Part shown: positions 1-64,000 of the stretch, piece after piece | Layout of the letters: the number at the start of each line of letters is the position of its first letter | How positions within the stretch are numbered: the first letter of the stretch is position 1 | Assembly: GCA_016699365.1 (NCBI GenBank) | Contig: CP064973.1 | Span: 237,684-301,683 of the forward strand | Direction: 5' to 3' | Length of the DNA: 64,000 nt | Source: Candidatus Nomurabacteria bacterium | GTDB taxonomy: Bacteria > Patescibacteriota > Minisyncoccia > Phycocordibacterales > UBA9973 | Translations under genes and position numbers: made by a program | Notes under the pieces: generated by a model | What the model was told of the DNA's origin: nothing | Databases searched by the model: none | What the model saw: only the letters and a program-made list of their open reading frames with translations

Positions 1-2
1 AA

Positions 3-551
3 CTAAAATGGTTTGGGAGCCTACTAGCAGTACTATTTTTAGCATGGTTTATTAGTGGTGGCCCAGAGAGATACGATCTAGAAAATGACAAGCCGTTTAT
101 AAAACCACCTTCTCCACTCAACACAGGTGAAATATATGGACCAGAAAATACAGCTGTAAATCCAAATACTCCAGTTGGCTGGAAGTCTGTTTCAACAAAA
201 TACTTCTCTGTTGCACTGCCTACTGATTGGGCTTTCAATGAATCCGATTCTAGTGTATGGAATTCATACAGAGGCGAATTTACAAACGGCAGCTCAACAA
301 TCTTTTTTGAATACGGACCATATGCAACAATACCGGTTCCAACAACAGACGATCGTCACACATTTACATATGAAACAGTTGCTTCGTACTATGCGACAAT
401 GATAAAACCAACAGGCTTCATGGGAAATACGACTGGCATGTTCATAGACCGCGCCCCAGCACTAGAAAAATTCTCCATCTCGGGATACAACCTAAACCCT
501 AGTGCTCAAAACACAGCGTTTTCTATTTTTAGAACTTTAGAATTCTATTAG
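3..551 (+). CDS. 3' fragment of a hypothetical membrane-anchored/secreted protein (gene starts upstream of window)
   Basis: 183 consecutive sense codons open from position 3 to TAG at 549-551. Missing from the ORF track because there is no in-window Met start. The N-terminal part is hydrophobic (LKWFGSLLAVLFLAWFISGG). Confidence 0.45.
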   Translation, partial: LKWFGSLLAVLFLAWFISGGPERYDLENDKPFIKPPSPLNTGEIYGPENTAVNPNTPVGWKSVSTKYFSVALPTDWAFNESDSSVWNSYRGEFTNGSSTIFFEYGPYATIPVPTTDDRHTFTYETVASYYATMIKPTGFMGNTTGMFIDRAPALEKFSISGYNLNPSAQNTAFSIFRTLEFY

Positions 552-1018
552 ACTCCGAGTATTCTAAATAGTGCAATTCCAGCTGAAACAGAAACATTCA
601 GAGATTCCTTGTTACCCTGCATTGGGATTTCGGCTATGATATCTGAAATATCTAAAATATTTTTTGATATTCCGTCTGTTTCAGAACCCAATATGAAAAC
701 CACCTTTTCTTCGGGTGAAACTTTTTTATAATCAGTAGAATTTTCTGCGAGCTCAATCGCGATTATCTGATATCCATCTTTTTTAAGCTTTTCTACCTCA
801 ACCAGAGTCTCATTCGCATGTCTCCAAGATATTGTTTTCTCTGCACCGAGAGCAGATTTTGCTACTTTAGGATTTGGTCTTCCAAAGCGATCAATCGGAT
901 CTGGGGTTGTACCAGAAAGTATTATTTCCTCTATTCCTACTGCATCACATGTACGGAAAATCGCACCTACGTTTTCAGCACTGCGAATATTGTCTAGGAT
1001 TAGGATTTTATTTTTCAT
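548..1018 (-). CDS. SpoU/TrmH-family RNA 2'-O-methyltransferase
   Basis: 156 aa; SpoU-like motifs (ENVGAIFRTCDAVG...ILGSE..G...........IP.....SLNVSVSAGIALF). Confidence 0.75.
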   Translation of the reverse strand: MKNKILILDNIRSAENVGAIFRTCDAVGIEEIILSGTTPDPIDRFGRPNPKVAKSALGAEKTISWRHANETLVEVEKLKKDGYQIIAIELAENSTDYKKVSPEEKVVFILGSETDGISKNILDISDIIAEIPMQGNKESLNVSVSAGIALFRILGV

Positions 1019-1026
1019 AGATAGCT

Positions 1027-1494
1027 TTATTTTTTAAAATATTTATTAAAAACATTAATTAATATATTGTGTGCATAGTGTACAATCACCGCCATCCATA
1101 TAGTTCCTGTCCACAAGGTAATCATACAAGCTATTGGCCCAAAAATTATTCCAGTATATAAAACTTGATGAATAGTATCTTTTTTAGATTGCCACTTATG
1201 ATTTTTCAAATGCCATAGACCAAACAAAATGGAAGATATAAATACTGACCAAACTACTGGAAGTACGTACATCAATCCGAACAATACAATACCTCTAAAA
1301 ATTATTTCCTCGTAAGCACTAGAAAGGAAAGTAGAAATTCTCCATGGATATTTCTCCCAAGTAAAACCGGTTTCTTTATACTGTTTTCTCTGAATACTTA
1401 GTGTGAGTATGAACAAAAGACAAATAAGTGCTATTTGTATGGCTGGTGTAAAAGAGTCTATTTGTTTGAAACTCAATGATTCGAGAATGATCAT
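1027..1494 (-). CDS. CPBP/CAAX-family intramembrane metalloprotease
   Basis: Multi-TM protein with EEIIFRG, FGLWH and HYAHN motifs (EExxxR / FxxxH / HxxxN). The ORF extends to 1623 but the likely start is Met at 1494. Confidence 0.55.
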   Translation of the reverse strand: MIILESLSFKQIDSFTPAIQIALICLLFILTLSIQRKQYKETGFTWEKYPWRISTFLSSAYEEIIFRGIVLFGLMYVLPVVWSVFISSILFGLWHLKNHKWQSKKDTIHQVLYTGIIFGPIACMITLWTGTIWMAVIVHYAHNILINVFNKYFKK

Positions 1495-1644
1495 ATTTGT
1501 TTGAATTAGTGGGAATCTTTCCTTACAGGAACAGTGCACCTTTTCACTCCAATAAAATTGAAGCCTGAAAAGCTTTTCGATTCCTACACGCAAGCAAAGC
1601 AGTTTGCTTGCTCGGGAGGACAAAGCCTCGCTTCGCTCATTTTG

Positions 1645-1717
1645 TCCTCCCGGTAGGAATCGAACCTACGACCCTCTCCTTAAAAGGGAGCTGCTCTACC
1701 GACTGAGCTACGGGAGG
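1645..1717 (-). tRNA. tRNA-Lys (anticodon UUU)
   Basis: Hand-folded cloverleaf: acceptor CCTCCCG/CGGGAGG, D-arm GCTC..GAGC, anticodon loop CTTTTAA, T-arm GTAGG TTCGATT CCTAC. There is one G.A mismatch at the top of the anticodon stem. Confidence 0.7.
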
Positions 1718-1803
1718 ATTTAACTTATTGAAAATAACATATTTATAGCTTTTCGGCAAATATTTTTCTTTTTAAAACCAATCAAATATGTTACAAATAA
1801 TAC

Positions 1804-2196
1804 ATGAAACCAAAAACAAAAATAATCATCGCAGTGGTACTTGGTATTTTAATACTAGGATTTACAAGCTTTTTTATAAGATCAAAAGATTCTGTAAAAA
1901 TCCCTACTCCACAAGAGGCCTTGGCGCAATGCCTAAAAGACAATGGCGCAAAGTTTTACGGTACATTTTGGTGTCCTCATTGTCAAAAACAAAAACAAAT
2001 GTTTGGAAGATCTGCTTCAAAACTACTCCCTTATATTGAATGTTCTACTCCAGACGGTAAGGGTCAGCTCCAAATATGTACAGATAATCAAATAGAAGGA
2101 TACCCTACTTGGGAATTCTTGGATGGATCAAGACTTACTGGGGAAATACCTCTATCTACACTCGCAGATAAAACTGGTTGTGTAGCACCAAATTAA
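1804..2196 (+). CDS. thioredoxin-like / DsbA(BdbA)-like thiol-disulfide oxidoreductase, membrane-anchored
   Basis: N-terminal TM segment, WCPHCQ CxxC active site, thioredoxin-fold length. Confidence 0.6.
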   Translation: MKPKTKIIIAVVLGILILGFTSFFIRSKDSVKIPTPQEALAQCLKDNGAKFYGTFWCPHCQKQKQMFGRSASKLLPYIECSTPDGKGQLQICTDNQIEGYPTWEFLDGSRLTGEIPLSTLADKTGCVAPN

Positions 2197-2198
2197 AT

Positions 2199-2759
2199 AT
2201 GTCTATAGAAACATTCAACATAATAGCGACCATCGGGTCTATGCTTATAGGGATTTTTGGTATAACCGCTATTTTTCTATCTTTTTCAAACAAGAAAACA
2301 CAATTTAGTGCTTTTGTTTCAAAAAAAGCTTATTTAATTGGCTTTTTGATTACACTTGGTGCGGTTATTATGAGCCTAATATATTCTGATATATACAAAT
2401 ACCCTCCTTGTGTACTATGTTGGTACCAAAGGATATTTATATACCCTCAGGTTGTTTTATTCGGACTTGCTATGATAAAAAAGTATCCAAAGTTTTTAGT
2501 AGCTCAAATTAATTTGGCACTAACTACAATTGGAGGTGCATTTTCTCTATATCATGTGATTATTACATACACGAACTTCAATCCGATCCCTTGCCCTGCT
2601 GCTGTATCATGCACTCAAAGATTCGTATTTACATTTGGATTTTCAACTATTCCACTAATGGCAATGTTTCTATTTGTTGGTCTACTGGGTGTGTATTTTA
2701 TGCTTAAAAGACAGAGTGATTCTGACTTATCCACAGATACTAAACAAAAGACTTTTTAG
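2199..2759 (+). CDS. DsbB/BdbC-family disulfide bond formation protein
   Basis: Four TM segments with PCVLCWYQRI (the BdbC-type CxxCWYQR motif) and a second Cys pair. Co-oriented immediately downstream of the thioredoxin-like gene. Confidence 0.65.
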   Translation: MSIETFNIIATIGSMLIGIFGITAIFLSFSNKKTQFSAFVSKKAYLIGFLITLGAVIMSLIYSDIYKYPPCVLCWYQRIFIYPQVVLFGLAMIKKYPKFLVAQINLALTTIGGAFSLYHVIITYTNFNPIPCPAAVSCTQRFVFTFGFSTIPLMAMFLFVGLLGVYFMLKRQSDSDLSTDTKQKTF

Positions 2760-3106
2760 TTGTGTATAATATATAGGAAGCACATAAAAAATTGCACCCA
2801 AGATTTCCCATTTAGGGATAAATATTTAAGGGATAGCAAAAAAATATCGAAACAGTTCATTATGTACGGAAATTATTATTATCCGTACCGGTTCTCAGTT
2901 TTTCTGTTCTTTAGGATAGGAGAAAGGGTCTCATGCATGTTGCGTAAACTTTACGCGCCATACACGAGGCCCTTTTTTTATTGTCTTTTTTAAATACCTT
3001 TAAAATCCCCAAAGGGTATTTTAACTTTTTATAATATAAGCCAAGGCGAGGGCCCAAAGGATTTTGAGTTCTTAAATAGCCTTACGCAGGCGGGTAGCCG
3101 AGCAGA

Positions 3107-3240
3107 GCAAAAATCCAGCAGGATTTTATGCGTGCTTTTTAAAAGTGATGGATAAAATAAAAGTTTTCCAGAAACTAAAGTCTGTATAACCACATACATG
3201 ATATGGGTTACAAAAAAAACAAAAACCCTTGCGGGTTTTT
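3107..3240 (+). repeat. conserved intergenic RNA-like element, copy A (5' hairpin, core, A-rich tract, terminator hairpin)
   Basis: Colinear homology with copy D (50361-50490, minus), copy B (12776-12908) and copy C (54194-54300). Core is aaaagtgaTGGATAAAAtaaaagTTTTCCAGAAACtaaag. Ends in aaaaaccc-ttgc-gggttttt. Confidence 0.5.
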
Positions 3241-3964
3241 ATGCCAAAGCCTTTAATATAAATAGTTCCAAATCTTTATCTAAATCCCTATTCCCACTTC
3301 TAGCCTCGTGATATATATGATTGAGTGATTCTAGGAAATAAGATAGTTCTATGTCAGAAAATTTATTTGTCATAGAGAGCGCTTTTTTATGGACAAATGG
3401 TGATAATTTTGTACTTTCAGGACTTAGTTTGTTTTGTTGTTGTTTATAAACAATCAAAGCATTTTTAATGGCCCAAAAAAGAGCAGGTATTATCTCCTCT
3501 GCAGAAACATTGTCATCTCGCATTTTTCTAAATATAATCCAAGCATTTTTCTTATCTCTAGAACCAAAACTATCTGTAAAAGAAAATATAACTGGTTTTT
3601 CTGCGACTTTCTTTTCTGTTTTAAAAAATTCTATTTCTGCATTTGCATGCTCCAGGTCTTTTAAAACTGGTTTTTTTAAATCAGTTTCCACTATGATAAA
3701 CAAATTTTCTGAATCAGACATTTCAGAAATCTTTTCCAAAACAAAAACACTTTTTTCTTCATTGTCTATCGAGTGTTTTAAAACCAAGGCTGTTTTGCTG
3801 CCAAATAAGTTAGAGCAATAAATTATAGAAGATAGAGACTGTGGAGATATGTCACTATCTGAAAAGTACTCAATATCAAATTGATCTTTTTTCAACTTTT
3901 CTAAAAAACGCTCAAGTGCTTTTGTGCGTTTTTCTATATCATTACCATAAAAAACATGTAGCAT
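3239..3964 (-). CDS. holA: DNA polymerase III delta subunit (HolA)-like
   Basis: 241 aa; N-terminal FYGND resembles the HolA YGxD start. Weak similarity only. Confidence 0.4.
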   Translation of the reverse strand: MLHVFYGNDIEKRTKALERFLEKLKKDQFDIEYFSDSDISPQSLSSIIYCSNLFGSKTALVLKHSIDNEEKSVFVLEKISEMSDSENLFIIVETDLKKPVLKDLEHANAEIEFFKTEKKVAEKPVIFSFTDSFGSRDKKNAWIIFRKMRDDNVSAEEIIPALFWAIKNALIVYKQQQNKLSPESTKLSPFVHKKALSMTNKFSDIELSYFLESLNHIYHEARSGNRDLDKDLELFILKALA

Positions 3965-3965
3965 A

Positions 3966-4499
3966 CTAGAATTTCACTATTTTTTTATAATCTTCGTATG
4001 CCTTACCATACTTTTTTTCAAGAATTTTTTCTTCTTGAACTACGAATATATATCTTGTCACCAAGAAAGTTACCATTGCAGTACACACAATGATTACAGA
4101 ATTTGAAAGAAAACCAAAACCTAAAACAAGGAGCGCAAGCCCCATATGAGTAGGACTTCTGAGATACACATATGGCCCCTTGCGAAATTCTTTTGCGGTT
4201 AAGTTTTCTGGGTCGAGTCTGTGTTTTTTTGTTCTATCAGAAGTCTTTTGAGACCAGAATATTAGAACCGTAGCAAGTATTAATAGTAGAGGGCCTATAG
4301 AAACCAATGTAGAAGACATAACTCTAAGTGGGTATAAATAGTCCAAAAAAAGACCTAAAACCAACGCTGTAAAGTATGTTAGGTAGGAATGGGCTAATAT
4401 TTCATGAACTGTTTTTGGGACTATATTTTTATTCATAAAAAAAGTGTAGCACGGGTGGTAATTTTGTGAAGTCTTTTTGATTATTTCATCTCTCCCCAA
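3966..4499 (-). CDS. isoprenylcysteine carboxyl methyltransferase (ICMT/PEMT)-family membrane methyltransferase
   Basis: Multi-TM protein; C-terminal motif RYIFVVQEEKILEKKYGKAYEDYKK is typical of the ICMT family. Confidence 0.5.
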   Translation of the reverse strand: MGRDEIIKKTSQNYHPCYTFFMNKNIVPKTVHEILAHSYLTYFTALVLGLFLDYLYPLRVMSSTLVSIGPLLLILATVLIFWSQKTSDRTKKHRLDPENLTAKEFRKGPYVYLRSPTHMGLALLVLGFGFLSNSVIIVCTAMVTFLVTRYIFVVQEEKILEKKYGKAYEDYKKIVKF

Positions 4500-6871
4500 T
4501 TTTTTCCTACAGATATATGCACGTCCAATGGAACAGATTTTTTATCTTTCAGAAATTCATCAGGTATCACATTTTTCATAGCTTCTATAACTATTTTCTT
4601 AACTTCTTCTATTTTTTCTTTTTTTACTTCGTACATCAACTCGTCATGAACCTGAAGTATGAGTCGGGCTTCGTTTATAAGGCCATTTTTTTCGAGTGCA
4701 TCATGAGAATTCTTAATAGCAATTTTTATTATATCTGCAGCAGTCCCTTGAATAGGAGCATTTATAGCCATACGTTCTGCCATTGCTCTTATAAAAGGAA
4801 TCTTAGATTTCAAACCAGGAAAATATCTTCTGCGACCAAAAAGTGTTTCTGTATAACCTTTTTGCTTTGCTTCTAAAATAACAGAGTCTAGGTAGCCTTG
4901 TATACTAGGAAACTCTGCAAAATAATTGTCATAAAACTTTTGAGCTTCTGCTCTATCTGTTCCAAGATTTTCTTTCAAGGCAAGTACGCCCATGCCATAC
5001 AAAATACCGAAGTTTATTACCTTTGCTCGTCTGCGCATTTCTGATGTTACTTCTGATTCCTGAACTCCAAAGACTCTCATCGCAACAGCAGAATGTACAT
5101 CTCTATTTTCTACAAACACATTGCGCAAATACTCATCACCAGACATAAGTGCTGCTAGGCGTAGTTCTATTTGTGAGTAATCGAAAGAAACAAGTTCATA
5201 TCCATCTTTCGCAACAAAAGCGTTTCTTATATTTTTACCGAGCTCAGTTTTTGTTGGAATATTTTGTAAATTTGGATCCTGTGAAGAGAATCTTCCTGTG
5301 GTTGTACCTGCCTGTTTAAACTTTGCGTGCAGTCGTCCGTCCTCTGAAACAAGAGATGGAATCGTGTCTATGTACGTAGAAAGTAGTTTTTGTAACTCTC
5401 TATAAAAAAATATTTCATCTATTATCGGACTGACCCCGCGCAATTTTTCTAGTTCACTCTCGCGGGTAGACCGAGCACCACCTGCGGTTTTTTTCATCCT
5501 ACCTGTTTCCGGGATCAGCTTCATTTCATCAAAAAGTATTTCACCTAATTGTTTTGGAGAATTTATATTGAATTCCCTGCCTGCATATTCCCATATTTTC
5601 TTCTCATGTTTTTTCAATTCAGTATGGTATTTGTCTGAAAGATCTTTTAAATAAAGAGTGTTTACCATAACCCCTGTATCTTCCATTTCTTTTATTATAG
5701 GTACGATCGGCAATTCAATATTTTCATAAACATATGAAAGTCCTTCTTTTTCGATTCTGTCCAAAATATTTTTCTTGGCTTCTTGTAAATTTTTTGCTCC
5801 TCCAAATGACAGGATATCTTCTTTTGGTGCATCGGCAATTTCAGAATTCAACAACCAATACGCTATACGCAAATTTACTTCTTCGTTCGCGGGAATATCT
5901 TCTGAAAAAAGTGGTTCATTTTTAAAAGTAGCACTATCTGCATAACCAAGCACTGATCGAGCCCTGGTAGTTAAAGACTTAAATTCAAATTCGCGAAGTG
6001 TATTTTCAACTAAATCTACATCGATTGATTCAATAAATTTTTTCTCAGGCAATTCAAATTTAATCGGAGCATCTCTTCTTATTGTTGCAAGAGTTTTAGA
6101 AAAAATTGCTTCTTCTTCACCTTCTTTTATTAGATTAGAAATTCTATCCGAAAGACCTGCATTTTTTAATACATCTGAATCTTTTTTAAGGTCTTTGTAC
6201 ATTTTTTCAAGTGTTCCAAATTTCTGAATCAATATTTCAGCAGTTTTTTCACCTATGCCTTTTATTCCAATAATATTGTCCGATGGATCACCGCGCAGAC
6301 CTTTGTAATCAGGTAAAAATTCAGGACGAAAACCAAATCGCTCAAACACTTTTTCTTCATCGTATAGAATCGTATCGTTTATGCCTTTTTTCAAAGTGAA
6401 TACTTGCACGCGCTTGTCGTCCACAAGTTGCAGTGTATCCATATCTCCTGATGCGATCACGATGTCTATTTTTTTTTCTTTTTTAAGAGTCTCGGTTATT
6501 GTTCCAAGCATGTCGTCCGCTTCAAACCCAGGAGCATCGTACATAGGAATCGAAAGTGCTTCAAATATTTTTCTAGAACTTTTTAATTGCGCGACTAGAG
6601 CGTCGTCTGTTTTTGCGCGACCAGCCTTGTAATTGTCATATGCTTCGTGGCGGAAGGTCTTTTGTGGTAGGTCATAGCAAGCAACTATATAATCAGGCTT
6701 CAGATCAGTAATGATCTTGAAAAGCATAGTCAGGAGGCCGTATATAGCTCCTGTAGGCTCACCCTTGGACGAAGCGAAGTCTGGGAGGGCATGATAGGCA
6801 CGGTGAACAATCGCGTGTGTATCAAGCAAAATAAGCTTACTTCGAGTTGATTTATCAGTCTTTTTTGGCAT
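4481..6871 (-). CDS. polA: DNA polymerase I (5'-3' exonuclease plus polymerase domains)
   Basis: 796 aa; 5'-nuclease N-terminus. Pol A motifs DYSQIELR (A), RRRAKVINFGILYG (B) and QVHDEL (C). Its length suggests the 3'-5' proofreading domain is reduced. Confidence 0.9.
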   Translation of the reverse strand: MPKKTDKSTRSKLILLDTHAIVHRAYHALPDFASSKGEPTGAIYGLLTMLFKIITDLKPDYIVACYDLPQKTFRHEAYDNYKAGRAKTDDALVAQLKSSRKIFEALSIPMYDAPGFEADDMLGTITETLKKEKKIDIVIASGDMDTLQLVDDKRVQVFTLKKGINDTILYDEEKVFERFGFRPEFLPDYKGLRGDPSDNIIGIKGIGEKTAEILIQKFGTLEKMYKDLKKDSDVLKNAGLSDRISNLIKEGEEEAIFSKTLATIRRDAPIKFELPEKKFIESIDVDLVENTLREFEFKSLTTRARSVLGYADSATFKNEPLFSEDIPANEEVNLRIAYWLLNSEIADAPKEDILSFGGAKNLQEAKKNILDRIEKEGLSYVYENIELPIVPIIKEMEDTGVMVNTLYLKDLSDKYHTELKKHEKKIWEYAGREFNINSPKQLGEILFDEMKLIPETGRMKKTAGGARSTRESELEKLRGVSPIIDEIFFYRELQKLLSTYIDTIPSLVSEDGRLHAKFKQAGTTTGRFSSQDPNLQNIPTKTELGKNIRNAFVAKDGYELVSFDYSQIELRLAALMSGDEYLRNVFVENRDVHSAVAMRVFGVQESEVTSEMRRRAKVINFGILYGMGVLALKENLGTDRAEAQKFYDNYFAEFPSIQGYLDSVILEAKQKGYTETLFGRRRYFPGLKSKIPFIRAMAERMAINAPIQGTAADIIKIAIKNSHDALEKNGLINEARLILQVHDELMYEVKKEKIEEVKKIVIEAMKNVIPDEFLKDKKSVPLDVHISVGKNWGEMK

Positions 6872-6899
6872 TTGTAAGCCAATTATATCATTAAAATAC

Positions 6900-7385
6900 T
6901 TATTGTTTTGAGATTTCTATTTCTCTAATTCTTTCTCCTTTGTGTAAGATTTTTACATGAATAGCACTTTCGGGAATTATTCCACTTACCTTCTCTGGCC
7001 ACTCAATCAAAATTAAGTTTTTATCATTTTTTAATATTTCCTGCCAGCCAAGAGTTAACAGCTCTTTTTCATCTTCTATTCTATAGGCGTCAATGTGTAT
7101 CAAATGCTCAAAAATCTTACCGAGTTTTTTATCATCAATTTTGTATATTCGCATCAAAACAAATGTTGGCGATAGAACATCTTCTTTGATACCAATTCCG
7201 CGTGCAAATGCCTGTGTAAGTGTGGTCTTACCTGCACCAAGCTCTCCTGAAAGCGCTACAAGTGTCGCGGAATTATTTTTAGCGCTTTGTTTTACTATAT
7301 CTAAAAGCTCGTCAGCAACTTCTTTTATTTCATCAATCTCAAATACTCTTTTCATAAGACGGATTCTAGCATAAACAAAACCCAC
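6900..7385 (-). CDS. tsaE: tRNA threonylcarbamoyladenosine biosynthesis protein TsaE
   Basis: 161 aa; P-loop LSGELGAGKTT and the SPTFVLMRIY motif. Confidence 0.7.
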   Translation of the reverse strand: MGFVYARIRLMKRVFEIDEIKEVADELLDIVKQSAKNNSATLVALSGELGAGKTTLTQAFARGIGIKEDVLSPTFVLMRIYKIDDKKLGKIFEHLIHIDAYRIEDEKELLTLGWQEILKNDKNLILIEWPEKVSGIIPESAIHVKILHKGERIREIEISKQ

Positions 7386-7417
7386 TCTCTAGGAGTGGGT
7401 TTTGTTTATTTACTTCT

Positions 7418-9655
7418 TTAGTTGAAGTTTGGAGTTGGTCTACGTGTATATACTCTGCGTGCTAGATAAACTAGTGCAAATATAACAAGTATTAACAGCA
7501 ACCATCCAAGTAATGTATTCGGGAAGAATCCAAGACCTGAGAAGAATGCCAAACCTAGAAGCGGATTTCTACTTGTAGAAACACGATTCATCTCGTATGC
7601 AATAGCTTCTTGCTGAGCGCCTTTCGGGTCAGTATAAACTAGACTTGCAGTTGTAACGAGCAACTCACCTAGGCGCGCACTGTTTGCGACAACCCCTTGA
7701 ATGTAGAACGTACCGGTCTGATTTGGAATAAGTGTACCGAGTTGTATTGTTAGGGCGTGGTCAGCAAGTGAGTAATCACCTATTGAAGAATTTCTAAAGT
7801 TAATATTTTGTGGGAACAGAACACGAAGTGTTGCGTTTTGAAGTGTCTTTCCACTTATATTTTTGTAGATAAGTGTGTAGTCTACTATGTCTCCCATATA
7901 AACGTTTTCATATCGAGAGTCGATAGTAAGCATAATGTCTCCATTACCTGTACCTGTAGAGATAGTTGTACCTGTGTTGATAACAACTGGAACTACTGGA
8001 ACTGAGTATGAGAGTGTTCGGAATGTTAATACTTGTCCGTACTTCAATGTTCCATCATCTGCACGAACTACAGCTCTGTAATAATAAGTTGTATTAGCAA
8101 CTAAGCCTGTAGCAGTATTGAAGTATGAGAGTGTTGAATTAGTACCAAGTAATTGCTGTGATGAGTATAGACCCATGTAAGTTGTTGGTCCATATTCAAA
8201 CCATCCTGTAGGATTATCGTTTGATGTGTTGTAAACGAATCCAGAAAGTGTTGCAGATGTCTGTGTGATAGATGTAGCACTAACAGTAGAAACTGTTACG
8301 TTTGAATAATCAATATCTGGATTATCATTGTCGTCACTATCTGTAGTGAAACTCATGATAGATCCACAATCTTCTCCTAGATCACTTTCAGCACATGCGC
8401 GATAGTAATAGTCTTCATCTTCATCCAAACCAGTGATAGTCTCAGAAAATTCTTCTGTATCATCACTTGATATTGAACAAGATACATTTTCAGTTTCATC
8501 CAGGTCGTCGATTGCATCATTTGTACCCCATTCAAACCAACATGAATCAACTGAATCATCATTTGCATCTACTTCACCTCGAAGCGTTGCAGAGTCTTCA
8601 TCCACGTTGTCTTCTGAAAGAGTAGTAACACTTGGTTCTTGGTCAGATCCTGTGTCTTCTGTGCTTGTTTCAAAATGTAGAATAGATCCACAATCTGTAC
8701 CTTCAGCATTTTCAGCACACGCGCGGTAGTAATAATCTTCACCATCACTTAGACCTGTAAGATTTTCAGAAAATTCTTCTGTATCATCGTCGCCGATTGA
8801 ACATGATGCATCTTCTGTATTGTCTAGGTCGCCAACTGCATCATTTGTGCCCCATTCAAACCAACAGTTATCTATACTGTCTCCGTTTGCATCAGCCTCA
8901 CCACGCAATACTGCAGAATCTTCATCTACATCAACTGCTGATAGTGTAGTTGTATTTGGTGCACTTGCATCATCACCTCCATCATATGGAGATTCTGAAT
9001 CATCGTAGATACTGTCACAACTTGGATCATCCATGTCTGTATATCCATCTCCGTCGTTGTCTTCATTGTCATCACATTGTGCATCTCCGTCATCAGTGTT
9101 TCCACTAACTTTGAATTGAACACGTAGGTGACCTTGACTAGACCATCCTGGTGCAACTGAACCAATGTTTATTCCACTAGAAAATAGTGAGGAGTCACTG
9201 ATCGCAGAACCAGTAGTTGTTTGGTTTGGAAACCAAGTAGCAGAGTTGTCGATGTATGTTAGAGATTGTGAACTTGAAAGTGAAACACTAACAGAGTCTG
9301 AAAGACCTCCGTATCCATCGGCAGAGATACTACCAGTAAATGTATGTGAAGTACCTGTTCCAGTAGATTCTGGAGATACTTTCAATTTCACATTGTTTGC
9401 TGTTGTATTGCCAGTGTTGTGGTAATAAATATCAAAAGATATTGTCTCACCTGCATCTGCACTAACAGTAGTAGATATCCAATTCGTACCGTTTGGATAG
9501 TCTGAAACGTTCATGCCACGGAAAGTAGCATAGTCTTGTGGGTCATTGTTGAATGCCACAAAAGCAGCTGCCTCTGTAGGAAGTGCTGCAAATCCTAGAC
9601 CTAAAAAGGCTAGAAAAGAAAATGTGTATGCGATTTTTTTAATAAAGTTTTTCAT
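7418..9655 (-). CDS. large secreted surface protein with tandem FN3-like acidic repeats and C-terminal DUF11-like domain plus TM anchor
   Basis: Signal peptide. Repeat units of about 109 aa (DSA.LRGE.DAN.DS.D.CWFEWGTNDA...DYYYRACAE...DCGSI..F.T), two nearly identical and a degenerate third. Extremely Asp/Glu-rich. C-terminal hydrophobic anchor. Confidence 0.6.
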   Translation of the reverse strand: MKNFIKKIAYTFSFLAFLGLGFAALPTEAAAFVAFNNDPQDYATFRGMNVSDYPNGTNWISTTVSADAGETISFDIYYHNTGNTTANNVKLKVSPESTGTGTSHTFTGSISADGYGGLSDSVSVSLSSSQSLTYIDNSATWFPNQTTTGSAISDSSLFSSGINIGSVAPGWSSQGHLRVQFKVSGNTDDGDAQCDDNEDNDGDGYTDMDDPSCDSIYDDSESPYDGGDDASAPNTTTLSAVDVDEDSAVLRGEADANGDSIDNCWFEWGTNDAVGDLDNTEDASCSIGDDDTEEFSENLTGLSDGEDYYYRACAENAEGTDCGSILHFETSTEDTGSDQEPSVTTLSEDNVDEDSATLRGEVDANDDSVDSCWFEWGTNDAIDDLDETENVSCSISSDDTEEFSETITGLDEDEDYYYRACAESDLGEDCGSIMSFTTDSDDNDNPDIDYSNVTVSTVSATSITQTSATLSGFVYNTSNDNPTGWFEYGPTTYMGLYSSQQLLGTNSTLSYFNTATGLVANTTYYYRAVVRADDGTLKYGQVLTFRTLSYSVPVVPVVINTGTTISTGTGNGDIMLTIDSRYENVYMGDIVDYTLIYKNISGKTLQNATLRVLFPQNINFRNSSIGDYSLADHALTIQLGTLIPNQTGTFYIQGVVANSARLGELLVTTASLVYTDPKGAQQEAIAYEMNRVSTSRNPLLGLAFFSGLGFFPNTLLGWLLLILVIFALVYLARRVYTRRPTPNFN
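8296..8953 (-). repeat. tandem coding repeat (about 327 bp period, 2 near-identical units) inside the surface protein gene
   Basis: Protein residues about 235-343 and 344-453 are near-identical; the DNA is correspondingly duplicated. Confidence 0.6.
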
Positions 9656-9900
9656 AAATTTGTTTTTTAATCTCTTAATAATCTCTTAATACGACAACTA
9701 ATAATAGGTATTATATAACATTTTAGCTTAAAAGTCAATAAGATTCCCTTCCACCCATATTCGGGAGGATTTTTGATAGGAGATCTATATTAAACTGCTC
9801 AACTACATGTTTTAGGCCTCGATTCTAGCATAAACCAAAATCAAGAACTAAAAAAGTAGTACGACCTGACTGTCAGGTCGTACAAAAACATTACTGCAAA

Positions 9901-10875
9901 TTAATCAGGGAATCCACCACCTACATCAACCGGACCACCAGTAATATCTACAGGGCCACCTGGACCAATGGGGTTTCCACCATTGATATCAACCGGACCA
10001 CCAGTAGGACCACCGTAGTAAGTCCCACCAGATGAAGATCCGCCACCAATCCATTGATTGATAAGATAGCCTGCAGCAACACCAGCCCCTGCAGCCAAAA
10101 CATAGCCCCATGGAGATGCTTTTTTGCATTCCGGGCAATCATCGGTTTGGTGTGTAGGACCTGTGGTGTAAACCACTGGAGGTTGCTGATAAACAACCGG
10201 TGTAGGGGGTTCGTAGCGTGGTGCAGGAGGTTGATAAACAACCGGCGCAGGCGCTGAAGCGTCTACTGCATTGTCTGCAGCAGGTTGAACTGCTAAAGCA
10301 GTTGCATTACCACCATTACCATTACCATTGTTGTTTCCTGCAACAATATAGATGTTTATCGGCTGACCAGCGTTTGCTGTTACTGTTTCTTTTTTAACCA
10401 CACCTGTTGAAGGTTTATGGTTTAAGAATTCCTTTTCGGGCAAAAGGTTTTTACACCAATCACTCCAAAGTGGTTTTCCGTTAAAAGTCCCAGCTTTTTC
10501 GTCAGTATAATTTGCCCTGAAATCAGAATATTTCATACCACCACTCTCGGCATACGAAACCAATCTGCTTCCTTCACTAAACACAACTGGCTCAACTGAG
10601 CAAACACGCATTGCTGCGAACAGTTCAGCGTCTGTTGTAATAGGGTCAAATCCCCAAGCATAATACTCAATCGCCCAATTAAGGACTTTTTTGTATTCTG
10701 CTTTAATTGTTTCAACCGGAAGATTGAAAATCCCGTCAGGATCTCCTTTATCCAAAGCAGTAATAAACTGCTCGTTTGAAACCTTTCCACACATTTCGCT
10801 CTTCAGTACAGGTTGTCCTGCTGAGAGGATAAGTGTCATTTGCAATAAAACTAAAAATAACAATGTTTTTTTCAT
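9901..10875 (-). CDS. secreted protein with Pro/Gly-rich low-complexity C-terminal half and glycine-zipper TM segment
   Basis: Signal peptide MKKTLLFLVLLQMTLILSAG. CPECKK motif. PPxPVVYQ repeats. GGPxGGPVDI repeats at the C-terminus. Confidence 0.45.
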   Translation of the reverse strand: MKKTLLFLVLLQMTLILSAGQPVLKSEMCGKVSNEQFITALDKGDPDGIFNLPVETIKAEYKKVLNWAIEYYAWGFDPITTDAELFAAMRVCSVEPVVFSEGSRLVSYAESGGMKYSDFRANYTDEKAGTFNGKPLWSDWCKNLLPEKEFLNHKPSTGVVKKETVTANAGQPINIYIVAGNNNGNGNGGNATALAVQPAADNAVDASAPAPVVYQPPAPRYEPPTPVVYQQPPVVYTTGPTHQTDDCPECKKASPWGYVLAAGAGVAAGYLINQWIGGGSSSGGTYYGGPTGGPVDINGGNPIGPGGPVDITGGPVDVGGGFPD

Positions 10876-11064
10876 ATCTTTCGGATTTTAGCGTTTCAGA
10901 AATATTTTCTTCATCTTATCACATTTAAGGCAGATTGTCAATCCCACAACAGGACACTGCCGCCTTTTGGTCTGTTTAATAAAGAGCGGGTTTTAAGCTT
11001 TGTTTTTAGCCCAAAATCCCTTGTTTTTCTTCTTATTTGCCGATTTTGGTGTATTATTATTACA

Positions 11065-12762
11065 ATGATTCAATTTGATGAAGATAAGCAAAATAAACGA
11101 CTTGAAGACCTTAAATACCAAGAAGAGGAGGACTTGGTTCGTATTCTTTCTGCAGCTAAATACAATATTCCCTATATAGATCTATCTACAACAACTATTG
11201 AGAACGAGGCCCTTCGCATTGTTCCTGAAAAAACTGCTCGTGCAGTTGAAATTGCGCCATTCAAAGTGCTTGGAAAAAATCTACACATTGCGGTTAGATC
11301 CCCTGTTAGAGATGACTTATCTCAAGTTATTGAAGATATAAAAAGTCAAAATTATAATCCAATTTTATATATGGCTTCGCTTGCATCGTTAGAAAAAGCT
11401 TGGTCTAGATATGGAGAAATATCTTTTGCATCTGTGTCACGTACAGGTGGATTAGATATTTCAGCAGAAGCCCTGCTAGATATTGCAAATAAAGTTCACA
11501 ATATAGATGATGTTGCAAAAACAGTAGAAGATGCGTCGACTGACAACAAAACCCATAAACTATCTCACATGCTTGAGATAATACTTGGTGGGGCTATTGC
11601 TATAAAAGCATCTGATATACATATAGAGCCAGGAGAACAAAATGTCCAAGTTAGATTTAGGTTAGACGGTGTTTTGCAAAACATACTTACATTCCCCCAC
11701 GAAACATACAAGCTTGTAAATTCTCGTATAAAACTTATATCTGGACTGAAGCTCGTAATAAAAAGTGTTGCTCAAGACGGTCGCTTTAGTATATTCCAGT
11801 CTGATGGGACTGAGATATCAATGCGTGTTTCAATTATCCCTGGAGCATATGGTGAATCAATTGTAATGCGTATACTTGATCCAAAATCAATTCAAGTAAA
11901 ACTAGATGAGCTTGGAATTCCAAAAAAACTTCTATCTCTTATGGAAAATGAGATTGCAAAACCAAACGGACTCATACTTATCACTGGTCCAACTGGATCT
12001 GGTAAAACCACAACACTATATGCATTCCTGCGAAAAATATACTCTCCAGAAATAAAAGTTATTACAATCGAAGACCCTATAGAATATCACCTTGCTGGAA
12101 TTACTCAAACACAAGTTGAAAAAAATTATACATTTCTAGAAGGACTCCGTTCTGCACTTCGCCAAGACCCAGACGTAATAATGGTTGGAGAAATTCGTGA
12201 CTCTGAAACTGCAAAAATCGCAGTAGAATCAGCTCTAACCGGACACTTGGTTTTCTCTACACTACACACAAACAATGCAGGTGGTGTGATCCCTCGTCTT
12301 ATAGACCTAGAGGTAAACCCAAAAATTCTTGTGTCTGCACTGAGACTTTCTATTGCTCAGCGTCTTGTTAGAAAACTTTGCCAGAACTGTAAAGCAGAAG
12401 ATGTTCTATCTCCTGAAGACGAAGTTTTAATTAGAAAAATTCTCACTGGAATAAATACAGAAGGTAAAAAAGTAGAAGAATTTAGCATTGACCCAAACCA
12501 ACCACTGAAAATATGGAAAGCTGTTGGTTGCGACAAATGCAATAAAACTGGATACAAGGGGCGTATGGGAATATATGAAGCAATTCAGACTGATGAGTCT
12601 ATAGAGAAAATAATTCCTGAAAATCCGAGTGAGCGCGAAATAAAAAGAGTTGCTCATGCACAAGGAACACTCGACATGAAGGAGGATGGAATAATAAAAG
12701 TACTTACTGGTATTACAAGTTTATCTGAAGTGAAAAGTGTGGTGGAGTTGGATGAAGAATAA
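11065..12762 (+). CDS. pilB: type IV pilus assembly ATPase PilB / GspE family
   Basis: 565 aa; GspE N-terminal domain; Walker A GPTGSGKTT; Asp box; His box; C-terminal CxxC zinc motif (CQNCK...CDKC). Confidence 0.85.
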   Translation: MIQFDEDKQNKRLEDLKYQEEEDLVRILSAAKYNIPYIDLSTTTIENEALRIVPEKTARAVEIAPFKVLGKNLHIAVRSPVRDDLSQVIEDIKSQNYNPILYMASLASLEKAWSRYGEISFASVSRTGGLDISAEALLDIANKVHNIDDVAKTVEDASTDNKTHKLSHMLEIILGGAIAIKASDIHIEPGEQNVQVRFRLDGVLQNILTFPHETYKLVNSRIKLISGLKLVIKSVAQDGRFSIFQSDGTEISMRVSIIPGAYGESIVMRILDPKSIQVKLDELGIPKKLLSLMENEIAKPNGLILITGPTGSGKTTTLYAFLRKIYSPEIKVITIEDPIEYHLAGITQTQVEKNYTFLEGLRSALRQDPDVIMVGEIRDSETAKIAVESALTGHLVFSTLHTNNAGGVIPRLIDLEVNPKILVSALRLSIAQRLVRKLCQNCKAEDVLSPEDEVLIRKILTGINTEGKKVEEFSIDPNQPLKIWKAVGCDKCNKTGYKGRMGIYEAIQTDESIEKIIPENPSEREIKRVAHAQGTLDMKEDGIIKVLTGITSLSEVKSVVELDEE

Positions 12763-12775
12763 AATTTAATCTCAG

Positions 12776-12908
12776 AAAATCCCCAAAGGGGATTTTCTTT
12801 TTATTTTAATTATGGATAAAAAAGGGTTTTCCAGAAACCAAGCTCTGATTAACCGCAAACTGAATTGAAGTTATAAAAAGAAAAAACCCACTCTGTGGGT
12901 TTTTTCTA
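12776..12908 (+). repeat. conserved intergenic RNA-like element, copy B
   Basis: 5' hairpin aaaatccccaaaggggatttt. Core ttaTGGATAAAAaagggTTTTCCAGAAACcaagc. Terminator aaaaaacccactctgtgggtttttt. Confidence 0.5.
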
Positions 12909-13307
12909 AAAGTTTTTTAAAATAAAAAAAGAATACAAATCTCTAAACAATCCTTAAAAGGCTAGGCCTAGTAAGTAACATATTTTTGAAGGATGGCTCC
13001 AGTGGTCTATAAATAGTACCAGAACGTCCTACGCAAATACATATAGAAATTCATCTGATTGCTTAGAGATTTATATCCTCTTTAGTAATTGAACGCTTTA
13101 TAAGTATACGTATACTTATGCACTTGCCTAGACACAAAAAATATCGTCTTGTGGACATTGTGTGGACAACGGTGCAAAAATAAAAAGCCCTATATTTAAT
13201 CGGCTTTTATATGCTTCCTGCACGACCTAGATCGTTACAACTGAATACATCTTAGCATATTAGAATTTTTTTGTCAACTACCAGGCTTATAGGGTATACT
13301 TACAGGC

Positions 13308-14312
13308 ATGGAAGATAAAATCCAAAATACAGACACTAGGCTTGATCTAACACTGCGGCCCAGAAACTGGGAAGAGTACATAGGCCAAGAACAGATCAAA
13401 GAAAATTTGAGGATTTTACTTACAGCAGCAAAGGAAAGAAACCACCCAGCGGAGCATATATTGTTTTATGGGCCACCTGGACTTGGAAAAACAACACTTG
13501 CACATCTAATAGCAAAAGAAACTAATAGGCAAATAAAAATAACATCTGGCCCAGCCATAGAAAAGGTTGGTGATCTTGCTTCTATACTTACAAATCTTTC
13601 TCCTGGTGATATTTTATTTATCGACGAAATACATCGACTAAACAAAATGGTTGAGGAGGTTCTATACCCTGCTATGGAATCTGGGATACTAGATATCATA
13701 ATAGGTAAAGGTCCATCTGCTCGCACAATACAACTTGATCTGCCTGCATTTACACTTATCGCAGCAACAACTCGCATTGCATTACTATCTGCTCCACTTA
13801 GATCAAGATTCTCCGGAGGAACATTTAGATTGGAATTTTATAAAGAAGAAGAGATATCAAAGATAATATATAGATCTGCAAAAATACTTGGAGTAACACT
13901 AGACGATGAGGCTGTATCTGAAATTGCAAAAAGAAGTCGTTTTACACCTCGCACAGCAAACTATTTTCTAAAAAGAGTTAGAGATTACGGACAGGTCCAT
14001 AAAAAAGATTTGGACAAAAAAACTGTTTTTTTAGCACTTTCTCTACTTGGTATAGATGAACTTGGTTTATCAGAAGTAGATAGATCTGTACTCACTACTA
14101 TTATAGAAAAATTCGACGGGGGGCCGGTTGGTCTAAATACAATTGCAGCAGCAACAAGCGAAGAAGACGCAACCATAGAAGAGGTTGTAGAACCATATCT
14201 AATACAAAGAGGTTTACTTGATAGAACACCACGAGGAAGAGTTGCTACAAAAAAAGCATATGAACATTTGGGTTTTGAATATAAAGAAATAGATCAGGGT
14301 AAGTTGATATAA
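13308..14312 (+). CDS. ruvB: Holliday junction branch migration ATPase RuvB
   Basis: 334 aa; AAA+ Walker [10 protein letters not shown]; overall RuvB architecture. Confidence 0.9.
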
Positions 14313-14570
14313 AAAAATAGAGAGTTTCCCGTTTCCAGAAAACCCTCATTTTGTTCAAGTATGAAAAGAACAATTTTTTTCAAAAAAGAATTTATTCTTT
14401 TTTGAAATTATTTTAAATTTAAGAACTTTTTTATAAAAATCTTCAACCTCCACGCCTTCTTTAAGGGCGCTTCGGTTGAAGAATCCCCATGAAAACACAC
14501 CCTGTAATCTAACAGGATGTGTTCAAATTGTCAATTAGTAAATTTGGTATCAATAAATCATAATCTATAT

Positions 14571-15048
14571 ATGAGAATATTGGGAATAGATCCGGGTTTT
14601 GATCGATTAGGAATAGCTATAATAGATAAAAATGAAAAAGGAAAAGAATCCTTGGTGTATTCAGAGTGTTTTGAGACAAATAAAAAAGATTCTTTCTCGG
14701 AAAGACTTTTTTGATTGGAAAACAGGTCGCTTTTTTAAATATAAACCAGAATATTTAAGTATTGAAAAATTATATATGACAGTTAATCAAAAAACAGCCA
14801 TGAATGTAGCTGAGGCACGTGGCGTAGTCATATATGAATCACAAAAATCCAATATTCCCATATACGAATTTACTCCTATGGAAATAAAGATGGCGGTAAC
14901 AGGTTTCGGCAAGGCCACAAAAAACGATGTAGCAAAAATGGTCCCTAAATTAATAGTTTTAGAAAACAAGAAAATGAAAGATGATGAAATAGACGCTATT
15001 GCAATAGCCCTAACCCTGTCTGCAACAATTAGATATAGAAATATGTAA
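14571..15048 (+). pseudogene. ruvC: Holliday junction resolvase RuvC interrupted by frameshift(s) at T6 homopolymers
   Basis: The N-terminus MRILGIDPGFDRLGIAIID (RuvC signature) is in frame 0 and stops at 14712-14714. The C-terminal part (KYKPEYLSIEKLYM...EARGV...DAIAIALT) is in the +1 frame. T6 runs lie at 14707-14712 and 14731-14736. Confidence 0.6.
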
Positions 15049-15159
15049 GTTATCCACAAAATGAGTATTTTTTTCTTGCAAAGACAAATCGCATTTGATA
15101 AAAATACCTGAGGCACACAAGTGGTGTGATCTAATTTATAAATTTAAATTAATTGTACA

Positions 15160-15318
15160 TGTACGACGAAGAAAAAGACTTAAATGAAGAAGACCTTCTT
15201 GAGGTGTTAGGTGGAGATGATGTTCTAGATGACACAGAAGATCTTCTATCTATAGATGATGTTATTGCTACAGAAGACGGGGGAGATACTGAAGAGGAGG
15301 AAGACGAAGCATATTAAA
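15160..15318 (+). CDS. small (52 aa) extremely acidic hypothetical protein
   Basis: ATG-to-TAA ORF (MYDEEKDLNEEDLLEVLGGDD...EEEEDEAY) between ruvC and tyrS. Low complexity; speculative. Confidence 0.2.
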
Positions 15319-15345
15319 AAAATAAAAACCCACAAGCGTGGGTTT

Positions 15346-16554
15346 TTATTTTTTCTGGACAGTTATGTGAATAAATCTTTTTTTACCTATTTTTATAGCA
15401 CCATCACCCTCTACTAGTGTTTGAGGATCAATTATTTTTCTTTCTTCTGTGTTTACAAAAAATTTTATTGCACCCTCTTCAATAAGCCTTCTGAATTCTG
15501 ATTTTGAAGATACCATGCCGTTCTTGATCAAAATATCAACAAGAGGCATTTTTATTTTTACAGTGACTTTTTTTATATCTTCTGGTATTTCTCCTTTACT
15601 AAAAGTGTTTTCAAAACTACTTTCAGCTTTTTCTGCAGCTTTTTCTCCATGATAAAAACTTACTATTTCTCTTGCGAGTATTTTTTTATATATCATTGGG
15701 TTTGCTCCATCTGAAACAGCTTTTTTCATCTCCTCTATTTTATTCATTGGAACTCTTGTTACGAGTTCAAAATATTCAAATATTACAGAATCAACAATAG
15801 ACATTATTTTTCCGTACATTTCATTTGGGTCTTCTCCAATTGCAATAAAGTTTTGTAAACTTTTCCCCATTGGTCTTCCGTCACTTCCAACCAAGAGCTT
15901 CATTATTAAAGCAGATTGTGGTTTCATGGAAAAAGATTCCATAAGTCTTCTCCCTGCTAAAAGGTTGAAGGTTTGGTCTGTTGCTCCAATCTCTACATCG
16001 CACTTTATTGCGACAGAATCATATCCTTGCATAAGTGGGTATAAAAATTCATCTAAACCTATTGGTTTTCCAGAATTGTATCTAAGTAGAAAAGTTTCTC
16101 GGTCAAGCATCTGAGATACAGTAAATTGTTTTGTTAGATTTAAAACATCTTTAAAAGTAAGTTTTTTAAGCCAATCTGAGTTGTTTCTAATTTTTGAAGA
16201 TTCTTTTATGATTGTTTTATAAAACTGCTTCTCCCAACCTTTTTGATTTTTTTTTATTTGCTCTTCGGTTATGTCTGCTCTCATATCAACCTTATCAGAA
16301 TGATCTCCAACCAGCGTTGTAAAATCACCCACAATTAAAGTTACTTTATGTCCTAGTTCTTGAAAATCCCTAACTTTTCTATGTAAAACAGAGTGCCCCA
16401 AATGTAAAAATGCTCCAGTTACATCTGTACCGAGTTTTATATGCAGTTGTTTACCGCTCATTAATTTATTTTTTAGATCTTCTTTTGTAAAAACCTCATG
16501 AACTCCGCGGCTTAATATTTCATCTATTTTTACTTCATCTACTATAACTTTCAT
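15346..16554 (-). CDS. tyrS: tyrosyl-tRNA synthetase
   Basis: HIGH-type motif (LHLGH), KMSKS-like motif (KLLVGSDGRPMGKS), C-terminal S4-like domain. Confidence 0.85.
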   Translation of the reverse strand: MKVIVDEVKIDEILSRGVHEVFTKEDLKNKLMSGKQLHIKLGTDVTGAFLHLGHSVLHRKVRDFQELGHKVTLIVGDFTTLVGDHSDKVDMRADITEEQIKKNQKGWEKQFYKTIIKESSKIRNNSDWLKKLTFKDVLNLTKQFTVSQMLDRETFLLRYNSGKPIGLDEFLYPLMQGYDSVAIKCDVEIGATDQTFNLLAGRRLMESFSMKPQSALIMKLLVGSDGRPMGKSLQNFIAIGEDPNEMYGKIMSIVDSVIFEYFELVTRVPMNKIEEMKKAVSDGANPMIYKKILAREIVSFYHGEKAAEKAESSFENTFSKGEIPEDIKKVTVKIKMPLVDILIKNGMVSSKSEFRRLIEEGAIKFFVNTEERKIIDPQTLVEGDGAIKIGKKRFIHITVQKK

Positions 16555-16614
16555 AGAAACACTTTATCATATTTGGGTGTTTTTGTCTTTATGTATATAG
16601 ATATTGTGTTATGA

Positions 16615-19128
16615 TTGCTAAATATGAATAAACTCCATATAAATCATAAAAAAAGAAGTATTTTATTTATAACCGCGACATTTTTTGTGCTCTTTTGTTC
16701 TATTGGAGCGATTTGGCTTTCTAGTATAGAGTTACCAGACTTTAAGTCTTTTGAGGAGCGTAAAATTGCTCGATCTACAAAGATATATGACAGAACCGGT
16801 GAAATTCTATTATATGACGTACACCAAGACTTTAGACGAACTGTTATACCTTATGAACAGATGGGTGAGAATGTAAAAAACGCAACTATAGCAATAGAAG
16901 ACTCTTCTTTTTATGAACACAATGGAATTAGACCTACATCTATTATTAGAGCAGTTATTGCTAATATTTTTAGTGGAAATTTTTCACAAGGAGGTTCTAC
17001 TATAACCCAACAGGTAATAAAAAATACTTTACTTACAACAGAAAAGACAATAACTAGAAAATTCAAAGAATGGATTTTGGCTATAAAACTCGACGGGGTT
17101 ATGAGTAAAGATGAAATATTGGCTGTTTATCTAAATGATGCTCCTTATGGGGGAAGTATTTATGGAGTACAAGAAGCTTCAAAAACGTTTTTTAATAAAA
17201 ATCCTATAGATCTTACATTGGCAGAAGCTGCTTATTTGGCTGCAATACCAAAAGCACCTACTTATTATTCACCTTTTGGACAACATAGAGATAAATTAGA
17301 TGCTAGAAAAAATACTGTTCTTTCTAGAATGTTGGAAATAGGAATGATAGATGAGACTGCTTATCAAACAGCAAAAGAAGAAGTCGTTGAATTTAAAATA
17401 TCAGAAGGTAAGGGTATAAAAGCACCTCATTTTGTGTTTTTTATAAAAGAATATTTAGAAGAACAATATGGACAAGATATTGTAGAAAATGGAGGCTTAA
17501 AAGTTATTACTACACTAGATTATTCTCTACAAGAACAAGCCGAGGAGATTGTTAAGAGAAATGCTCTAAAAAATGAAATTGATTGGAATGCTAGTAATGC
17601 GAGTATGGTTGCAATAGATCCCAAAACAGGCCAAATACTGGTTATGGTTGGCTCAAGAGATTATTTTGATAAAGAAATAGATGGGAATTTTAATATAGCT
17701 ACAGCACAAAGACAGCCAGGGTCATCATTTAAACCTTTTGTGTATGCAACAGCATTAAAAGAGGGATATACAGCAAATACAGTTCTTTTTGATGTCCCAA
17801 CTGAATTCCAAGGTGGTTGTAATGCATACGGAGTTGCTTTATCTGGAAATAGTCAGTCAGATTGTTACAGCCCGGACAACTATGATGGTAAATATGTTGG
17901 GCCTATAAATCTTAGAAATTCACTTGGTCAATCAAGAAACGTTACCTCTGTTAAGCTTTTGTATTTAGCGGGCGTACAAGACTCTATAACAACAGCTAGA
18001 ACTATGGGTATAACAACACTCACAAATGCTAGTGTTTATGGCTTAACGCTCGTACTGGGAGGCGGAGAGGTTAGTTTACTTGATATGGTCTCAAGTTATG
18101 GAGTTTTTGCAAATGAAGGTATTAGAAACCCTTACAATGGAATATTGAAAATAGAAGATCATGATGGGCAGGTTTTAGAAGAATTCAAAGAAAACCCAAC
18201 AAGTGCGCTTGATAGTAATGTAGCACTTACTATTTCAGACATATTGGCAGATAATGTTGCAAGAACACCTCTTTTTGGCTCAAATTCATTTATGGTATTC
18301 CCTGGTTATGAAGTAGCAGCAAAAACAGGTACCACAAATAACAATAAAGACGCATGGTTAGTTGGATACACACCTTCTATAGTTGTTGGTGTATGGTCTG
18401 GAAACAACGACAACACTCCTATGAAAAAAGGATCTTCTATATCTGGTCCAATGTGGCATGAATTTATGAATATAGCTTTAAAAGCTATTCCTCAAGAAGA
18501 TTTTGAAAAACCTATAATCGAAAATGACCCTAGTGTATTGAAACCAATACTTAGAGGTGAGTGGATGGGTGGAGAAAGTTATACAATCGACACTATATCA
18601 GGTAAATTAGCTACAGAATTTACACCCCAAGAAACAAGAAAAGAACTTGTAGTTACAAATGTTCACGATATATTACACTGGGTAAATAAAACTAATCCTA
18701 GAGGACCTATACCAGAAAATCCTAGTGATGATTCACAATACATACGCTGGGAAACAACAGTGCAAGATTGGTGGATAAAAAACAAATATTTATATAACAG
18801 TGTTTCTATAGATGAAATACCTACAACCTATGACAATATACATACAGAAAAAAATATTCCTGAAGCATCTTTTATAAATCCTAAAAATGGTGTTCAATAT
18901 TCTCAAACACTACCTTTAAGTGTAGGTTTGGATTATAAAGGAAATTATTCTTTTCAGAAATTTGATATTTTTATAGATAATATATTTTTAGGATCTAGTA
19001 CTACAAAAGATTTTACATTTATACCTTCAGAAAATAATATCTCAAAAGGAAATCACAATTTAAGAGTAGTTGTTTATGATACTGTTTACAATAAACAAGA
19101 TTTATCTATTTCTTTAGATATAAATTAG
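16615..19128 (+). CDS. class A penicillin-binding protein (PBP1A; transglycosylase plus transpeptidase)
   Basis: N-terminal TM. GT51 motif IEDSSFYEHNGI. Transpeptidase SSFKP and KTGT motifs. Confidence 0.85.
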   Translation: MLNMNKLHINHKKRSILFITATFFVLFCSIGAIWLSSIELPDFKSFEERKIARSTKIYDRTGEILLYDVHQDFRRTVIPYEQMGENVKNATIAIEDSSFYEHNGIRPTSIIRAVIANIFSGNFSQGGSTITQQVIKNTLLTTEKTITRKFKEWILAIKLDGVMSKDEILAVYLNDAPYGGSIYGVQEASKTFFNKNPIDLTLAEAAYLAAIPKAPTYYSPFGQHRDKLDARKNTVLSRMLEIGMIDETAYQTAKEEVVEFKISEGKGIKAPHFVFFIKEYLEEQYGQDIVENGGLKVITTLDYSLQEQAEEIVKRNALKNEIDWNASNASMVAIDPKTGQILVMVGSRDYFDKEIDGNFNIATAQRQPGSSFKPFVYATALKEGYTANTVLFDVPTEFQGGCNAYGVALSGNSQSDCYSPDNYDGKYVGPINLRNSLGQSRNVTSVKLLYLAGVQDSITTARTMGITTLTNASVYGLTLVLGGGEVSLLDMVSSYGVFANEGIRNPYNGILKIEDHDGQVLEEFKENPTSALDSNVALTISDILADNVARTPLFGSNSFMVFPGYEVAAKTGTTNNNKDAWLVGYTPSIVVGVWSGNNDNTPMKKGSSISGPMWHEFMNIALKAIPQEDFEKPIIENDPSVLKPILRGEWMGGESYTIDTISGKLATEFTPQETRKELVVTNVHDILHWVNKTNPRGPIPENPSDDSQYIRWETTVQDWWIKNKYLYNSVSIDEIPTTYDNIHTEKNIPEASFINPKNGVQYSQTLPLSVGLDYKGNYSFQKFDIFIDNIFLGSSTTKDFTFIPSENNISKGNHNLRVVVYDTVYNKQDLSISLDIN

Positions 19129-19385
19129 TTTATATCTAAAACTTCAATTTTGTAATTCAAATCTTTAATATTAGATAGTATTTTATCTTTTTTTATTAAA
19201 ATTTCTTGTTTTCTAATAGGGTTTGTCTTAATAAATAAAATTTTGTTTTTTATACTTATTTTCTTTTCAGATATTTCAATACCTGTATTTTCTTTAATTA
19301 TATTAGATATGTTTAATAAAAAAGCATTGTGTGCTACAGCTGGTCCTAGTCTTTTTAATAAAAAATCTCCAATATTATTGAACAT
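19125..19385 (-). CDS. DUF721/DciA-like small protein downstream of dnaN
   Basis: 86 aa; the pattern ...ISIKNKILFIKTNPIRKQEILIKKDKILSNI resembles the DUF721 C-terminal region. Positioned immediately after dnaN. Confidence 0.4.
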   Translation of the reverse strand: MFNNIGDFLLKRLGPAVAHNAFLLNISNIIKENTGIEISEKKISIKNKILFIKTNPIRKQEILIKKDKILSNIKDLNYKIEVLDIN

Positions 19386-19386
19386 T

Positions 19387-20484
19387 TTATCTATTCATAG
19401 GCATAACTAAATATATAAATGTTTGATCACTACCACCTTTTATAATAAGAGGTTTATTGGTTCCATTGAATTTCAAAGTTATACTATCTTGGTTTATAGA
19501 TTGAAAACAATCAATAATATATCTGTAATTAAAACTCATAGAAATTGATTCACCTTCTATAGTCGCATCAATTTTAGTTTTATTTTCTCCTATATCATTA
19601 TTTCTAGCATTCAATTCACATATTTTATTTTTAGGATCTATATTGAAAGTTATTTGATTAAATTTATCAGAAAAAATATTTGATATTTTTAAAGCATTTA
19701 GGAAATCTTGTCTCAATAAAACAACTTCTGTTGTAAAGTTTTTTGGAATTATTTGTTTATAATCTGGGAAAACACCATCTATTATTCTTGAGGTTATATA
19801 AATACCATCAAAAATAAAAGATATTTGATTTTTACTAATAACACATTCTACATCCTCGTTTGTAGTCTCAAGTATTCGCACTATTTCATTTATATTCTTA
19901 AAAGGTATAAGAATTGGGGAAAAATCTGTACTATGTTTTGATTTTATCTTTTTTTCTGCAAGTCTGAATGAGTCTGTGGCAACAAAAACTAAATTTTCAT
20001 CCTCAGAATATATATAAACACTAGCCATTTCAGGTTTTATATCAGATGTTGAACAACTATAAACAACAGCTTTTATACCTTCAACTATTTTCTTTGAATT
20101 TAAAGTGTGTTTATCCCCAGAAACAACAGGTATTGTTGGAAAATCCTCATATGAGCTAGATTTAATCAATAATTGGTTATTTTTAGTTATTATTACCAAA
20201 TTATCATTTTCTTGTTTTAGTTCTATATCTTCATTGTCTGAAACTGTTGAGAAAATCTGCGATAAAACATCACCTCTTACAGCTACAACACCTTCTTTGT
20301 TAACCTTTACAGGAATATCAACCTCTATACCTAAACTTAGGTTTGTTGATCTAAACTTAAGTGTTTTACCAGAAGCAATTATAAGAATAGAACTTAAAAT
20401 AGGTAAAGTTAGATTTTTACCTGTAATTCTCTCTGTTAATTGGATTGCTTGTTTTATTCTTTTTGCACTAGTAGTTATATTCAT
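19387..20484 (-). CDS. dnaN: DNA polymerase III beta sliding clamp
   Basis: 365 aa; three-domain clamp length; adjacent to dnaA. Confidence 0.85.
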   Translation of the reverse strand: MNITTSAKRIKQAIQLTERITGKNLTLPILSSILIIASGKTLKFRSTNLSLGIEVDIPVKVNKEGVVAVRGDVLSQIFSTVSDNEDIELKQENDNLVIITKNNQLLIKSSSYEDFPTIPVVSGDKHTLNSKKIVEGIKAVVYSCSTSDIKPEMASVYIYSEDENLVFVATDSFRLAEKKIKSKHSTDFSPILIPFKNINEIVRILETTNEDVECVISKNQISFIFDGIYITSRIIDGVFPDYKQIIPKNFTTEVVLLRQDFLNALKISNIFSDKFNQITFNIDPKNKICELNARNNDIGENKTKIDATIEGESISMSFNYRYIIDCFQSINQDSITLKFNGTNKPLIIKGGSDQTFIYLVMPMNR

Positions 20485-20693
20485 AGTATTTTTTATTTAT
20501 TTAATTAAATACTTATATTAGTCCTGTGGATATGTGGATATCTATGTTTTATGTTGGTATATAAAGTAATTTTGAATTTATTTATTATATTTTTAAGTTA
20601 ATTTAAATTCATTTAATTTTATATCTAACAATAAACTAAACTTTATATATACTTATTAATTATTTATGTACACATTTCAGATAGTTATTAACA
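20485..20693. promoter_or_regulatory. candidate oriC: overlapping DnaA-box-like 9-mers plus AT-rich unwinding region between dnaA and dnaN
   Basis: TGTGGATATGTGGATAT at 20525-20541 (two 8/9 matches to TGTGGATAA), followed by a roughly 130 bp tract with almost no G/C (20560-20690). Confidence 0.5.
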
Positions 20694-22040
20694 TTATTTA
20701 AACATAACTCTTATCTGTTCTAATTCTTGTACAAGAGTTTGGTTTGTTTTTAAATCTTCTTTTATCTTCAAGAATGAATGTATAACTGTTGTATGATCCT
20801 TACCGCCCAATTTTTGACCTATTAGAGGATATGAAACATTAAAATCCTCACGAAGAAGATACATTATCATCTGTCTGGTTTTAACAATCTCTTTTCTGCG
20901 TGTTTTTTCATAAACTGTAGCTTCATCTATATTGTAAAATTGAGTAACAATCTTAACTACTTCATCTATAGAAACACTTTTCTTAGGTCTAATGTTGTTT
21001 TTTATTAGATTTTTAGCTTCTGTTAATGAAATCTCTTTATTTTTCAACCTAGTTTGACAAACAATAGCGTTCAAACTTCCTTCAAGTTCTCGAATAGATC
21101 CATTTATAGATGAAGCTATAAAATCTACAACATCGTCATTTATAGGAACACCCTGATCTCTTACCTTGGCTTTAAGTATAGCTAGTCTTGCTTCATATTC
21201 TGGCTCACCTATATCAATAATCATTCCAGCTTGGAATCTAGACTTCATACGATCTTCTAGACCAGGAATATAGTTTGGATGTTTATCTGAAGAAAATATT
21301 ATTTGTTTATTGTTCTCGTAGAAAGTGTTAAAAGTGTGGAAAAGCTCTTCTTGGGTCTTTTCCATCTTCCCTACAAACTGAATATCATCAATTATTAAAA
21401 CATCATACTTCCTATATTTCTCTTTGAAAGAGTTTGCTTTATTTGTTTGAAAAGAAGTTATTAAATCTGTGGCAAATTTTTCAAGGGTTATGTAATGTAC
21501 TCTTTTTTCAGGGTATTTTGTCTTTATTGTGTTCCCTATTGCTTGAATTAAGTGTGTTTTACCAAGCCCTGTTCCTCCATATACGAAAAATGGGTTATAA
21601 CTTGTTCCTGGTTTACTTACAATAGCTTGTGAAGCAGCAAAAGCTAATTCATTGAAACCTCCAACTATAAAACCATCGAATATATACCTAGGGTTTAAAT
21701 TATCCTCTTTGTTTATATAAAGATCTGCTAAAGGCAATTCTTTATTTAACATAGATTTTTGTTCAACCTCTTCTATTTTTTGTCTTATATCGTGTTTTAC
21801 TATTACAAATTCAACACCTCGAACATGTTCGGAGTGATTCATAAGAGTTTTTAATATCAATTTATGGTATTTATTGAAAAGCCAATCTTTAACAAATTCA
21901 TTAGGTACTCCAACATAAGCAGTTCCCGAATCTTGTTTAGTAATAGAAGTATTTTTAAACCAAGTGCTGAAATTAGCCCTAGAAACAGACTGTTCAATCT
22001 CAGATAGGCATGTTTCCCAAAGTTGTTTATTTTCTCCCAT
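20694..22040 (-). CDS. dnaA: chromosomal replication initiator DnaA
   Basis: 448 aa; AAA+ Walker A GGTGLGKTHL; C-terminal DNA-binding domain (helix-turn-helix with KTRRKEIV..RQ..MYL). Confidence 0.9.
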   Translation of the reverse strand: MGENKQLWETCLSEIEQSVSRANFSTWFKNTSITKQDSGTAYVGVPNEFVKDWLFNKYHKLILKTLMNHSEHVRGVEFVIVKHDIRQKIEEVEQKSMLNKELPLADLYINKEDNLNPRYIFDGFIVGGFNELAFAASQAIVSKPGTSYNPFFVYGGTGLGKTHLIQAIGNTIKTKYPEKRVHYITLEKFATDLITSFQTNKANSFKEKYRKYDVLIIDDIQFVGKMEKTQEELFHTFNTFYENNKQIIFSSDKHPNYIPGLEDRMKSRFQAGMIIDIGEPEYEARLAILKAKVRDQGVPINDDVVDFIASSINGSIRELEGSLNAIVCQTRLKNKEISLTEAKNLIKNNIRPKKSVSIDEVVKIVTQFYNIDEATVYEKTRRKEIVKTRQMIMYLLREDFNVSYPLIGQKLGGKDHTTVIHSFLKIKEDLKTNQTLVQELEQIRVMFK

Positions 22041-22186
22041 ATGTTTAGTTAGTCTATTATAGTCTACAGATACATAATAAAAAGCCCTTAAATAAAACTA
22101 GAATTGTGTATAAACTGTTAATAATATCTAATAAAAAATAAAACAGATTCTTGCCGAAAAAAGCCTTTTAATGTATGATGCAAGGC

Positions 22187-22321
22187 ATGTCACAAACATA
22201 CCAACCAAAGAAGAAAAAGAGAGCCAAAACTCACGGTTTTCGAAACAGAATAAAGTCAAAAAACGGTAAAAAAATACTTACCCGAAGACGTCAAAAAGGC
22301 AGAGCAAAGCTAACTGTATAG
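22187..22321 (+). CDS. rpmH: 50S ribosomal protein L34
   Basis: 44 aa [44 protein letters not shown]. Below the ORF-track length cutoff. Confidence 0.85.
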
Positions 22322-22326
22322 TAGTA

Positions 22327-22656
22327 ATGTTTCCTAAATCCCAAAAGATTTCAAAAAAATCCCCTATTTTCAAGGAAAAATCAGGTTTTTTTGGTCTTTA
22401 TAATAGAATTACTATCAAAAATAGCCTTAATTTAAAGGCCAAAATAGCTATTGTTGTATCTAAAAAGGTTTTAAATAAAGCTGTAGACAGAAATAGATTA
22501 AAAAGAATAATATATCACTATTTAAGGCCTAAAAATAAGGATATTTCTAATAAAGAGATCGTTATTTTCATAAAAGGCCCAATACCAGAAAAACCTAGTG
22601 TTTTACTAGAAGATATAGAAAAAACCCTTATAAATGCACTTAAAAAAGCAAAATAA
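22327..22656 (+). CDS. rnpA: RNase P protein component
   Basis: 109 aa basic protein; RNR motif region [17 protein letters not shown]; follows rpmH. Confidence 0.7.
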
Positions 22657-22894
22657 AGATAGAATTATCAATATAATTATTGATTTTTATCAAAAATATA
22701 TATCCCCCGACACTGGCTTACCTCATAAAATAGGCTTAATAAATAGACCTGTATGTGTTTTTAGCCCTACTTGCTCAGAATATACAAGAATAGCAATTAT
22801 TAAACATGGTCTGGTAAAAGGCTCTTTTCTAGGCCTAAAACGTATACTACGTTGTCATCCTTGGCAAAAAAAACACTTTGATCCAGTTCCATAA
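22634..22894 (+). CDS. yidD: membrane protein insertion efficiency factor YidD
   Basis: FYQKYISP...[10 protein letters not shown]...[10 protein letters not shown] matches the YidD signature. Confidence 0.7.
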
Positions 22895-22933
22895 ATAGAT
22901 TGCAATTTCAGTGTTTATATATACAATTGACTA

Positions 22934-23665
22934 ATGCTATCAAATATTTGGACAACTATATTTTACGAGCCGTTATATAACGCACTCGTATTTTTTACAG
23001 GCACTTTCGGAGGTATAGGACTTGCTGTTATAACTCTTACTCTAATAGTAAAGATTATAATGTTCCCTCTTACAAAAAAATCTATATTAAGCCAAGCAAA
23101 AATATATGCACTAAATGACGATATAGAAAAAATAAAGAAAGACTATCCAGATAAAACAGAACAGTCTAAAAAAACACTAGAATTATATAAAAAAAACAAT
23201 GTAAACCCATTTTCTAGTTGTTTGGTTATATTAATACAATTACCTATAATCATAGCTCTATACCAAGTATTTCTAAGAGGGATAGAATCTAGTACTGGGG
23301 TTCTATATTCTTTTGTTCATATACCAGAAAACCTATCAACTATGTTTTTAGGTATAAATCTAGAAGAAAAAAGTATTATATTTGCAGTTCTTGCTGGTAT
23401 TACACAATTTATACAAATGAAAATTAGCACATCTATGATAAAACCAGCGGATCCAAATGATGTTTCTTTTAAAGGTCAATTAGCAAAAAGTATGCAATTT
23501 CAAATGAAATACATATTACCATTCTTCATAACCTTTGTGGCCTACAGTGTTTCTGCTGCAATAGCTCTATATTGGGTTGCTAGTAATATTATTACAATAA
23601 TTCAAGAGCTTATAATTAGATCAAGGGCTGGTTTGATAAAAAAAGAAGATCTTTTGAAGATATAA
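22934..23665 (+). CDS. yidC: YidC/Oxa1-family membrane insertase (short form)
   Basis: 243 aa, 5 TM; conserved position after yidD. Confidence 0.8.
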   Translation: MLSNIWTTIFYEPLYNALVFFTGTFGGIGLAVITLTLIVKIIMFPLTKKSILSQAKIYALNDDIEKIKKDYPDKTEQSKKTLELYKKNNVNPFSSCLVILIQLPIIIALYQVFLRGIESSTGVLYSFVHIPENLSTMFLGINLEEKSIIFAVLAGITQFIQMKISTSMIKPADPNDVSFKGQLAKSMQFQMKYILPFFITFVAYSVSAAIALYWVASNIITIIQELIIRSRAGLIKKEDLLKI

Positions 23666-23667
23666 AA

Positions 23668-24138
23668 ATGAAACCGGATGATTTAAAAAAAATAATAGGA
23701 GAAATTATAGAATTAATAAACATCCCTTTTGATGAAGTAGATTTTTATTTAGATGAAGAATCTGGGGTTTATTGGTTTAAGATAAAAACCAAAGAATCTA
23801 AGCTTTTAATAGGTAAAGATGGTGAAACTCTAAAGGCTATAAACTATCTTTTCAGAAAGATTGTGGAATCTAAAAATCCAGAAAATATACAGTTTTTAAA
23901 TGTTCTAATAGATGTCAATGATTATCAAAAGAACAGAATAGAAAACATAAAAACAATAGCTCATATGATGGCAGAAAGGGCAAGATATTTTAAATCAAGC
24001 GTAGAAATAGACCCAATGAGCTCTTTTGACAGAAGAATAATACATACATTTTTAGAAAATAAATCAGATATAAAAACAGAATCTACTGGAACCGGACTGA
24101 ATAGAAGAGTTGTAATAAAATACGTAGGAAATATATAA
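23668..24138 (+). CDS. jag: Jag/KhpB-like RNA-binding protein (KH plus R3H)
   Basis: 156 aa; C-terminal R3H-like motif RRIIHTFLEN; conserved position after yidC. Confidence 0.7.
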   Translation: MKPDDLKKIIGEIIELINIPFDEVDFYLDEESGVYWFKIKTKESKLLIGKDGETLKAINYLFRKIVESKNPENIQFLNVLIDVNDYQKNRIENIKTIAHMMAERARYFKSSVEIDPMSSFDRRIIHTFLENKSDIKTESTGTGLNRRVVIKYVGNI

Positions 24139-24163
24139 CATAAAACACCGATCTGTCGGTGTT

Positions 24164-25693
24164 TTATGTTATTCTTGGGCGATATTGTATCGCTTCTAAT
24201 ATATGTTTACTATCAATTTTTTCACTATCATCTAAATCTGCAATAGTACGAGCAAGTTTTAAAACCCTGTGATACGCGCGGGCGGATAAATTTAATTTAC
24301 TTGCCGCTTGATTTAAAATACCCTCAACATCTTTTTCTAAAGAAATATATTTTGATATATCCTTAGCTCCCATGTCAGAATTTCTGTTTATCTTTTCATT
24401 CTCCCCACTAAACCTAACAAACTGCTTTTTATAAGCTTTTTCTACCCTATTACGAACAGATTCTGTATTTTCGGATAAATCATTTTTACTATTTAATTTA
24501 TCGTATTCAATACTTCCAACTTCAACCCAAATATCAATACGATCCATTATTGGTCCAGATAATTTTCTTTGATACCTGGCTATATCCCCCGCCGTGCAAA
24601 CACACTCTTTATTTTTTGATCCTCTGAAACCACAAGGGCAAGGATTCATTGCTGCAATAAGTATAAAATTTGAAGGGAAAATAGCGGTTCCTTTTGCTCT
24701 AGATATTGAAACAAAATTATCTTCAAGTGGCTGTCTCAATGATTCTATGACTCTTTTATCAAACTCTGGAAATTCATCCAAAAAAAGAACCCCTCTGTGT
24801 GACAGTGTTACTTCGCCTGGTTTAGGTGTAGCTCCCCCACCAATAACTGAAACATAAGAAGATGTGTGGTGAGGTGATCTAAAAGGGGCTTTTGTTATAA
24901 CAGGTGTTTTTAGATTTCCTGCAATTGAATATATGCTAGTTATTTCTAGTGCTTCGTTTTTTGAAAGACTCGGTAATAATGATCTAAAAGCTCTGGCAAG
25001 CATTGTTTTTCCGGTTCCTGGTGGTCCATACATAGCTATATTGTGCCCTCCACTAGCTGCAATCTCCAGTCCTCTTTTCGCACTTTCTTGACCTTTTATA
25101 TCTGCAAGATCAACAGAAGATTCATCATTTATATCCTCTATCGGAGTAATAGGTTCTTTTATTATGGATACGTTTTTATCTGTAAGGTGTGTAATCAGTT
25201 CTTTCAATGTAGAAACCCCATAAATATCAATACCTTCTATTAGAGCTGCTTCTTTTGCATTTTCTTTTGGAACATAAAGCTCTTCAAAACCTTCAGATTT
25301 GGCCAACATAACCAAAGGTAAAACACCTCTAATAGGTAAAACATCCCCATTTAAAGATAATTCTCCTAGAAATATTTTTTTATCAACATTAAATGATATA
25401 TCCTCACTCGCCAAAAGATATCCAAGAGATATAGCAACATCAAAAAAAGAGCCCTCTTTCTTTGTATCTGCAGGAGAAAGAGAAACGACAATTTTTTGAT
25501 TTTTGCTTTTAGGAGATGTAAAACCAGAGTTTTTTATAGCAGAACTTACTCTGTCTCTAGCTTCTTCGACTGCCTTGTCAGGTAGTCCTACAATTGAAAA
25601 AGCATGTAAGCCACTTGAAATATCAACTTCTACATTTACAAGCTGACCTTTTAGTAGATTTATTTGTGCTGTATATACACGCGCAAAGGACAT
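24164..25693 (-). CDS. comM: YifB/ComM-family Mg-chelatase-like AAA+ ATPase
   Basis: 509 aa; Lon-like N-domain; Walker A GPPGTGKTM; C4 zinc motif CPCG...C.C. Confidence 0.85.
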   Translation of the reverse strand: MSFARVYTAQINLLKGQLVNVEVDISSGLHAFSIVGLPDKAVEEARDRVSSAIKNSGFTSPKSKNQKIVVSLSPADTKKEGSFFDVAISLGYLLASEDISFNVDKKIFLGELSLNGDVLPIRGVLPLVMLAKSEGFEELYVPKENAKEAALIEGIDIYGVSTLKELITHLTDKNVSIIKEPITPIEDINDESSVDLADIKGQESAKRGLEIAASGGHNIAMYGPPGTGKTMLARAFRSLLPSLSKNEALEITSIYSIAGNLKTPVITKAPFRSPHHTSSYVSVIGGGATPKPGEVTLSHRGVLFLDEFPEFDKRVIESLRQPLEDNFVSISRAKGTAIFPSNFILIAAMNPCPCGFRGSKNKECVCTAGDIARYQRKLSGPIMDRIDIWVEVGSIEYDKLNSKNDLSENTESVRNRVEKAYKKQFVRFSGENEKINRNSDMGAKDISKYISLEKDVEGILNQAASKLNLSARAYHRVLKLARTIADLDDSEKIDSKHILEAIQYRPRIT

Positions 25694-25758
25694 TTATTAA
25701 TTTTAAAATCATTTTTTAAAAAAGTAAACAAAAAAACGCGATATATCGCGTTTTTTTG

Positions 25759-26118
25759 TTAGTTATTTATGTGTTTTATACAAGTTGGAGCAGCTGCGTT
25801 TGCTTCTAATCTTTCTTTTTCTATATCTTCTCCACAAACTTCACATTTACCAAAACTACTTTTCCCGATTTTACCCAATGCATCCTCAACATCATGTAGG
25901 CGATTTTTCAACGTATTCACCAAAGCTGTTTTTTCTTCATAATCCTCAGTCCTGTCAGCTCTGTCGTTTTCATCTGCTTCAGGTACTGATTCTTCTGGAA
26001 TCGCGTCCCAGTCATTTGTTTCAGGGTTTCTAATAGCACCTAGTCCCTTTAATTCGCCCAATAAATTTGCTTGTTCGCCCTCTAGTTTTTCTTTAAAATA
26101 TTTCATATCTATTTTCAT
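25759..26118 (-). CDS. DksA/TraR-family C4 zinc-finger protein
   Basis: 119 aa; C-terminal CEVCGEDI...CIKH four-Cys finger; acidic coiled-coil N-terminus. Confidence 0.6.
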   Translation of the reverse strand: MKIDMKYFKEKLEGEQANLLGELKGLGAIRNPETNDWDAIPEESVPEADENDRADRTEDYEEKTALVNTLKNRLHDVEDALGKIGKSSFGKCEVCGEDIEKERLEANAAAPTCIKHINN

Positions 26119-26161
26119 TGTGAACGTATAATAACATGCTTAAATTTAATAGTAAATCAAC

Positions 26162-27073
26162 CTATTTTCCAAATCCAGCATCCAGTCTATTTATAATCTC
26201 CGTTACTGTTTCTACAGATTCTGTTATAAGAATTGAATCGGTGTTTATAAATACATACATAAGCACAGGTTTTCTATCTTTATCATACAAAACCCTGGCA
26301 TCTCTATTTTCGATTACAATGTCATTAAACTTTTCAGAAAAAAGATAATTATTTTCTCCGCTTGGTGTTATGCCAAGTATTCCATAAAAATTATCAAACA
26401 TTTTATTCTCCCACTCAAGCATTCCTGCCAGCGCAGTTTCTCTAGATGTTGTTTTTAATATCAAGAAGAACTCACTTTCTGTTTCTCGGGTATGTATCCC
26501 AAACATATAACTGTTTGTTAGTGCTCTAATAAAATACCCTTCCACATCTCCTTCCATTTTTTTTATTAACTCTTCTATTGTTATAAGTCTGCTCCCAGTA
26601 TCTGTAGGATTTGTGAATATTATATTAACAATACCATTCACCCTGTCGCGCTCTTTTAGAACAGATATAGAATCAGAAAATTGTTTTGAAGTTAAAACAT
26701 CTTCCACCCTCACTTCTTCTGTTGATTCAGAAACTATTATAGATTGAATAACTGGTTTTTTGTCTACAACAACAACCTCGTTCTTTTTACTTAAAAATGC
26801 ATAAAATACAATACCTACTCCAAGAAGTATCATTAGCACACTTCCTATTATTAAACCTCGGTTTTTTTTAGACACTGGAGAAATATTTTCAAAATCAGAT
26901 TCTTTCTTTTTATGTTCAGCCATGGCTATCTTTATTACCGAACCCTGTTGGTCGTTTAAAGCTTTTGCCATATCGCTCGCATATGTCCTTATTGTTTTTA
27001 GGTCAGAATAAGAACCTGTTTGTGCAGGGTCTTTACTCAACTCCTTTTTTATTTCGAGTGGATTTATTTCCAT
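26162..27073 (-). CDS. hypothetical single-pass membrane protein
   Basis: 303 aa; one TM segment (residues about 75-98); no recognised motifs. Confidence 0.4.
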   Translation of the reverse strand: MEINPLEIKKELSKDPAQTGSYSDLKTIRTYASDMAKALNDQQGSVIKIAMAEHKKKESDFENISPVSKKNRGLIIGSVLMILLGVGIVFYAFLSKKNEVVVVDKKPVIQSIIVSESTEEVRVEDVLTSKQFSDSISVLKERDRVNGIVNIIFTNPTDTGSRLITIEELIKKMEGDVEGYFIRALTNSYMFGIHTRETESEFFLILKTTSRETALAGMLEWENKMFDNFYGILGITPSGENNYLFSEKFNDIVIENRDARVLYDKDRKPVLMYVFINTDSILITESVETVTEIINRLDAGFGK

Positions 27074-27142
27074 TTACCTAATAGTATCTTATTTTATTCA
27101 ATTTAAAAACCAGATAATTTATCTGGTTTTTAAATTGATTAG

Positions 27143-29302
27143 TTATTCTTTTTTAGGTTCAACAGGAGGATATGGGTTTTTTATAAAATTTCTATCAGCT
27201 TCTTTTATAGATAAGCTTATTCTTCCTCTTTCCTTATCCACTCCCACAACCTTAACTGGAACCTCCATATCTTCTTTCAAAACATCAGTTACCCTGCTTA
27301 CTCTAAATGGGGCTATTTCTGATATGTGTACCAATCCTTCACCTCCGCCATTATTGAATGAAACTATTGCACCTACTTCTATTATTTTTATTACCTTAGC
27401 TGTGAATGCTTCTCCGACCACATATTCGTGCGTCATCGCTTCTACTATATCTCTCGCTTTTTCTGCGGCACCATTTTTTCCTGTTAAGAAAACTGTTCCG
27501 TCGTCTTCAATGGTTATTTCAGCTCCAGTATCTTCGCGGATCTTATTAACTGTTTTACCACCTCCTCCAATAACCATACCTATTTGATCTGGCTTTATTT
27601 TTGTTACGAGAATCTTTGGGGCATTTGGTGAAATATCAGATCTAGGTTTTTCAATTGTTCTGTTTATTTCTTCAAGTATTGTTTTGTGAGCAGCCCTTGA
27701 TTGAGTTAGAGATTCCTTCAATATTTTTACTGGAACTCCATCCAATTTTATATCAAGCTGTATTGCTGTTATTCCATTTTTTGTACCAGCAACCTTGAAA
27801 TCCATGTCTCCATAATGATCCTCGGGTCCTTGAATATCAGTAAGTATTTTGTACTTAGTGCTGTCTTCTGCAGATAGCATCAATCCCATTGCTATACCAG
27901 CAACAGGAGAAGATATCGGAACACCTCCATCCATCAGCGCTATCGAAGATGCACAAATTGAGGCCTGTGATGTTGATCCATTTGACGCCATAGATTCAGA
28001 AACAACACGTATTGTATATGGAAAGTCTATTTTATTTGGAATAACAGGAGTGAGTGCTTTTTCTGCTAAAAAACCATGACCCATTTCACGACGATTGATT
28101 CCACCCAATCTACCTGTTTCACCGGCTGAATATGGAGGAAAATTGTAATGATGCATGAAACGTTTTTCACCTTTTACTTCCATTCCATCTTGAACGAAAG
28201 CATCGTCTGGTCCCCCCAGTGTTAACACTGAAAGTACATGAGTTTCTCCTCTGTAAAATATTCCTGTTCCGTGTAACACACTTGATACACCTCCTGCTTC
28301 ACAGAATAGGGGTCTAACTTCATCCATACCTCTTCCATCAGCGCGTTTATTTTTGTTGATTGCACCATCATGCAACTCCTGGTCTACTTTGTCAGAAAAA
28401 TAGTCTTTTGCTATTGATACAACATCCTTATTTTCATCAGCGCTTCCGTATTTTTCATCGAGTATTTTTATCCAAGTGTCTTCAAGTTCGTGAATTGTCC
28501 TTTTGCTATCTTTGTTGAACAAGCTTGCCTCCATCTTGTCTTCTATTTGGTTGTGAAACATATCTACTATTTCTTGTGGAACAACTGGTTCAGAAAAAAA
28601 CTTCTTCTCTTTGCCGATCTCAGAAACAATTTTTTTCTGGAAAGATTCAATTTCTGTTATATGCTTCATTGCTAAATCAAGTGCATTCCCAAGCTCTGTT
28701 TCACTAACCTCACTTGCCATTGCCTCAATCATTGTTACATGAGCATCTCTACCACATACAGTTAGATCAAGATCATATTTATTGTCTCCATCTGGTGCGA
28801 TATATAGATCAACCCCCACATCCTCTGTTCCTTTTGGTTTTCCAATGTGCACACATCCCACAGGTCCACGCCATGGTATATCAGAAGTGGCTATTGCTAG
28901 TGAGGCCGCATTTACTCCAAGTATTGTTGGGTCTGATTTTCCAACCGCAATAACTGTTACGATTACTTGAACTGCATTTTTAATATGATGAGAAAAAAGC
29001 GGTCTAATAGTTCTATCTATAACACGTGACGCAAGTATCGCCTTATCTGAAGGTTTGCCTTCGCGACGAGTAAATTGGCTTCCAAGAATTTGCCCAGACG
29101 CATAGAACTTCTCTAGGTACTCAACTGTGAGATTGAAGAATCCTGGATTATTTTTGCCATCTTTACCCATGACTGCTGTAGCAAGCACGACCGTGTCTTC
29201 GCATTTGAGCATGACTGAACCATGTGCTTGGTCAGCCAAATCGGAGAATATTGCTACGATTTCCCTGCCTGCAATATTCAATTTGTATTCCTTTTTGTGC
29301 AT
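27143..29302 (-). CDS. pnp: polyribonucleotide nucleotidyltransferase (PNPase)
   Basis: 719 aa; two RNase PH-like domains; KH (IGKGGKTVN-like VIGGGGKTVNKI); C-terminal S1 domain. Confidence 0.9.
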   Translation of the reverse strand: MHKKEYKLNIAGREIVAIFSDLADQAHGSVMLKCEDTVVLATAVMGKDGKNNPGFFNLTVEYLEKFYASGQILGSQFTRREGKPSDKAILASRVIDRTIRPLFSHHIKNAVQVIVTVIAVGKSDPTILGVNAASLAIATSDIPWRGPVGCVHIGKPKGTEDVGVDLYIAPDGDNKYDLDLTVCGRDAHVTMIEAMASEVSETELGNALDLAMKHITEIESFQKKIVSEIGKEKKFFSEPVVPQEIVDMFHNQIEDKMEASLFNKDSKRTIHELEDTWIKILDEKYGSADENKDVVSIAKDYFSDKVDQELHDGAINKNKRADGRGMDEVRPLFCEAGGVSSVLHGTGIFYRGETHVLSVLTLGGPDDAFVQDGMEVKGEKRFMHHYNFPPYSAGETGRLGGINRREMGHGFLAEKALTPVIPNKIDFPYTIRVVSESMASNGSTSQASICASSIALMDGGVPISSPVAGIAMGLMLSAEDSTKYKILTDIQGPEDHYGDMDFKVAGTKNGITAIQLDIKLDGVPVKILKESLTQSRAAHKTILEEINRTIEKPRSDISPNAPKILVTKIKPDQIGMVIGGGGKTVNKIREDTGAEITIEDDGTVFLTGKNGAAEKARDIVEAMTHEYVVGEAFTAKVIKIIEVGAIVSFNNGGGEGLVHISEIAPFRVSRVTDVLKEDMEVPVKVVGVDKERGRISLSIKEADRNFIKNPYPPVEPKKE

Positions 29303-29451
29303 ATATTTTTTATGAACACCTCCAAACTTTAGTATGGAAGCAGGCGCGCTTTCATTACTACATGTCTGAAGATATTCTGTTATTTTCTAATATATTTAGA
29401 CTAACAAAACTTTGATAAAAAACAAAAGCCCTTTCTGAGGGCTTTTGTTTT

Positions 29452-29979
29452 TTATCTTCTCTGTCTTCCTAGACTTCCGATAAGATATTTTCTTGGGTTT
29501 TCTGATAGATCCATAAAGTCGTCTACTGCTTCCTTTAGTTTCATTGAAGATGATTTACCAAATGATACAACTTCTACCTGTACACCAGAGTGTATCTGTA
29601 GATATTCTACAAGTGGTACATAGTCTCCATCACCAGATACGATTATCACTGCATCAAGTTTTGTAGCCATAGTGATTGCATCTACTGCAAGGCCCACGTC
29701 CCAGTCGCCCTTTTTAGCACCATCAACGAATATCTGGAGATCTTTGGTTTTTGTCTCAATGCCCATTTTAGTAAGTGCGTCAAAGAAATTTTTCTCGTCC
29801 CCTGCTTCTGTGTTAATTACATATGCAATTGCGCGCACAAGCTTGCGACCTCCTACTGCGTCTTTTAATATTGCACCGAAGTTTACACGTGCTTTGTATA
29901 AATTTTTTGCACTATGATATAAATTTTGCGTATCAATAAATACTGCTACGCGCTGTTCTAAGTGTTTAATAACTGCCAT
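29452..29979 (-). CDS. NYN/LabA-like (PIN-fold) predicted ribonuclease domain protein
   Basis: 175 aa; VAVFIDTQNL...VIIVSGDGDY motifs typical of NYN/LabA (COG1432-like). Confidence 0.65.
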   Translation of the reverse strand: MAVIKHLEQRVAVFIDTQNLYHSAKNLYKARVNFGAILKDAVGGRKLVRAIAYVINTEAGDEKNFFDALTKMGIETKTKDLQIFVDGAKKGDWDVGLAVDAITMATKLDAVIIVSGDGDYVPLVEYLQIHSGVQVEVVSFGKSSSMKLKEAVDDFMDLSENPRKYLIGSLGRQRR

Positions 29980-30102
29980 AAAATGTTTTTTCTAATTGTA
30001 ATAAAATATTCAATGCTCAAAGTTTGCTACATATAGTGTAGCAGAATGTATATAAATAAGGAGTGTATAAAAAATATCACTCGATTTCTCGAGTGATATT
30101 TT

Positions 30103-30363
30103 TTATTCTTTTATCTTTTTAACAGCTGCAGCGTGGCGTGTCTTATCTTTCTTCTCGAGGTATTTAAGATGTGATCTGCGGTCTCCAACCATTTTGATGA
30201 GTCCTCGTCTTGAGTGGTCATCTTTCTTGTGTTTTTTAAGATGAGTTGTAAGTTCGTCAATAGAAGCCGATAGGATAGCTATCTGCACTTCTGGTGAACC
30301 AGTGTCCTTTTCATGAACCTGGCTCTTTTTTATAACTGTTTGTTTTTTCTTTACTGTAAGCAT
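30103..30363 (-). CDS. rpsO: 30S ribosomal protein S15
   Basis: 86 aa; motif DTGSPEVQIA...RRGLIKMVGDRRSHLKYL. Confidence 0.85.
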   Translation of the reverse strand: MLTVKKKQTVIKKSQVHEKDTGSPEVQIAILSASIDELTTHLKKHKKDDHSRRGLIKMVGDRRSHLKYLEKKDKTRHAAAVKKIKE

Positions 30364-30433
30364 TGTGGCTATATAGTAGCATATTTATCTATAAATTGCA
30401 AGCCCCCGAGGATATCGGGGGCTTTTGGCCATT

Positions 30434-30736
30434 TTAGGCTGGTTCTTTGTCCTCATACACACTGGAATCCATAAAGATCATTTGTCCTATGAACAACAGG
30501 GCAAGTCCAATATCTCTCCATGAGTTATTCCTACGAATCATTATTAGCGCAGAAACTAAAACCGTAAAAAGAGACAAGCTTATACCGGAAATCCATCCAA
30601 AATAATTTAGCAGGAGGTATATAGGATAAAAAAACAAGGACAATATGAGTATTCCTTTCAAAGCACGTATGGTGAATTGAATAATTATAAATAACCAGTC
30701 CAAAATAAAAACAAATATTTTTTTCATAACAAACAA
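30434..30736 (-). CDS. small hypothetical membrane protein
   Basis: 100 aa, 3 predicted TM segments. The overlapping ORF 30531-30773 in another frame is judged spurious. Confidence 0.3.
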   Translation of the reverse strand: MFVMKKIFVFILDWLFIIIQFTIRALKGILILSLFFYPIYLLLNYFGWISGISLSLFTVLVSALIMIRRNNSWRDIGLALLFIGQMIFMDSSVYEDKEPA

Positions 30737-30785
30737 TTTTCTCTATTAAATACGAAAAGTCTCTAAAAGTCAAAAATGCTATAAT

Positions 30786-31706
30786 TTGAACATGTCTGAA
30801 GTCGAAAATCTAAAACGTCAATTTTTGGAATATATGGAAATTGAACGTGGAGCAAGTCTTAATACTGTTTCAAATTACGATAGATACTTGTCTCGGTTTT
30901 TTGAGTTTATAAAATCTGACAATATAAAAAACATCACAGATGATTCAATTCGTGAATACAGACTATATCTAAATAGGCAGCCAGGTATGCATGTTCGTGG
31001 GCAGTCTAGCTCTACAATGAAGAAAAACACTCAAAACTATTACTTAATAGCGCTTCGAAGATTTCTAAAATACCTGATGAAGCGCGGAATTAGTGCAATA
31101 TCCCCCGATGCAATAGAGCTCGCAAAGATCAAGGAAAGACATCTAGATCTTATAAGTGTAGATGAGCTAAACAGACTCTTGAAAGCTCCAGACACAGAAG
31201 AAATCGGTTCTCTTAGAGATCGTGCGATATTGGAACTTTTTTTCTCGACAGGTCTTCGCTTGTCAGAGTTATGTTCTTTGAATCGAGATTTAGATTTATC
31301 TAAAGATGAATTTTCAATTCGAGGTAAAGGTGAAAAGGTTCGTGTGGTTTTTCTGTCCGATACTGCAAAATCTGCAATACGTGCTTATTTAAAAAAGCGC
31401 GTTGATACAGATGAGCCAATGTTCGTTCAGCACGCTCGCAATAAAGGTCAGGGTGGTGGACGTTTAACACAAAGGTCAATTGAAAGAATTGTAAAACACT
31501 ATGCAATAAAGGCCGGTATTTCCAAGAAAGTTACTCCGCACGTAATACGTCACTCTTTTGCAACAGACCTACTCTCAAACGGCGCTGATATTCGCTCTGT
31601 GCAGATGATGCTTGGGCATGCAAATATTGCTACAACTCAAATATATACACACGTAACAGACAAACAACTTCGAGATGTACACAAAAAGTTTCATTCAAAG
31701 AAATAA
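30786..31706 (+). CDS. xerC: tyrosine site-specific recombinase XerC/XerD family
   Basis: 306 aa; C-terminal catalytic motifs RHSFATDLLSNGADIRSVQMMLGHANIATTQIYTHV with R..HxxR..Y. Confidence 0.8.
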   Translation: MNMSEVENLKRQFLEYMEIERGASLNTVSNYDRYLSRFFEFIKSDNIKNITDDSIREYRLYLNRQPGMHVRGQSSSTMKKNTQNYYLIALRRFLKYLMKRGISAISPDAIELAKIKERHLDLISVDELNRLLKAPDTEEIGSLRDRAILELFFSTGLRLSELCSLNRDLDLSKDEFSIRGKGEKVRVVFLSDTAKSAIRAYLKKRVDTDEPMFVQHARNKGQGGGRLTQRSIERIVKHYAIKAGISKKVTPHVIRHSFATDLLSNGADIRSVQMMLGHANIATTQIYTHVTDKQLRDVHKKFHSKK

Positions 31707-31731
31707 GTTGGATGTTGTATGATATAAGATA

Positions 31732-32379
31732 ATGGACTATAAAACACAAAAAGAATATTTCGAGCGTGCGTATCGAACTGGTAGCGATATCTGGACTCAC
31801 ACCCCATATGATTTAAAAGGTAAGGATCTAACACCCTACTTACCACCAAATGCGATGATTCTTGATTTAGGAAGCGGTCGCGGGAGATTCCCTTTTGAAT
31901 TAGTAAATCTAGGATTTAGGGTTATTGGTCTTGAATATGTAAAAGAAATAGTTGATAAAAATAACGAAGAAATAAAAATAAATAAAATATCTGACAAAAT
32001 CAGATTTATAGAAGGAGATGTTTTAGATGTACCTTTTGCAGACAATAGTTTTGATGGTGTTGTAGATTTTGGATTACTTCAGCATTTGGATAGAAGTGAC
32101 TGGCTAACCTATATGCAAGAATCTTTAAGAGTTTTAAAAAGTGGAGGTTATTTTTTACTAGTTTTATTATCAAAAGAAACAGAGCAGTATTTAACATGGA
32201 ATCCTAAAAAAGATTTAAATGGAGACTTTGAAAACGAAGGTGTTTTATATCATTTTTTTACACTAGACGAATTGATAAAATTATTTGGCGACAATGCTAC
32301 TCTAGAGCATCAGAAAATTGATTATATAAAAGACAAAGAAAATCTTGCGTATATAGTCACCTTGTTTCGTAAAAAATAA
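31732..32379 (+). CDS. class I SAM-dependent methyltransferase
   Basis: 215 aa; motif I ILDLGSGRGRF; motif II/III region. Confidence 0.6.
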   Translation: MDYKTQKEYFERAYRTGSDIWTHTPYDLKGKDLTPYLPPNAMILDLGSGRGRFPFELVNLGFRVIGLEYVKEIVDKNNEEIKINKISDKIRFIEGDVLDVPFADNSFDGVVDFGLLQHLDRSDWLTYMQESLRVLKSGGYFLLVLLSKETEQYLTWNPKKDLNGDFENEGVLYHFFTLDELIKLFGDNATLEHQKIDYIKDKENLAYIVTLFRKK

Positions 32380-32407
32380 AACCCAAGAACAAAGTTCTTG
32401 GGTTTCG

Positions 32408-32480
32408 CGCGAAAGGTGGGACTCGAACCCACGACCCTCGGTTTTGGAGACCGCCACTCTACCAACTGAGCTACTATCGC
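32408..32480 (-). tRNA. tRNA-Trp (anticodon CCA)
   Basis: Hand-folded cloverleaf: anticodon arm CGGT-CTCCAAA-ACCG, identical to the canonical tRNA-Trp anticodon arm; T-arm GTGGG TTCGAGT CCCAC. Confidence 0.75.
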
Positions 32481-32785
32481 TTATGTTTATTTTTTACATT
32501 TTTGAATAAAAAAGGGCCGGATTCCGAAGATTCCGACCCATATTGTTGTGGCATATAGATCTTTCGATTTATATGTTGCAAGGTCATCTTGACCAGCACG
32601 TTTGCTTCGGGAGCGAACGAAACTAGCTACTCAGCTTATAAGGCAGCGAAACCCATATCAAGCTGATACCTTGCGCACAACAATTTAGTTTACAGAACAG
32701 GCTAAGAGCTATATTATTCCTGAGTTACTTTTTTGTCAATATATACCAAAAACGTGAGTTTTGTTTTTCCTGATATAATCATTTT

Positions 32786-33583
32786 ATGAAAATTATAAGT
32801 TGGAATGTAAATGGTATCAGAGCAGTTCACAAAAAAGGATTGTTTGTTCCGTTTATAGAAAAATACAAGCCAGATATTATCTGCCTACAAGAAACAAAAG
32901 CACAAGAGCACCAATCAGAAGTTGATCTGCCAGAATATGAAGAGTATTGGAATTCAGCCGAACGTCCAGGTTATAGTGGTACAGCAATTTTCACAAAGAT
33001 AAAACCAATAAAAATAATTAATGGTATTCCAGATAAAATAGCAAAAAAGTTTGGGTTAAAAGATGATTTATACGGAGATCCAAATTCTGAAGGTCGTGTA
33101 ATTGCTGCTGAATTTAAAAAGTTTTTTGTAGTTACTGTGTATACACCAAATTCAAAAGATGACCTATCGCGTATTCCTCTCCGATACAAAAAATGGGATC
33201 CGGCATTTCTAGCTTTCATAAAAGAACTAGAGAAAAATAAGCCTGTTATATTTTGCGGGGATTTAAATGTTGCTCACACTCCCCTCGACCTTGCTCGACC
33301 GAAAGAGAATGTTGGTAAAAAAGGTTTTACATCAGAAGAGAGAGAAGGAATAGATAAAATAATCAAAGCGGATTTCATAGATACTTTTCGTATTTTTAAA
33401 AAAGATTCTGGTCATTACACATGGTGGAGTCACTTTGCGGCTGCTCGAGCTAGAAATATTGGTTGGCGCATAGATTATTTCTTTGCTTCTAAAAAACTTG
33501 TTTCAAAAATAATTTCAGCAAAAATATTAGACGAACAAATAGGTTCTGATCACTGCCCTATTTTACTCGAAGTAAAAGACTAG
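32786..33583 (+). CDS. xth: exodeoxyribonuclease III (AP endonuclease)
   Basis: 265 aa; N-terminal MKIISWNVNGIRA; catalytic D/N/H motifs of the EEP family. Confidence 0.85.
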   Translation: MKIISWNVNGIRAVHKKGLFVPFIEKYKPDIICLQETKAQEHQSEVDLPEYEEYWNSAERPGYSGTAIFTKIKPIKIINGIPDKIAKKFGLKDDLYGDPNSEGRVIAAEFKKFFVVTVYTPNSKDDLSRIPLRYKKWDPAFLAFIKELEKNKPVIFCGDLNVAHTPLDLARPKENVGKKGFTSEEREGIDKIIKADFIDTFRIFKKDSGHYTWWSHFAAARARNIGWRIDYFFASKKLVSKIISAKILDEQIGSDHCPILLEVKD

Positions 33584-33608
33584 TTTTATTTGACATTTAG
33601 CTTAAAAT

Positions 33609-34211
33609 GTGATATTGTATATATTCACAAGTTCATTTCACAAAAAAATTATACATATGCATTCATGGGACAAAAATGTTTTGTTTGATTGGGACTGGTT
33701 AATGTATGGTGCTTCTGGTAAAGAAGTGTACCGCACGCTAACCGATTTTTTTGAACAGCAGCAGAAGCGAGCCGAGAATCGCAATGGTTCTGTTCCAGCA
33801 CCAAAAAGTGATGGGCGAGATAAGTTCAAAAACACCCTCGGGAAACACGTTTATCACCCAAGGGTGATGAACAAGCTTTCATACCTAGAACAAGATGAGA
33901 TCGACGATCTCTACCTGGAATATGCAGGTACTGCAATGACCGAACATATTAAACAAGTCAGAAAAGAATGGCTTAAAATGTCCGAGCAAATGCAAGACAT
34001 CGCTCTCGCTGAGCAGATTGAAGCTCTGTATGAATACCCCACAAAGGTTTCAGACAAAGCGGAATATCTACGAATGCAATTTTATGCATTCCCGCTCGCC
34101 GGACTTTTTGGTCATACAAAAGAGGTTGTAAAAAACTTGATCGAAAAAGATGTTTCCTGGTTAGAGCCTCTTGAGGTTGTGATTCAGGAAAGATCTCGAG
34201 CCACAGTGTGA
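33609..34211 (+). CDS. hypothetical protein
   Basis: 200 aa ORF (alternative start Met at 33657); no recognised motif; locally higher GC. Confidence 0.35.
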   Translation: MILYIFTSSFHKKIIHMHSWDKNVLFDWDWLMYGASGKEVYRTLTDFFEQQQKRAENRNGSVPAPKSDGRDKFKNTLGKHVYHPRVMNKLSYLEQDEIDDLYLEYAGTAMTEHIKQVRKEWLKMSEQMQDIALAEQIEALYEYPTKVSDKAEYLRMQFYAFPLAGLFGHTKEVVKNLIEKDVSWLEPLEVVIQERSRATV

Positions 34212-34294
34212 AATAAAAACCCCTGACTAGTTCAGGGGTTTAAATTTTGCAATATTGTAAATACCATGTTAATTTCAAGAAAGAATTGTAAAAT

Positions 34295-35074
34295 ATGCAG
34301 ACAAAAGAACCAAAGTATTTTCGTATTCGCGCAAACGAAGAGAAAATCAAATTCATTATTGAAAAAACAGATATCTCAGCTGAGATTATTCTAAAGGCTC
34401 AGAAAGTTGCCGTGCAAAACCCATATCATGGATTTGGTCATGAGCTCGGTGTGACTGAGAGTGGGATTATGATCGCAGAAGCATGTGGTTGCAATAGATA
34501 TGACATAAATACTATTGCCTTAGCTCTACTCTTTCATGACGCTGATCATAGAGGGATTCACAATCCAGAAGATGAAGAACGTGCTGCTATTGCAATGATG
34601 TCTTCTCTATCAAAAAAGGATTTGAAGATTTGTGGAGTATCACCTATTCTTGCTCAACAAAGGATTCGTGACTTTATACTCTCTACCAGATTCTCTGTTC
34701 ATGGGAAATCTGGAGACTTGGGTGTGTGTATTGTTCAAGACGCAGACATTGCTTCTATTGGAAGAGGTCCGGAGTATTGGCTCTGGGCAACTATGGGGTT
34801 GGTCGATGAATTCAACAATCAACATGAAAAACCCATAACACCTTTTAATTTTATTCACACAGAGCAGGTTAAGTTCCTTGAGGTTTTAGAAAGTTCTTCT
34901 ATCAATGGAGAAATATTTCTCACAAGTGGAGCTAGAAAAATATTCTACGATCCATACGAATCCCTTGAGATCATGCTCTCTTGGCCAGAGGAAGCTATAG
35001 ATTGGGCATATTCTGTTCGCTTTGAAGATCTGACCTTCGAAGAATTCCAAGAAGGATTAAATAAAATAATATAA
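34295..35074 (+). CDS. HD-superfamily metal-dependent phosphohydrolase
   Basis: 259 aa; H...GH (YHGFGHELGV) and LLFHDADHRG give a His/HD motif arrangement. Confidence 0.5.
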   Translation: MQTKEPKYFRIRANEEKIKFIIEKTDISAEIILKAQKVAVQNPYHGFGHELGVTESGIMIAEACGCNRYDINTIALALLFHDADHRGIHNPEDEERAAIAMMSSLSKKDLKICGVSPILAQQRIRDFILSTRFSVHGKSGDLGVCIVQDADIASIGRGPEYWLWATMGLVDEFNNQHEKPITPFNFIHTEQVKFLEVLESSSINGEIFLTSGARKIFYDPYESLEIMLSWPEEAIDWAYSVRFEDLTFEEFQEGLNKII

Positions 35075-35107
35075 AAATAAACCCGCAAATATTTGCGGGT
35101 TTTACTA

Positions 35108-35872
35108 TTACCAATCACACAATTCTCCAATTTCTTTCCACTTCTGGTCATCCTCTTGTTGTAATCTTTTTTCTGAATCTCCTACTGTTTCAATTTCTAG
35201 ACGCTTACATTCAGTAGTAATTTTATGTAAAAGTTTTTCCTTAACACCATCTACTCCATTAATTTTTCTGAAAAGTGGTAAATATACTTCTTTTGTTTCT
35301 TCCAAAGTTCTCTTACTTTTTTTGATAACCGCTAAAGTATCTGATCCGCTTGTCCTAAGGTTATGAAGTCTATCTATGGCTTTACAACGAAGCACTTTTT
35401 CTTCTTTCATAATATTCGACAGATAGTACTCCCCTGTTTCTTTTTTAACGAAAAATCTAATACCATCAACTTCCGGTTTTGTAAGTGCGATCACTATTTC
35501 TGCGACATTTTCGTTAAACATTCTACTGATACGATATGTTGCAGTGCTTACAAAACTATCCCAACCTGCGGTTCTGTTGCCAAATATTGGAGAATCTTCT
35601 CCTGCGTCGTGCAAGAACAATGCGCATATTACATCTCTGTCATACCAACCAAGTTCATCAAGAGCGATAATCACCAGGGCTCTAGGGTGCTCAAAATATC
35701 TTTCACCGCTATCACGAGTATGAGTTCTGTGAGCTTCTTTGGATACATCATATGCAAGCATAATCATGTCGACATCGAAGCTACTCGCACTATGTCTTTT
35801 CAATCTTTCAATAAATGTTTGTCTGTTTTCTATCATAATCTGTTTTTTAATAGTTGAATGCTCTAAATTCAT
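35108..35872 (-). CDS. RelA/SpoT-type HD hydrolase (small alarmone hydrolase-like) with C-terminal extension
   Basis: GERYFEHPRAL...ALFLHDAGED and KAIDRLHNLRT match the SpoT HD signatures (GEPYI.HP / LHD..ED / KLADRLHNMRT). Confidence 0.65.
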   Translation of the reverse strand: MNLEHSTIKKQIMIENRQTFIERLKRHSASSFDVDMIMLAYDVSKEAHRTHTRDSGERYFEHPRALVIIALDELGWYDRDVICALFLHDAGEDSPIFGNRTAGWDSFVSTATYRISRMFNENVAEIVIALTKPEVDGIRFFVKKETGEYYLSNIMKEEKVLRCKAIDRLHNLRTSGSDTLAVIKKSKRTLEETKEVYLPLFRKINGVDGVKEKLLHKITTECKRLEIETVGDSEKRLQQEDDQKWKEIGELCDW

Positions 35873-36095
35873 TTAATTGACTTTCCATATCCTTGGACAG
35901 GTTGTAGACTTCCATGACTTTTTGCATGTTTTTGCCATTGTATTCACTTTCCACTTCCTTAACATTTTCGTTACTTTCTACAAATACAGGATAGTCATCA
36001 TGGTCAAATGTGTCACAAACAACCACGAGGTGAGTTGCTCCTTGTTCGATTCCTCTTAAGAACCATTCTCTGATTTCGTTTTTTGTAGTCGCCAT
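35847..36095 (-). CDS. small hypothetical protein (82 aa) overlapping the SAH start
   Basis: ORF overlaps the start of the downstream SpoT-like gene by 26 nt on the same strand, consistent with a co-transcribed pair. Confidence 0.3.
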   Translation of the reverse strand: MATTKNEIREWFLRGIEQGATHLVVVCDTFDHDDYPVFVESNENVKEVESEYNGKNMQKVMEVYNLSKDMESQLNEFRAFNY

Positions 36096-36259
36096 AATTA
36101 TTTAGTTTTAAATGAAATGAATCTACCTTGACTATACAGACTCGAAATAAAAAATGTAATAGATTTTTTACTATTTTTGCTCACTAGTATATAGCCCTTT
36201 ACTTATTGACAAAATACACGTATTTTAATAGGATTAAATTGTAAATAGAATTTTACAAT

Positions 36260-37024
36260 ATGAACTATACAAATGAACTAATTCGCATAGGACTCACCCG
36301 AGAGCAGGCTCTCATATATGAAGTACTACTCGCTTCTCCTCTTTTACCTGTACGCAATATTTCTAAAAATGCTGGTGTGGGCCGCGAGCTTACTTACTAT
36401 GTACTAGATCAACTCACTATTCTCGGCTTGTGTGAAAAAGTGGAACATGTCGGCAAGGTAGCACTATGGCGCGCAAAGCATCCAGAGAGTATCAAAAAAG
36501 TTGCCGAAGAAAAGAAACTTCTCGCAGATGAAGCAAGCTTAGCTTACGGAAAAGTCATCGAGCACCTTGTAAGTGACTTCAATACCCTTCACTCTCGTCC
36601 GCATGTAAAATTCTTTGAAGGTTTCGATGGACTCAACGAAACATATGCTGATATTTTAAAAAATGCAAAAGAAGTTTTTGTATTCCGCTCCCTATATGAT
36701 CATGAGAACTCTGAACTTCGCGCGCTCGTAAGCGAGCAACTAAAAAAGCAGTCCAAGGCTGGGATTCGTTCGTATGTGCTCACTCCAAAACTAGAGCATA
36801 TGTCTAATGTTGTATATTCGCATGATTTAGAGCGCAACATAACTCGCAAAATTATTCCAAAAGATAAGTTTGTTTTACCGGCATATATCTTGATCTACAA
36901 AGGTAAGGTTAGTATCACTTCTGTTAAAAACAAAGACTCGATGGTTACAACACTTATTGAAAACTCAGATATTGCAGATACATTTCTGACACTATTCCAA
37001 TTTATGTGGGATTCCATTGAATAG
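36260..37024 (+). CDS. TrmB-family transcriptional regulator
   Basis: 254 aa; N-terminal winged HTH of TrmB type (LTREQALIYEVLL...ISKNAGVGRELTYYVLDQL); paralogous architecture to the 46166-46939 gene. Confidence 0.5.
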   Translation: MNYTNELIRIGLTREQALIYEVLLASPLLPVRNISKNAGVGRELTYYVLDQLTILGLCEKVEHVGKVALWRAKHPESIKKVAEEKKLLADEASLAYGKVIEHLVSDFNTLHSRPHVKFFEGFDGLNETYADILKNAKEVFVFRSLYDHENSELRALVSEQLKKQSKAGIRSYVLTPKLEHMSNVVYSHDLERNITRKIIPKDKFVLPAYILIYKGKVSITSVKNKDSMVTTLIENSDIADTFLTLFQFMWDSIE

Positions 37025-37093
37025 CTTGACATTTTTATATATTTATATTATAAAAAACAAGTAAATAAATAAGTTCATCAAAACAAAATAGAT

Positions 37094-37546
37094 ATGAGAA
37101 GAAATTTTTTCATTTTCACACTGCCTTTGTGGCAGACAGCTATTTGCTTAATATTTGTAGCTTTATTTTTTTCACCCATAGAATCAATGCCGATTTTACT
37201 CATATCTTCGGTACTGTGTTCTGTATGGTTTATACACACAAAGCTTTCTCTCTATAAAAAAGAAACAGAGGCGAAGTCTGTGTCGACTAAAAATGACTAC
37301 AAAAGGTTGGCTTTTTTGACAACAAGCTCGTTTTTTCTTTGGCTTGTTGTATTAAACTCTGTGGGTTTTTTGGTTAACAAAATCAATCCGCAGGCACAAA
37401 ACATTACTCTATTCGCAGAAGATGCAAATATGAGTTTGGTTTTGTCGTTCCTGATATTCCCGCTTATTTTTATAAGTACATCTATGATGCTAGTTTATTT
37501 ACATTTAAAAAAACCAGCACAAAAGTTGGAAACAATAAAATCTTGA
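37094..37546 (+). CDS. hypothetical membrane protein
   Basis: 150 aa, 4 predicted TM segments. Confidence 0.35.
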   Translation: MRRNFFIFTLPLWQTAICLIFVALFFSPIESMPILLISSVLCSVWFIHTKLSLYKKETEAKSVSTKNDYKRLAFLTTSSFFLWLVVLNSVGFLVNKINPQAQNITLFAEDANMSLVLSFLIFPLIFISTSMMLVYLHLKKPAQKLETIKS

Positions 37547-37624
37547 ACAAAGACCCGATAACGGGTCTTTTCTTTTTATAAAATTAGTTGATACACTACA
37601 GTTAGAACTTTTAAAACTACATAT

Positions 37625-38524
37625 ATGAAAAAAATTATTTTTTGTGTAATGTGTGTAGTTTTATTACTACCACTTTATGCGCAAGACTTTGTAATTCACG
37701 ATGAACTTAGTCGTTTCAACAAAGATGCCGTTCCTCGTGAAAAAACTATTGGAATCATAAATCATGACACCCAAGGAGATTGGCCCGGAACAAGAACTTG
37801 GGTTCAATGTCCAAACTATGGCCCACCGCTTACAAATTACTTAATCAACCGTGCGGGTAGGATTGAGTTGATATGTGATGATTGGCGAGAAGCTGATCAT
37901 GCAGGAGATTCTTATTATGCGGGTGATACTGGTGTATCCAGATTTTTTATAGGAATTGAATATGTTGGTTTCTACAATCTAGAACTTACTCCCATCCAAG
38001 CTGCTGCAGGTAAATGGCTCAACGATTCCCTTAAAAGAAAGTATCCAGATATTATTGATGAGCGTATACTCCCACATACTTTTGTAGCCTGTTGGTATCC
38101 AAATGACCCAAAGAATCCTCATCCTGGATTTTATACTCGAGGCAGAAAAAGTGACGGGATTCGTTTCGTGGAGCCCTATTGGATGGACAAACTTGGCCTC
38201 AAAGCAAAACCACTTTATGATATTGACCAGGTTATGAGTGATAGTGTATATGCAAGCGATGCATTTAATAGGAAATGCTACGGTAGGACATTTTCTAAGT
38301 CAGATCTACTTGCAATACGTAAGTCATTAATTCCAGATAGAGACACTGCTTTGGCTCTTGCTTCTATTGAAGTACTTCCAATTGAATGCATACCAGTAAA
38401 TGAGTATTTAGGATATATTGTTTTACCAAATAATATCAAAAGTATTTATTACGAACATCAATTCCTTTATCCATCTGGAGATGCGGTCTTGTCTAGAAAT
38501 AAATTTTTTAAAAAAAGATCTTAA
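37625..38524 (+). CDS. secreted N-acetylmuramoyl-L-alanine amidase (Amidase_2/PGRP-like)
   Basis: Signal peptide ending LYAQ; IGIINHDTQG...NYLINRAGRIEL...HAG...IGIEYVG resembles amidase_2 zinc-site motifs. Confidence 0.45.
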   Translation: MKKIIFCVMCVVLLLPLYAQDFVIHDELSRFNKDAVPREKTIGIINHDTQGDWPGTRTWVQCPNYGPPLTNYLINRAGRIELICDDWREADHAGDSYYAGDTGVSRFFIGIEYVGFYNLELTPIQAAAGKWLNDSLKRKYPDIIDERILPHTFVACWYPNDPKNPHPGFYTRGRKSDGIRFVEPYWMDKLGLKAKPLYDIDQVMSDSVYASDAFNRKCYGRTFSKSDLLAIRKSLIPDRDTALALASIEVLPIECIPVNEYLGYIVLPNNIKSIYYEHQFLYPSGDAVLSRNKFFKKRS

Positions 38525-38689
38525 CCCGACTCATATGAGTCGGGTTTCCTTTATTTTACAGGCTTTTTAAGACTTTTGTCACAAAATAACACTTGATTCG
38601 TCATATATGCCAGATGGGTTACGAATATATGCTTTACCTATCTCACCAAAATTAAATCTTTTTTCTAACTTTAAACCAAAATTAAATTA

Positions 38690-38853
38690 TGAAAATTATT
38701 GCAGCACTTAGCATTGCAGTATCTGGATTCGTTATTGCAGCAAAAACAGGAGAATACCTTTTTGCAGTAGGGTCTATATTGGTAGTACTTGTTCTCGGCT
38801 TCCATGAAGCTTGGGAAAAAACTTCACCAAAGAGCGACAATAAATACGCTTAA
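38690..38853 (+). CDS. small (54 aa) hypothetical membrane protein
   Basis: ATG-to-TAA ORF (MKIIAALSIAVSGFVIAAKTGEYLFAVGSILVVLVLGF...). Below the ORF-track cutoff. Confidence 0.25.
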
Positions 38854-38935
38854 ATCTACAAACCTCGATCATATGGTCGAGGTTTTTCTTTGATAGATTT
38901 TATTTTGTGAGATAATTTTAAAAAAGCTATTTGAA

Positions 38936-40186
38936 ATGAAAAAAATACTTATATTTTTATTTTTTATATTTCCTAAATTTATTTTTGCACAGAACTTTGT
39001 TCCTGTATGGGAAGACACCTATCTTCCAGATCAGGAAGCTGGTTGTTATGTTTCATCTTTGGATTTACAAAATGAAACGATTTTTATCGGACGGTACTGT
39101 GGGGCAGAAGACGAGATTGTTTTTGGAGATATTTCCTCAGAAGAGTGGATGGAATGTGATATTCCCGACTCCCTCGGAGAGATTTCTTCTGGTGGTGTAA
39201 TAGAGGGTGTGTTCTACGTTTATACAGAATCAAACTGGATACTGTCAGTAGATCAGTTGTGTGAAACGGAGGTGGTCGCCAAGAGTGATGGCTGGGCCAA
39301 AATATTTTCCGAGGACGACACCCTTTATGTCTTCGGCTCTAGTGTCTATATAGACGATACCTTGTCCCCTCCTTTTGTTCACTCTTTTGTTCCTGCGACG
39401 AACACTTGGGAGTCATTCCCAAATCCAGAATCTGAATCTGTGATCGGTCTGACAATTTTTCAAAACAAAATGTTTTGCGTTGGACTAGATGATGGGATTC
39501 AAAAGATTTTCCAACTAGACGATTCTCTTTGGAATGTCGTTTATGTTTTTCCAGAAGATGAGCATTTCGTTTCTTGGGAACCTGTCGAAGATAGGATTTA
39601 TGTTTCCTCGACTAACTTCGCTCCCCCACTTGAGTACGGAATATTTTCTGAATTCAAGGACGGAGATATGGACTCGTTGTTTTCAAGTGATGGAAATATT
39701 CTCGACATTTCTGCGAGCGACTGCTTTGTAACTGTTGTTGGTAATTTTACAAATTTTGGAAATTGCGATGCAGAGAACCTGGCGATGTTTGATCGATCTA
39801 CAAAAGAGATTGTTCAGACTGACCGCGGACTTGATGGAAATGGATATGCCGTAGTTGAAAGCGACGAACTATTTTATGCAGGCGGTGCGTTCACCTATGG
39901 AGCAGATATTTATTCACCCGGAATAATATCTCTTCCCTCTTGTTATGAAGTTGGTATCGAAGATATTTCAGAAAACGAGATAAAGATTTTTCCAAACCCA
40001 GCAACAGATTTCCTTTCAATAGAAAACGGTGTTGGAAAAGTTGTTAGAGTATTTTCTTTATCAGAGGAAATATATTTGATGGCAAATGAAATTGAAAATA
40101 GAAAAGTTTTCGATGTTGTGAATCTTTCATCCGGAACTTACTATGTTTTGATTGAAGGAAAAGTTTTTTCTTTTATAAAAATATAA
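38936..40186 (+). CDS. secreted protein with T9SS-type (Por) C-terminal sorting domain
   Basis: Signal peptide ...FIFAQ. C-terminal roughly 75 aa IKIFPNPATDFLSIENG...LSSGTYYVLIEGKVFSFIKI matches the Por_Secre_tail pattern (PNPa.d.l.i ... GvY.v). Confidence 0.55.
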   Translation: MKKILIFLFFIFPKFIFAQNFVPVWEDTYLPDQEAGCYVSSLDLQNETIFIGRYCGAEDEIVFGDISSEEWMECDIPDSLGEISSGGVIEGVFYVYTESNWILSVDQLCETEVVAKSDGWAKIFSEDDTLYVFGSSVYIDDTLSPPFVHSFVPATNTWESFPNPESESVIGLTIFQNKMFCVGLDDGIQKIFQLDDSLWNVVYVFPEDEHFVSWEPVEDRIYVSSTNFAPPLEYGIFSEFKDGDMDSLFSSDGNILDISASDCFVTVVGNFTNFGNCDAENLAMFDRSTKEIVQTDRGLDGNGYAVVESDELFYAGGAFTYGADIYSPGIISLPSCYEVGIEDISENEIKIFPNPATDFLSIENGVGKVVRVFSLSEEIYLMANEIENRKVFDVVNLSSGTYYVLIEGKVFSFIKI

Positions 40187-40202
40187 AAGTTCTACCCACT
40201 CA

Positions 40203-40229
40203 AAAGCGCCCCACCGGAGCGCTTTTTTT
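40203..40229 (+). terminator. intrinsic terminator hairpin (aagcgc-cccaccgga-gcgctt + T-run), shared by convergent genes
   Basis: Inverted repeat followed by TTTTTTT; overlaps the cca stop. Confidence 0.5.
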
Positions 40230-41712
40230 ACTTTTTTACATTATGTTTTTTGTGTATTTCCCCAAGCTCCTTTTCTTCTGCCTCATCTTTTGTTTGTTTT
40301 GCTTTCTCTCCGAGTTTTTTCAATTCTTCATCTGACAACTCGTTTAGCTCCCCTACTCTCTTGTCCAAGTATTCACGTGTATTTTTTTCTGGTTCATCGA
40401 GCACTTCTTCGAGAAGTGAATTTAGAATCCAACCCATGCGAGGTCCTGCTTTTACACCAAGTTCTTTCATTAGAATATTTCCATCCACTACAAGTTGCGA
40501 TACAGATATCGGATCACGAAGTACTTGCTCGATCATCGCATGATATTTACGCAATCGATAAGGAGCCTCAACTTTTGCCATACCAACACGATCGCACTCG
40601 CGCACATTCATAAGAGTCCAGATATTTTCTACACCTACATTGCGCACAACTCTTCGTACAGCAGAAAGTGTAATCTGTTCTGTGTCAGAGAAGAACATGT
40701 GATATCGCACAAGACTCGTTACAAGCTCGATTGTATCTTTCGGAAACCTCATCCGCTCCATTATCACGCGTGCCATACGAGCACCGACGACTTCGTGTCC
40801 ATAGAAGGTATAAGCTTTCTTGATCCCCTTTCTTCGAGTCTTTGGCTTTCCGATATCGTGAAAGAGCGCAGAGAGTCTGATCTCAAGTGGCCATCCTTTG
40901 TCAGCTGAATGCTGGAGAGCCTGTAGTAAGTGTTCGTATACGTCGAACTTGTGTGCACCTCCTTGCTCACAACCAATCCCCTGTTCAATTTCTGGAATTA
41001 TATATTTGAGCATGCCAGTTTTTTGAAGCATTGCTATTCCAACAATTGGTTCTGGTGACATGATTATTTTTATAAATTCATCACGGGTTCTTTCTGCAGA
41101 TATTTCTGAAATACTTTGGGCAGTTTCAACAATGGCTTGTAACGTATCGCTTTCGATCGCAAATCCAAGTTCACAAGAAAAACGAATTGCTCTAATCATG
41201 CGTAGAGCGTCCTCAGAGAACCTGTCTGAAGAATTACCAACGGTGCGTATAGTTTTGACCTTTATGTCCTTTATACCCTCAAAAAGGTCAATTAATTGGC
41301 TTTTAGATGGGTTGTAGGCCAGTGCGTTGACCGTGAAATCCCTTCTGGATAGGTCGTCGTTTATATTTTTGCTAAAGGACACAGTATCTGGATGTCTTTT
41401 GTCTGAATACTTACCTTCAGTGCGGTATGGTGTTATTTCAATTTGCTTAAGTGTCTTATCTTCTGTATTTTCTAGAATAATCGCAACAGTACCGAAATTA
41501 TTTTCGTATACAGTTTTTTCATATAAAGGAATTATTTCTTCGGGTACTGCATTTGTGGTTATGTCCCAATCTTTTGGTTTACGATTTAACAATAGATCAC
41601 GTACACACCCACCAACAAGAAAAGCCTCAAAACCTGCTTTTTCTAAGGTATTCATTACTTCCAAAATTTCGCTTGGAATACTTTCATTTTTTATTGTCTT
41701 TTCAGGGCTCAT
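40228..41712 (-). CDS. cca: CCA-adding tRNA nucleotidyltransferase with C-terminal HD domain
   Basis: 494 aa; GGCVRDLLL and RRDFTVNAL PolB-type NT motifs; HD motif ALFHDIGK. Confidence 0.8.
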   Translation of the reverse strand: MSPEKTIKNESIPSEILEVMNTLEKAGFEAFLVGGCVRDLLLNRKPKDWDITTNAVPEEIIPLYEKTVYENNFGTVAIILENTEDKTLKQIEITPYRTEGKYSDKRHPDTVSFSKNINDDLSRRDFTVNALAYNPSKSQLIDLFEGIKDIKVKTIRTVGNSSDRFSEDALRMIRAIRFSCELGFAIESDTLQAIVETAQSISEISAERTRDEFIKIIMSPEPIVGIAMLQKTGMLKYIIPEIEQGIGCEQGGAHKFDVYEHLLQALQHSADKGWPLEIRLSALFHDIGKPKTRRKGIKKAYTFYGHEVVGARMARVIMERMRFPKDTIELVTSLVRYHMFFSDTEQITLSAVRRVVRNVGVENIWTLMNVRECDRVGMAKVEAPYRLRKYHAMIEQVLRDPISVSQLVVDGNILMKELGVKAGPRMGWILNSLLEEVLDEPEKNTREYLDKRVGELNELSDEELKKLGEKAKQTKDEAEEKELGEIHKKHNVKK

Positions 41713-41761
41713 TTGAGCTTTTTAGTTAGTAAACATAAGTTTATTAACCTATTGTATTTTG

Positions 41762-41832
41762 TGCGGGATAGGAGAATCGAACTCCTGTCTCATCCTTGGC
41801 AAGGACGTGTTCTACCACTAAACCAATCCCGC
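41762..41832 (-). tRNA. tRNA-Gly (anticodon GCC)
   Basis: Hand-folded: acceptor GCGGGAT/ATCCCGC; anticodon arm CGTCC-TTGCCAA-GGATG; T-arm AGGAG TTCGATT CTCCT. Confidence 0.75.
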
Positions 41833-41913
41833 AGCGGTTATTGATATAAAAGAGATTATAACAGCAAAAGCTTATTTTGCAATTTGTTATATAAAGCTTA
41901 TACTGACCTTACT

Positions 41914-41985
41914 GCACCCATAGTGAAATGGATATCATACCGGTCTTCGGAACCGTTGTTGGGGGTTCGAATCCCTCTGGGTGCA
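41914..41985 (+). tRNA. tRNA-Arg (anticodon UCG)
   Basis: Hand-folded: acceptor GCACCCA/TGGGTGC; D-arm GTGA..TCAT (with G.U); anticodon loop CTTCGGA; T-arm GGGGG TTCGAAT CCCTC. One C.T mismatch in the anticodon stem. Confidence 0.55.
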
Positions 41986-42187
41986 CATGCGAGGAGGACT
42001 ATTGTCCGACGATTCATGTACAAGGCGCAGAGATACTTCAAGTAGCAACTTGAAGTATCGAGCCAGGGGCGCGAAATTTTCTGCGCGACGGCGAAGAAAA
42101 TATTTGTGACCACTAATGACCAAATAGAAACCAATGTCCTTTACACCCTGTCTTTTACACACAAAAAACCCTTATTTTTCAACAAAA

Positions 42188-42196
42188 TGTGGATAA
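42188..42196 (+). promoter_or_regulatory. perfect DnaA-box 9-mer TGTGGATAA
   Basis: Exact match to the reverse complement of the consensus TTATCCACA, about 130 bp upstream of the iteron-like array. Confidence 0.35.
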
Positions 42197-42321
42197 GTGT
42201 GTGTACATAGTTCATAAAGGACAGGTTGTTGGTATAAAGGAAATGGGCGTATATCGCTATTTTAGCTTAATTTATAAGGGTTTTTATCTAGATTGACTGC
42301 AATAATGCTTTTTTGTGTCTT

Positions 42322-42606
42322 ATAAACAGCCTATATGTTTCACGTGAAACATATAGGCTGTTTATATATTAAATTAACCTTTTTTGTTACACATGAAACA
42401 AGAAATATCATCCTTTTGTATGTAAGCACACCAATTTGTGTTTTATTTTTCCAATTGCACATAATTTGGTTTCATGTGTAACAACGAAATTTATAAATAG
42501 CTAATCTTGTTTTTGTTTCATGTGCAACGTTTATATGTAGGTGTATTTACATACTTTTGTTTTTATAATCTCTGTGTAACAATAAAAATACTGTTACACA
42601 TGAAAC
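42322..42606. promoter_or_regulatory. iteron-like array: 5 copies of a 14-bp semi-palindromic motif GTT(T/A)CAC(G/A)TG(A/T)AAC, including a perfect 44-bp palindrome
   Basis: Copies at 42336-42352 (the centre of palindrome 42322-42365 ataaacagcctatatgtttcacgtgaaacatataggctgtttat), 42386-42400, 42468-42483 (reverse), 42515-42528 (reverse) and 42591-42606, the last abutting the yraN ATG. Confidence 0.45.
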
Positions 42607-42981
42607 ATGCCTAAAGTATTTACTTCAAAATCTCAAAAGAAAGGTGAATTGGGAGAGGATTTGGCCTGTAGGTTTCTCATGAAACATGGTTATTATATTG
42701 TGGAGCGTAATTACACACGAAGACTTGGTGAAATAGACATAATAGCCGAAAAATACGGCGTGATTCACTTTATAGAGGTTAAATCAGTCTCTTTTTATGC
42801 AACCATTAGGCCTGAAGAAAATATGCATCCAATGAAATTAAAGAAAATATATAGGACAATAGAGGTTTATATCCAAGAGAGGGGTATAAAGGACAAAGAC
42901 TGGCAACTCGATCTAGTGTGTGTCCTTTTGGATGAAGTGGGGAAGAGGGCTAAATTTAGAGTTATTGAAAATATTGTTTAA
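42607..42981 (+). CDS. yraN: YraN-family (UPF0102) predicted endonuclease
   Basis: 124 aa; KGELGEDLACRFLMKHGYYIVERNYTRRLGEIDIIAEK...IHFIEVKS matches the YraN signature. Confidence 0.7.
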   Translation: MPKVFTSKSQKKGELGEDLACRFLMKHGYYIVERNYTRRLGEIDIIAEKYGVIHFIEVKSVSFYATIRPEENMHPMKLKKIYRTIEVYIQERGIKDKDWQLDLVCVLLDEVGKRAKFRVIENIV

Positions 42982-43110
42982 TTTAAAAATAGAAAATTAT
43001 TTTTATAAAACTCCACGCAATTTAAGTGTTGTCAAAAAAAATAAAAGGTGTAATATTTACTTTGTTCTTTAAACCAATTTAATAACACACAAAAAAACAG
43101 CGATCTGATT

Positions 43111-43518
43111 ATGAGTAAAACCTCAGCCCACTTCTTGGAAATGGAAAAATTTCTAAGATCGAAAATCATCCAAATGAAAAAAATGGGTGATGAACAAAAA
43201 GACAAAGAATTCAAGGCCCTAGCTATGGGAATTGAAGAAGCTGTTGAAGGTCCAAATATGCGGAACTTCAGTCACAGCTTTCATTTCTCAAAAGCGGTAA
43301 ATGCGGTAATCCATCGCAAGGATTTGAATCCACTTTCTCTCGAAGCGACTAAAATTCGTACCGAGGTAAACCTAAAATACAAGCCCGATAGCCTTTCTCC
43401 TACAGAGAAAATTGCGATTGAACTTGTATTGGCTCTGTTAACTTTTTACATACTCGGTAAATACACTGAGTGGGTTGAAAGATTGTTTGAGCGTGCGAAT
43501 GAAGAGGCATTTGCCTAA
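43111..43518 (+). CDS. hypothetical protein
   Basis: 135 aa ORF with an upstream TTGTCA-17-TAATAT promoter-like element. Confidence 0.35.
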   Translation: MSKTSAHFLEMEKFLRSKIIQMKKMGDEQKDKEFKALAMGIEEAVEGPNMRNFSHSFHFSKAVNAVIHRKDLNPLSLEATKIRTEVNLKYKPDSLSPTEKIAIELVLALLTFYILGKYTEWVERLFERANEEAFA

Positions 43519-43637
43519 AATTTTAAACCCTGGGTTACCGGGGTTTTATTTTTGCAAAAAAATGATTTTGGTGTTAATATCGCATAGTATTTAAGTGCTG
43601 TAGAAAAGCGGGCTTGTCCGCTACAGCTTTAACAGAA

Positions 43638-43708
43638 GCGGGATTAGTTAAATGGTATAACTTCAGTTTTCCAAACTGAAATCAAGGGTTCGATTCCCTT
43701 ATCCCGCA
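43638..43708 (+). tRNA. tRNA-Gly (anticodon UCC)
   Basis: Hand-folded: acceptor GCGGGAT/ATCCCGC; D-arm GTTA..TAAC; anticodon arm TCAGT-TTTCCAA-ACTGA; T-arm AAGGG TTCGATT CCCTT. Confidence 0.8.
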
Positions 43709-43763
43709 CATAAAACACACGGCTCGGACGCGAAAGCGTTCGGGTCTTTGTGTTTTACTGCGG

Positions 43764-43881
43764 TAAGGGAATCGAAAGACGGAGACGGTATACAAGACGA
43801 GCGAAGCGAGTGCTTGTCGCCGAGTCGGGGTCGCAGAATTTTTTGTAATAAAATATCTGTGACCGATTCCCTTATCCAATA
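43764..43881 (+). repeat. tRNA-Gly(UCC) 3'-end-derived repeats: inverted copy (43766-43777) and exact 14-nt direct copy CGATTCCCTTATCC (43868-43881)
   Basis: The 14-mer is identical to 43691-43704 of the tRNA. The inverted copy gtaagggaatcg can pair with it. Between them lie GC-rich hairpins (for example acgcgaaagcgt). Confidence 0.5.
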
Positions 43882-43938
43882 CAAACAAACTTGAAAATTA
43901 AGGATATCTCGGCTATACTGAGCGCTCAGGCAAAACAT

Positions 43939-44009
43939 CGGGGTGTAGTATATCGGTAGTATACTTGTTTTGGGAACAAGAGGGCCGGGTTCGATTCCCG
44001 GCACCCCGA
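43939..44009 (+). tRNA. tRNA-Pro (anticodon UGG)
   Basis: Hand-folded: acceptor CGGGGTG/CACCCCG; anticodon arm CTTGT-TTTGGGA-ACAAG; T-arm CCGGG TTCGATT CCCGG. Confidence 0.8.
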
Positions 44010-44101
44010 CAAAGAATAAAAACGGCGTAATGCCGTTTTTATTCTTTGTTATCAAACAAATAGACTGTAACAGAATAATTATTTAGGTATATAATCTAGA
44101 T

Positions 44102-44386
44102 ATGGAAAATATGAATCCACCAGAGGGTGAAAAAGGGAGAGAAAGATTTGTTATTGGTAGTATTAGAAAGTCTCCAATAGAAGAACAAAATAAAATACTC
44201 GATGATATAAAAAAAAGAATCGAGAAAAGCAAAGAAGATAAAACAAAGAAAAAAGAAGGAGGACAAAATGATCCAGAAGGCTCACCAGATGAAGATGAAC
44301 AAAAAATTATTCCCGGAGAACAAAACAAAGAGCCATATTCAAATCCACCAGATAATCCAAATGAAAAAATAGAAAAAGAACCTTAA
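44102..44386 (+). CDS. small acidic/lysine-rich low-complexity protein
   Basis: 94 aa; shares its first codons and the 9 nt upstream (TCTAGATATGGAAAATAT) with the ORF at 45496. Confidence 0.3.
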   Translation: MENMNPPEGEKGRERFVIGSIRKSPIEEQNKILDDIKKRIEKSKEDKTKKKEGGQNDPEGSPDEDEQKIIPGEQNKEPYSNPPDNPNEKIEKEP

Positions 44387-44453
44387 GAAGGTTCTTTTTC
44401 TATTGCTTGCAATTTACTTTAGATAAGAGTAAAAATAACCAAACACTTGTTCA

Positions 44454-45440
44454 ATGAGAGTTAAAAATTTTTGGGATTATAAATCTTATTTTTCTAGCTT
44501 ACTTTTTTGGAGTACGGTGCGCCGCAATATTTATAGAATATTGTGGCGTGTAATCTTATTTTTCATCCTGTCTTTTTTTGGAGCTTGGATACTAGTTGCC
44601 TTGTATGGTTTTTTATTTGAAAGAGGGGAGTACGATCTTTCCGTTGAAACATTTAGTCTACTTTCTCCAGATGCATCAAATTATACAAGTGGGGACCCTG
44701 AGACAGACATGATTGTAAACTATTATGCAGGTAAACAAGATATAAGCAGAGAGTGGAAGATCATGCAATTCTATCAAGACACTTTATTTAGACTTGAATT
44801 GTCTATCTACGGAACAGGAAAGGTAAGAGATAGTATCAAAAATGTAATAAAAAAAATCGAGTCTATGTCGTACGAGGAATTTGATATTGATTTGATAAAG
44901 AGAGGTATTGATATAGAAGAAAGATTTCATTTTGCGCCTGATAGCCTAAACAGTACGGCAACATATCAAACAATATGGAAAATATATTTATCGCTTGGTG
45001 CGCCCAAGTTAAAATATTGTCCGAACTCGAAGTCTTTTCCAATGCAGTACGCAGATGCTTTCTATGACCCAATAAATAATAGAATATTTTTGTCCAAACT
45101 CTTAGAAAGGAATGGAGATTCTTTGAAGGTCAATAGATATTATTGCTATACGTGGAACCCTGACCTTTTCTTGGAGGAGCTTGGGCACGCAAAGCAGTTC
45201 AAAGACAAGCCTGCGAGCTCACTGTCAAAATACTTATCTGGAATGGCAAACTCTAGGTTTGTATCTTTCTGGTCTTTTGTTTCTTTTGAGAAAAACAAAG
45301 ATTGGAGCAGTGCATATAGTTTGGAATATATCAGAAGAGGTTCATTTGAACGAGAAGCTCATTTGGAATTGGGAGGGTTGTATAAACAGATGTTTTATTC
45401 TGTTGTATTTTCTACTCCATATGAAGATATTTTTTATTAG
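44454..45440 (+). CDS. hypothetical membrane-anchored protein
   Basis: 328 aa; N-terminal TM segment; no recognised motif. Confidence 0.4.
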   Translation: MRVKNFWDYKSYFSSLLFWSTVRRNIYRILWRVILFFILSFFGAWILVALYGFLFERGEYDLSVETFSLLSPDASNYTSGDPETDMIVNYYAGKQDISREWKIMQFYQDTLFRLELSIYGTGKVRDSIKNVIKKIESMSYEEFDIDLIKRGIDIEERFHFAPDSLNSTATYQTIWKIYLSLGAPKLKYCPNSKSFPMQYADAFYDPINNRIFLSKLLERNGDSLKVNRYYCYTWNPDLFLEELGHAKQFKDKPASSLSKYLSGMANSRFVSFWSFVSFEKNKDWSSAYSLEYIRRGSFEREAHLELGGLYKQMFYSVVFSTPYEDIFY

Positions 45441-45495
45441 AAAAATCCACCAATTTATTGGTGGATTTTATTTTTGTTTGGAGTATAGTCTAGAT

Positions 45496-45654
45496 ATGGA
45501 AAATATTTTAAATACTGAAAGTCAAAGTTCTCACGAAAGCTCTATTCCAAATACTGCTCCTGACACTAGTGGGCAAAGATATGATGGGGGAGAGCGCGAA
45601 AGTCATCGCGACCATACTCCGTCGAGTGCACCAAGTACTCCAGAACAAAAATAA
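45496..45654 (+). CDS. small (52 aa) Ser/Pro/acidic protein, paralogous start to 44102 gene
   Basis: MENILNTESQSSHESS...; identical 18-nt start region to the 44102 gene. Sits in frame inside the longer ORF 45181-45654, which overlaps the upstream gene. Confidence 0.25.
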   Translation: MENILNTESQSSHESSIPNTAPDTSGQRYDGGERESHRDHTPSSAPSTPEQK

Positions 45655-45666
45655 ATACAAAAGAAA

Positions 45667-45746
45667 AAACCCGGGGATAGGACCGGGTTTTTTCTTATAT
45701 ATACATATACATTTAAATTTTCTAGACCTGCCTGCGCAGGCAGGGA
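45667..45746. terminator. back-to-back terminators: aaaaaacccgg..ccgggtttttt hairpin plus 18-bp GC palindrome cctgcctgcgcaggcagg
   Basis: Inverted repeats with flanking T/A runs, between convergent genes (45496 + and hup -). Confidence 0.5.
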
Positions 45747-45753
45747 AAATCTA

Positions 45754-46026
45754 TTATTTAACTGCGTCCTTGAACGCTTTTGCTGCACGAAACTTTGGAA
45801 CTTTTGTAGCAGCAACTTTTACTTGCTCACCTGTCTTTGGGTTGCGAGCCATACGAGCTGCACGATCTTTTACAGAAAAGATTCCTAGACCTGCGATTGA
45901 AACTTCACCTCCTTTTTTCAAAGTACCGATGATTGCGTCAATCAATCCGTCTACGATTTCTTCAGCCTGCACTTTTGTGCCGCCAACTTTTCCATGAACC
46001 CATTCAACCAATGCTTGTTTATTCAT
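45754..46026 (-). CDS. hup: HU-family DNA-binding protein
   Basis: 90 aa; GLGIFSVKDRAARMARNPKTGEQVKVAATKVPKFRAAKAFKDAV is the HU arm signature. Confidence 0.85.
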   Translation of the reverse strand: MNKQALVEWVHGKVGGTKVQAEEIVDGLIDAIIGTLKKGGEVSIAGLGIFSVKDRAARMARNPKTGEQVKVAATKVPKFRAAKAFKDAVK

Positions 46027-46165
46027 ATATAGTTTTAGTGGTAACTAAGTGGTAATAAACGACCCGCCTCAAGATCCCCGCCATGAGGGAATCATTATGC
46101 GCTTGTAAATAGTATAGCTCCCACTCAAATTTACGCAAGCAGGTAAAGGGATTTTGGGGTTTTAG

Positions 46166-46939
46166 CTACTTTGCCTGCTCCCAAGCAATTTTATACAAAG
46201 ATTTTAGAAGCGAAGCTATCTTACTGTTTTTGATAGTTATTGAATGCAGTCCACTATCCCAAACAGTAAAACAAGCAGTATCTCCAAATATAGATGCTTG
46301 AACTTCTGGGTTATATATTTCCCTTGGAAGAGAGCGAACTTCTCGTCCTTTGCCGATTGCGTCCAATTTTTCACTGTCTGTCATAGGAGAATCTGGCATC
46401 AAAATCATGGATTTTATACCTTTTTTCATACGTAATTTACGGTAATCAGCCAATCTGTCACGAGCAACAGTAAATTTCTCCGGATCTCCACCTAGTCGTA
46501 ACACTTCGCTATGTTTTCCTTCTAGAGAAGAATAAAAAGTTTTCACAAATCCGTCTTCTCCATGAAGTTCTTCGACCACTATAGGTTCTTCGCCTTTTTC
46601 TGTAGCAAAAATAGCATTTAGTTCTGGAAGTGTTTGTTCTAAGATACTTTTTCTTTCATTTAGAATATTTTGATCAAACTCAACAAGAGATCTAATCCTT
46701 TCTGGGGTGTCTATATAAAAAAGTCTTCGTTTGCCTTGCTTGTGCACTAAGACAACTCCACGTTCAATAAGTTCTTCGGTTGCTAGGTGGACACTTGAAC
46801 GAGGAAGACCGACTGATTTTGCGAGATCTTGAATAGACAGAAGTCCTGCACCAAGTAAGCTAGAGAACACTTCAACTTGTGTCCTGTCTAAACCCGCTTT
46901 ACGAAGAGAAGATTTAAATTCTTGAGATAATTGTTTCAT
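46166..46939 (-). CDS. TrmB-family transcriptional regulator
   Basis: 257 aa; N-terminal wHTH (LDRTQVEVFSSLLGAG..SIQDLAKSVGLPRSSVHLATEELIERG). Confidence 0.5.
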   Translation of the reverse strand: MKQLSQEFKSSLRKAGLDRTQVEVFSSLLGAGLLSIQDLAKSVGLPRSSVHLATEELIERGVVLVHKQGKRRLFYIDTPERIRSLVEFDQNILNERKSILEQTLPELNAIFATEKGEEPIVVEELHGEDGFVKTFYSSLEGKHSEVLRLGGDPEKFTVARDRLADYRKLRMKKGIKSMILMPDSPMTDSEKLDAIGKGREVRSLPREIYNPEVQASIFGDTACFTVWDSGLHSITIKNSKIASLLKSLYKIAWEQAK

Positions 46940-47029
46940 AAAATGACAGAAATCTTTGACAAAATATTATTAAATCCAACAAAACCCATTATATACTTGA
47001 TTTTACTGGAATACAAGTAGTATAAATCA

Positions 47030-47772
47030 TTGACATTTAACTTCAGTCGTGTTACACTATCTCCAGATAAGTTCGATGAAGAAATCCAATCGAGGTGAGA
47101 TTACCGGAAGTTGCGTGGTTGCCATTTCTGGTAACCTCCCTTCGATTAGGGAAAAGATTCACGTTGAATAGATTGCTCATTATCTAAAAGGCGCACCAGG
47201 CGGATCTGGTGGAACCACAAAAATGAGTAGGGCGAGTCTTCACAGATTTTCCTAGAGTCTACAAAAAACACTTCCGAGGTTCGTTGTCGAACAAAGAATG
47301 TTTTAAATCGGGTCCCGTGTATGGATTCTAGCCACACAGCTGTGTAGGAGTGATCGATGGCCTTAAAAAGCTGGAGATTGCGTACGGAATTCATACCTTG
47401 GTGTAGCTCTAAAGTTTTCGGAAAAGGGATTGCCAATGTGTCCGTGGCACCCTTTTCTCGAAGATAGATTAAGTTGATCTTTTTCAAAGCAAAAATATGG
47501 GTGACCTTACCCAACCTGTCAGAGACAGGCAAAGGCTATGCATCTTCACAATAAAGCTGGATTGATTCTGGCCTGAATCAATCACAACTTTAGCGTATCC
47601 AAGTTTTTCGGCAGCGGTACTCGTTTGCAGCTTGACTGCAAACGAGGATTCCCTCAAAAACTAAAGTGGAGGCTCGCAATCTCTACAGGAAAAACTTACA
47701 GTACCGGCGGGTACTGCAAAGTAATGAAGAATGGACGATCGCAATTGTCGGTCGTCCTTTTTATCCAGACTA
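47030..47772 (+). ncRNA. candidate large (about 700 nt) structured non-coding RNA with sigma70-like promoter and intrinsic terminator; class unknown
   Basis: TTGACA (47030-35), 17 nt spacer, TACACT (47053-58). No credible plus-strand ORF. GC visibly higher than the neighbours. Several perfect hairpins, for example ctcgtttgcag/ctgcaaacgag (11 bp), gattgattc/gaatcaatc (9 bp) and gtacc-ggcg-ggtac. The terminator is ggacga..tcgtcc + TTTTTAT at 47733-47762. Confidence 0.3.
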
Positions 47773-47831
47773 CAATTTCGATTGCGGTTTGGTAGAAAGT
47801 AAAAAGTTCTTTTCACTTACAAAATAAATAA

Positions 47832-48230
47832 ATGAAATCCACAAAGAGTTACGTAAAAGAATTGGAAGATTTACTTGGACCAGTCGATGAAAAAATAACA
47901 AAGGAGGTAAATGACCACTTTGAAAAAATAGAACAACAATATAAATGGATGGAAGAAAATAATATTCCACAAGATTTGAGGAAGTATTATTTTGATCTTG
48001 AAGTTTTGAAGACACATGACTACAAGCCTGTAGCTGTAACTACAATGATGTGCGAAAACACTTTTGTTTTTGAAACAGAAGATGAAGCAATTAGAGCATT
48101 TGAACAATTTGAGAAACATCCAAGCGGTGAATATATATCAGGTTGGTGGTACAGCAGAGAATCTTTTGATAGCTCAATCAAAGAGTATGCAAAAGAGGTT
48201 GGCTATGATCCGAAAGTTATCTGGTTCTAA
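47832..48230 (+). CDS. hypothetical protein
   Basis: 132 aa ORF; acidic; no recognised motif. Confidence 0.35.
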   Translation: MKSTKSYVKELEDLLGPVDEKITKEVNDHFEKIEQQYKWMEENNIPQDLRKYYFDLEVLKTHDYKPVAVTTMMCENTFVFETEDEAIRAFEQFEKHPSGEYISGWWYSRESFDSSIKEYAKEVGYDPKVIWF

Positions 48231-48252
48231 ATCTAAAAAATTAAAAAAACTT

Positions 48253-48414
48253 ATGGAAAACACATTGGACAAAATTGACCTTCAAAAAGAGGCTGACAAA
48301 TTACTTTTGAAAAACGGTTTTCAAACAACCGGCGATAAAAAAAAGAGGATTTGCAAAGCACAAAGATTTTTTGAGAAACGTATTTTGATAACACCAATGG
48401 GGCATAAGAGATAA
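48253..48414 (+). CDS. small (53 aa) basic hypothetical protein
   Basis: Internal Met start (MENTLDKIDLQ...) of ORF 48064-48414, chosen to avoid overlap with the upstream gene. Speculative. Confidence 0.2.
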   Translation: MENTLDKIDLQKEADKLLLKNGFQTTGDKKKRICKAQRFFEKRILITPMGHKR

Positions 48415-48649
48415 GTTGTACATGTCGGACGGGTAACCTGTATAACCCATCACCGTTCCACGAAGGGTATGGGGGCCGACATCCTGGGAAATGAGAAGTG
48501 GTCAAATGAACCGCTTCTCATCTTTATCAGACTCATGAGTTTGTTTCGTGGGTCTGTAGAGATATTGAAGTATAAACAGAGAGCATTGCGTAGGCACTGC
48601 AGTGCTCCGTGTTTGTTCTTTAAATAGTTTCACGAGTAAAAATCTATAT

Positions 48650-48889
48650 ATGGATATTCAGAAGTTAAACTCAGCTATCGGTAAAAAAGTATTTGTCGTA
48701 TCGCTCCGTATGAGAGTAATGCGAGTGAGTGATTATGGAAAACTCGAAATGGTAAATGAACCAAACAATATTATTTTGGCTAAAATGCCGTTTGGAGACA
48801 GCATAATCCCATTTGATGAAATCTTAAAGGTCTATGATGATCAAGGTTATGTTGTTTACGACAATGAGCCTTCTAAAAAGAAGAAATAA
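48650..48889 (+). CDS. small hypothetical protein
   Basis: 79 aa from MDIQKLNSAIGKKVFVV... Preceded by the AGTTTCACGAGTAAAA motif that is shared with the next gene. Confidence 0.3.
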   Translation: MDIQKLNSAIGKKVFVVSLRMRVMRVSDYGKLEMVNEPNNIILAKMPFGDSIIPFDEILKVYDDQGYVVYDNEPSKKKK

Positions 48890-48991
48890 CCTGATACGAA
48901 GATATATTCCATACGTTTAGTCAGTTTCACAAGTAAAACGAAAAAAGACAAAAGAAACGTTACACAAAACTAAACTAAAAAACGTAAACGT

Positions 48992-49324
48992 ATGGAAAGA
49001 GAAACTTTTACCGTAACCCTTTGGTTCAAGGAAACAAAGGACGGGAAACGGGAGCGACCTGTTTCACTTACTTATCATCTCGACGGCTTCTATAGCAAGA
49101 AGCAAACCAATCTACTCTATAAAATATATTCTGATGTTTATGGTCAGATAAGTATGAGTGGGTATGGATGGCTCGATGAAGCGGTAGTGTGTATATGGAT
49201 TCTCCCTAAACAACCTTTTCTCCCTTCTACATTGCGCTACTGTGAAACAGTGAAGGCTTGGCTCGATTTTATTGAGTTTCAAGTTTCTGTAACAGTCAGC
49301 ATATTGTATGAGAAGGAAAGTTAA
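48992..49324 (+). CDS. small hypothetical protein
   Basis: 110 aa; upstream motif AGTTTCACAAGTAAAA (48911-48926). Confidence 0.3.
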   Translation: MERETFTVTLWFKETKDGKRERPVSLTYHLDGFYSKKQTNLLYKIYSDVYGQISMSGYGWLDEAVVCIWILPKQPFLPSTLRYCETVKAWLDFIEFQVSVTVSILYEKES

Positions 49325-49380
49325 TTCAAAGAAGGGAGCAATCCCTTCTTTTTTCATTTAATTTTTTAAAACAAAAAATT

Positions 49381-49542
49381 ATGAGCAAGAACAAGAAAAA
49401 TATTCGTATTGTAATCAAGAAAGATTTAGCAAAAGACAATCGTGAGATGTCCAGAAATGTATTTGCTAATGTAAATGTAAAAGAGAAGTCATTCAAGGAT
49501 AAGTCCAAATATACAAGAAAGGTAAAACATAAAGACACTTGA
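49381..49542 (+). CDS. small (53 aa) highly basic protein
   Basis: MSKNKKNIRIVIKKDLAKDNREMSRNVFANVNVKEKSFKDKSKYTRKVKHKDT. Its stop codon lies inside the -35 box of the downstream promoter. Confidence 0.25.
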   Translation: MSKNKKNIRIVIKKDLAKDNREMSRNVFANVNVKEKSFKDKSKYTRKVKHKDT

Positions 49543-49810
49543 CAAACACTAGCTACAATGTTATACTACTCCTAGCTCAATAAAAGAGCTTATATTGATC
49601 CGGCAGCCGTGTTGGCGTCCGCTAGCTTTCGCAAGAAAGCCCGTGGACTAGAACAACCGGCATAATTAGGTCAGGGCGATAATGATGAGAACGAATTCTT
49701 GATTCTAAACCATGTGGGGTTTGGAAAAGATATGAAGGGAAGCCCTAAAACAAATTGCGATGTGCCATGGCCTATCGCGCCCCCGAACTTTTTAAGTTTG
49801 GGGGTTTTTT
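49539..49810 (+). ncRNA. candidate sRNA/leader (about 240 nt) with consensus sigma70 promoter and intrinsic terminator; class unknown
   Basis: TTGACA (49539-44), 17 nt spacer, TATACT (49562-67). GNRA hairpin GCTTTC-GCAA-GAAAGC. Long-range pairing GGGCGATA/TATCGCGCCC. Terminator cccccgaactt..aagtttggggg + T7 at 49779-49810. Longest internal ORF is 28 aa. Confidence 0.35.
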
Positions 49811-49828
49811 TATGTTAAAATTCATAAT

Positions 49829-49986
49829 ATGACAAATCCAAAATACACACCCGAGGAATACAAAGAAATAGTCGAGAAGATAAAAAATGGTACTGCAACA
49901 GAGTCCGAGATAAAAGATATCGAGGAACTTGTTCGCAACGCAACAATCGAGATTAATAATATTTTAGAGGAAGACAAGAATTAATT
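49829..49986 (+). CDS. small (52 aa) acidic hypothetical protein
   Basis: ATG-to-TAA ORF MTNPKYTPEEYKEIVEKIKNG... immediately after the terminator. Speculative. Confidence 0.2.
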
Positions 49987-49987
49987 T

Positions 49988-50362
49988 ATGGACAAAGAAC
50001 CAACACAAAATACAATAGAGAATACAGAATCAGTGGATATGGAACAGTTTGGTGAGAATATAAAAAATGCATCTCCAAGTACTCTTCTAAAAATAAAAGA
50101 GGTTATGAAACGCCCTGAAACATGGACTGGTATAGCGACCATGGTAATGGGAAGCATCGTAGGAGTACAGGTATTTGAACATAGTGAGGTGGTAAAAGAA
50201 AACTGGGATGATCTAGGGAAAAGCGCAGAAAGTTTTCGAGGCGTTTTAAATGCTTATAAGGTTTTTGCTTCTGGTGTGTTCACAATGGGAGTCCTAGTAA
50301 CAATGCTTGGGATAAGTAAAGGTGGTGATATTGCAAAACAAAAAGCTAATTTAGAACAATAA
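49988..50362 (+). CDS. hypothetical protein with two hydrophobic segments
   Basis: 124 aa ORF. Confidence 0.35.
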   Translation: MDKEPTQNTIENTESVDMEQFGENIKNASPSTLLKIKEVMKRPETWTGIATMVMGSIVGVQVFEHSEVVKENWDDLGKSAESFRGVLNAYKVFASGVFTMGVLVTMLGISKGGDIAKQKANLEQ

Positions 50363-50490
50363 AACCCGCAAGGGTTTTTGTTTTTTATAACCTATACCAC
50401 GCACTCGGTAATCTAGAGTTTATTTACCGGAAAATTTTTCTCTTATCCACCACTTTTAAAAAGCACACATAAAATCCTGCTGGATTTTTG
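50361..50490 (-). repeat. conserved intergenic RNA-like element, copy D (minus strand)
   Basis: Its reverse complement aligns base-for-base with copy A across roughly 130 nt, including the 5' hairpin aaaatccagcaggatttt and the terminator aaaaaccc-ttgc-gggtttt. Confidence 0.5.
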
Positions 50491-50813
50491 CTCAACTCGC
50501 GCCGGCCGCGCTCCGTCAGGCTTTTTAGAAAGTGTGGATTTATTTATATAGGAATTCAGAATCCTTGAGCCCAGGCTTTGCCCTTCAATTCCACGAGTAT
50601 ACGAACAAACGAGGACGAACGTTCCGTAAGGAAAAAGTATTCTGTTTGAGACAGCAGGCGAGTTAATACTTTTAGTGAGTCCGAGTTTTGTGAGTATTCG
50701 TGGGATTGAATGCAAAGAGGTTTTTGTGTTACTTTTTTGAAAAATTAACGATTAAAAAACAAAGAAAAATTCCGCAAAGCGGAATTTTTCTTTTGTTCAG
50801 TCTGATTTCAAAC

Positions 50814-52340
50814 CTATCTCGCGTATTCGATAACTCTCGTTTCTCGAATCAAAGTCACCTTAATCTCACCTGGATATTTCAATTCAGATTCAATTTTCTT
50901 TGCGATATCACGAGCCATCTCCTTTGCTTCTACATCGCCAACTTTTTCTGGAGTTACGAATAGTCTGATTTCACGTCCAGCCTGCAATGCGTATGATTTC
51001 TCTACACCATCGAAGTTGTTTACAAGTGCTTCAAGTTCTGCAAGACGACGAAGGTAGTTTTCGACACTGTCGCGTCTAGCACCAGGACGTCCTCCAGATA
51101 TATAGTCAGCTGTTTGTACTATCACAGCTTCAATAGTTTCGTGAGGTACATCATCATGGTGAGATTTCATCGCTGTAATTACGCGTGGGTCAGCGCCAAA
51201 TTTTTGAAGTATTCGAATACCAATGTCTATGTGTGTACCTTGCACCTCATGATCAAGTGCTTTACCTATATCGTGAACAAGTGCACCTGCTTTTGCTATT
51301 TGTACATCAGCCCCAAGTTCCTCGGCAATCATACCTGCGATATGGGTCATCTCGATAGAGTGTTGGAGTACGTTTTGTCCATAACTTGTACGGAAATATA
51401 GACGTCCGATTATAGCTACTATACGAGGGTCGAAGTTGAATATTCCACATTCGTAAACTGCTTGCTCACCCTTTTCTTTGATAATTTTATTTATATCTTC
51501 TTTTGCTTTGTCTACCATCTCTTCGATCTTTGCTGGCTGGATACGTCCATCAAGAATCAGGTTTTCAAGTGCAAGGCGTGCTATCTGTCTACGTACTGGA
51601 TCAAAGCTAGATATAACAATAGTTCCAGGTGTGTCGTCTACGATTAGCTCCACTCCTGCAGCGCGTTCAAACGCTCTGATGTTGCGCCCTTCTTTTCCTA
51701 TAATTTTTCCTTTGATTTCGTCGTTTGGAATAGTTACGTTTGTTGCCATAAGCTCGGCTGCAGTCGAAGACGCAAGACGTTGGATAGATGTAGACAATAT
51801 ATCTTTGGCTCTAGAGTCTAACTTTTCTTGACCAGATTGTTCTAATTTTTGCATACGAACAAGAAGGTCTTCTTCGTAATCTTTCTCTATAGTGCTCATA
51901 AGCTCAACCTTAGCATCCTCTCGAGTTAGTTTTGACACACGTTCTAGTTCTTTGTGTTTTTCTTCTTCTAGTTCAACTGTCTTTTCTTTTATTTTTTTTA
52001 TCTCTTCAACTTTTAGTTTTATATTTTCAACCTCTCTATCTATTTCAGTTTGGCGTGCATCTAGAAGCTCCTCTTTTTTGATTAGTCTTTTTTCGGTTTC
52101 TTTGAATTCTATTTCACGATTTTTCTCTTCTTTTTTAAGTTCTTCGTCACGCTCCTCGGCCTTTTTCTTGGCTTCGTCTGTTATTCTCTGTGCTTCCTCT
52201 TTTGCAGAGATCAGGATCTTTTTGATCTCAAGCTCCATTGAGCCCTTTTGTCCAAGGGCTATGATTAGTCGGAGATAATATCCGACGGCAACTCCCACGA
52301 CTAGAGCTAGTCCTAGGAATGCTAATAAATGTAAATTCAT
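50814..52340 (-). CDS. rny: ribonuclease Y
   Basis: 508 aa; N-terminal TM; coiled-coil; KH domain; HD domain (HSIEMTHIAGMIA...VHDIGK). Confidence 0.85.
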   Translation of the reverse strand: MNLHLLAFLGLALVVGVAVGYYLRLIIALGQKGSMELEIKKILISAKEEAQRITDEAKKKAEERDEELKKEEKNREIEFKETEKRLIKKEELLDARQTEIDREVENIKLKVEEIKKIKEKTVELEEEKHKELERVSKLTREDAKVELMSTIEKDYEEDLLVRMQKLEQSGQEKLDSRAKDILSTSIQRLASSTAAELMATNVTIPNDEIKGKIIGKEGRNIRAFERAAGVELIVDDTPGTIVISSFDPVRRQIARLALENLILDGRIQPAKIEEMVDKAKEDINKIIKEKGEQAVYECGIFNFDPRIVAIIGRLYFRTSYGQNVLQHSIEMTHIAGMIAEELGADVQIAKAGALVHDIGKALDHEVQGTHIDIGIRILQKFGADPRVITAMKSHHDDVPHETIEAVIVQTADYISGGRPGARRDSVENYLRRLAELEALVNNFDGVEKSYALQAGREIRLFVTPEKVGDVEAKEMARDIAKKIESELKYPGEIKVTLIRETRVIEYAR

Positions 52341-52611
52341 GTAATCGTTGTCTACTTACGAGGGTATTTCGCTTTTTGAGTGATTTTTATTTGAATTTGA
52401 GTATTTTTTGGGTTCATTTTGTTTCGTTTCAGAGATTTTCCTTCAAAAAAGCGTTTAAAATCTAGTAAGTAAAAGTAATTGTTTATAAGTTCGATGCTTT
52501 TATATTAGCACACCTTTTTTGTTGTGTCATTGAATCTATTGACATGAAGACGAAATAGTTATTTTTATATACCAATACAAAACCCCTCGCAGTTGCGAGG
52601 GGTTTTGTATT

Positions 52612-53196
52612 TTATGCTTTTGCTTTTGTTATTACTTCATCTATAAGTCCGTATTTCTTGGCCTCATCAGAGGTCATAAAGTAATCTCGGTCTGCATCGG
52701 CTTCAACTTTAGCAAGTTTCTGACCAGTATGCTTTGACAGAAGTTCGTTCAACATTTTCTTCATACGTAATAGTTCACGAGTTCGGATCTCAACATCACT
52801 TGCTTGACCCTCAGCTCCACCGAGCACTTGGTGAATCATCATGCGAGAGTTTGGTAGAGCAAAGCGCTTGCCTTTTGCGCCACCTGCAAGCAAGACTGCC
52901 CCCATAGATGCCGCCATACCGACACATATAGTAGTAACATCAGGCTTTATGAACTGCATTGTGTCGTATATTGCCATACCTGCTGTAACAGAACCTCCTG
53001 GGGAGTTGATGTATAGCTGAATATCTTTCTTTGGATCTTCGTGTGCAAGGAAAATAAGCTGAGCAATAACAAGGTTTGCAGTATAGTCGTTCACCTCGTC
53101 GTTTAGGAATATAATACGCTCTTTTAAAAGACGAGAATATATGTCATATGCTCGTTCGCCAAATTGGGATTTTTCTAAGACTGTTGGGATTAACAT
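52612..53196 (-). CDS. clpP: ATP-dependent Clp protease proteolytic subunit
   Basis: 194 aa; catalytic Ser region GMAASMGA and His region MIHQ. Confidence 0.9.
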
Positions 53197-53373
53197 ATTG
53201 AGTAGGTGTCAGGTTATAGGTATTAGGAAATAGTAATAAATACACTGAAATTCCTATAAGACAAGGTCATTATAGCAGAAAACAGGGGTGTTCGGGAGGG
53301 CTTGACAAATGGGGTGTATGTGTGCTATACTACATGAGTAAAAGTTCTTAAACTAAACTAAAAAACCAAAGAT

Positions 53374-54060
53374 ATGAAGATAGCAATTATCACTTTTTCT
53401 TTCATTTTTTCAATTTTCTTTTTAACTTCTTGCGGCTATGATGGTCAAAAGACTAGAGCGGCCGATATGCAAAACCAGCCAGCAGGTGCTGATGCGGACA
53501 ATGCTACATTTTCGGGAACCGCTAATGGTATAGCATTCGATGAGATGACTTTACCGTTCGTTTTGTGTGGAGGTTCTGAAACCAGTTATGCCCGTATGGC
53601 TGACAAACATGAAGCAACGAAGTATAACAACTTTGTAGACGCTTATGGTAGTCAGGTTTGGGTAAAGGTGCGAATCATCCATCCGATTTGGTGGAATGGT
53701 CGCGAGATTCGGTTTGAGATCGTTGACTACGGCCTTACAAAAAAAACCGAATCGGCCTGTGATTGCCAGGAAAAGGAAGAGGTAACTCCTCCTACTCCTC
53801 CGGTGATTAAAGAACCAACTCCGGTAAAAGAAAAACCGGCAGTAGTAAAAGAAGAGCCCACACCTGTGGTTAAAGAAATCAAAAAGGAGATTGCGGCCAA
53901 AGATCTCCAGCCTTGTTTTAAGGCTAAAGATTACGAAGTGATCACGATTATCAAAGAGAGAGGGAAAGTGGTTTCAGAAACCACAACTAATCTCGGAGAT
54001 GTTGTGGATGCTGGTGGTCCATCTTTACCAGACAATGAGGTGGACGCCGGTGAAAATTAA
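53374..54060 (+). CDS. lipoprotein with Pro/Lys/Glu-rich repeats
   Basis: Signal peptide with lipobox FLTSC; PTPPVIKEPTPVKEKPAVVKEEPTPVV repeats. Confidence 0.45.
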   Translation: MKIAIITFSFIFSIFFLTSCGYDGQKTRAADMQNQPAGADADNATFSGTANGIAFDEMTLPFVLCGGSETSYARMADKHEATKYNNFVDAYGSQVWVKVRIIHPIWWNGREIRFEIVDYGLTKKTESACDCQEKEEVTPPTPPVIKEPTPVKEKPAVVKEEPTPVVKEIKKEIAAKDLQPCFKAKDYEVITIIKERGKVVSETTTNLGDVVDAGGPSLPDNEVDAGEN

Positions 54061-54193
54061 TTTGGTTAGAGCTTTTTGCCAGCTCGGCCCGCGAATTTAT
54101 TTCGCGGGTTTTTTTATTGTCCACAACTTCTTTAATGTATTTGATAACTCAGAGTTTTGTTTCTAGAAAAATATTTTTCATCCTCACCCTTTA

Positions 54194-54300
54194 AAAGTAG
54201 TGGATAAAAGAAAGGTTTTCCAGAAACCAAACTTTACACAACCACGAACGTGATACAGGTTTTGTATAAAAGAAAAAATCCCCGGAGGGGGATTTTTTCT
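54194..54300 (+). repeat. conserved intergenic RNA-like element, copy C
   Basis: Core agtaGTGGATAAAAgaaagGTTTTCCAGAAACCaaac; terminator aaaaaatccccggagggggatttttt. Confidence 0.5.
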
Positions 54301-54312
54301 TTCGGATGGATT

Positions 54313-55377
54313 TTACTTCTGATTCTCAAAAAACACAAATACCTTTTCATTTCTAAGCACGTTGTCTACATACAATTCTGCTTGAAGTGGATCTGCGTCC
54401 GGGTAGTTCTCAAGAAGCTTTTTCATTTCTCTCTCCAGTTCTTCTTTATCAGCTTTTATGTTTTCAAGTTTTGCGATTTCACTTATTGATAGTTCTAGTA
54501 TTGCTCTGCGTTCTGCATCTTTTCTCCATTCGTTCAACAAATCTTCGCGAGTCTTTTTTACATGAGCTAGATAGTCGTCTATTTTTAGACCCATGTTTGC
54601 TATGTCTATCTCCATGCGAGACATCATTTTTCGAAGTTCGGCTTGTATAAATACTTCAGGAACATCAATCTTTGCTTCGTCTATTATTCTCTCCATAACA
54701 GCAATGCGTTTTTTCTCATGAGCTTTGTTTGCTTTTTCAAGAGCCATATTCTCTTCGATTTTTGTGCGCAATTCTGCGACTGTTTTGAAATCTCCAAGTG
54801 AGGCAGCAAATTCATCATTTAGTTCTGGAAGATTTTTTTCATCGTTTAGCTCTTCGTGATTGTGGTCATGGTTTTCTTCTTCGCCCTCCTTCATATTTTC
54901 ATGAAGTGCTTGATGAGCTTTCATTTTTCTGAGCTCTAGTATTGCGTTGTCTACCTCCTCTCCTGTTACGTCTACACTCTCGCTTTTTGACATCTCTTCT
55001 TTCGCAATTTTTTTATAGTCCGGGAGTGCTATTTCCGGCAGAACTGCAGTTTTAATTTTGAATTCTAGGGCGTTGCCACGAGCAAGCTTTGTGATTATTA
55101 CCTCAGGGCGTCCGATTGCATCTATTTTGTTTTCTTCCAATATTTTTGGATACTCATCGCCAATAGCGCGTTCTGCCATTTCTTCTAGGATTGTCATATC
55201 AGAGATTTCTTTTCGGAAAGTTGCTTCCGGAACCTTGCCTTTTCGGAATCCTGGCATTTCAAAATCTTTTAACATTTCGTCCACAATGCCTTTTTCGTAA
55301 CCTAACAACTTCTCTTCTGGAATTGTACCTTCTATTTCAACTTGGCTTTTTTCTAGCTTTGTAACTTTTATACTCAT
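54313..55377 (-). CDS. tig: trigger factor (short form)
   Basis: 354 aa; N-terminal ribosome-binding signature PGFRKGKVP; located upstream of clpP as in the canonical tig-clpP arrangement. Confidence 0.75.
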   Translation of the reverse strand: MSIKVTKLEKSQVEIEGTIPEEKLLGYEKGIVDEMLKDFEMPGFRKGKVPEATFRKEISDMTILEEMAERAIGDEYPKILEENKIDAIGRPEVIITKLARGNALEFKIKTAVLPEIALPDYKKIAKEEMSKSESVDVTGEEVDNAILELRKMKAHQALHENMKEGEEENHDHNHEELNDEKNLPELNDEFAASLGDFKTVAELRTKIEENMALEKANKAHEKKRIAVMERIIDEAKIDVPEVFIQAELRKMMSRMEIDIANMGLKIDDYLAHVKKTREDLLNEWRKDAERRAILELSISEIAKLENIKADKEELEREMKKLLENYPDADPLQAELYVDNVLRNEKVFVFFENQK

Positions 55378-55392
55378 ATTTTTATTTTTTAA

Positions 55393-55977
55393 TTAGTCTA
55401 ATTTTGGTGCGTAATCTTTTTCGTATCTATCTTGGCATTCTTTGATTATTTTTATTGCTTCATCTTTATCGAAGAATCCGAGGGGTTTGCATGTACCAGG
55501 CTTTTTTAGATGTTTATAGAATTCAAAATAATGCTCAACTTCCTTTTGCCAGTGTTCTCCAAGATCAGTATAAGACTTTATATGATCCATTCTTTTGTCG
55601 TCGGCAATTACTGTTATTATCTTGTCATCGCGTTCTCCTCCGTCTTCGAATTTCATTACTCCAATTACGCGTAACTCCGCTAGTGTTCCAGGTACAAGTG
55701 GTTCTGTAACATTTGCGATTACAAAATCGAGCAAGTCGTTGTCCTGATCCCATGTCTTAGGGATTAGTCCATAAGCTACTGGATATGCGAGTGATGAATA
55801 ACCAACTCTATCGAGCTTCAATTGTCCGCTCTCAGTTATGAATTCATATTTGTTTATTGAATTTGCATTTATTTCTACAAGTCCATTTACAATACCTTTT
55901 CCTTCATCAGCAAACGAAGGAATAGTGTGCTGTAAATTATACATAAACTTTGATGGTGGTAGGTTTATATTTGCCAT
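55393..55977 (-). CDS. ppa: inorganic pyrophosphatase (family I)
   Basis: 194 aa; DQDNDLLDFVI...VIGVMKFEDGGERDDKII matches the PPase active-site Asp cluster. Confidence 0.85.
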   Translation of the reverse strand: MANINLPPSKFMYNLQHTIPSFADEGKGIVNGLVEINANSINKYEFITESGQLKLDRVGYSSLAYPVAYGLIPKTWDQDNDLLDFVIANVTEPLVPGTLAELRVIGVMKFEDGGERDDKIITVIADDKRMDHIKSYTDLGEHWQKEVEHYFEFYKHLKKPGTCKPLGFFDKDEAIKIIKECQDRYEKDYAPKLD

Positions 55978-56002
55978 AGATTTATTTAGTTAAAATTTTA
56001 AT

Positions 56003-57238
56003 TTAAGCTAACTCTTCTTTTTCTTGTGTGTCTTCGGAAACTGCAACCTCAGGAGTTTCTTTTGCTCCTAGATCTGTTAGAGATATGTATCCTTCATCGG
56101 TTTCGTCTTCTGAACTTCCTATAGTTTCACCTTTTACACCTTTTATATCAATTTTCCATCCAGTAAGTTTTGCTGCAAGACGAACATTTTGTCCACCCTT
56201 ACCAATTGCAAGAGAAAGTTGATCATCGGCTACTTCTACAAGAGCCTTGTGTTCGTCTTCGTTTATTTCAATATCTAGAACTTTTGCAGGTGATAGTGAG
56301 TTTGATACAAGAGTATTTGCATCTTTTGACCAAGGTATAATATCGATTTTCTCACCATTTAGTTCATTCATGACAGTTGTTACACGAACACCGCGTTGTC
56401 CAACACATGAGCCAACTGGATCTACGTGGTCATCATTTGAAAATACTGCGATTTTTGAACGACTTCCTGCTTCACGAGCTATAGATTTTATTTCTACTAT
56501 TCCGTTTGCTATTTCTGGAGCTTCTAGTTCAAATAGTTTTGACAAGAATTTTGGATGAGTGCGTGAAAGTTTTAGAGAAATTCCACGAGGAGATTCTTCT
56601 ACCATATATAGATATGCTCTGATGCGCTCATTGCGACGATATTGCTCACCAGGAATTTGTTCTTCAAAAGGGAGTATTCCAGTTGCACGGTTGAAATCCA
56701 CATATACGATTCCACGTTCTATCTTTTGAACGATTCCAGAAACGATATCGCCTTCTTTTGTGCCGTATTCATCCATGATTGAACTTCTTTCAGCTTCGCG
56801 AATACGTTGTATGATAACTTGTTTTGCAGTTTGAGCTGCGATACGTCCGAAATCATCTTTTGTTTCTAGAGGGAATATTATTTCTTCGTCGAGCTCTATG
56901 CCTTTCTTTATTTTTTGGGCATCTTCTAGGAAGATGTGGTGTTCTTCGTTATATCGAACTCTCTCATCTCCTTCTTCTATAACTTCCTCTTCTTCTGGAG
57001 TTTCTTCAGGTACGATACGGACAGTTGTTTCATCAACAACTTTTTTTACTTGGAAAAATTGAGTAGTTCCATCTTCTAAATCAAACTTTGAACGAATAAT
57101 TTGCCCACGCTTTCCGTATTCTTTCTTGTAAGCAGCAGCGAGAGCTTGTTCTATAGCTTCGATTATTTTTTCTTTTGGGATTTTGCGCTCTTCTTCTAAT
57201 TGTTCAAGAGCTGAACGTAATACTTTTAGATCTAACAT
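56003..57238 (-). CDS. nusA: transcription termination/antitermination factor NusA
   Basis: 411 aa; N-terminal domain, S1, and two KH domains (GxxG motifs LAIGKGGQNVRLAAKLTGW). Confidence 0.85.
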   Translation of the reverse strand: MLDLKVLRSALEQLEEERKIPKEKIIEAIEQALAAAYKKEYGKRGQIIRSKFDLEDGTTQFFQVKKVVDETTVRIVPEETPEEEEVIEEGDERVRYNEEHHIFLEDAQKIKKGIELDEEIIFPLETKDDFGRIAAQTAKQVIIQRIREAERSSIMDEYGTKEGDIVSGIVQKIERGIVYVDFNRATGILPFEEQIPGEQYRRNERIRAYLYMVEESPRGISLKLSRTHPKFLSKLFELEAPEIANGIVEIKSIAREAGSRSKIAVFSNDDHVDPVGSCVGQRGVRVTTVMNELNGEKIDIIPWSKDANTLVSNSLSPAKVLDIEINEDEHKALVEVADDQLSLAIGKGGQNVRLAAKLTGWKIDIKGVKGETIGSSEDETDEGYISLTDLGAKETPEVAVSEDTQEKEELA

Positions 57239-57353
57239 ATATTTTATTGTTATTTATCTATCTCTTGTGAGATAAAATTTTATTAAAAAAAGTCCGCTGA
57301 CAGCGAACTTAATATCCAAATATTACCATAAAGCTCCGAATTGCGCAAATAGC

Positions 57354-57767
57354 CTATTCGTCATCTTTTTTAAATATTTTGAGTACATCTTTTGCAACTT
57401 CGTACATATCTTCGTACTTTGTGTCATCGAGTACAACTCCTATTACATCATCAGCTTTTTCTTTTGCATCCTCTTTTTGTTCTTCGGTCAGAAGAGGCTT
57501 GTCTTCTTCAAAAGAAGGGAATATTCCAGGCTGTTCTGTTTCAGTCTGCACTGTATCTGTTTCAGGTGTTGTTTGAGCCATACCTTTTGAAGATAGTGTC
57601 ATAAAAACAATCGCCGGTATTATAACTTTGAGTGAATTTGCTAAGTTTGGAGGAAGGTCGCTAATACGATCTTTTATATTATGAATTCGTCTAAGTAAAG
57701 CCAAGCCCTCTTCTTTGGGGTTTAGTTTTTCTATCTTATTTAAATTTATTTGTGGTCCTTTTTCCAT
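57354..57767 (-). CDS. hypothetical membrane-anchored acidic protein
   Basis: 137 aa; one TM segment. Confidence 0.35.
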   Translation of the reverse strand: MEKGPQINLNKIEKLNPKEEGLALLRRIHNIKDRISDLPPNLANSLKVIIPAIVFMTLSSKGMAQTTPETDTVQTETEQPGIFPSFEEDKPLLTEEQKEDAKEKADDVIGVVLDDTKYEDMYEVAKDVLKIFKKDDE

Positions 57768-57962
57768 ATATATTAAGATGCAAACACAACTTCTGCGTCA
57801 GCTATAATACGCTCACTTTCGCGAATAAAACGCGCGTATTCTTCGTCGGTTGTTTCTCCGAATATTATTTTTCTAGCTAGTTGTTCCAGTTCTTCGATAG
57901 ACATATATATAGTATACACAGTGTTTTATTCAAAGCAAAACCCCCTATAAAAGGGGGTTGTT

Positions 57963-59288
57963 TTAAAATTTAACGAATCTTCCTTGGAAATGTTCAGATT
58001 TAACTGAATAAATTCCAGCAGGCAGATTTTCAATATTGATTATTATCTTTGAGTCGTTGACTAACTTGTTGTTAAAACTAACCAGTTGTCCATATGAGTT
58101 AAAAATGCTCACTTCATCAAATATATTTTCAATATTATCAATCTCTATAGTTACGATGTCCTTTGCTGGGTTAGGATAGATGTTTATGTTTTTTTCAATC
58201 TCAAATATTGAGATATTTGTAGTGTCTTCAGTAGTGTCTACTGGAGTTTCTACTTTATAAACAAACATCCAAGATCCAATAGCCGCATATAAGTCATCTC
58301 CTATAAAACCAATATCTTTACCTGCGCCAGTTCCGGCTATGCTTGTTCCGTCTACTGATTTCCATTCCAAAGTATTTGGATCGTAGGTTACGATAGGGTT
58401 TACTTCTACTCCGTTTACTTCATCTAAGTCTCCGTAAAAATAAACTAGACCATCATGGGATTTTATTCCCACAGGCTCTCCATTCATATTGCCTATGACG
58501 TTGAATACTACACCATCGGTTGATTCATAGAACTCTTTGTCTCCTCCGTCAAAATTCCAGAGGGCAATATATAGCTTATCTTCGGATCTCGCAATTGCGT
58601 ATACTATGAAATTAGTCGGTAAATTTGTGCTTTCGGCACTCTCGCAGCCGCAAGATTCATCCCATATAAAGAGATTTTTGTAATCTTGCGGTAATGAAAA
58701 ATATCCTATGTAATATTTACCTGCAAAATAAACCATGTCAGTAGGTGTTCCGTTTACTGAGAAACCCGGTAATGGTGATACGTTTTCACCATCGTACACA
58801 AATGCACCAGGATAAGGGCTTGTGAAATCACCTAAAACTACTAGATTTCCATCGCTTAGTGTATCTAATACTGTTACACCACCGTCGATATTTATCCCAG
58901 AACTTTCCCAAGGGTCATTTATGTTATCTTTTTTTGCGAGTTTCCACATCGGATCATCCGATACTCCACCTGCATAACTAATTCCATGAGAAACAGCGAA
59001 GTCTTTTATACCTCCGCTCTCATCTTCAGGGAATCCACTTTGAGGATTAATGAATTCATCGTTTTCCATTATTGCAAATTTTGCAAAAGGGAAACCAGCG
59101 CTTTCATTGAACGATCCTCCAATCATTATTTGTCCAGTAGATTCATTGGTCTCGATTACGTTTATGTAACCGGGAACATAATCAATCGGAGACAATGATT
59201 GAGCATTCGCAGTCAATAAACTGCTTAAAAATAAGGCTAAGATGTATAAATTCTTCATCTTTTTAGATATTTTTTTATTAAAAAACAA
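57963..59288 (-). CDS. secreted protein with T9SS-type (Por) C-terminal sorting domain
   Basis: Signal peptide ...LLTANAQ; C-terminal NINIYPNPAKDIVTIEIDN...LPAGIYSVKSE...FVKF matches the Por_Secre_tail pattern. Confidence 0.5.
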   Translation of the reverse strand: MFFNKKISKKMKNLYILALFLSSLLTANAQSLSPIDYVPGYINVIETNESTGQIMIGGSFNESAGFPFAKFAIMENDEFINPQSGFPEDESGGIKDFAVSHGISYAGGVSDDPMWKLAKKDNINDPWESSGINIDGGVTVLDTLSDGNLVVLGDFTSPYPGAFVYDGENVSPLPGFSVNGTPTDMVYFAGKYYIGYFSLPQDYKNLFIWDESCGCESAESTNLPTNFIVYAIARSEDKLYIALWNFDGGDKEFYESTDGVVFNVIGNMNGEPVGIKSHDGLVYFYGDLDEVNGVEVNPIVTYDPNTLEWKSVDGTSIAGTGAGKDIGFIGDDLYAAIGSWMFVYKVETPVDTTEDTTNISIFEIEKNINIYPNPAKDIVTIEIDNIENIFDEVSIFNSYGQLVSFNNKLVNDSKIIINIENLPAGIYSVKSEHFQGRFVKF

Positions 59289-59377
59289 TTATATAACACA
59301 TTAGAGCAGAGATTATGTCAAATGTCCAGATAGTTATCCACATCGTAAACCTTTTTAAAATAAGCTCAAAATGTTGA

Positions 59378-59710
59378 TTGTGGTATTATTATTTACATAA
59401 TATGGATATTGAATCTACAATAAACCACCCTGTTTTAAGCCACAACAGAAACAAGCACATACTATATATATTACTTTCTGTAATTGTATTTTTATCTGTT
59501 ATATATGTGGTTATGATAAAGCAGGATAGGATAGAGCCTTATTCTATAGATGCAAGATATATAGAGCTATCAAGATTGAAGAATACAGGTGATCCAATTT
59601 CAACTATTGAAGAGAGATATGAAGCGATATCAAAATCAGAAGAAAGTGGAACAGTCCAAATATCCACATTTGAAAAATTAAAAGCTATGGAAGCTTTGAA
59701 TCAAAAATAA
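59378..59710 (+). CDS. small hypothetical membrane protein
   Basis: 110 aa ORF with one TM; an alternative start Met lies about 30 nt in. Confidence 0.3.
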   Translation: MWYYYLHNMDIESTINHPVLSHNRNKHILYILLSVIVFLSVIYVVMIKQDRIEPYSIDARYIELSRLKNTGDPISTIEERYEAISKSEESGTVQISTFEKLKAMEALNQK

Positions 59711-59713
59711 AAT

Positions 59714-61552
59714 ATGTTCAAAAAAGCAAAAAAACAAATCGCTTTAATTTTTACTCTAACCTTAATCGTTGTTTGTATTGGGAGTGTGACTAAGCCATAC
59801 GAAGCTAGTGCTGGTGCAGGGCAAAATGTTTCTGGTTGGGCATGGGGAGAAGGTTTTGTTGACTGGTCAATATACGCAGGAGACCCAGATGAAGGAGGAG
59901 CAGGAGAGGATATTGGCTTAAAAGAAAATGTATATCTAAGAAATCTTACAAATATTTTTATAAAACAAGTTGTAGCTTTTTACGATAATGTTCCTGGTGT
60001 AGATGATGGAGATGACAAGGCTGGTGGTATGGGATGGCTGTCTTTTAACTGTAGTACTGCTCCATATGGTTGTGCTGTTGATTATGGTGTGAATATAGAT
60101 ATGACGACTGGTCTAATGACTGGCAATGCTTGGAGTGAAAACTACGGTTGGGTTAAATTTGATGCAGGTTGTCCAGCAGGTACAACAGGAGATTGTAGTG
60201 CAAAATTAAATCTAGCTACAAATGAATTAGTTGGTTTTGCAAAAGTTTTATCAGGAGATGATGTTGCAACTGATGGATTTGATGGATGGATTAGTTTGAA
60301 TGATTCAAATGATCACAATTTTATTACAACTGGTGTAAACCCTTCACCGTTTGCTTATGGAGTTTCTTTTACACCAGGAACAGGTGTGTTGAGTGGGTAT
60401 GCTTGGGGATCGGCTGTAACTGGTTGGGTTCAGTTTACAGACGTTCATGTGAATGCAGTTGTTGATACTGGTAGTTTGAAATTTGTACCAACTACAACTA
60501 TCCCTGTTTCAATAACTGGTCTTCCGAATACAATTACTGTTCCGGCAGGGCCTATAGTTTTAAACTGGAATTCTCCTGATGGAACTGTGTACAACAATTG
60601 TATTCCTACATCTACACCAGCAAATCCTGCATGGAATAGTACAATCATAAATGCTACAGCTTCAAACTTACCACCTATGGCTCCAGCATTTGAATACAAA
60701 GAAGGCATATCTCTTGTTGCAGCCACTGGTGCAAATATTTTTTCAATACAATGTTTCCCTGCAGGAGGAGGAGCTCCAACAAGTGCTACTGCGATTGTAA
60801 ATGTTGATGAGGACATGTTACCACCTCTAGATCTATATATAGCTGGAACTACAAATACTATTGGATCTGTGTTTAGTCCTTATGAAGTAGATCTTTCTTG
60901 GAAATCAGATAGTCCAAACTTTAACCCACTTATATCTTGCACTGGATCACAAACAGACGCGACTGGGGTTGTGATTGCTAGTTGGGATGCAGATGCTGAA
61001 GCTGTGCCTGTAGTTGCTGGTGCTTATTACACCGAATATGGAATGAATGTTCCAAATGATCCAACTTATTTCAAAATAACTTGTACTGCCACAAACGGAA
61101 CGCTAGTAAGTTCTAATCTAGTGATTGTTAATAGAACAGAAGTAGGAGATCCGTCAGTTACTTTTACTGGAAGTTGTACTGAATCTGTGACCGGCCTTGA
61201 TCCATATGTAAGCTGGAGTTCATCTGATTCAGTCTCTTGTGACGCTTTGTCTGGAGAAAATTTTGATACTGATGGAGATACTTCAGGATATGATTCTGTT
61301 GCAACTCTAGATCCATCCACATCTCCTTATGAATATGAAATAGAATGTGAAAATGATACAGGTTCTGATACAGAGATTGCTAATGTATGGTACTTGCCTC
61401 TAGGAGAAACCTGTACACCTACCGGATGCGATCCAGAACTAGACCCTACTTGTACTCCATGTGACCCAGCAGTAGACCCATGGTGCACAGCCGGATCGGG
61501 AGGAGTAAGGCCAGTGTTCAATGAGCAGAGACAAGAAGATATCAATCCATAA
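59714..61552 (+). CDS. large secreted protein with five Trp-rich G(W/Y)AWG...GW(I/V)xF repeats and a Cys-rich C-terminus
   Basis: Signal peptide. Repeats GWAWGEGFVDWS, GGMGWLSFNC, NYGWVKFDAG, DGWISLND, GYAWGSAVTGWVQFTD. C-terminal CTPTGCDPELDPTCTPCDPAVDPWC. Confidence 0.5.
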   Translation: MFKKAKKQIALIFTLTLIVVCIGSVTKPYEASAGAGQNVSGWAWGEGFVDWSIYAGDPDEGGAGEDIGLKENVYLRNLTNIFIKQVVAFYDNVPGVDDGDDKAGGMGWLSFNCSTAPYGCAVDYGVNIDMTTGLMTGNAWSENYGWVKFDAGCPAGTTGDCSAKLNLATNELVGFAKVLSGDDVATDGFDGWISLNDSNDHNFITTGVNPSPFAYGVSFTPGTGVLSGYAWGSAVTGWVQFTDVHVNAVVDTGSLKFVPTTTIPVSITGLPNTITVPAGPIVLNWNSPDGTVYNNCIPTSTPANPAWNSTIINATASNLPPMAPAFEYKEGISLVAATGANIFSIQCFPAGGGAPTSATAIVNVDEDMLPPLDLYIAGTTNTIGSVFSPYEVDLSWKSDSPNFNPLISCTGSQTDATGVVIASWDADAEAVPVVAGAYYTEYGMNVPNDPTYFKITCTATNGTLVSSNLVIVNRTEVGDPSVTFTGSCTESVTGLDPYVSWSSSDSVSCDALSGENFDTDGDTSGYDSVATLDPSTSPYEYEIECENDTGSDTEIANVWYLPLGETCTPTGCDPELDPTCTPCDPAVDPWCTAGSGGVRPVFNEQRQEDINP

Positions 61553-61615
61553 GAAATGTATTGTGATATGATATTAGATATAAAAAACTTTTATTATTAG
61601 TAGATTTAAATAAAT

Positions 61616-63013
61616 ATGAAAGAGAATTCTATAAAAAAAATAATAAGTACCTCAAAAATAATCCTATTAGGATTGTTTGTGGCAGTAGGTATGAACTACG
61701 CATTTGCTTTCGTTGGGCCTACAGCAACTGCTCCTGGTAGTAACATCGCTGCTCCAGTAAATGTTAGTACATATGATCAAGTTAAAGATGGCGGCTTGGC
61801 AGTAAATGCTTTTGTTGGTGGTGGAGACGGGTCAGAGAGTTCATTTTGGGGAGATTTAACAATAGGAGGAGTTCCAGGTGGAATCGTAGGACCTAAAGAT
61901 TTATTTGTATATGGTGATATTGGGTTGGATAAATTCAGACAACTATACGAAGACAATCTTTTGAATATTTCGTATCCTGCTCCTGTTTGTACTGACACAG
62001 CTGGAAATATAGTTTTTTGTGCAGAAGCGGGAAGTGATTTCATTTTCTTGGCTGATGGATCAACAAATACATATTACCCAAATGATCTATATCCTGGAGT
62101 TACTGGTGTAACACTGTCTTGGAGTTCAAGTAGTTCTACTTGTACTGCTAGTGGCGTTCCTTTAGTGTGGAGTGGTGAGAAATCTGGTTCAGGTGTTCAA
62201 ATAGTTAATTTTGCTACAAATGGTTTAAAGGTATTAAATCTAGAATGTGGGGGTGTGACTAGAAGTGTTTCAGTAAATGTTTCTGGTCCAGCAAGTGAGC
62301 ATGGTACAAAAGTATTTACTTCAAATGGAACACTGTATGGCAATGAGATTCCTTATGGAGTTCCTGTAATGATAGAAGTTTGGGGTGGAGGTGGAGGCGG
62401 AGCTTTCACAGGAAATGGTGATGAAGTTGGAGGTGGAGGCGGAGCTGGAGGAAGCTACACAATGGCTATAATACCTTCAAATAACACAGCAAACGAATAC
62501 GCAGTTACAATTGGAAATGGAGGATTGGGAGGTAAAACAGTTGTGGGCACAACAACTTATGATGGTGCTCCTGGAGGACAAAGTAGTGTTATCGGTGGTG
62601 GTGTAACAATAAAAGCTGCAGGAGGATACGGAGCGGAAAATGGATTGCATAGTAGTGCGTATCTAACAAACGCAGCAAGAGGAGTAAATTCAATATCTGG
62701 AACAGTAAATGGTAAAACAGTCTCAGGTTTCTCAATCTTGGGTGGTCAATCAGAACAATCTGAAGAATATGCTTGCATAAAGACAACTGGCGCAGATTTT
62801 GAGAAACAAGGTTTTGGTGGAAGAGGTGGTGATTCTCCACGAGGTGGTGCAGGAGGATTGCCAAAGATATTAGGAGCTTCTGCTAAGTCTGGTGATGTTC
62901 CTGGTGGAGGCGGAGGTGGAGGTACTTATGACCGAAGTCCTGATTGTGATGGAGGAGGATCTCCTTCTGCTGGTGCAGATGGTGCAAAAGGAATGGTTGT
63001 AGTAACTTGGTAA
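61616..63013 (+). CDS. secreted/anchored glycine-rich protein
   Basis: N-terminal hydrophobic segment; the C-terminal half is dominated by GGGGG runs (VWGGGGGGAFTGNGDEVGGGGGAGG...GGGGGGGTYD). Confidence 0.5.
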   Translation: MKENSIKKIISTSKIILLGLFVAVGMNYAFAFVGPTATAPGSNIAAPVNVSTYDQVKDGGLAVNAFVGGGDGSESSFWGDLTIGGVPGGIVGPKDLFVYGDIGLDKFRQLYEDNLLNISYPAPVCTDTAGNIVFCAEAGSDFIFLADGSTNTYYPNDLYPGVTGVTLSWSSSSSTCTASGVPLVWSGEKSGSGVQIVNFATNGLKVLNLECGGVTRSVSVNVSGPASEHGTKVFTSNGTLYGNEIPYGVPVMIEVWGGGGGGAFTGNGDEVGGGGGAGGSYTMAIIPSNNTANEYAVTIGNGGLGGKTVVGTTTYDGAPGGQSSVIGGGVTIKAAGGYGAENGLHSSAYLTNAARGVNSISGTVNGKTVSGFSILGGQSEQSEEYACIKTTGADFEKQGFGGRGGDSPRGGAGGLPKILGASAKSGDVPGGGGGGGTYDRSPDCDGGGSPSAGADGAKGMVVVTW

Positions 63014-63094
63014 AAAATGAAAATAAAAAATCCCGCAGTCGCGGGATTTTTTTGTATAAGAATACAAATTATTTTGTTATAATAAAAACAATAA

Positions 63095-64000
63095 ATGCAA
63101 ATCAAAGAAGATCAATTAAAAAAGTTTATTATCGAGAGTGGTCTTGTTGCAAAGGCTGATATTGCTCTTGCTGATAAAACTGCAAAAGAAAAAGATCAAT
63201 CGATTGGCGATGTTCTGGTTTCTTTTGGAAAAATAACTGACATTGATTTAAAACGTATGCAAGCGTATGTGCTTGGGATACCTTTTATATCACTTGCAAC
63301 AGAAAAAATTGATTTTGAAACTCTATCTTTGATTCCTGAAACTATTGCTCGTAAACACAACATAATTGCTTATAAAAAAAGACCTCGTGAGCTTGAGGTG
63401 GCGATGCTTGATATAGATGATCTTCCAGTTATAGATTTTATAAAGAAAAAGGTTGAGCTTAAGATATCTCCTAGACTTACTGATTCTGATTCAATCAAGC
63501 ACGCACTATCTCAATACAAAAAAAGTTTAAAGGCAGATTTCGACGACATAATAAAAAAAGAATCCTCATCTCTTAAGACTATCTCAGAAGATGGAGGAGA
63601 AGGTGCTTTGTCCGAAAAAGAACTAAAAGAGATGGCAGAAGACTTGCCTGTGGTAAAAATTGTAGACACTCTTATATCTCATGCAATATTGCAAAATACA
63701 TCTGATATTCATATTGAACCAGAAGAGGAACAGCTCTTAGTTCGTTATAGAATAGACGGCATACTTCGTGATGCTATGGTCTTGCCGCGTGATGCATCAG
63801 CGGGCATAACTGCACGTATAAAAGTTTTAGCTAATTTAAAACTCGATGAGAAGAGGCTTCCTCAAGACGGTAGATTTAAAATAACAACAGAATCCGGAGA
63901 CCGAGTATCTTTTCGTGTATCTACACTACCAACATACTATGGCGAGAAGACTGTTATCCGTATTTTGAAGGAGAATTCAAAAGGCTATACCCTAGAAGGT
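63095..64000 (+). CDS. pilB: type IV pilus assembly ATPase PilB/GspE family (5' part; continues beyond window)
   Basis: GspE N-terminal domain (MQIKEDQLKKFIIESGLVAKADIALA...) followed by the start of the ATPase domain (DIHIEPEEEQLLVRYRIDGIL...QDGRF). Second PilB paralog in the window. Confidence 0.8.
   Translation, partial: MQIKEDQLKKFIIESGLVAKADIALADKTAKEKDQSIGDVLVSFGKITDIDLKRMQAYVLGIPFISLATEKIDFETLSLIPETIARKHNIIAYKKRPRELEVAMLDIDDLPVIDFIKKKVELKISPRLTDSDSIKHALSQYKKSLKADFDDIIKKESSSLKTISEDGGEGALSEKELKEMAEDLPVVKIVDTLISHAILQNTSDIHIEPEEEQLLVRYRIDGILRDAMVLPRDASAGITARIKVLANLKLDEKRLPQDGRFKITTESGDRVSFRVSTLPTYYGEKTVIRILKENSKGYTLEG

What the first reader, a model, noticed from the sequence alone, without database searches (positions are those of the whole stretch)
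43709..43938. Direct and inverted duplications of the tRNA-Gly(UCC) 3' end between tRNA-Gly and tRNA-Pro: integration scar or intron-like insert
The last 14 nt of the T-arm/acceptor of tRNA-Gly (CGATTCCCTTATCC, 43691-43704) recur exactly at 43868-43881, and in inverted form at 43766-43777. An exact 14-mer match by chance in 64 kb is very unlikely. The sequence between them is GC-rich with nested hairpins (aaaacaca...tgtgtttt; acgc-gaaa-gcgt). Duplicated tRNA 3' ends are the classic signature of attL/attR from tRNA-targeting integrases. However, the copies are only about 170 bp apart, so this is either a remnant of an excised or degraded element or the edge of a larger island (see the next finding). 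An intron-containing pseudo-tRNA or a small ncRNA is the alternative.
Basis: seen in the sequence. Interest (0 to 1): 0.55.

Follow-up and report, generated by a model that had tools for sequence, protein, structure and literature searches.

The report
Structured module copying neighbouring tRNA end
The repeat is real, but it is not the scar of a lost prophage or island: it is one copy of a widespread, apparently undescribed structured element (about 125 nt, or 170 nt with its leading hairpin) that sits behind tRNA genes of CPR/Patescibacteria bacteria and is clamped by an antisense and a sense copy of that tRNA's own 3' end.

Summary
The 14-mer CGATTCCCTTATCC is exact at 43691-43704 and 43864-43877. 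Its inverted copy lies at 43764-43776.

The window is a Candidatus Nomurabacteria (CPR) chromosome. The spacer holds a terminator-like hairpin (HP1), an antisense arm (X'), a conserved three-way-junction core and a sense arm (X2).

The same architecture turned up in more than 140 distinct copies from metagenomes and CPR genomes. These copies lie behind tRNAs of about 29 anticodon types, and the arms always match the local tRNA.

- The core helices covary, and conserved G.U pairs put the fold on the tRNA strand.
- No Rfam family, paper, viral contig or linked integrase, transposase or reverse transcriptase was found.
- Tandem arrays are common.
- A close relative carries an extra unit at this very tRNA-Gly.
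- Core similarity is independent of tRNA type.

My best reading is a selfish, tRNA-arm-mimicking structured RNA module that is gained, lost and exchanged through the shared tRNA sequence. How it moves to new tRNA types is unresolved. The island-scar reading is rejected. The window also holds a degenerate second copy after tRNA-Arg and a related module after tRNA-Lys.

The parts
43638..43709 (+). tRNA-Gly(UCC), intact. Its segment from C56 to the discriminator (43691-43708) is repeat copy X1.
   Evidence: ARAGORN; Rfam tRNA 72.9 bits; 14-mer at 43691-43704.
43711..43757 (+). HP1: long hairpin with an A-rich left arm, a GC stem with GAAA loop and a T-rich right arm. It looks like an intrinsic terminator. 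It directly bridges X1 and the antisense arm.
   Evidence: I14; terminator-like site 43721-43746 plus TTTGTGTTTT. A hairpin is present at this place in all family members, with subfamily-specific ends.
43759..43776 (+). X': antisense copy of the tRNA-Gly 3' end (TGCGG--TAAGGGAATCGAA, complementary to tRNA positions about 54-73). It forms the 5' strand of helix P1.
   Evidence: I5, I1; pairs with 43864-43877; family-wide statistics.
43775..43863 (+). Conserved core, a three-way junction. It consists of J AAA (43775-43777), P2 (GAC/GUC 43778-80 with 43824-26; internal loop GGA/GA; GACG/CGCC 43784-87 with 43818-21, where the family consensus GGCG is GACG in the window, leaving an A.C mismatch; hairpin to 43817), J GGG (43827-29), and P3 (GUCGC/GUGAC 43830-34 with 43859-63, a bulged A, and an AU-rich hairpin). 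It contains the family's invariant 19-mer GTCGCCGAGTCGGGGTCGC at 43816-43834.
   Evidence: the core 19-mer and 24-mer each match the window only once, at up to 3 mismatches; alignment and covariation; covariance model R1 scores 121.8 bits at 43756-43882; fold z = -6.2.
43864..43877 (+). X2: sense copy of the tRNA 3' end (C56 to position 69), the 3' strand of P1. It is truncated here: the last acceptor bases CGCA are missing, whereas the family norm runs to the discriminator plus 1-3 nt.
   Evidence: direct-repeat boundaries in 65 loci; complete X2 in L221 and L011.
43878..43938 (+). Original downstream flank with a promoter-like site for tRNA-Pro (TTGAAA-17-TATACT, 43891-43919). It is conserved in relatives with and without the element.
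   Evidence: (same ACTTGAAAATTAAGGATATCTCGGCTATACTGAG in L219, L221, L223 and L224).
42022..42110 (+). Second, degenerate family copy (core positions 21-109 only) directly after tRNA-Arg(UCG) 41914-41986.
   Evidence: R1 search with filters off: 27.3 bits, E about 2e-5. The same place in L001 scores 40 bits, and the place next to tRNA-Arg in L219 scores 48 bits.
1500..1643 (-). Related 'family 2' module after the tRNA at 1644-1717. Its antisense arm is split by the hairpin GAGCAAGCAAACTGCTTTGCTTGC (1590-1613) exactly at the junction between acceptor and T-stem. AAAAGC, a different small core and a decayed sense arm follow.

Best explanation
The spacer holds one copy, with an intact core, of a large family of small non-coding modules restricted to CPR/Patescibacteria. 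These modules live immediately behind tRNA genes.

Anatomy (shown). The order is tRNA, hairpin HP1, an antisense arm X' complementary to the tRNA from the T-loop to acceptor position 72, a conserved core of about 90-110 nt folding as a three-way junction, and a sense arm X2 that repeats the tRNA from C56 to the discriminator. X' and X2 close the core in a helix, P1. P1 reproduces the stacked T-stem and acceptor stem of the neighbouring tRNA and leaves the discriminator unpaired.

How it most likely works (inferred). The module is read on the tRNA strand, by read-through of HP1, and folds as an RNA. Because P1 imitates a tRNA acceptor/T arm, the host tRNA-end enzymes (RNase P, RNase Z, CCA-adding enzyme) could release and finish it. 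The conserved junction would be the site for a still unknown partner or catalytic activity.

The module behaves as a selfish passenger of tRNA genes. Whole units [X-HP1-X'-core] are gained, lost and stacked next to the tRNA by recombination through the repeated tRNA segment. Cores are exchanged among tRNA loci and genomes. The antisense arm is kept matched to the functional tRNA.

In this window's copy the sense arm has lost its last acceptor bases, so the copy may be partly disabled.

My estimates: member of a real, conserved, tRNA-linked structured family, about 0.95; the folded form is on the tRNA strand, about 0.8, and it is RNA rather than single-stranded DNA, about 0.65; selfish and mobile rather than a host function, about 0.6; released through tRNA-processing enzymes, about 0.35.
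For: Family and architecture:
- The exact core 19-mer gave more than 120 metagenome stretches. A two-block pattern gave 82 stretches in species-representative genomes, and every record that carries a taxon name is CPR/Patescibacteria.
- Of 144 distinct copies, 98 sit 59-69 nt behind a tRNA, covering about 29 anticodon types.
- The left end of the direct repeat is always C56 of the T-loop (GGTT|CGA.. versus GTGAC|CGA..).

Structure:
- On a 45-sequence alignment, 89.2% of cells pair against 75.6% in shuffles and 34-46% when partners are slid. The covariation score is 0.391 against 0.149, reached by 0 of 500 shuffles.
- P3 has 8 of 13 pairs with changes on both sides. The G.U pairs at alignment column pairs 81/117 (44 of 45 sequences) and 83/115 (31 of 45) are conserved, which places the fold on the + strand.
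- Fold z-scores are -6.8 and -6.2 on the + strand against -3.2 on the minus strand.

tRNA mimicry:
- X' pairs with tRNA positions 56-72 in 57-100% of copies per position, but with discriminator 73 in only 27%.
- In the related 'family 2' modules the antisense arm is split by a hairpin exactly where a tRNA body would leave the acceptor/T stack.
- Among 242 distinct tRNAs, 85 have an antisense copy of their own T-arm within 200 nt downstream and none within 200 nt upstream.

Selfish and dynamic behaviour:
- L224 and L225, whose YraN protein is 95% identical to the window's, carry an extra divergent unit between this same tRNA-Gly and the orthologous window-type unit.
- Relatives L219, L220 and L223 have no unit.
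- Tandem arrays of 2-3 units are common, including two arrays whose repeat is identical over at least 82 nt.
- Of 25 pairs whose cores are at least 90% identical, 22 sit at different tRNA types. The nearest core neighbour shares the tRNA type in only 11 of 89 cases.
- At positions where X1 and X2 differ, X' pairs only with the functional tRNA copy 192 times and only with X2 28 times.

No protein partner in cis:
- No protein family occurs in more than 13 of 151 loci, and the commonest neighbours are housekeeping genes.
Against: - No expression data exist. HP1 looks like an efficient terminator and no promoter for the module is evident, so transcription of the core is inferred only from strand-specific G.U pairs and covariation. 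Folded single-stranded DNA would give the same signals.
- Thermodynamically, the full transcript prefers to pair the tRNA's own 3' end with X'. That would damage the tRNA, and the model does not explain it.
- X2 is truncated or unrelated beyond 6-12 nt in about a third of copies, including this one. The complete acceptor mimic is therefore not always maintained.
- Recombination alone does not explain how X' came to match about 29 different tRNAs.
- The function of the conserved junction is unknown.
- The literature search covers only open-access texts.
Confidence: 0.5

Rival explanations
1. A miniature integrative element moved in trans by a host or phage site-specific recombinase acting on a folded single strand, as for CTX-phage attP at dif or integron attC. 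In a single-stranded circle [X1-HP1-X'-core], X1 pairs with X' and rebuilds a double-stranded copy of the tRNA gene's T-loop-to-3'-end target. One strand exchange at U55|C56 inserts the unit, restores the tRNA with X1 and leaves the old 3' end as X2.
For: - The direct repeat runs from the T-loop to just past the tRNA end, the classical tRNA att signature. The left boundary is fixed and the right boundary variable.
- New units always lie next to the tRNA, and arrays are tandem.
- X' tracks X1 while X2 decays, as expected if X1 and X' are inside the mobile unit and X2 is outside it.
- Two inverted target copies about 90-110 nt apart resemble the CTX attP geometry.
- The strand-specific G.T pairs suit folded single-stranded DNA.
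- HP1 shows subfamily signatures that are absent after element-free tRNAs of the same loci.
Against: - No recombinase is linked in 151 loci and no copies occur on viral contigs.
- A unit carrying X1 and X' of one tRNA would make a chimeric, probably dead tRNA at any other tRNA. Yet nearly identical cores sit at many tRNA types.
- X':X1 pairing is imperfect (mean 14.4 of 18 positions) and ends at position 72 with the discriminator unpaired. This fits RNA mimicry better than a recombinase site.
- The strict conservation of junction sequence, with covarying distal helices, is more RNA-like than att-like.
Confidence: 0.2
2. A host-beneficial, vertically inherited cis-acting RNA of tRNA operons. 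Examples would be a 3'-trailer domain that governs tRNA 3'-end maturation or quality control, an antisense regulator, or a decoy for enzymes or toxins that recognise the acceptor/T arm of that tRNA.
For: - The core is extremely conserved (invariant 19-mer) across very divergent CPR genomes.
- The antisense arm is kept matched to the functional tRNA.
- The module always lies on the tRNA strand at a fixed distance.
- Predicted alternative pairing with the tRNA 3' end could act as a switch.
Against: - The tRNAs carrying it differ from genome to genome, with only 1-3 detected per genome by the exact pattern.
- Presence or absence differs among close relatives at the same tRNA.
- Tandem arrays contain decaying distal copies.
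- Core phylogeny is decoupled from tRNA type.
All of these are patterns of a selfish repeat, not of a fixed housekeeping part.
Confidence: 0.15
3. An RNA-mediated (retro) element in which the antisense arm acts like a retroviral primer-binding site. The tRNA 3' end, or a nick in the tRNA gene, primes copying, so both arms are re-templated on whichever tRNA is used in each cycle.
For: - It would explain automatic matching of the arms to about 29 tRNA types while the cores stay nearly identical.
- The antisense arm covers 18 nt of the tRNA 3' end, the length of a retroviral PBS (the PBS length is from my own knowledge).
- The variable right boundary of X2 and repeats running on into HP1 look like template switching.
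Against: - The arm lacks the TGG that would pair with CCA.
- X' is imperfect, whereas a freshly templated copy should be exact.
- No reverse transcriptase is nearby.
- Several template switches are required.
Confidence: 0.08
4. One reading: an attL/attR scar of an excised or degraded integrase-borne island, or the edge of a larger island.
For: The tRNA 3' end is duplicated starting in the T-loop.
Against: - The sequence between the repeats is a conserved, covarying unit found in more than 140 copies.
- Flanking genes are syntenic in relatives with and without it.
- No integrase remnants were found.
Confidence: 0.02

Closest known systems
Integrative elements at tRNA genes (attL/attR with a duplicated tRNA 3' end; the T-loop sublocation class of tyrosine integrases, from my own knowledge of Williams 2002)
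   Same: The direct repeat starts in the T-loop and runs to just beyond the tRNA 3' end. The tRNA stays intact. Units accrete in tandem next to the tRNA, and presence or absence varies between relatives.
   Different: There is no integrase and there are no genes at all. The unit is only about 170-200 nt. It contains an antisense copy of the target and a covarying, sequence-conserved three-way junction. The same core occurs at about 29 different tRNAs, with arms matched to each.
Folded single-strand recombination sites: CTX-phage attP (an IMEX using host XerCD at dif) and integron attC
   Same: Two inverted copies of the target-like sequence, about 90-110 nt apart, can fold into a hairpin that imitates the double-stranded target. 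The element lacks its own recombinase. The fold is strand-specific.
   Different: The target is a tRNA gene, not dif or attI. There is no phage or cassette cargo. The intervening sequence is itself strongly conserved. No recombinase has been identified. The stem ends like an acceptor stem, with a free discriminator.
tRNA-like RNAs and minihelix mimics (tmRNA tRNA-like domain, viral 3' tRNA-like structures, mascRNA, bacterial Y-RNA-like YrlA)
   Same: A helix equivalent to the stacked acceptor and T stems with an unpaired discriminator. The 'family 2' relatives even have a hairpin where the tRNA body would be. Such a helix is a plausible substrate for RNase P, RNase Z and the CCA-adding enzyme.
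   Different: The arms are copies of whichever tRNA lies upstream, not a fixed identity. There is no T-loop; it is replaced by five extra pairs and the core. No Rfam model matches. Copies are multiple, tandem and decaying.
Small non-autonomous bacterial repeats (MITEs, REP/BIME, Correia, RPE-type elements)
   Same: Short, non-coding, structured, multi-copy, found in intergenic regions, with inverted-repeat ends.
   Different: The inverted ends are target-derived rather than transposase-binding terminal repeats. There is no short target-site duplication and no related autonomous IS. Location is exclusively behind tRNAs, on the tRNA strand.
Stable small RNAs encoded inside phage T4's tRNA cluster (species 1 and 2 RNAs; from my own knowledge)
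   Same: Structured RNAs of unknown function embedded among tRNA genes and presumably released by tRNA-processing enzymes.
   Different: T4 is a phage; this is a bacterial chromosome. The T4 RNAs have no antisense or sense copies of the neighbouring tRNA. There is no sequence relationship (one search found only tRNA matches in phage records).

Membership tests
tRNA-targeting integrase island (attL/attR) | Direct repeat of the tRNA 3' part flanking the inserted DNA | tested here: met
   14 nt here. Typically 19-20 nt in the family, always starting at C56.
tRNA-targeting integrase island (attL/attR) | Tyrosine or serine recombinase gene within or next to the element | tested here: not met
   173 nt between the repeats, with no gene. 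Nothing in the Pfam and PHROG scans of the 17 largest and flanking window ORFs. No recurrent non-housekeeping neighbour in 151 loci.
tRNA-targeting integrase island (attL/attR) | Cargo genes or a synteny break at the tRNA | tested here: not met
   Downstream genes (94 aa, 328 aa, HU, TrmB) are syntenic in relatives with and without the element.
Any Rfam 15 family (ribozymes, introns, sRNAs, tRNA-like RNAs) | Covariance-model match | tested here: not met
   No match in the spacer core at the gathering threshold. At E <= 10 the only matches touching the spacer are weak overlaps of HP1 (SSRC10, 15.7 bits; Atu_Ti3, 14.8 bits), far below their gathering scores.
tRNA intron (group I, or an archaeal-type BHB intron) | The element interrupts the tRNA, and splicing is needed to make it | tested here: not met
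   A complete tRNA-Gly lies upstream (72.9 bits). The element lies after the discriminator.
MITE / non-autonomous IS derivative | Element-specific terminal inverted repeats, a short target-site duplication and a related autonomous IS | tested here: not met
   The inverted ends are copies of the local tRNA and differ from locus to locus. No transposase is nearby. Whole genomes could not be searched.
tRNA-like / minihelix RNA | Helix equivalent to acceptor plus T stems, ending at position 72 with a free discriminator | tested here: met
   Family-wide pairing is 57-100% at positions 56-72 and 27% at position 73. In the window copy the last four acceptor pairs are lost.
tRNA-like / minihelix RNA | T-loop present | tested here: not met
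   T-loop bases 56-60 are paired with AAUCG, and the core replaces the loop.
tRNA-like / minihelix RNA | Processing by RNase P or RNase Z, CCA addition or aminoacylation | not testable with these tools
   No transcript data. The window does encode a CCA-adding enzyme (40228-41712).
CTX-type IMEX / attC-like folded site | Two inverted target-like sites that fold into a hairpin imitating the target duplex | tested here: met
   X' and X2 (or X1) are 13-18 nt, with 89 nt between them here.
CTX-type IMEX / attC-like folded site | A host recombinase that acts on both sites, and a single-stranded circular intermediate | not testable with these tools
   No recombinase was identified and no read-level data are available.
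Intrinsic terminator (HP1 only) | GC-rich stem followed by a T run | tested here: met
   Stem 43721-43746 of 11 pairs, followed by TTTGTGTTTT. Function was not tested.

The most novel reading that the evidence does not exclude
A new class of self-propagating genetic element. A small structured RNA, or folded single strand, carries an 18-nt antisense guide to the 3' end of a tRNA and uses it to home to tRNA genes, re-templating its arms on each new tRNA. It would do this through its own catalytic core, through host tRNA-processing or repair enzymes, or through an unlinked protein. In effect it would be a guide-bearing mobile element of about 130 nt that mimics the tRNA it parasitises.
Probability: 0.3. 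Interest if true: 0.92.

Novelty: categorically new. Interest (0 to 1): 0.8.

Why it matters
CPR/Patescibacteria make up a large share of bacterial diversity, and almost nothing is known about their non-coding RNAs or mobile DNA.

Here is a family with hundreds of copies, an invariant junction sequence, covarying helices and arms that copy the neighbouring tRNA. No current RNA family or mobile-element class accounts for this design.

If it is an RNA released by tRNA-processing enzymes, it is a new kind of tRNA mimic. If it moves by an antisense guide or a folded att site, it is a new mechanism of targeting tRNA genes without a linked recombinase.

There are practical consequences too:
- It breaks assemblies at tRNA loci.
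- It can be mistaken for island att sites.
- Its invariant 19-mer is a handy marker for Paceibacteria.
- The covariance model built here can annotate it.

Tried and rejected
- **Rfam.** Searches at the gathering threshold and at E <= 10 gave nothing convincing in the spacer; the only overlaps at E <= 10 are two weak sRNA hits on HP1.
- **GenBank phages.** blastn found only tRNA-Gly matches. The window is a bacterial chromosome, not a phage.
- **IMG/VR viral contigs.** Scans with two core 15-mers gave 128 loci, none with both blocks, so there is no viral copy.
- **Neighbour-gene clustering.** This was done to find a linked integrase, transposase or reverse transcriptase; only housekeeping families came up.
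- **Literature.** Eight searches by topic and by core sequence strings found nothing.
- **RNAalifold on a raw MAFFT alignment of 111 copies.** It gave a poor structure because the hairpin lengths vary. I replaced it with a curated 45-sequence alignment and a hand-written structure.
- **Motifs considered by eye and dropped:**
  - Hammerhead: GAAA and GUC are present but there is no CUGANGA box.
  - HDV-like, hatchet, pistol and twister: no Rfam hits.
  - Kink-turn at the GGA/GA loop: wrong loop sizes.
  - Group II domain V: only a superficial resemblance.
  - A small ORF or SD-like GGAGG: no conserved start.
- **IS91 (GTTC target) and IS200/IS605-TnpB (flank-derived guide) analogies.** They are attractive for the fixed T-loop boundary, but neither explains the restored tRNA end or the antisense arm, and no such genes were seen.
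- **'HP1 is just the tRNA's own terminator'.** This was suggested by low HP1 identity between loci with near-identical cores. It was weakened by subfamily-specific HP1 ends that are absent after element-free tRNAs of the same loci.
- **'X2 is made by snap-back copying of X''.** Rejected because X2 is often identical to X1 where X' is not the exact complement.
Full report
**1. The observation**

tRNA-Gly(UCC) lies at 43638-43709 and tRNA-Pro(UGG) at 43939-44010. The 14-mer CGATTCCCTTATCC is exact at 43691-43704, which runs from the T-loop into the acceptor 3' strand of tRNA-Gly.

A perfect 13-nt inverted copy, TAAGGGAATCGAA, lies at 43764-43776. With up to two mismatches the pattern gives 5 matches in the window against 0.33 expected. 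The hairpin aaaacaca...tgtgtttt around acgc-gaaa-gcgt is real (43711-43757). It scores as a terminator-like site.

The + strand of the spacer folds with z = -6.8 and the minus strand with z = -3.2. In the fold, the inverted copy pairs with the second direct copy and encloses a branched domain.

**2. What the window is**

It is a low-GC bacterial chromosome. It encodes PolA, a class A PBP, PNPase, PilB, ComM and a CCA-adding enzyme. It is not a phage.

The 135-aa protein just upstream is annotated in NCBI as coming from a Candidatus Nomurabacteria bacterium. Ten contigs of the same species carry the same spacer at 99.9-100% identity, and five of them end inside it.

**3. The first informative relative**

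L011's flanking protein is 62% identical. At the syntenic place it has tRNA-Gly(GCC) instead of Gly(UCC), followed by the same arrangement:
- a homologous hairpin;
- an antisense arm;
- a nearly identical core (…AAAGACGGAGGCGGTATACAAGACGAG…TGTCGCCGAGTCGGGGTCGC…GTGAC);
- a 19-nt sense copy of the GCC-type tRNA end through the discriminator.

The antisense arm has changed along with the tRNA (A-T to G-C, plus one G.U). The arms therefore follow the local tRNA, while the core is conserved.

**4. The family**

About two-thirds of them have the full architecture. A two-block pattern hit 82 stretches in the species-representative genome collection. Every record that carries a taxon name is Patescibacteria/CPR, with 1-3 hits per genome:
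- Paceibacterota/Parcubacteria;
- Nomura-, Kaiser-, Campbell-, Lloyd-, Zambryski- and Taylorbacteria;
- some titled 'uncultured Candidatus Saccharibacteria'.

Of 144 distinct copies, 98 lie 59-69 nt behind a tRNA, measured from the tRNA end to the start of the core. They cover about 29 anticodon types. Most copies without a detected tRNA are second units of tandem arrays.

The direct repeat always begins at C56 of the T-loop (…GGTT|CGAxTCC… in the tRNA, …GTGAC|CGAxTCC… downstream). It usually ends 1-3 nt beyond the discriminator. It can also run on into the hairpin, or through a whole second unit of at least 82 nt in L063 and L100. The window's 14-nt repeat is shorter than the norm because X2 has lost its last acceptor bases.

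**5. Structure**

I aligned 45 short copies (A1) and wrote this structure:
- P1 (X':X2);
- junction AAA;
- P2 (GAC/GUC, internal loop GGA/GA, GGCG/CGCC, a bulge ending in AC, then a variable hairpin);
- junction GGG;
- P3 (GUCGC/GUGAC, three pairs, a bulged A, then a variable hairpin).

On this structure 89.2% of cells pair, against 75.6% in shuffles and 34-46% when partners are slid. The covariation score is 0.391 against 0.149, reached by 0 of 500 shuffles. P3 has 8 of 13 pairs, and the P2 hairpin 3 of 5, with changes on both sides.

Two G.U pairs are conserved, in 44 of 45 and in 31 of 45 sequences. These would be C.A mismatches on the other strand. The folded form is therefore on the tRNA strand, as RNA or as single-stranded DNA.

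A covariance model built from A1 (R1) scores the window copy at 121.8 bits. It also recovers divergent units such as the extra one in L224 (60.9 bits).

Rfam 15 has nothing convincing in the spacer. At E <= 10 there are only weak sRNA hits overlapping HP1.

**6. The arms**

One search compared the arms in 88 copies. X' pairs with the functional tRNA copy X1 at 57-100% of copies per position for positions 56-72. At discriminator 73 it pairs in only 27%.

Where X1 and X2 differ (299 positions), X' pairs only with X1 192 times and only with X2 28 times. X2 is identical to X1 over 18 nt in 33 of 88 copies. In the others it usually matches up to a breakpoint and is unrelated beyond it.

P1 thus has the extent of a stacked T-stem plus acceptor stem with a free discriminator. 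The antisense arm is kept matched to the working tRNA.

The complete transcript is predicted to prefer pairing the tRNA's own 3' end with X' through HP1. The module alone forms P1 plus the junction. Two mutually exclusive folds are therefore possible. This is a prediction only.

**7. Dynamics**

Close relatives were reached through YraN homologues.
- **L224 and L225** (YraN 95% identical) carry, at this same tRNA-Gly(UCC), an additional divergent unit next to the tRNA. It is followed by a full X and then by the orthologue of the window's unit, with the same truncated X2 and the same flank.
- **L219, L220 and L223** (85%) have the tRNA-Gly(UCC) with its promoter inverted, and no unit.
- **L221 and L011** have the two tRNA-Gly isoacceptors swapped between their two positions. 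Gly(GCC) carries the unit, and all three arms are of GCC type.

The tRNA-Pro promoter flank is conserved throughout, and so are the genes beyond it. There is therefore no island edge.

Arrays of two or three units are frequent. Core similarity is almost independent of tRNA type:
- mean identity is 0.71 for the same type against 0.69 for different types;
- the nearest core neighbour shares the tRNA type in 11 of 89 cases;
- 22 of the 25 pairs at least 90% identical are at different tRNAs.

HP1 identity is low in those pairs. Even so, HP1 has subfamily signatures (for example AAAAATAAnGAG…CGACTATATTTTT) at six tRNA types, and these are absent after element-free tRNAs in the same loci. Whether HP1 travels with the core remains unsettled.

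No protein family recurs near the element, and the commonest neighbours are PilM, the CCA-adding enzyme, ClpB, L19, RluA, RuvX, YraN and HU. No copy lies on IMG/VR contigs.

**8. A wider phenomenon**

R1 finds a degenerate second copy in the window after tRNA-Arg(UCG), at 42022-42110.

The tRNA at 1644-1717 is followed by a related but different module. Its antisense arm is split by a conserved hairpin exactly at the acceptor/T-stem junction, which is where a tRNA body would sit. The same design follows several other tRNAs in the collected loci.

Overall, 85 of 242 distinct tRNAs have an antisense copy of their own T-arm within 200 nt downstream, and none has one within 200 nt upstream. The loci were chosen for carrying family-1 copies, so that fraction is biased upward.

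**9. Interpretation**

Shown:
- a conserved, covarying, strand-specific structured unit;
- arms copied from the neighbouring tRNA, with the geometry of an acceptor/T arm;
- unit-wise gain, loss and stacking at tRNAs;
- cores shared across tRNA types and genomes;
- no linked protein.

Inferred: the unit is an RNA read with the tRNA. Its P1 lets tRNA-end enzymes handle it. It persists as a selfish passenger that spreads and is exchanged by recombination through the shared tRNA segment.

Not explained:
- how the antisense arm is fitted to a new tRNA;
- what the invariant junction does;
- how transcription passes HP1.

The main rivals are a folded-single-strand att site used by an unlinked recombinase (CTX/attC-like), a host tRNA-maturation or decoy RNA, and a tRNA-primed retro-element. 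The island-scar reading is rejected.

**10. Novelty**

Nothing in Rfam 15, in the phage, viral or plasmid-style comparisons I could run, or in eight full-text searches describes this element.

It shares single features with several known kinds: tRNA att sites, CTX attP and attC, tRNA-like RNAs and MITEs. It fails a defining feature of each. I therefore rate it as a new kind. The caveat is that discovery of a trans-acting recombinase would make it a radical variant of tRNA-targeting integrative elements.

Noticed in passing
window 1644-1717 (-): ARAGORN calls this 'tRNA-Stop, anticodon tta at position 35'. Counting the cloverleaf by hand (anticodon stem GCTCC/GGAGA, loop CTTTTAA) gives a normal tRNA-Lys(UUU), so there is no evidence for stop-codon suppression.
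   Followed up: partly
window about 1500-1643 (-): A second kind of tRNA-arm module follows that tRNA-Lys. It reads GTCCTCCCG (antisense of the acceptor 3' strand), hairpin GAGCAAGCAAACTGCTTTGCTTGC (1590-1613), GTAGGAATCG (antisense of T-stem and T-loop), then AAAAGC... and a decayed sense arm (AGATTCCCAC). The same design occurs in L221, L133, L074, L159, L172 and L176.
   Followed up: partly
window 42022-42110 (+): A degenerate copy of the same core family lies directly after tRNA-Arg(UCG) 41914-41986. P3 is intact, but the hairpin and arms are no longer recognisable. It is also present in the same-species contig L001 and, better preserved, in L219.
   Followed up: yes
window 41761-41832 (-) and 43638-43709 (+); L221, L011, L219: The two tRNA-Gly genes (GCC and UCC), about 1.9 kb apart and inverted relative to each other, have exchanged places in L221 and L011. 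In L219, L220 and L223 the tRNA-Gly(UCC) plus its promoter, and the tRNA-Arg/tRNA-Gly(GCC) pair, are inverted. The locus is a rearrangement hot spot, possibly through the shared tRNA-derived repeats.
   Followed up: partly
L004-L007, L010 (same species as the window): Five of ten contigs carrying the upstream gene end inside the tRNA-Gly to tRNA-Pro spacer. Either the repeats break assemblies or strains differ here, as the extra unit in L224 and L225 shows.
   Followed up: partly
window 44009-44049 (+): tRNA-Pro is followed by a perfect 18-bp hairpin with an A-rich left arm and a T-rich right arm. It is the same style as HP1 but has no module behind it. Similar palindromic hairpins between genes gave weak hits to model R1 on both strands (for example 30065-30108, 27095-27141, 24132-24175).
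   Followed up: no
L224 1419-1549; L194, L195, L215: Divergent core subfamilies (for example GAAAGACGGAGGCCGCGAAGCC…GAGGCCGAGTCCGGGG…CTTGACCC) keep the architecture through compensatory changes in the otherwise invariant P2b helix (GGCG/CGCC becomes GGCC/GGCC). Arrays of up to three units, plus an oppositely oriented one, occur in L215.
   Followed up: partly
P2 and P3 hairpin tips, e.g. window 43799-43810: Both variable hairpins often end in GAGCGAAGCGAG/A. This is a GC-closed triloop (GCGAAGC) flanked by possible tandem G.A pairs, the motif known as an unusually stable DNA mini-hairpin (from my own knowledge). It could hint at a single-stranded DNA form.
   Followed up: no

What the first reader, a model, noticed from the sequence alone, without database searches (positions are those of the whole stretch)
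47030..47772. Candidate roughly 700-nt structured ncRNA in a GC-rich, ORF-poor block bracketed by a sigma70-like promoter and an intrinsic terminator
The region 46940-47830 is visibly GC-richer than the surrounding DNA and has no credible plus-strand ORF. TTGACA-17-TACACT sits at 47030-47058. A strong hairpin plus TTTTTAT sits at 47733-47762. Between them are numerous perfect inverted repeats, with 11 bp and 9 bp stems. The only ORF-track entry here, 47146-47532 on the minus strand, is antisense to this unit and has no recognisable protein features. I looked for RNase P P4 strands, a tmRNA tRNA-like end with tag ORF, the T-box motif and the SRP domain IV motif, and found none convincingly. Group I/II introns, OLE/GOLLD/ROOL-type large RNAs, or a new class remain possible.
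Basis: partly seen in the sequence, partly recalled or inferred. Interest (0 to 1): 0.7.

Follow-up and report, generated by a model that had tools for sequence, protein, structure and literature searches.

The report
New modular pseudoknotted RNA, Nomurabacteria
The flagged stretch is most likely a real, roughly 700-base non-coding RNA from an uncultivated ultra-small (CPR) bacterium; it belongs to an RNA family absent from Rfam 15, built from a long 5' hairpin, one to three pseudoknotted modules and a terminator, and nearly identical strains carry different modules.

Summary
A conserved sigma-70 promoter with an extended -10 (47030-47058) and an intrinsic terminator (47733-47764) bracket about 700 nt. 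This stretch is GC-rich (44% against 36% for the window), has no credible ORF and folds strongly (z = -8).

No Rfam 15 family matches, here or in relatives. The antisense ORF has no homologue among 5.8 billion proteins and has non-coding codon statistics.

The window comes from a Candidatus Nomurabacteria (Paceibacterota) genome. Loci found through the adjacent TrmBL2-like regulator carry related RNAs with four shared features:
- a 25-30 bp 5' hairpin (23 of 28 pairs covary);
- modules in which a hairpin-loop 4-mer pairs with a 4-mer further downstream. Nine complementary types were seen, including A.C/G.U exchanges. The window has two such pseudoknots, CGGA/UCCG and ACCU/AGGC;
- a covarying junction core in most relatives, which the window lacks;
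- a terminator followed by a conserved second hairpin.

Near-identical strains keep the ends and swap the centre. One metagenome carries an identical copy next to genes only 83% identical.

This is a new structured RNA family. Its function is unknown. I favour a stable, protein- or ligand-binding RNA at the head of a small-ORF operon. A riboswitch-like leader is the main rival.

The parts
47030..47058 (+). Sigma-70 promoter TTGACA-17-(TG)TTACACT with an extended -10. The transcript probably starts near 47065.
   Evidence: 10 of 12 positions, TG present. The same motif is at the equivalent position in 26 of 28 homologous loci.
47060..47087 (+). Short 5' leader (CCAGAUAAGUUCGAUGAAG...). It resembles the CAGA-hairpin / GUUCUUU leader that precedes other units of the island in relatives.
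   Evidence: Read from the sequence. Similarity only; not tested.
47088..47147 (+). Long 5' hairpin of about 27 bp with base AAUCGAGG / CUUCGAUU. This is the conserved 5' handle of the family.
   Evidence: The MFE is a hairpin in all 13 loci folded. RNAalifold on 11 loci predicts 28 pairs, 23 of them with changes on both sides. G.U pairs lie on the + strand.
47148..47158 (+). Purine-rich linker AGGGAAAAGAU. The sharp left breakpoint of the strain-specific centre lies at 47158/47159.
   Evidence: Alignment with L001/L002. AAAGAU also separates the modules in L002.
47159..47497 (+). Module X, the strain-specific centre. It contains hairpin P2 at 47194-47211 (CACCAG GCGGAU CUGGUG), a pseudoknot between 47201-47204 (CGGA) and 47273-47276 (UCCG, followed by A-GGU as in canonical modules), hairpin 47279-47292, the tail CUCUAAAGUUUUC at 47407-47419, and hairpin 47421-47457. 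It lacks the canonical junction core.
   Evidence: No homologue in other loci except the identical copy in L114. The pseudoknot fits the family grammar. The core covariance models do not hit it. The fold is only modestly significant, z = -2.8.
47498..47732 (+). 3' domain D3, shared with L002 and L004. It contains P2 at 47499-47512 (GGGU GACCUU ACCC), hairpin 47515-47529, a pseudoknot between 47504-47507 (ACCU) and 47533-47536 (AGGC), helix 47537-41 / 47593-97, hairpin 47560-47583, helix 47601-09 / 47688-97, hairpin 47620-47646, hairpin 47666-47686 and hairpin 47696-47719.
   Evidence: 81 consensus pairs, 9 with changes on both sides, and many G-C or A-U to G.U changes that pair only on the + strand. 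Pseudoknot. z = -7.2. Coordinates.
47733..47764 (+). Intrinsic terminator: stem GGACGAUCG / CGGUCGUCC followed by UUUUUAU.
   Evidence: The stem covaries between the window, L002 and L004 and differs in sequence but not in form in other loci.
47765..47812 (+). 3' half of 'E element' 1. A second hairpin (CCAGAC...GGUUUGG) whose stem can extend to pair the U-tract with UAGAAAG, followed by GUUCUUU 20 nt before the ATG at 47832.
   Evidence: It is 98% identical over 47 nt in L115, where the rest differs. The strain breakpoint at 47832 is.
47146..47532 (-). Antisense 128-aa ORF. Judged spurious.
   Evidence: It is disrupted in L001/L002.
46166..46939 (-). Divergently transcribed TrmBL2-like regulator (winged HTH, long helix, PLD/NucT-like C-terminal domain). 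This gene is the syntenic anchor of the RNA.
   Evidence: Pfam TrmB. AlphaFold pLDDT 89.8. Foldseek top hits are TrmBL2 5bpd/5bqt at E = 5e-14 and NucT for the C-terminal domain. Synteny.
48493..48621 (+). 'E element' 2, after the 53-aa ORF: terminator-like hairpin, UCUUUAUCAG...CUGUAGAGA stem, an extra hairpin, then UGUUCUUU. It marks the next unit border of the same island.
   Evidence: z = -8.0 for 48415-48625.

Best explanation
The region 47030-47764 is an autonomous transcription unit on the + strand. It produces a highly structured, non-coding RNA of about 700 nt that belongs to an RNA family I could not find in Rfam 15 or in three searches of the held paper library. The family occurs in Paceibacterota (Candidatus Nomurabacteria and relatives).

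Architecture, as shown by the analysis:
- a long 5' hairpin;
- one to three modules, each built on a hairpin (P2) whose loop forms a 4-bp pseudoknot with a downstream 4-mer;
- an intrinsic terminator.
The window's copy has two such pseudoknot modules: the lineage-specific X and the conserved D3.

Mechanism, inferred rather than shown:
- The conserved strong promoter lies next to the gene for a TrmBL2-like DNA-binding protein, which probably controls it.
- The terminal hairpins protect the RNA from exonucleases, so it accumulates as a stable RNA.
- The pseudoknotted modules are the functional surfaces, each binding a protein or a small ligand.
- Module number and identity are reshuffled between strains by recombination at the unit borders (AAAGAU linkers and the E elements).
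- The terminators are partly read through, so the same promoter also feeds the downstream promoter-less small ORFs. The long stems (the 5' hairpin and the second E hairpin) are plausible RNase III processing sites that would separate the RNA from the mRNAs.

My own probability estimates: a real structured RNA on the + strand, about 0.9; a family not yet described, about 0.8; acts mainly as a stable trans-acting or scaffold RNA rather than purely as a cis leader, about 0.5.
For: Transcription signals:
- Promoter and terminator are present.
- The promoter is conserved in 26 of 28 loci.
- Terminator stems covary.

Structure:
- z = -8.0 for the whole unit.
- 5' hairpin: 23 of 28 pairs have compensatory changes.
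- P2 plus pseudoknot: 91% of cells are paired, the covariation score is 0.82 against 0.19 in shuffles (0 of 500 shuffles reach it), and slid controls pair in only 11-52% of cells.
- Nine complementary 4-mer types were seen. The first position alternates among A.C, G.U, G-C and C-G.
- D3: 9 compensatory pairs among only 3 sequences.

Strand assignment:
- The promoter and terminator both face the + strand.
- The + strand MFE contains 25 G.U pairs and is 15 kcal/mol more stable than the - strand fold.
- One-sided changes give G.U on the + strand.

Not coding.

Not a known family.

Not found on phage contigs; the collection-scan matches were not family members.

Family and modularity:
- The canonical core appears in 12 modules from 10 loci at E = 2e-5 to 2e-16, with helices Pa and Pb covarying.
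- Relatives with the same 5' hairpin and the same E1 carry different centres.

Block inheritance: L114 shows 0 differences in 892 nt of promoter plus RNA and 1 in 774 nt of the regulator, against 83-84% identity in the next two genes and 96% in HU.
Against: - There are no expression data.
- Function is entirely inferred.
- The pseudoknot and core alignments were hand-curated. Registers were fixed by position rules but chosen by me, which inflates the statistics.
- D3 rests on three sequences.
- X has no independent homologue and only z = -2.8, so it could be less constrained filler.
- Fold z-scores are almost equal on the two strands.
- The 100% identity with L114 also covers the regulator gene, so it may reflect recent transfer rather than purifying selection on the RNA.
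- In about 12 loci read by eye the gene after the RNA is on the same strand, and one search finds no promoter for those of the window. This fits a leader at least as well as a stand-alone RNA.
Confidence: 0.5

Rival explanations
1. The RNA is a cis-acting leader: a riboswitch-like sensor array. Its pseudoknotted modules would sense a metabolite or other signal and set how much transcription passes the terminator at 47733-47764, and the later E terminators, into the small-ORF operon at 47832-49324.
For: - In about 12 loci read by eye the unit is followed by a gene on the same strand.
- No sigma-70-like promoter lies between 47764 and 49000 on the + strand.
- In relatives the canonical module has invariant unpaired nucleotides framed by covarying helices and a pseudoknot, the usual signature of an aptamer.
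- In single-module loci the module abuts the terminator. In L022 it directly precedes an ORF.
- Tandem modules recall tandem riboswitches.
- Terminator U-tracts in relatives are weak (CUCUUUAU), which implies read-through.
Against: - The genes downstream differ from locus to locus and share no function.
- In L014, L016, L021 and L025 the RNA follows an ORF instead of leading the operon.
- I found no mutually exclusive antiterminator pairing.
- The window's own copy lacks the canonical core.
- At 450-1100 nt with swappable modules, the RNA is far larger and more variable than known riboswitch leaders.
Confidence: 0.3
2. The stretch has no RNA-level function. It would be a mosaic DNA scar of a recombining cassette island, in which the hairpins are DNA inverted repeats (recombination or protein-binding sites) and the centre is junk left by exchanges.
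For: - Strain-to-strain replacement of the centre, with sharp breakpoints.
- Metagenome contigs break inside the region.
- z-scores are nearly equal on both strands.
- X has weak fold significance.
- Repeated E elements sit at the unit borders.
Against: - Compensatory changes maintain helices and a long-range 4-bp pseudoknot across loci whose sequences otherwise do not align. A DNA palindrome model does not predict pseudoknot covariation or A.C/G.U exchange.
- G.U pairs are strand-specific.
- A conserved promoter and terminator frame the unit.
- No integrase or transposase was seen among the neighbours examined.
Confidence: 0.08
3. The RNA is a very divergent member of a known large RNA family (GOLLD, ROOL, OLE, raiA, a group I or II intron, RNase P or tmRNA) that the covariance models miss.
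For: - CPR lineages are divergent and their RNAs are often missed by standard models. For example, group I introns hide tRNA genes in Patescibacteria (PMC13011429, seen).
- GOLLD also has one conserved and one variable half (from my own knowledge, not tested).
Against: - No hit at E <= 10 in the window region or at E <= 5 in four relatives for any such family.
- No tRNA-like end or tag ORF.
- The family's own conserved elements (5' hairpin, GACC-loop pseudoknot, GGUAAAAACC junction) do not correspond to the signature motifs of those families as I know them.
Confidence: 0.05
4. The locus encodes a protein: either the 128-aa minus-strand ORF or a frameshifted pseudogene.
For: An uninterrupted 128-codon frame in an AT-rich genome is mildly unexpected, and it spans almost exactly the variable centre.
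Against: - No Pfam match.
- No homologue at E <= 0.1 in 5.8 billion proteins.
- GC3 is 0.48 against 0.25 for real genes, and codon log-odds is -0.16 per codon against a minimum of +0.10 among 28 long genes.
- TTG start codon.
- Absent from strains with 100% identical flanking protein.
Confidence: 0.02

Closest known systems
Large 'ornate' bacterial ncRNAs of unknown function (OLE, GOLLD, ROOL, raiA)
   Same: - It is several hundred nucleotides long and multi-domain.
- It has pseudoknots and GNRA-capped helices.
- It is much more GC-rich than its AT-rich genome.
- It has its own promoter and terminator.
- Its taxonomic range is narrow, and its function is not deducible from neighbouring genes.
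   Different: - It matches none of their Rfam models.
- Those RNAs have one fixed architecture. This family is an array of one to three interchangeable modules between constant ends, and the modules are swapped between near-identical strains.
- Homo-oligomer formation, shown for GOLLD, ROOL and OLE (PMC12286853), is untested here.
Tandem riboswitch aptamers with intrinsic-terminator expression platforms (for example glycine)
   Same: - Relatives carry repeated, homologous, pseudoknotted junction modules with invariant unpaired nucleotides.
- The modules sit upstream of a terminator and co-oriented genes.
   Different: - There is no coherent regulon and no identifiable switching helix.
- The modules are 150-300 nt long with large variable insertions.
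- The window copy lacks the conserved core.
- No riboswitch model matches.
tmRNA pseudoknot string (PK1-PK4)
   Same: It is a series of H-type pseudoknots whose number and sequence vary between lineages within one stable RNA.
   Different: It has no tRNA-like domain, no tag reading frame and no match to the tmRNA models.
Type III toxin-antitoxin RNA arrays (ToxI-type)
   Same: The layout is promoter, then repeated pseudoknot-forming RNA units, then a terminator, then a downstream gene.
   Different: - The units are not short (34-45 nt) near-identical tandem repeats. TRF finds none.
- The downstream proteins are unrelated between loci and match no PADLOC model.
RNase III-processed polycistronic transcripts (phage T7 early region, rRNA operons) and operon-internal antitermination RNAs (EAR, put)
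   Same: Long, nearly perfect stems lie at unit borders of a multi-unit, single-promoter transcript, and a structured RNA lies at or near the start of an operon that contains internal terminators.
   Different: This is purely an analogy from the anatomy. No processing sites or antitermination activity are known here, and there is no sequence or model match.

Membership tests
New Paceibacterota modular pseudoknot RNA family (defined here) | Long (25-30 bp) 5' hairpin with base UCGARRG / CYUUYGA, followed by a purine-rich GRAAAAGA linker | tested here: met
   Window 47088-47158. (23 of 28 pairs covary across 11 loci).
New Paceibacterota modular pseudoknot RNA family (defined here) | At least one module in which a P2 hairpin-loop 4-mer pairs with a downstream 4-mer (pseudoknot) | tested here: met
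   There are two in the window: CGGA 47201-04 with UCCG 47273-76, and ACCU 47504-07 with AGGC 47533-36.. The alignment was hand-curated.
New Paceibacterota modular pseudoknot RNA family (defined here) | Canonical junction core UGGC-A-GGUAAAAACC-[Pa]-UGCC-[Pb]-AAAGUUUU | tested here: not met
   Covariance models R1 and R2 find no hit in 47000-47800, while they hit 12 modules in 10 relatives' loci. Only the AAAGUUUUC tail (47410-19) and the partner-N-GGU grammar remain in X.
New Paceibacterota modular pseudoknot RNA family (defined here) | Conserved extended -10 promoter, terminator plus E element, and synteny with the TrmBL2-like regulator | tested here: met
OLE / GOLLD / ROOL / raiA / HEARO large RNAs | Match to the family's Rfam covariance model (conserved sequence plus structure) | tested here: not met
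   No hit at the gathering score. No hit at E <= 10 in 46900-47900 or at E <= 5 in L002, L004, L007 and L008.
Group I / group II introns | Catalytic-core match (P3-P9, or domains V/VI) and flanking exons of a host gene | tested here: not met
   No intron model hit. The flanks are a promoter and a terminator, not a split gene.
RNase P RNA / tmRNA / SRP RNA / 6S RNA / T-box | Match to the Rfam model; for tmRNA, also a tRNA-like domain and a tag ORF | tested here: not met
   ARAGORN finds only 6 tRNAs and no tmRNA.
Riboswitch (generic) | Conserved aptamer with covarying helices and invariant junction nucleotides | tested here: inconclusive
   This is met by the canonical module in relatives but not by the window's module X.
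Riboswitch (generic) | Consistent association with a functionally coherent set of downstream genes | tested here: not met
   Downstream ORFs differ between loci and have no Pfam, NCBIfam or PADLOC assignment.
Riboswitch (generic) | Ligand binding and ligand-dependent switching of the terminator | not testable with these tools
   This needs in-line probing and transcription-termination assays.
Type III TA antitoxin RNA | Tandem, near-identical 34-45 nt repeats followed by a ToxN/AbiE-type toxin gene | tested here: not met
   TRF finds no array in 46900-48700. PADLOC finds nothing for the downstream ORFs.
Integron-like gene cassette array | attC sites with RYYYAAC / GTTRRRY cores and an IntI integrase nearby | tested here: not met
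   E elements end in GUUCUUU, not GTTRRRY, and hairpin-2 bases vary. No recombinase was found among ORFs within about 8 kb. Only the window's neighbourhood was checked.

The most novel reading that the evidence does not exclude
This would be a new class of large bacterial RNA, specific to CPR (Paceibacterota), built as an array of interchangeable pseudoknotted modules between constant 5' and 3' handles. Modules would be exchanged like cassettes between otherwise near-identical strains, making this an RNA-level hypervariable locus. The RNA would be co-inherited with, and probably controlled by, a TrmBL2-like chromatin protein encoded next to HU. The modules would be individual ligand- or protein-binding domains, or assembly interfaces as in ROOL and GOLLD. 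The island's E elements would be a new kind of unit border (terminator plus processing hairpin) that allows RNA and small-ORF units to be shuffled.
Probability: 0.35. Interest if true: 0.8.

Novelty: new variant of a known kind. Interest (0 to 1): 0.68.

Why it matters
CPR/Patescibacteria have tiny genomes of about 0.7 Mb (the source contig here is 705 kb), so a 0.5-1.1 kb non-coding locus with strong structural conservation is unlikely to be dispensable. Few structured RNAs specific to this radiation have been described.

The family offers three things:
- a new pseudoknotted junction motif with riboswitch-like conservation that can be tested directly by in-line probing;
- a natural example of modular, cassette-like evolution of a large RNA, visible between strains that are otherwise over 98% identical;
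- a set of conserved border elements that may show how these organisms punctuate polycistronic transcripts.

The case also shows that the 'GC-rich, ORF-free intergenic region in an AT-rich genome' heuristic works on raw CPR sequence.

Tried and rejected
- Rfam at gathering and permissive thresholds on the window, the neighbouring 48400-50800 stretch and four relatives gave only tRNAs and chance sub-threshold hits.
- A phage DNA similarity search found no match.
- A metagenome-wide scan with the 5' hairpin pattern ATTACCGGAAG-N5-30-TTCTGGTAAC returned 13 hits, all chance matches inside unrelated coding sequence.
- IMG/VR scans with an E-element pattern (71 hits) and with the core 15-mer (90 hits listed) found no family member: none of the E-pattern hits has the upstream half of an E element, and none of the 80 fetched 15-mer loci matches model R2.
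- nhmmer with the window's centre against all fetched loci found no homologue of 47159-47438.
- Exact look-up of the 132-aa protein returned nothing on record. A homology search then found it.
- Contigs for the 91% and 82% regulator homologues stop inside or just after the 5' hairpin, so they gave no centre sequence.
- HDV-like ribozyme: the core has the same strand order (P1-P2-P3-P1'-P4-P2'), but the Pb/Pc junction is AAA with no catalytic C, the P1 equivalent is only 3-4 bp, and no HDV model hits. Rejected.
- Similarities noticed by eye to the ZTP, c-di-GMP-I and glycine riboswitches and to the glmS ribozyme are not supported by their covariance models.
- Integron/attC and type III antitoxin readings were rejected (see the membership tests).
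- E as a promoter: the spacing to any -10-like hexamer is too short, and one search finds none.
- PADLOC and NCBIfam on the neighbouring ORFs gave only generic wHTH similarity for the regulator.
Full report
**1. Observation**

- TTGACA-17-TACACT at 47030-47058 matches 10 of 12 positions and has a TG extended -10.
- A 9-pair GC-rich stem at 47733-47757 is followed by TTTTTAT.
- Between them lie perfect or near-perfect inverted repeats of 11, 12, 10 and 8 nt.
- GC of 47060-47765 is 44.2% against 35.8% for the window, the 99th percentile of all 706-nt windows.
- The longest + strand ORF in the unit is 56 aa. A 128-aa ORF lies antisense at 47146-47532.
- The stretch folds far better than shuffled controls: z = -8.0 on + and -7.9 on -. 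The signal comes mainly from the 5' hairpin and the 3' third. 47491-47765 gives z = -7.2, whereas the centre 47159-47497 gives -2.8.

**2. What it is not**

No known RNA family matches.
- No Rfam 15 family reaches its gathering score in the window except six tRNAs.
- At E <= 10 the region gives only chance hits to microRNA and sRNA models.
- The homologous regions of four relatives give nothing either.
- ARAGORN finds no tmRNA.

The antisense ORF is not a gene.
- It has no Pfam match and no homologue at E <= 0.1 among 5.8 billion proteins.
- Its GC3 is 0.48 against 0.25 for genes, and its codon log-odds is -0.16 per codon, against +0.40 on average and +0.10 at minimum for 28 long genes of the window.
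- It is wiped out in strains whose flanking regulator protein is 100% identical.

There is no similarity to phage records, and there are no tandem repeats.

**3. Source and context**

The 132-aa ORF downstream is 100% identical to 'hypothetical protein IPJ63_01650 [Candidatus Nomurabacteria bacterium]' on a 705-kb contig. Relatives of the neighbouring regulator come from Paceibacterota/Minisyncoccia MAGs. The window is ordinary chromosome: CCA-adding enzyme, HU, RNase Y, ClpP and trigger factor.

The gene transcribed divergently from the RNA (46166-46939, minus strand) is a TrmB-family winged-HTH protein. Its AlphaFold model (pLDDT 89.8) matches full-length TrmBL2, an archaeal chromatin protein, at E = 5e-14. 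Its C-terminal domain matches the PLD/NucT fold.

**4. Comparative evidence**

I used the regulator as an anchor to collect 28 homologous loci. TTGACn-N13-16-TGnTAnnnT sits at the equivalent place in 26 of them, so the promoter is conserved. Downstream of it most loci have an ORF-free, structured stretch of 450-1100 nt. Four recurrent elements emerge.

(a) A 5' hairpin of 25-30 bp, followed by a purine-rich GRAAAAGA linker. Every one of 13 sequences folds this way. In an 11-sequence alignment, 23 of 28 consensus pairs show compensatory changes.

(b) Modules that begin with a short GC-rich hairpin (P2).
- A 4-mer in the P2 loop is complementary to a 4-mer that, in the canonical modules and X, lies one nucleotide 5' of a GGY element further downstream; in L011 and the D3 domains the context differs.
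- The pairs seen are ACCA/UGGC, ACCC/GGGC, ACCU/AGGC, AGCA/UGCC, ACUA/UAGC, GCAU/AUGU, GCCA/UGGU, GCCA/UGGC and CGGA/UCCG.
- The three inner pairs are Watson-Crick in all 14 distinct rows. The outer pair is A.C in 10 rows and G.U, G-C or C-G in the rest. A.C and G.U are isosteric wobbles, so this is an RNA-level signature.
- Counted formally, 91% of cells pair. The covariation score is 0.82 against 0.19 in shuffles (0 of 500 reach it), and slid registers pair in only 11-52% of cells (an earlier subset is).
- This alignment is hand-made, which favours the hypothesis, although the registers follow fixed positional rules.

(c) A strongly conserved junction core in most relatives: YGACCGAACAAAA-UGGC-A-GGUAAAAACC-[Pa]-UGCC-[Pb]-AAAGUUUU.
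- Pa and Pb covary.
- In a 12-row curated alignment, 92% of cells pair and 11 of 19 pairs have double changes, with 0 of 500 shuffles reaching this.
- A closing helix Pc, (G/A)AAAAC with GUUUU(C/U), has modest support.
- A crossing GGY/RCC helix is only compatible with the data, not proven.
- Pb is capped either by a GNRA loop (GUAA or GCAA) or by a conserved internal loop plus an extra hairpin.
- Covariance models built from this core hit 12 modules in 10 loci at E = 2e-5 to 2e-16. They hit nothing in viral contigs that share its 15-mer.

(d) A terminator hairpin followed by a second, longer stem. This stem pairs the U-tract region (YUUUAUCAG) with CUGUAGAGR. It is followed by (U)GUUCUUU about 20 nt before the next start codon or the next RNA hairpin. 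I call this composite the E element. The window has two, at 47733-47812 and 48493-48621.

**5. The window's copy**

- Shared parts. It has the 5' hairpin (47088-47147) and linker (47148-47158). With L002 and L004 it also shares a 3' domain, D3 (47498-47732), and the terminator.
- D3. It begins with a P2 hairpin, GGGU-GACCUU-ACCC. Its loop ACCU pairs with AGGC at 47533-47536, whereas L002 and L004 have ACCC/GGGC at the same place. The three-sequence consensus fold has 81 pairs. Nine have double changes, and many one-sided changes create G.U only on the + strand.
- Centre. The centre (47159-47497) is unrelated in sequence to the centres of L002 and L004, and the core models do not hit it.
- Family grammar in the centre. 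It still contains a P2-like hairpin, CACCAG-GCGGAU-CUGGUG (47194-47211). The loop CGGA is complementary to UCCG at 47273-47276, followed by A-GGU, and the centre ends with CUCUAAAGUUUUC (47407-47419).

I therefore read the centre as a divergent, expanded module (X). Its internal fold is supported only by thermodynamics.

**6. Modularity and mosaicism**

Relatives that share the same 5' hairpin (94-96% identical) and the same E1 (98%) carry different contents between them:
- X + D3 in the window and L114;
- M1 + M2 + D3 in L002;
- M1' + M2' + D3' in L004;
- a single M in L115/L116;
- M + M'' in L117;
- an M''-type start in L112.

Breakpoints are sharp and fall at unit borders: 47158/47159 after AAAGAU, and 47832 at the start of the next gene.

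In L114, from a different metagenome, promoter plus RNA plus E1 are 892/892 identical and the regulator differs at 1 of 774 positions. HU is 96% identical, and the next two genes are 83-84% identical. The regulator and the RNA therefore travel as one block. Several metagenome contigs end inside or just after the 5' hairpin, which would be expected if variants coexist in a population.

**7. Strand**

Folding energy alone does not decide the strand. The + strand is supported by four observations:
- the promoter and terminator are both oriented to +;
- the + strand MFE is 15 kcal/mol more stable and contains 25 G.U pairs;
- one-sided substitutions give G.U on +, which would be C.A on -;
- the pseudoknot shows A.C/G.U exchange.

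**8. Mechanism**

Shown:
- a conserved promoter and terminator;
- a conserved 5' hairpin;
- conserved pseudoknotted modules;
- modular exchange between strains;
- linkage to a TrmBL2-like gene.

Inferred:
- The RNA is a stable species protected by terminal hairpins.
- The modules are binding surfaces for a protein or a small ligand.
- The neighbouring regulator controls the promoter.
- The weak terminators are partly read through to express the downstream ORFs, for which one search finds no promoter.
- The long stems are RNase III-type processing sites.

The main rival is a purely cis-acting sensor-leader.
- In favour: in about 12 loci read by eye the next gene is on the same strand, there is no internal promoter, and the canonical core shows aptamer-like conservation.
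- Against: the downstream genes are unrelated between loci, the RNA sometimes follows an ORF, no switching helix is visible, and the window copy lacks the core.

I cannot separate these two readings without expression data.

**9. Comparison with known systems, and novelty**

In kind, this RNA is closest to the large ornate bacterial RNAs (OLE, GOLLD, ROOL, raiA), but it is not a member of any of them. It resembles tandem riboswitches, the pseudoknot string of tmRNA and type III antitoxin arrays in single aspects only. Each of those memberships fails at least one tested defining feature.

Three full-text searches of the held paper library found no description of such an RNA in Patescibacteria.

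I rate it a new variant of a known kind: a new family of large structured ncRNA with an unusual modular, strain-variable architecture.

**10. Limits**

- There are no transcript data.
- The pseudoknot and core alignments were curated by hand.
- D3 rests on three sequences.
- X has no independent homologue.
- All relatives were found through one neighbouring gene, so the family's true distribution and context are biased and incomplete.

Noticed in passing
window 47733-47812 and 48493-48621; also L010, L012, L014-L017, L020-L023, L025, L115, L117: A composite 'E element' marks the borders of units (RNA or small ORF) in this island. It consists of a terminator-like hairpin, a second long stem pairing YUUUAUCAG with CUGUAGAGR, and then (U)GUUCUUU about 20 nt before the next ATG or RNA hairpin. 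A full-length E-type pattern matches only at 47761-47798 in the 64-kb window, and by inspection both copies lie in this island. Strain breakpoints fall at these borders. A second subtype after small ORFs has a conserved loop (GGRCGAGCCUAnAGUAAAAUCGYCC ACAUUAUUCAG) and no U-tract.
   Followed up: partly
window 48415-48625 (+): The stretch between the 53-aa ORF and the 79-aa ORF is ORF-free and folds with z = -8.0. It contains a roughly 60-nt multi-hairpin element (48422-48482) ahead of E element 2.
   Followed up: partly
window 49540-49812 (+): This is a second candidate small RNA. A TTGACA-17-TATACT promoter at 49540-49568 is followed by about 240 nt of GC-rich, ORF-free sequence ending in a strong terminator (CCCCCGAAC...GUUUGGGGG UUUUUUU). 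z = -4.2, and there are only sub-threshold Rfam hits to unrelated sRNA models (best E = 0.003).
   Followed up: partly
window 50390-50810: Another GC-rich (0.42-0.45), ORF-poor stretch lies between the 124-aa ORF's terminator and the end of the RNase Y gene. It contains only a dubious 90-aa TTG ORF on the minus strand, and there are only sub-threshold Rfam hits at its 3' end (50703-50800).
   Followed up: no
window 48253-48414 (+); L014, L015, L016, L019, L114-L117: A conserved 53-55 aa basic ORF (...KLLxKNGFxxxGxKKxxxxxQxFFExRxxxTPMGN/H...) recurs beside the RNA in distant relatives, sometimes upstream of it and sometimes downstream. It has no Pfam, NCBIfam or PADLOC match.
   Followed up: partly
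window 1644-1717 (-): ARAGORN labels this tRNA 'tRNA-Stop, anticodon tta'. The Rfam alignment, however, places the 7-nt anticodon loop at CUUUUAA, which gives anticodon UUU (Lys), with a G.A mismatch closing the stem. This is probably an ARAGORN register artefact rather than a suppressor tRNA.
   Followed up: partly
window 46166-46939 (-) and 45754-46026 (-): The regulator next to the RNA has the full TrmBL2 architecture (an archaeal chromatin protein; wHTH, long helix and a PLD-like domain without an HxK motif). It sits directly beside the HU gene. The DNA between it and the RNA promoter carries a conserved TGACA-N9-TGACA direct repeat that overlaps the regulator's start codon.
   Followed up: partly
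L115 3244-3580 and L117 911-1250: In these relatives the regulator gene is inverted relative to the window. A GC-rich, hairpin-dense stretch of about 280 nt lies between its terminator and the RNA promoter. It was not analysed.
   Followed up: no
window 47232-47243 with 47666-47677; L002 and L004 centres: The MFE of the whole RNA pairs window-specific GCGAGUCUUCAC with conserved GUGGAGGCUCGC (12 bp). The unrelated centres of L002 and L004 also contain UUGCGAG and UUGCGGG, which are complementary to the same conserved CUCGCAA loop of hairpin 47666-47686. This may be a long-range loop contact; its significance was not tested.
   Followed up: no

What the first reader, a model, noticed from the sequence alone, without database searches (positions are those of the whole stretch)
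49539..49810. Roughly 240-nt transcription unit with textbook TTGACA-17-TATACT promoter and strong terminator but no ORF: candidate sRNA
This is the best promoter match in the window. It is followed after about 205 nt by an 11-bp GC-rich hairpin and T7. Inside are a GNRA-capped hairpin (GCTTTC-GCAA-GAAAGC), a GTCCGC/GTGGAC helix flanking it, and a long-range GGGCGATA/TATCGCGCCC pairing. The longest internal ORF is 28 aa. It sits in the small-gene-rich region next to the other ncRNA candidates. It is not recognisably SRP, 6S, tmRNA, or a riboswitch class I know.
Basis: seen in the sequence. Interest (0 to 1): 0.6.

Follow-up and report, generated by a model that had tools for sequence, protein, structure and literature searches.

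The report
Hypervariable structured small RNA gene
This is a real, previously undescribed non-coding RNA gene of about 240 nt in an uncultured CPR (Nomurabacteria-like) bacterium; its helices are kept by compensatory mutations, yet its sequence and even its domains differ sharply between strains that are otherwise 99-100% identical around it.

Summary
Window 49539-49811 carries a TTGACA-17-TATACT promoter with a TG extension, a structured body of about 200 nt, and a 12-bp hairpin followed by T7. No ORF is conserved.

I found 12 distinct homologues in syntenic loci of related Nomurabacteria-like genomes. They fall into four structural subtypes, and one locus carries two tandem copies. All share the promoter and a 5'-terminal hairpin with a (G/A)AUAAA(G/A) loop. 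Between that hairpin and the terminator lies a variable string of GC-rich hairpin domains joined by A-rich linkers.

- **Structure:** covariation supports it (87.5-88.8% of cells paired against 27-51% in slid controls; 11-25 compensatory pairs; 0/500 shuffles).
- **Known families:** no Rfam family matches.
- **Not a leader:** the downstream gene p51 has its own conserved extended -10 exactly 7 nt before its ATG (a leaderless mRNA). p51-p124 also occurs without the RNA in other genomes.
- **Hypervariable setting:** the RNA lies inside a sharply bounded 2.4-kb cassette. Flanks are 99-100% identical between strains, the RNA about 60%, and alleles are mosaic.

Best reading: an independent, trans-acting structured sRNA gene of unknown function, probably recognised through its conserved 5' hairpin. 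It is a new family of a known kind.

The parts
49539..49567 (+). Sigma-70-type promoter: -35 TTGACA (49539-44), 17-nt spacer with TG extension (49559-60), -10 TATACT (49562-67). The stop codon of the upstream small basic protein p53 (49381-49542) overlaps the -35 box.
   Evidence: 11/12 matches, TG present. The promoter is conserved as cTTGACAAAnAnTAG..TGcTATACT in all 12 homologues.
49574..49590 (+). P1: a 5'-terminal hairpin, AGCUC-AAUAAAA-GAGCU, that starts at the predicted +1 (7 nt after the -10). It is the family signature; the other 11 members have a GAUAAAG loop.
   Evidence: The stem covaries: the third pair from the loop is U-A in 6 members, G-C in 5 and C-G in 1. The loop is almost invariant.
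49606..49661 (+). Domain 2. The closing helix P2 is GCCG-u-GUUG (49606-14) with CAAC-CGGC (49654-61). Inside it are helix GUCCGC/GUGGAC (49617-22 / 49643-48) and the apical hairpin GCUUUC-GCAA-GAAAGC (49625-40, a GNRA tetraloop).
   Evidence: The P2 and P2a helices carry compensatory changes in relatives (for example UACUGGU/GCCAGUA in L084b). The GNRA cap is kept in 11 of 12 copies.
49674..49745 (+). Domain 3. The long-range helix P3 is GGGC (49674-77) with GCCC (49742-45), followed by an A-run (UAAAAC). It encloses purine-rich strands (GAUAAUGAUGAG... and ...UAUGAAGGGAA) and the long hairpin P3a: UCUU-ga-UUCUAAACC (49697-49711), loop AUGUGG, then GGUUUGGAA-AAGA (49718-30).
   Evidence: P3 is 100% paired, with a U-A / U-G / C-G series in types A and A'. 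Type B has GAGAC/GUCUC at the homologous place. P3a appears.
49756..49779 (+). P3c: a hairpin, UGCGAU...AUCGCG, lying directly against the terminator.
   Evidence: Helix 7 (91% paired; 6 of 9 pairs have compensatory changes across the 12 members).
49779..49811 (+). Intrinsic terminator: a GC-rich stem of 11-12 bp, a 3-nt loop and T7. The RNA 3' end is at about 49811.
   Evidence: A terminator is present in all homologues with a different stem sequence (helix 8, 6 of 9 pairs compensatory).
49813..49831 (+). Context, not part of the RNA: the downstream gene p51 has its own extended -10 (TG-T-TAAAAT, 49813-21) exactly 7 nt before its ATG (49829), which implies a leaderless mRNA.
   Evidence: The same arrangement is found in 12 loci, including four that lack the RNA.
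48037..50430 (.). Context: a hypervariable cassette that contains the RNA. It runs from the 3' part of p132 through p95, p110, p53, the RNA and p51 to p124.
   Evidence: Window against L085 is 99-100% identical outside the cassette and 36-92% inside it. L086 switches allele at about 49740.

Best explanation
This is an independent gene for a structured non-coding RNA of about 238 nt (window 49574-49811, + strand). A strong sigma-70-type promoter embedded in the last codons of the upstream small basic protein gene (p53) drives it, and an efficient intrinsic terminator ends it.

**Design.** The transcript begins with a hairpin (P1) whose 7-nt A-rich loop is conserved throughout the family. Then come two or more GC-rich hairpin domains separated by A-rich linkers, a last hairpin, and the terminator. 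The helices are kept by compensatory substitutions, while the sequences, and even the number and type of domains, differ between strains.

**Setting.** The gene is one module of a 2.4-kb hypervariable, recombining cassette of small genes, set between flanks that are nearly identical among strains.

**Most likely mechanism (inferred).** The RNA acts in trans as a stable, abundant, folded RNA. A conserved partner recognises it through the invariant 5' hairpin loop. That partner is most plausibly a protein, and the always-adjacent basic protein p53/p56 is the obvious candidate. The variable body gives strain-specific properties.

**Shown:** the promoter, terminator and hairpin anatomy; homology of 12 copies; covariation; absence of a conserved ORF; independence from the downstream operon; hypervariability and mosaicism.

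**Inferred:** that it is expressed, that it acts in trans, that it binds a protein, and what its biological role is.
For: **Anatomy:**

**Homologues in synteny (p53/56, RNA, p51, p124):** L001, L081-L086, L098, L099, L339 and L340.

**Homology of the subtypes.** A covariance model built only from types A and A' finds type B at E 1e-16 to 4e-26 and type C at E 2e-5 to 1e-7, all full length. It finds nothing else convincing in 1.38 Mb of related CPR loci.

**Covariation.**
- MAFFT alignment of 5 sequences: 87.5% paired against 27-51% slid; 11 compensatory pairs against 2-3 slid; 0/500 shuffles.
- Model-fitted alignment of 12 sequences: 88.8% paired against 29-46% slid; 25 compensatory pairs against 3-7 slid; 0/500 on all five measures.

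**Thermodynamics.** The comparative model is within 3 kcal/mol of the MFE.

**Not coding.** No ORF is shared across the types.

**Independent unit.**
- p51 has its own extended -10 exactly 7 nt before its ATG in 12 of 12 loci, with or without the RNA.
- p51-p124 occur without the RNA in L066, L095, L096 and L100.
- L084 carries two complete promoter-RNA-terminator units in tandem.

**Hypervariability.** Flanks are 99-100% identical, while the RNA halves are 0.61 and 0.63 identical between window and L085. L084a and L086 are mosaics.
Against: - There are no expression data.
- Without the terminator, excess folding stability is modest. The body z-score runs from -1.0 to -4.8 and is -2.55 in the window.
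- Only 12 sequences from one narrow clade are available, several of them closely related. Covariation events are therefore few and not all independent, and the 12-sequence alignment was fitted to the model.
- Nothing shows protein binding. The p53 model is of low confidence (pLDDT 61), and no family or PDB match exists.
- p53-like genes occur without the RNA in L003 and L342.
- Transcripts of p53 may also read into the RNA, because no terminator separates them. The RNA could therefore be partly a 3' UTR.
Confidence: 0.6

Rival explanations
1. RNA determinant of a strain-specific immunity, incompatibility or toxin-antitoxin-like cassette. On this reading the RNA is the antidote or specificity component of the hypervariable island, with one of the small proteins (for example the membrane protein p124) as effector, and diversifying selection drives its divergence.
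For: - The promoter-RNA-terminator-ORF layout resembles type III toxin-antitoxin loci (established knowledge of ToxIN).
- The island is sharply bounded and hypervariable between 99-100% identical flanks, with mosaic alleles.
- p124 is the fastest-evolving gene, at 36% amino-acid identity to L001 against 96% for RNase Y.
- p51 and p53 have weak similarities to uncharacterised phage protein families.
Against: - There are no tandem repeats in the RNA.
- No PADLOC, Pfam or NCBIfam hit links any island protein to a toxin or defence system.
- No antisense complementarity beyond chance exists between the RNA and neighbouring genes.
- L086 combines the window-type RNA with the L085-type p124, so the RNA and p124 alleles are not tightly matched.
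- p51-p124 exist without the RNA in other genomes.
Confidence: 0.15
2. Cis-regulatory leader (riboswitch or attenuator) that controls read-through into p51 and p124.
For: - The RNA lies directly upstream of p51-p124 on the same strand, and its terminator ends 18 nt before the p51 ATG.
- The G-rich 5' strand of P3 could alternatively pair with the first bases of the terminator's 5' arm in several members.
Against: - p51 has its own conserved extended -10 at leaderless distance in all loci.
- p51-p124 occur without the RNA.
- No ligand-pocket-like core is conserved; only the 5' hairpin loop is invariant.
- Whole domains differ between strains of one species.
- Complete tandem units occur in L084.
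- The alternative pairing is only 4-5 bp against a terminator stem of 9-12 bp, and it is not conserved in type B.
- No riboswitch family in Rfam matches.
Confidence: 0.08
3. Structured 3' UTR of the p53 mRNA (a stabiliser or terminator region) rather than a separate gene.
For: - No terminator lies between p53 (which ends at 49542) and the RNA.
- p53/p56 and the RNA are adjacent in all 12 RNA-bearing loci.
Against: - A near-consensus promoter with a TG extension is conserved exactly at the p53 stop codon in all copies, at a fixed distance from P1.
- About 200 nt of covarying structure is far more than a terminator needs.
- The second copy in L084 is preceded only by a fragment of p56.
Confidence: 0.1
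4. Small protein gene or genes hidden in the transcript.
For: Three type-A copies share an ORF that starts in the P3a loop (MDLSEELRGDPKQ..., 15-26 aa). The three substitutions between them are synonymous or conservative.
Against: - That ORF is absent from the window's copy and from types A', B and C.
- Its C-terminus and length vary.
- The type-C ORFs are out of frame between members.
- The same substitutions are compatible with helix P3a and the purine-rich strand.
Confidence: 0.03
5. Functionless transcribed spacer: a promoter and a terminator bracketing fast-drifting DNA in a recombination hot spot.
For: - Sequence turnover is extreme.
- Excess folding stability is modest in several alleles (z about -1).
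Against: - Compensatory changes keep the helices.
- G+C is 46-60% in a genome region of about 37%.
- The P1 loop is invariant, the promoter and terminator are intact in every allele, and GNRA caps are retained.
Confidence: 0.04

Closest known systems
Bacterial sRNAs with their own promoter inside the end of the upstream coding sequence ('type I' 3'-UTR-derived sRNAs such as MicL or DapZ; from my own knowledge)
   Same: The promoter is embedded in the 3' end of the preceding ORF. The terminator is Rho-independent and can be shared with the upstream mRNA. The sRNA is a separate transcript.
   Different: Those sRNAs are shorter, act through a conserved single-stranded seed with Hfq, and are conserved in sequence. 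This RNA is about 240 nt and almost fully structured, has no conserved seed apart from a hairpin loop, and is hypervariable.
Type III toxin-antitoxin antitoxin RNAs (ToxI, CptI, TenpI; from my own knowledge)
   Same: The order is promoter, non-coding RNA, intrinsic terminator, downstream ORF, and the location is variable accessory DNA.
   Different: This RNA has no tandem repeats. The downstream gene has its own promoter. No ToxN-like protein is present.
phi29-family prohead RNA (pRNA; from my own knowledge)
   Same: It is an abundant structured RNA of similar size made from a strong promoter, and relatives keep the secondary structure while the sequence diverges almost completely.
   Different: There is no phage packaging context. 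The covariance model found no members in viral contigs. The architecture is a string of hairpins, not a 5'/3' closing helix with a three-way junction.
Orphan structured RNA motifs of Rfam, such as the raiA motif RNA, and 6S RNA
   Same: These are stand-alone, GC-rich, GNRA-capped structured RNAs of about 200 nt, of unknown or regulatory function, in AT-rich genomes.
   Different: There is no Rfam match at any threshold. The fold is not a 6S-like rod with a central bubble. Those families have conserved cores, whereas here only the 5' hairpin loop is invariant.

Membership tests
Any Rfam 15 family (SRP, 6S, tmRNA, RNase P, riboswitches, T-box, raiA, ROOL, HEARO and the rest) | A covariance-model score at or above the family's gathering threshold | tested here: not met
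   Over the whole window at gathering thresholds, only six tRNAs are found. In 47000-51000 at E<=10, there are only terminator-driven hits far below threshold. Seven loci carrying other variants, searched at E<=1, give nothing in the RNA.
Independent bacterial sRNA or ncRNA gene | Its own promoter and its own intrinsic terminator, conserved in homologues | tested here: met
   for the window. The promoter and terminator are present in all 12 copies.
Independent bacterial sRNA or ncRNA gene | A secondary structure supported by covariation, and no conserved ORF | tested here: met
   0/500 shuffles; the slid controls are far lower; no shared ORF.
Independent bacterial sRNA or ncRNA gene | A discrete stable transcript is observed | not testable with these tools
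   No transcriptome data are available here.
Riboswitch or transcription-attenuation leader | The downstream gene depends on read-through (it has no promoter of its own), and the element always accompanies the regulated gene | tested here: not met
   p51 has a conserved extended -10 exactly 7 nt before its ATG in 12 of 12 loci. p51-p124 occur without the RNA in L066, L095, L096 and L100.
Riboswitch or transcription-attenuation leader | A conserved ligand-binding core, and a conserved, mutually exclusive antiterminator | tested here: not met
   Only the P1 loop is invariant. Domains are swapped between strains. The candidate alternative pairing is short and not conserved.
Type III toxin-antitoxin antitoxin RNA (ToxI-like) | Tandem direct repeats of about 34-36 nt that are processed by the toxin | tested here: not met
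   TRF finds no array, and there are no direct repeat families in the window's RNA.
Type III toxin-antitoxin antitoxin RNA (ToxI-like) | A downstream ToxN, CptN or TenpN-type endoribonuclease | tested here: not met
   p51 and p124 have no significant Pfam, PADLOC or NCBIfam match.
Type I toxin-antitoxin antisense RNA or cis-antisense sRNA | Extended complementarity to a neighbouring mRNA | tested here: not met
   The longest perfect complement within about 3.5 kb upstream and 3 kb downstream is 8-11 nt, no longer than the longest matches obtained with shuffled RNA (10-16 nt).
6S RNA | A long rod closed by 5'/3' pairing, with a large central bubble | tested here: not met
   The consensus structure is a series of local domains, and the 5' end forms its own hairpin. 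RF00013 gives no hit.

The most novel reading that the evidence does not exclude
The locus encodes an RNA-based strain-specificity determinant. A conserved 5' hairpin 'handle' is bound by a conserved partner. The structured body is exchanged as modules between co-existing strains and is kept polymorphic by diversifying or frequency-dependent selection, for example as an RNA decoy or immunity factor against phages or competitors of these episymbiotic CPR bacteria. That would be a kind of hypervariable structured-RNA system with no described counterpart.
Probability: 0.2. Interest if true: 0.85.

Novelty: new member of a known kind. Interest (0 to 1): 0.6.

Why it matters
Almost nothing is known about non-coding RNAs in CPR (Patescibacteria) bacteria, which have tiny genomes and few regulators. 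Here is a clearly delimited RNA gene with covariation support and no match to any described family.

Its evolution is unusual. Strains whose flanking genes are 99-100% identical carry RNA alleles only about 60% identical, with whole domains swapped or duplicated. Meanwhile the promoter, a 5' hairpin loop and the terminator stay fixed. A conserved handle joined to a variable structured body, inside a recombining cassette, points to selection on strain-specific function, and the pattern can be tested with metatranscriptomes and population genomics.

The same 4-kb neighbourhood holds two further strongly structured non-coding regions, so the locus may be a useful entry point to CPR RNA biology.

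Tried and rejected
- **Direct sequence search in the rny loci.** blastn and nhmmer of the RNA against 80 RNase-Y-anchored loci found nothing. Synteny, not sequence, revealed the L001 counterpart.
- **Metagenome scan with p51 peptide patterns.** It returned 600 pattern matches, and none was a relative.
- **DNA pattern of promoter plus GATAAAGGA.** In metagenome and viral contigs it gave more than 230 hits, essentially all a promoter followed by a ribosome-binding site. The single hairpin-forming hit (L171 = L249) is a short 5' UTR ahead of a gp55-like gene in a T4-like phage, which is a coincidence.
- **P1 16-mer in viral contigs.** Hits were at chance level and the covariance model confirmed none of them.
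- **Borderline model hit at L001 13253-13429.** It is only a terminator plus gaps.
- **Hammerhead-like and C/D-box or K-turn-like readings of the UGAUGA...GAA strands.** I rejected these because the motif is not conserved (L084b and L339 lack it) and Rfam gives no ribozyme hit.
- **CsrA-sponge idea (GGA motifs).** By my own rough estimate from base composition the number of GGA motifs is not enriched, and the window's P1 lacks GGA.
- **SRP domain IV.** AGGUCAGG is present, but the GGAA/AGCA motifs are absent and Rfam gives no hit.
- **Local GGG-loop-CCC hairpin predicted by RNAalifold.** I replaced it with the long-range P3, because type B keeps the flanks but has GAGAC/GUCUC at that place.
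- **Structure prediction of p53.** The model confidence is too low to use, and there is no sequence match in the PDB.
- **Single-sequence MFE folds.** They disagree outside the obvious hairpins.

Full report
**1. The observation**

- The consensus scan finds TTGACA (49539-44), a 17-nt spacer and TATACT (49562-67), with a TG extension and 11 of 12 matches.
- It also finds a terminator-like hairpin at 49779-49805 (12 pairs, 6 G-C, 3-nt loop) followed by seven T.
- Promoter-like sites as a class are not enriched in the region (9 found against 11.1 expected). Terminator-like sites are enriched (12 against 3.1).
- The promoter is not uniquely the best in the window. Five sites reach 11/12, and a second TTGACA/TATACT site with TG lies at 53302. 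Promoters of the form cTTGACAAA...TGcTATAcT are common in this lineage.
- The GNRA hairpin GCUUUC-GCAA-GAAAGC and the GUCCGC/GUGGAC helix are present.
- The unit folds better than shuffles (z = -4.06), but much of this comes from the terminator. The body alone gives z = -2.55.
- The internal ORFs are short.

**2. Organism and known families**

The neighbouring RNase Y gene places the window in a CPR bacterium of the Paceibacterota / Nomurabacteria group. One protein cluster names the source as 'Candidatus Nomurabacteria bacterium', locus tag IPJ63.

Rfam 15 finds only six tRNAs in the whole window at gathering thresholds. It finds nothing meaningful at E<=10 around the candidate, and nothing in seven loci carrying other variants of the RNA. 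Literature searches found no description of such an RNA in CPR bacteria.

**3. Finding the homologues**

Sequence searches of 80 RNase-Y-anchored loci found nothing. Synteny was the key.

L001 has an RNase Y that is 96% identical. Its homology with the window runs through the upstream small ORF and the promoter, then stops. What follows in L001 is about 270 nt of unrelated, GC-rich non-coding sequence and a terminator, and then homologues of the two downstream ORFs.

Protein searches with the flanking genes p124, p51 and p53, followed by contig look-ups, produced further loci with the same gene order. In all there are 12 distinct RNA copies:

| Type | Members |
|---|---|
| A' | window (identical to L086), L084a |
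| A | L085 (identical to L087-89 and L093), L084b, L339 |
| B | L081, L082, L083 |
| C | L001, L098, L099 (L341 is a truncated, L099-like copy), L340 |

Lengths are 223-327 nt and G+C is 46-60%, in a genomic region of about 37% G+C. L084 carries two complete promoter-RNA-terminator units in tandem. The junction between them fuses the first codons of p51 to the end of p56.

A covariance model built only from types A and A' recovers type B (E 1e-16 to 4e-26) and type C (E 2e-5 to 1e-7) at full length. It finds no other convincing copy in 1.38 Mb of related CPR loci, and exactly one in the window. A borderline hit in L001 is only a terminator.

Pattern scans of metagenome and viral collections gave only promoter-plus-RBS false positives and one coincidental phage 5'-UTR hairpin. 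On the evidence available, the family is confined to a narrow clade.

**4. Anatomy**

All members share four elements:

- the promoter, whose -35 overlaps the stop codon of p53/p56;
- hairpin P1, starting at the predicted +1, with an almost invariant loop (GAUAAAG in 11 copies, AAUAAAA in the window) and a covarying stem;
- a variable series of GC-rich hairpin domains, each closed by a helix followed by an A-rich linker, usually with GNRA caps;
- a last hairpin (P3c) lying against an intrinsic terminator.

In the window the helices are:

| Helix | Coordinates |
|---|---|
| P1 | 49574-49590 |
| P2 | 49606-14 with 49654-61 |
| P2b | 49617-22 with 49643-48 |
| P2a | 49625-40 |
| P3 | 49674-77 with 49742-45 |
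| P3a | 49697-49730 |
| P3c | 49756-79 |
| Terminator | 49779-49811 |

All pairs are canonical. The model refolded with these helices enforced comes to -80.5 kcal/mol, against an MFE of -83.5.

Type B has the domain-3 module twice. Type C has a different set of domains. Across the family, the only conserved single-stranded element is the P1 loop.

**5. Covariation**

On the MAFFT alignment of the five type A and A' sequences, the curated structure has 87.5% of cells paired, against 27-51% when partners are slid by 1-3 columns. It has 11 pairs with changes on both sides, against 2-3 in the slid controls. No shuffle out of 500 reaches the observed values for four of the five measures.

P3 is 100% paired, with U-A, U-G and C-G at its variable pair. 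Type B has GAGAC/GUCUC in the homologous position.

On the model-fitted alignment of all 12 copies, 88.8% of cells are paired against 29-46% slid, and 25 pairs are compensatory against 3-7 slid. No shuffle out of 500 reaches the observed value on any of the five measures.

Three caveats apply. There are few sequences. Several are closely related, so events are not all independent. The second alignment leans towards the model.

**6. Not a leader, not coding, not antisense**

- **Not a leader.** The p51 start codon lies exactly 7 nt after a conserved extended -10 (TGnTAAAAT) in 12 of 12 loci, including four without the RNA. This indicates a leaderless mRNA from its own promoter. p51-p124 occur without the RNA in L066, L095, L096 and L100. 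A p53-like gene occurs without it in L003.
- **Not coding.** No ORF is shared across the types. A short ORF is shared by three type-A copies only.
- **Not ToxI-like.** There are no tandem repeats.
- **Not antisense.** Complementarity to neighbouring genes does not exceed chance.
- **No help from the neighbours.** The flanking small proteins have no informative family matches. There are only weak sub-threshold hits of p51 and p53 to uncharacterised phage families. p53 gives no usable structure model and no PDB relative.

**7. The hypervariable cassette**

Window and L085 are 99-100% identical from 45937 to about 48030 and from about 50430 to 53715, and rny is 99% identical between them. Inside 48037-50430, identity falls to 36-92%. 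The two RNA halves are 0.61 and 0.63 identical.

L086 is identical to the window up to about 49740, the 3' end of the RNA, and then carries the L085-type p51/p124 allele. L084a is a mosaic: its 5' half is 58% identical to the window and its 3' half 92%.

So the RNA is one module of a recombining, strain-variable cassette of small genes. Its divergence reflects allelic diversity, not long separation of the genomes.

**8. Interpretation**

*Shown:* a conserved promoter-RNA-terminator unit with covarying helices, no conserved ORF, independence from the downstream operon, and modular hypervariability.

*Inferred:* it is an abundant trans-acting structured RNA. A conserved partner recognises its invariant 5' hairpin loop, and its body provides strain-specific properties. 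The always-adjacent basic protein p53/p56 is the obvious candidate partner, but that is untested.

The rivals are an immunity or toxin-antitoxin-like RNA, a leader, a 3' UTR, a small protein, and a functionless spacer. They are listed with their evidence in the rival explanations.

**9. Verdict**

It is a new family of stand-alone structured bacterial ncRNA. The function is unknown, and the evolutionary behaviour is unusual and testable.

Noticed in passing
window 46960-47830 (+): A gene-free stretch with its own TTGACA-17-TACACT promoter (about 47030) and a terminator (47733-47757). The 871-nt fold gives z = -9.09. It is 100% identical in L085 and L086 and has no Rfam match. Similar promoter-plus-start sequences recur in many Paceibacterota loci. 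It is probably a widespread large ncRNA of unknown class.
   Followed up: partly
window 50400-50800, with partial copies at 3099-3225 (inverted) and 54190-54277: A conserved, strongly structured non-coding block (z = -6.51) with partial repeats elsewhere in the window. In L001 and L081 the block sits in another place or orientation, and in L001 rny is inverted relative to its flanks. It may be a repeat that mediates inversion, or another ncRNA.
   Followed up: partly
window 1644-1717 (-): ARAGORN calls this a tRNA with anticodon UUA ('Stop'). The Rfam alignment places the anticodon loop as CUUUUAA, that is UUU (Lys) with a mismatched first stem pair. It is probably tRNA-Lys, not a suppressor.
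   Followed up: partly
window 49813-49831 and 11 related loci: p51 appears to be translated from a leaderless mRNA. A conserved extended -10 lies exactly 7 nt before the ATG, and no Shine-Dalgarno sequence is present.
   Followed up: yes
window 48037-50430: A sharply bounded hypervariable cassette of small genes (the 3' part of p132, then p95, p110, p53, the RNA, p51 and p124) between flanks that are 99-100% identical among strains. Alleles are mosaic (L084, L086).
   Followed up: yes
L003 13418 and 14554 (+), L098 1629 (-), L084 603 (+); window 48546-48559 (-) with one mismatch: A recurring non-coding motif, CUCUACAGAAYCACGA...UCUGAUAAAGAG, whose hairpin loop resembles the P1 loop. Its meaning is unknown.
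   Followed up: no
window 8358-8960: A tandem duplication with a 324-nt period and 72-80% identity.
   Followed up: no
L342 4153-4870 and L343 274-990: A distant p53-like gene (P0018) is followed by about 700 nt of GC-rich, hairpin-rich non-coding DNA containing GGGAAGCCUUAAAAC. That resembles the domain-3 motif of the window's RNA, but the covariance model does not hit it.
   Followed up: partly
L084 3729-3738 against 3844-3853: The type-A P3a loop UGGAUUUGUC is perfectly complementary to the first codons of the leaderless p51 mRNA (GACAAAUCCA) in L084. There is one mismatch in L085 and L339 and no counterpart in the window. The length is within chance expectation.
   Followed up: partly
L090, L092, L094 (short ENA contigs): Several independent assemblies break inside the RNA, just before or within domain 3. 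That is what co-existing divergent alleles in one sample would cause.
   Followed up: no
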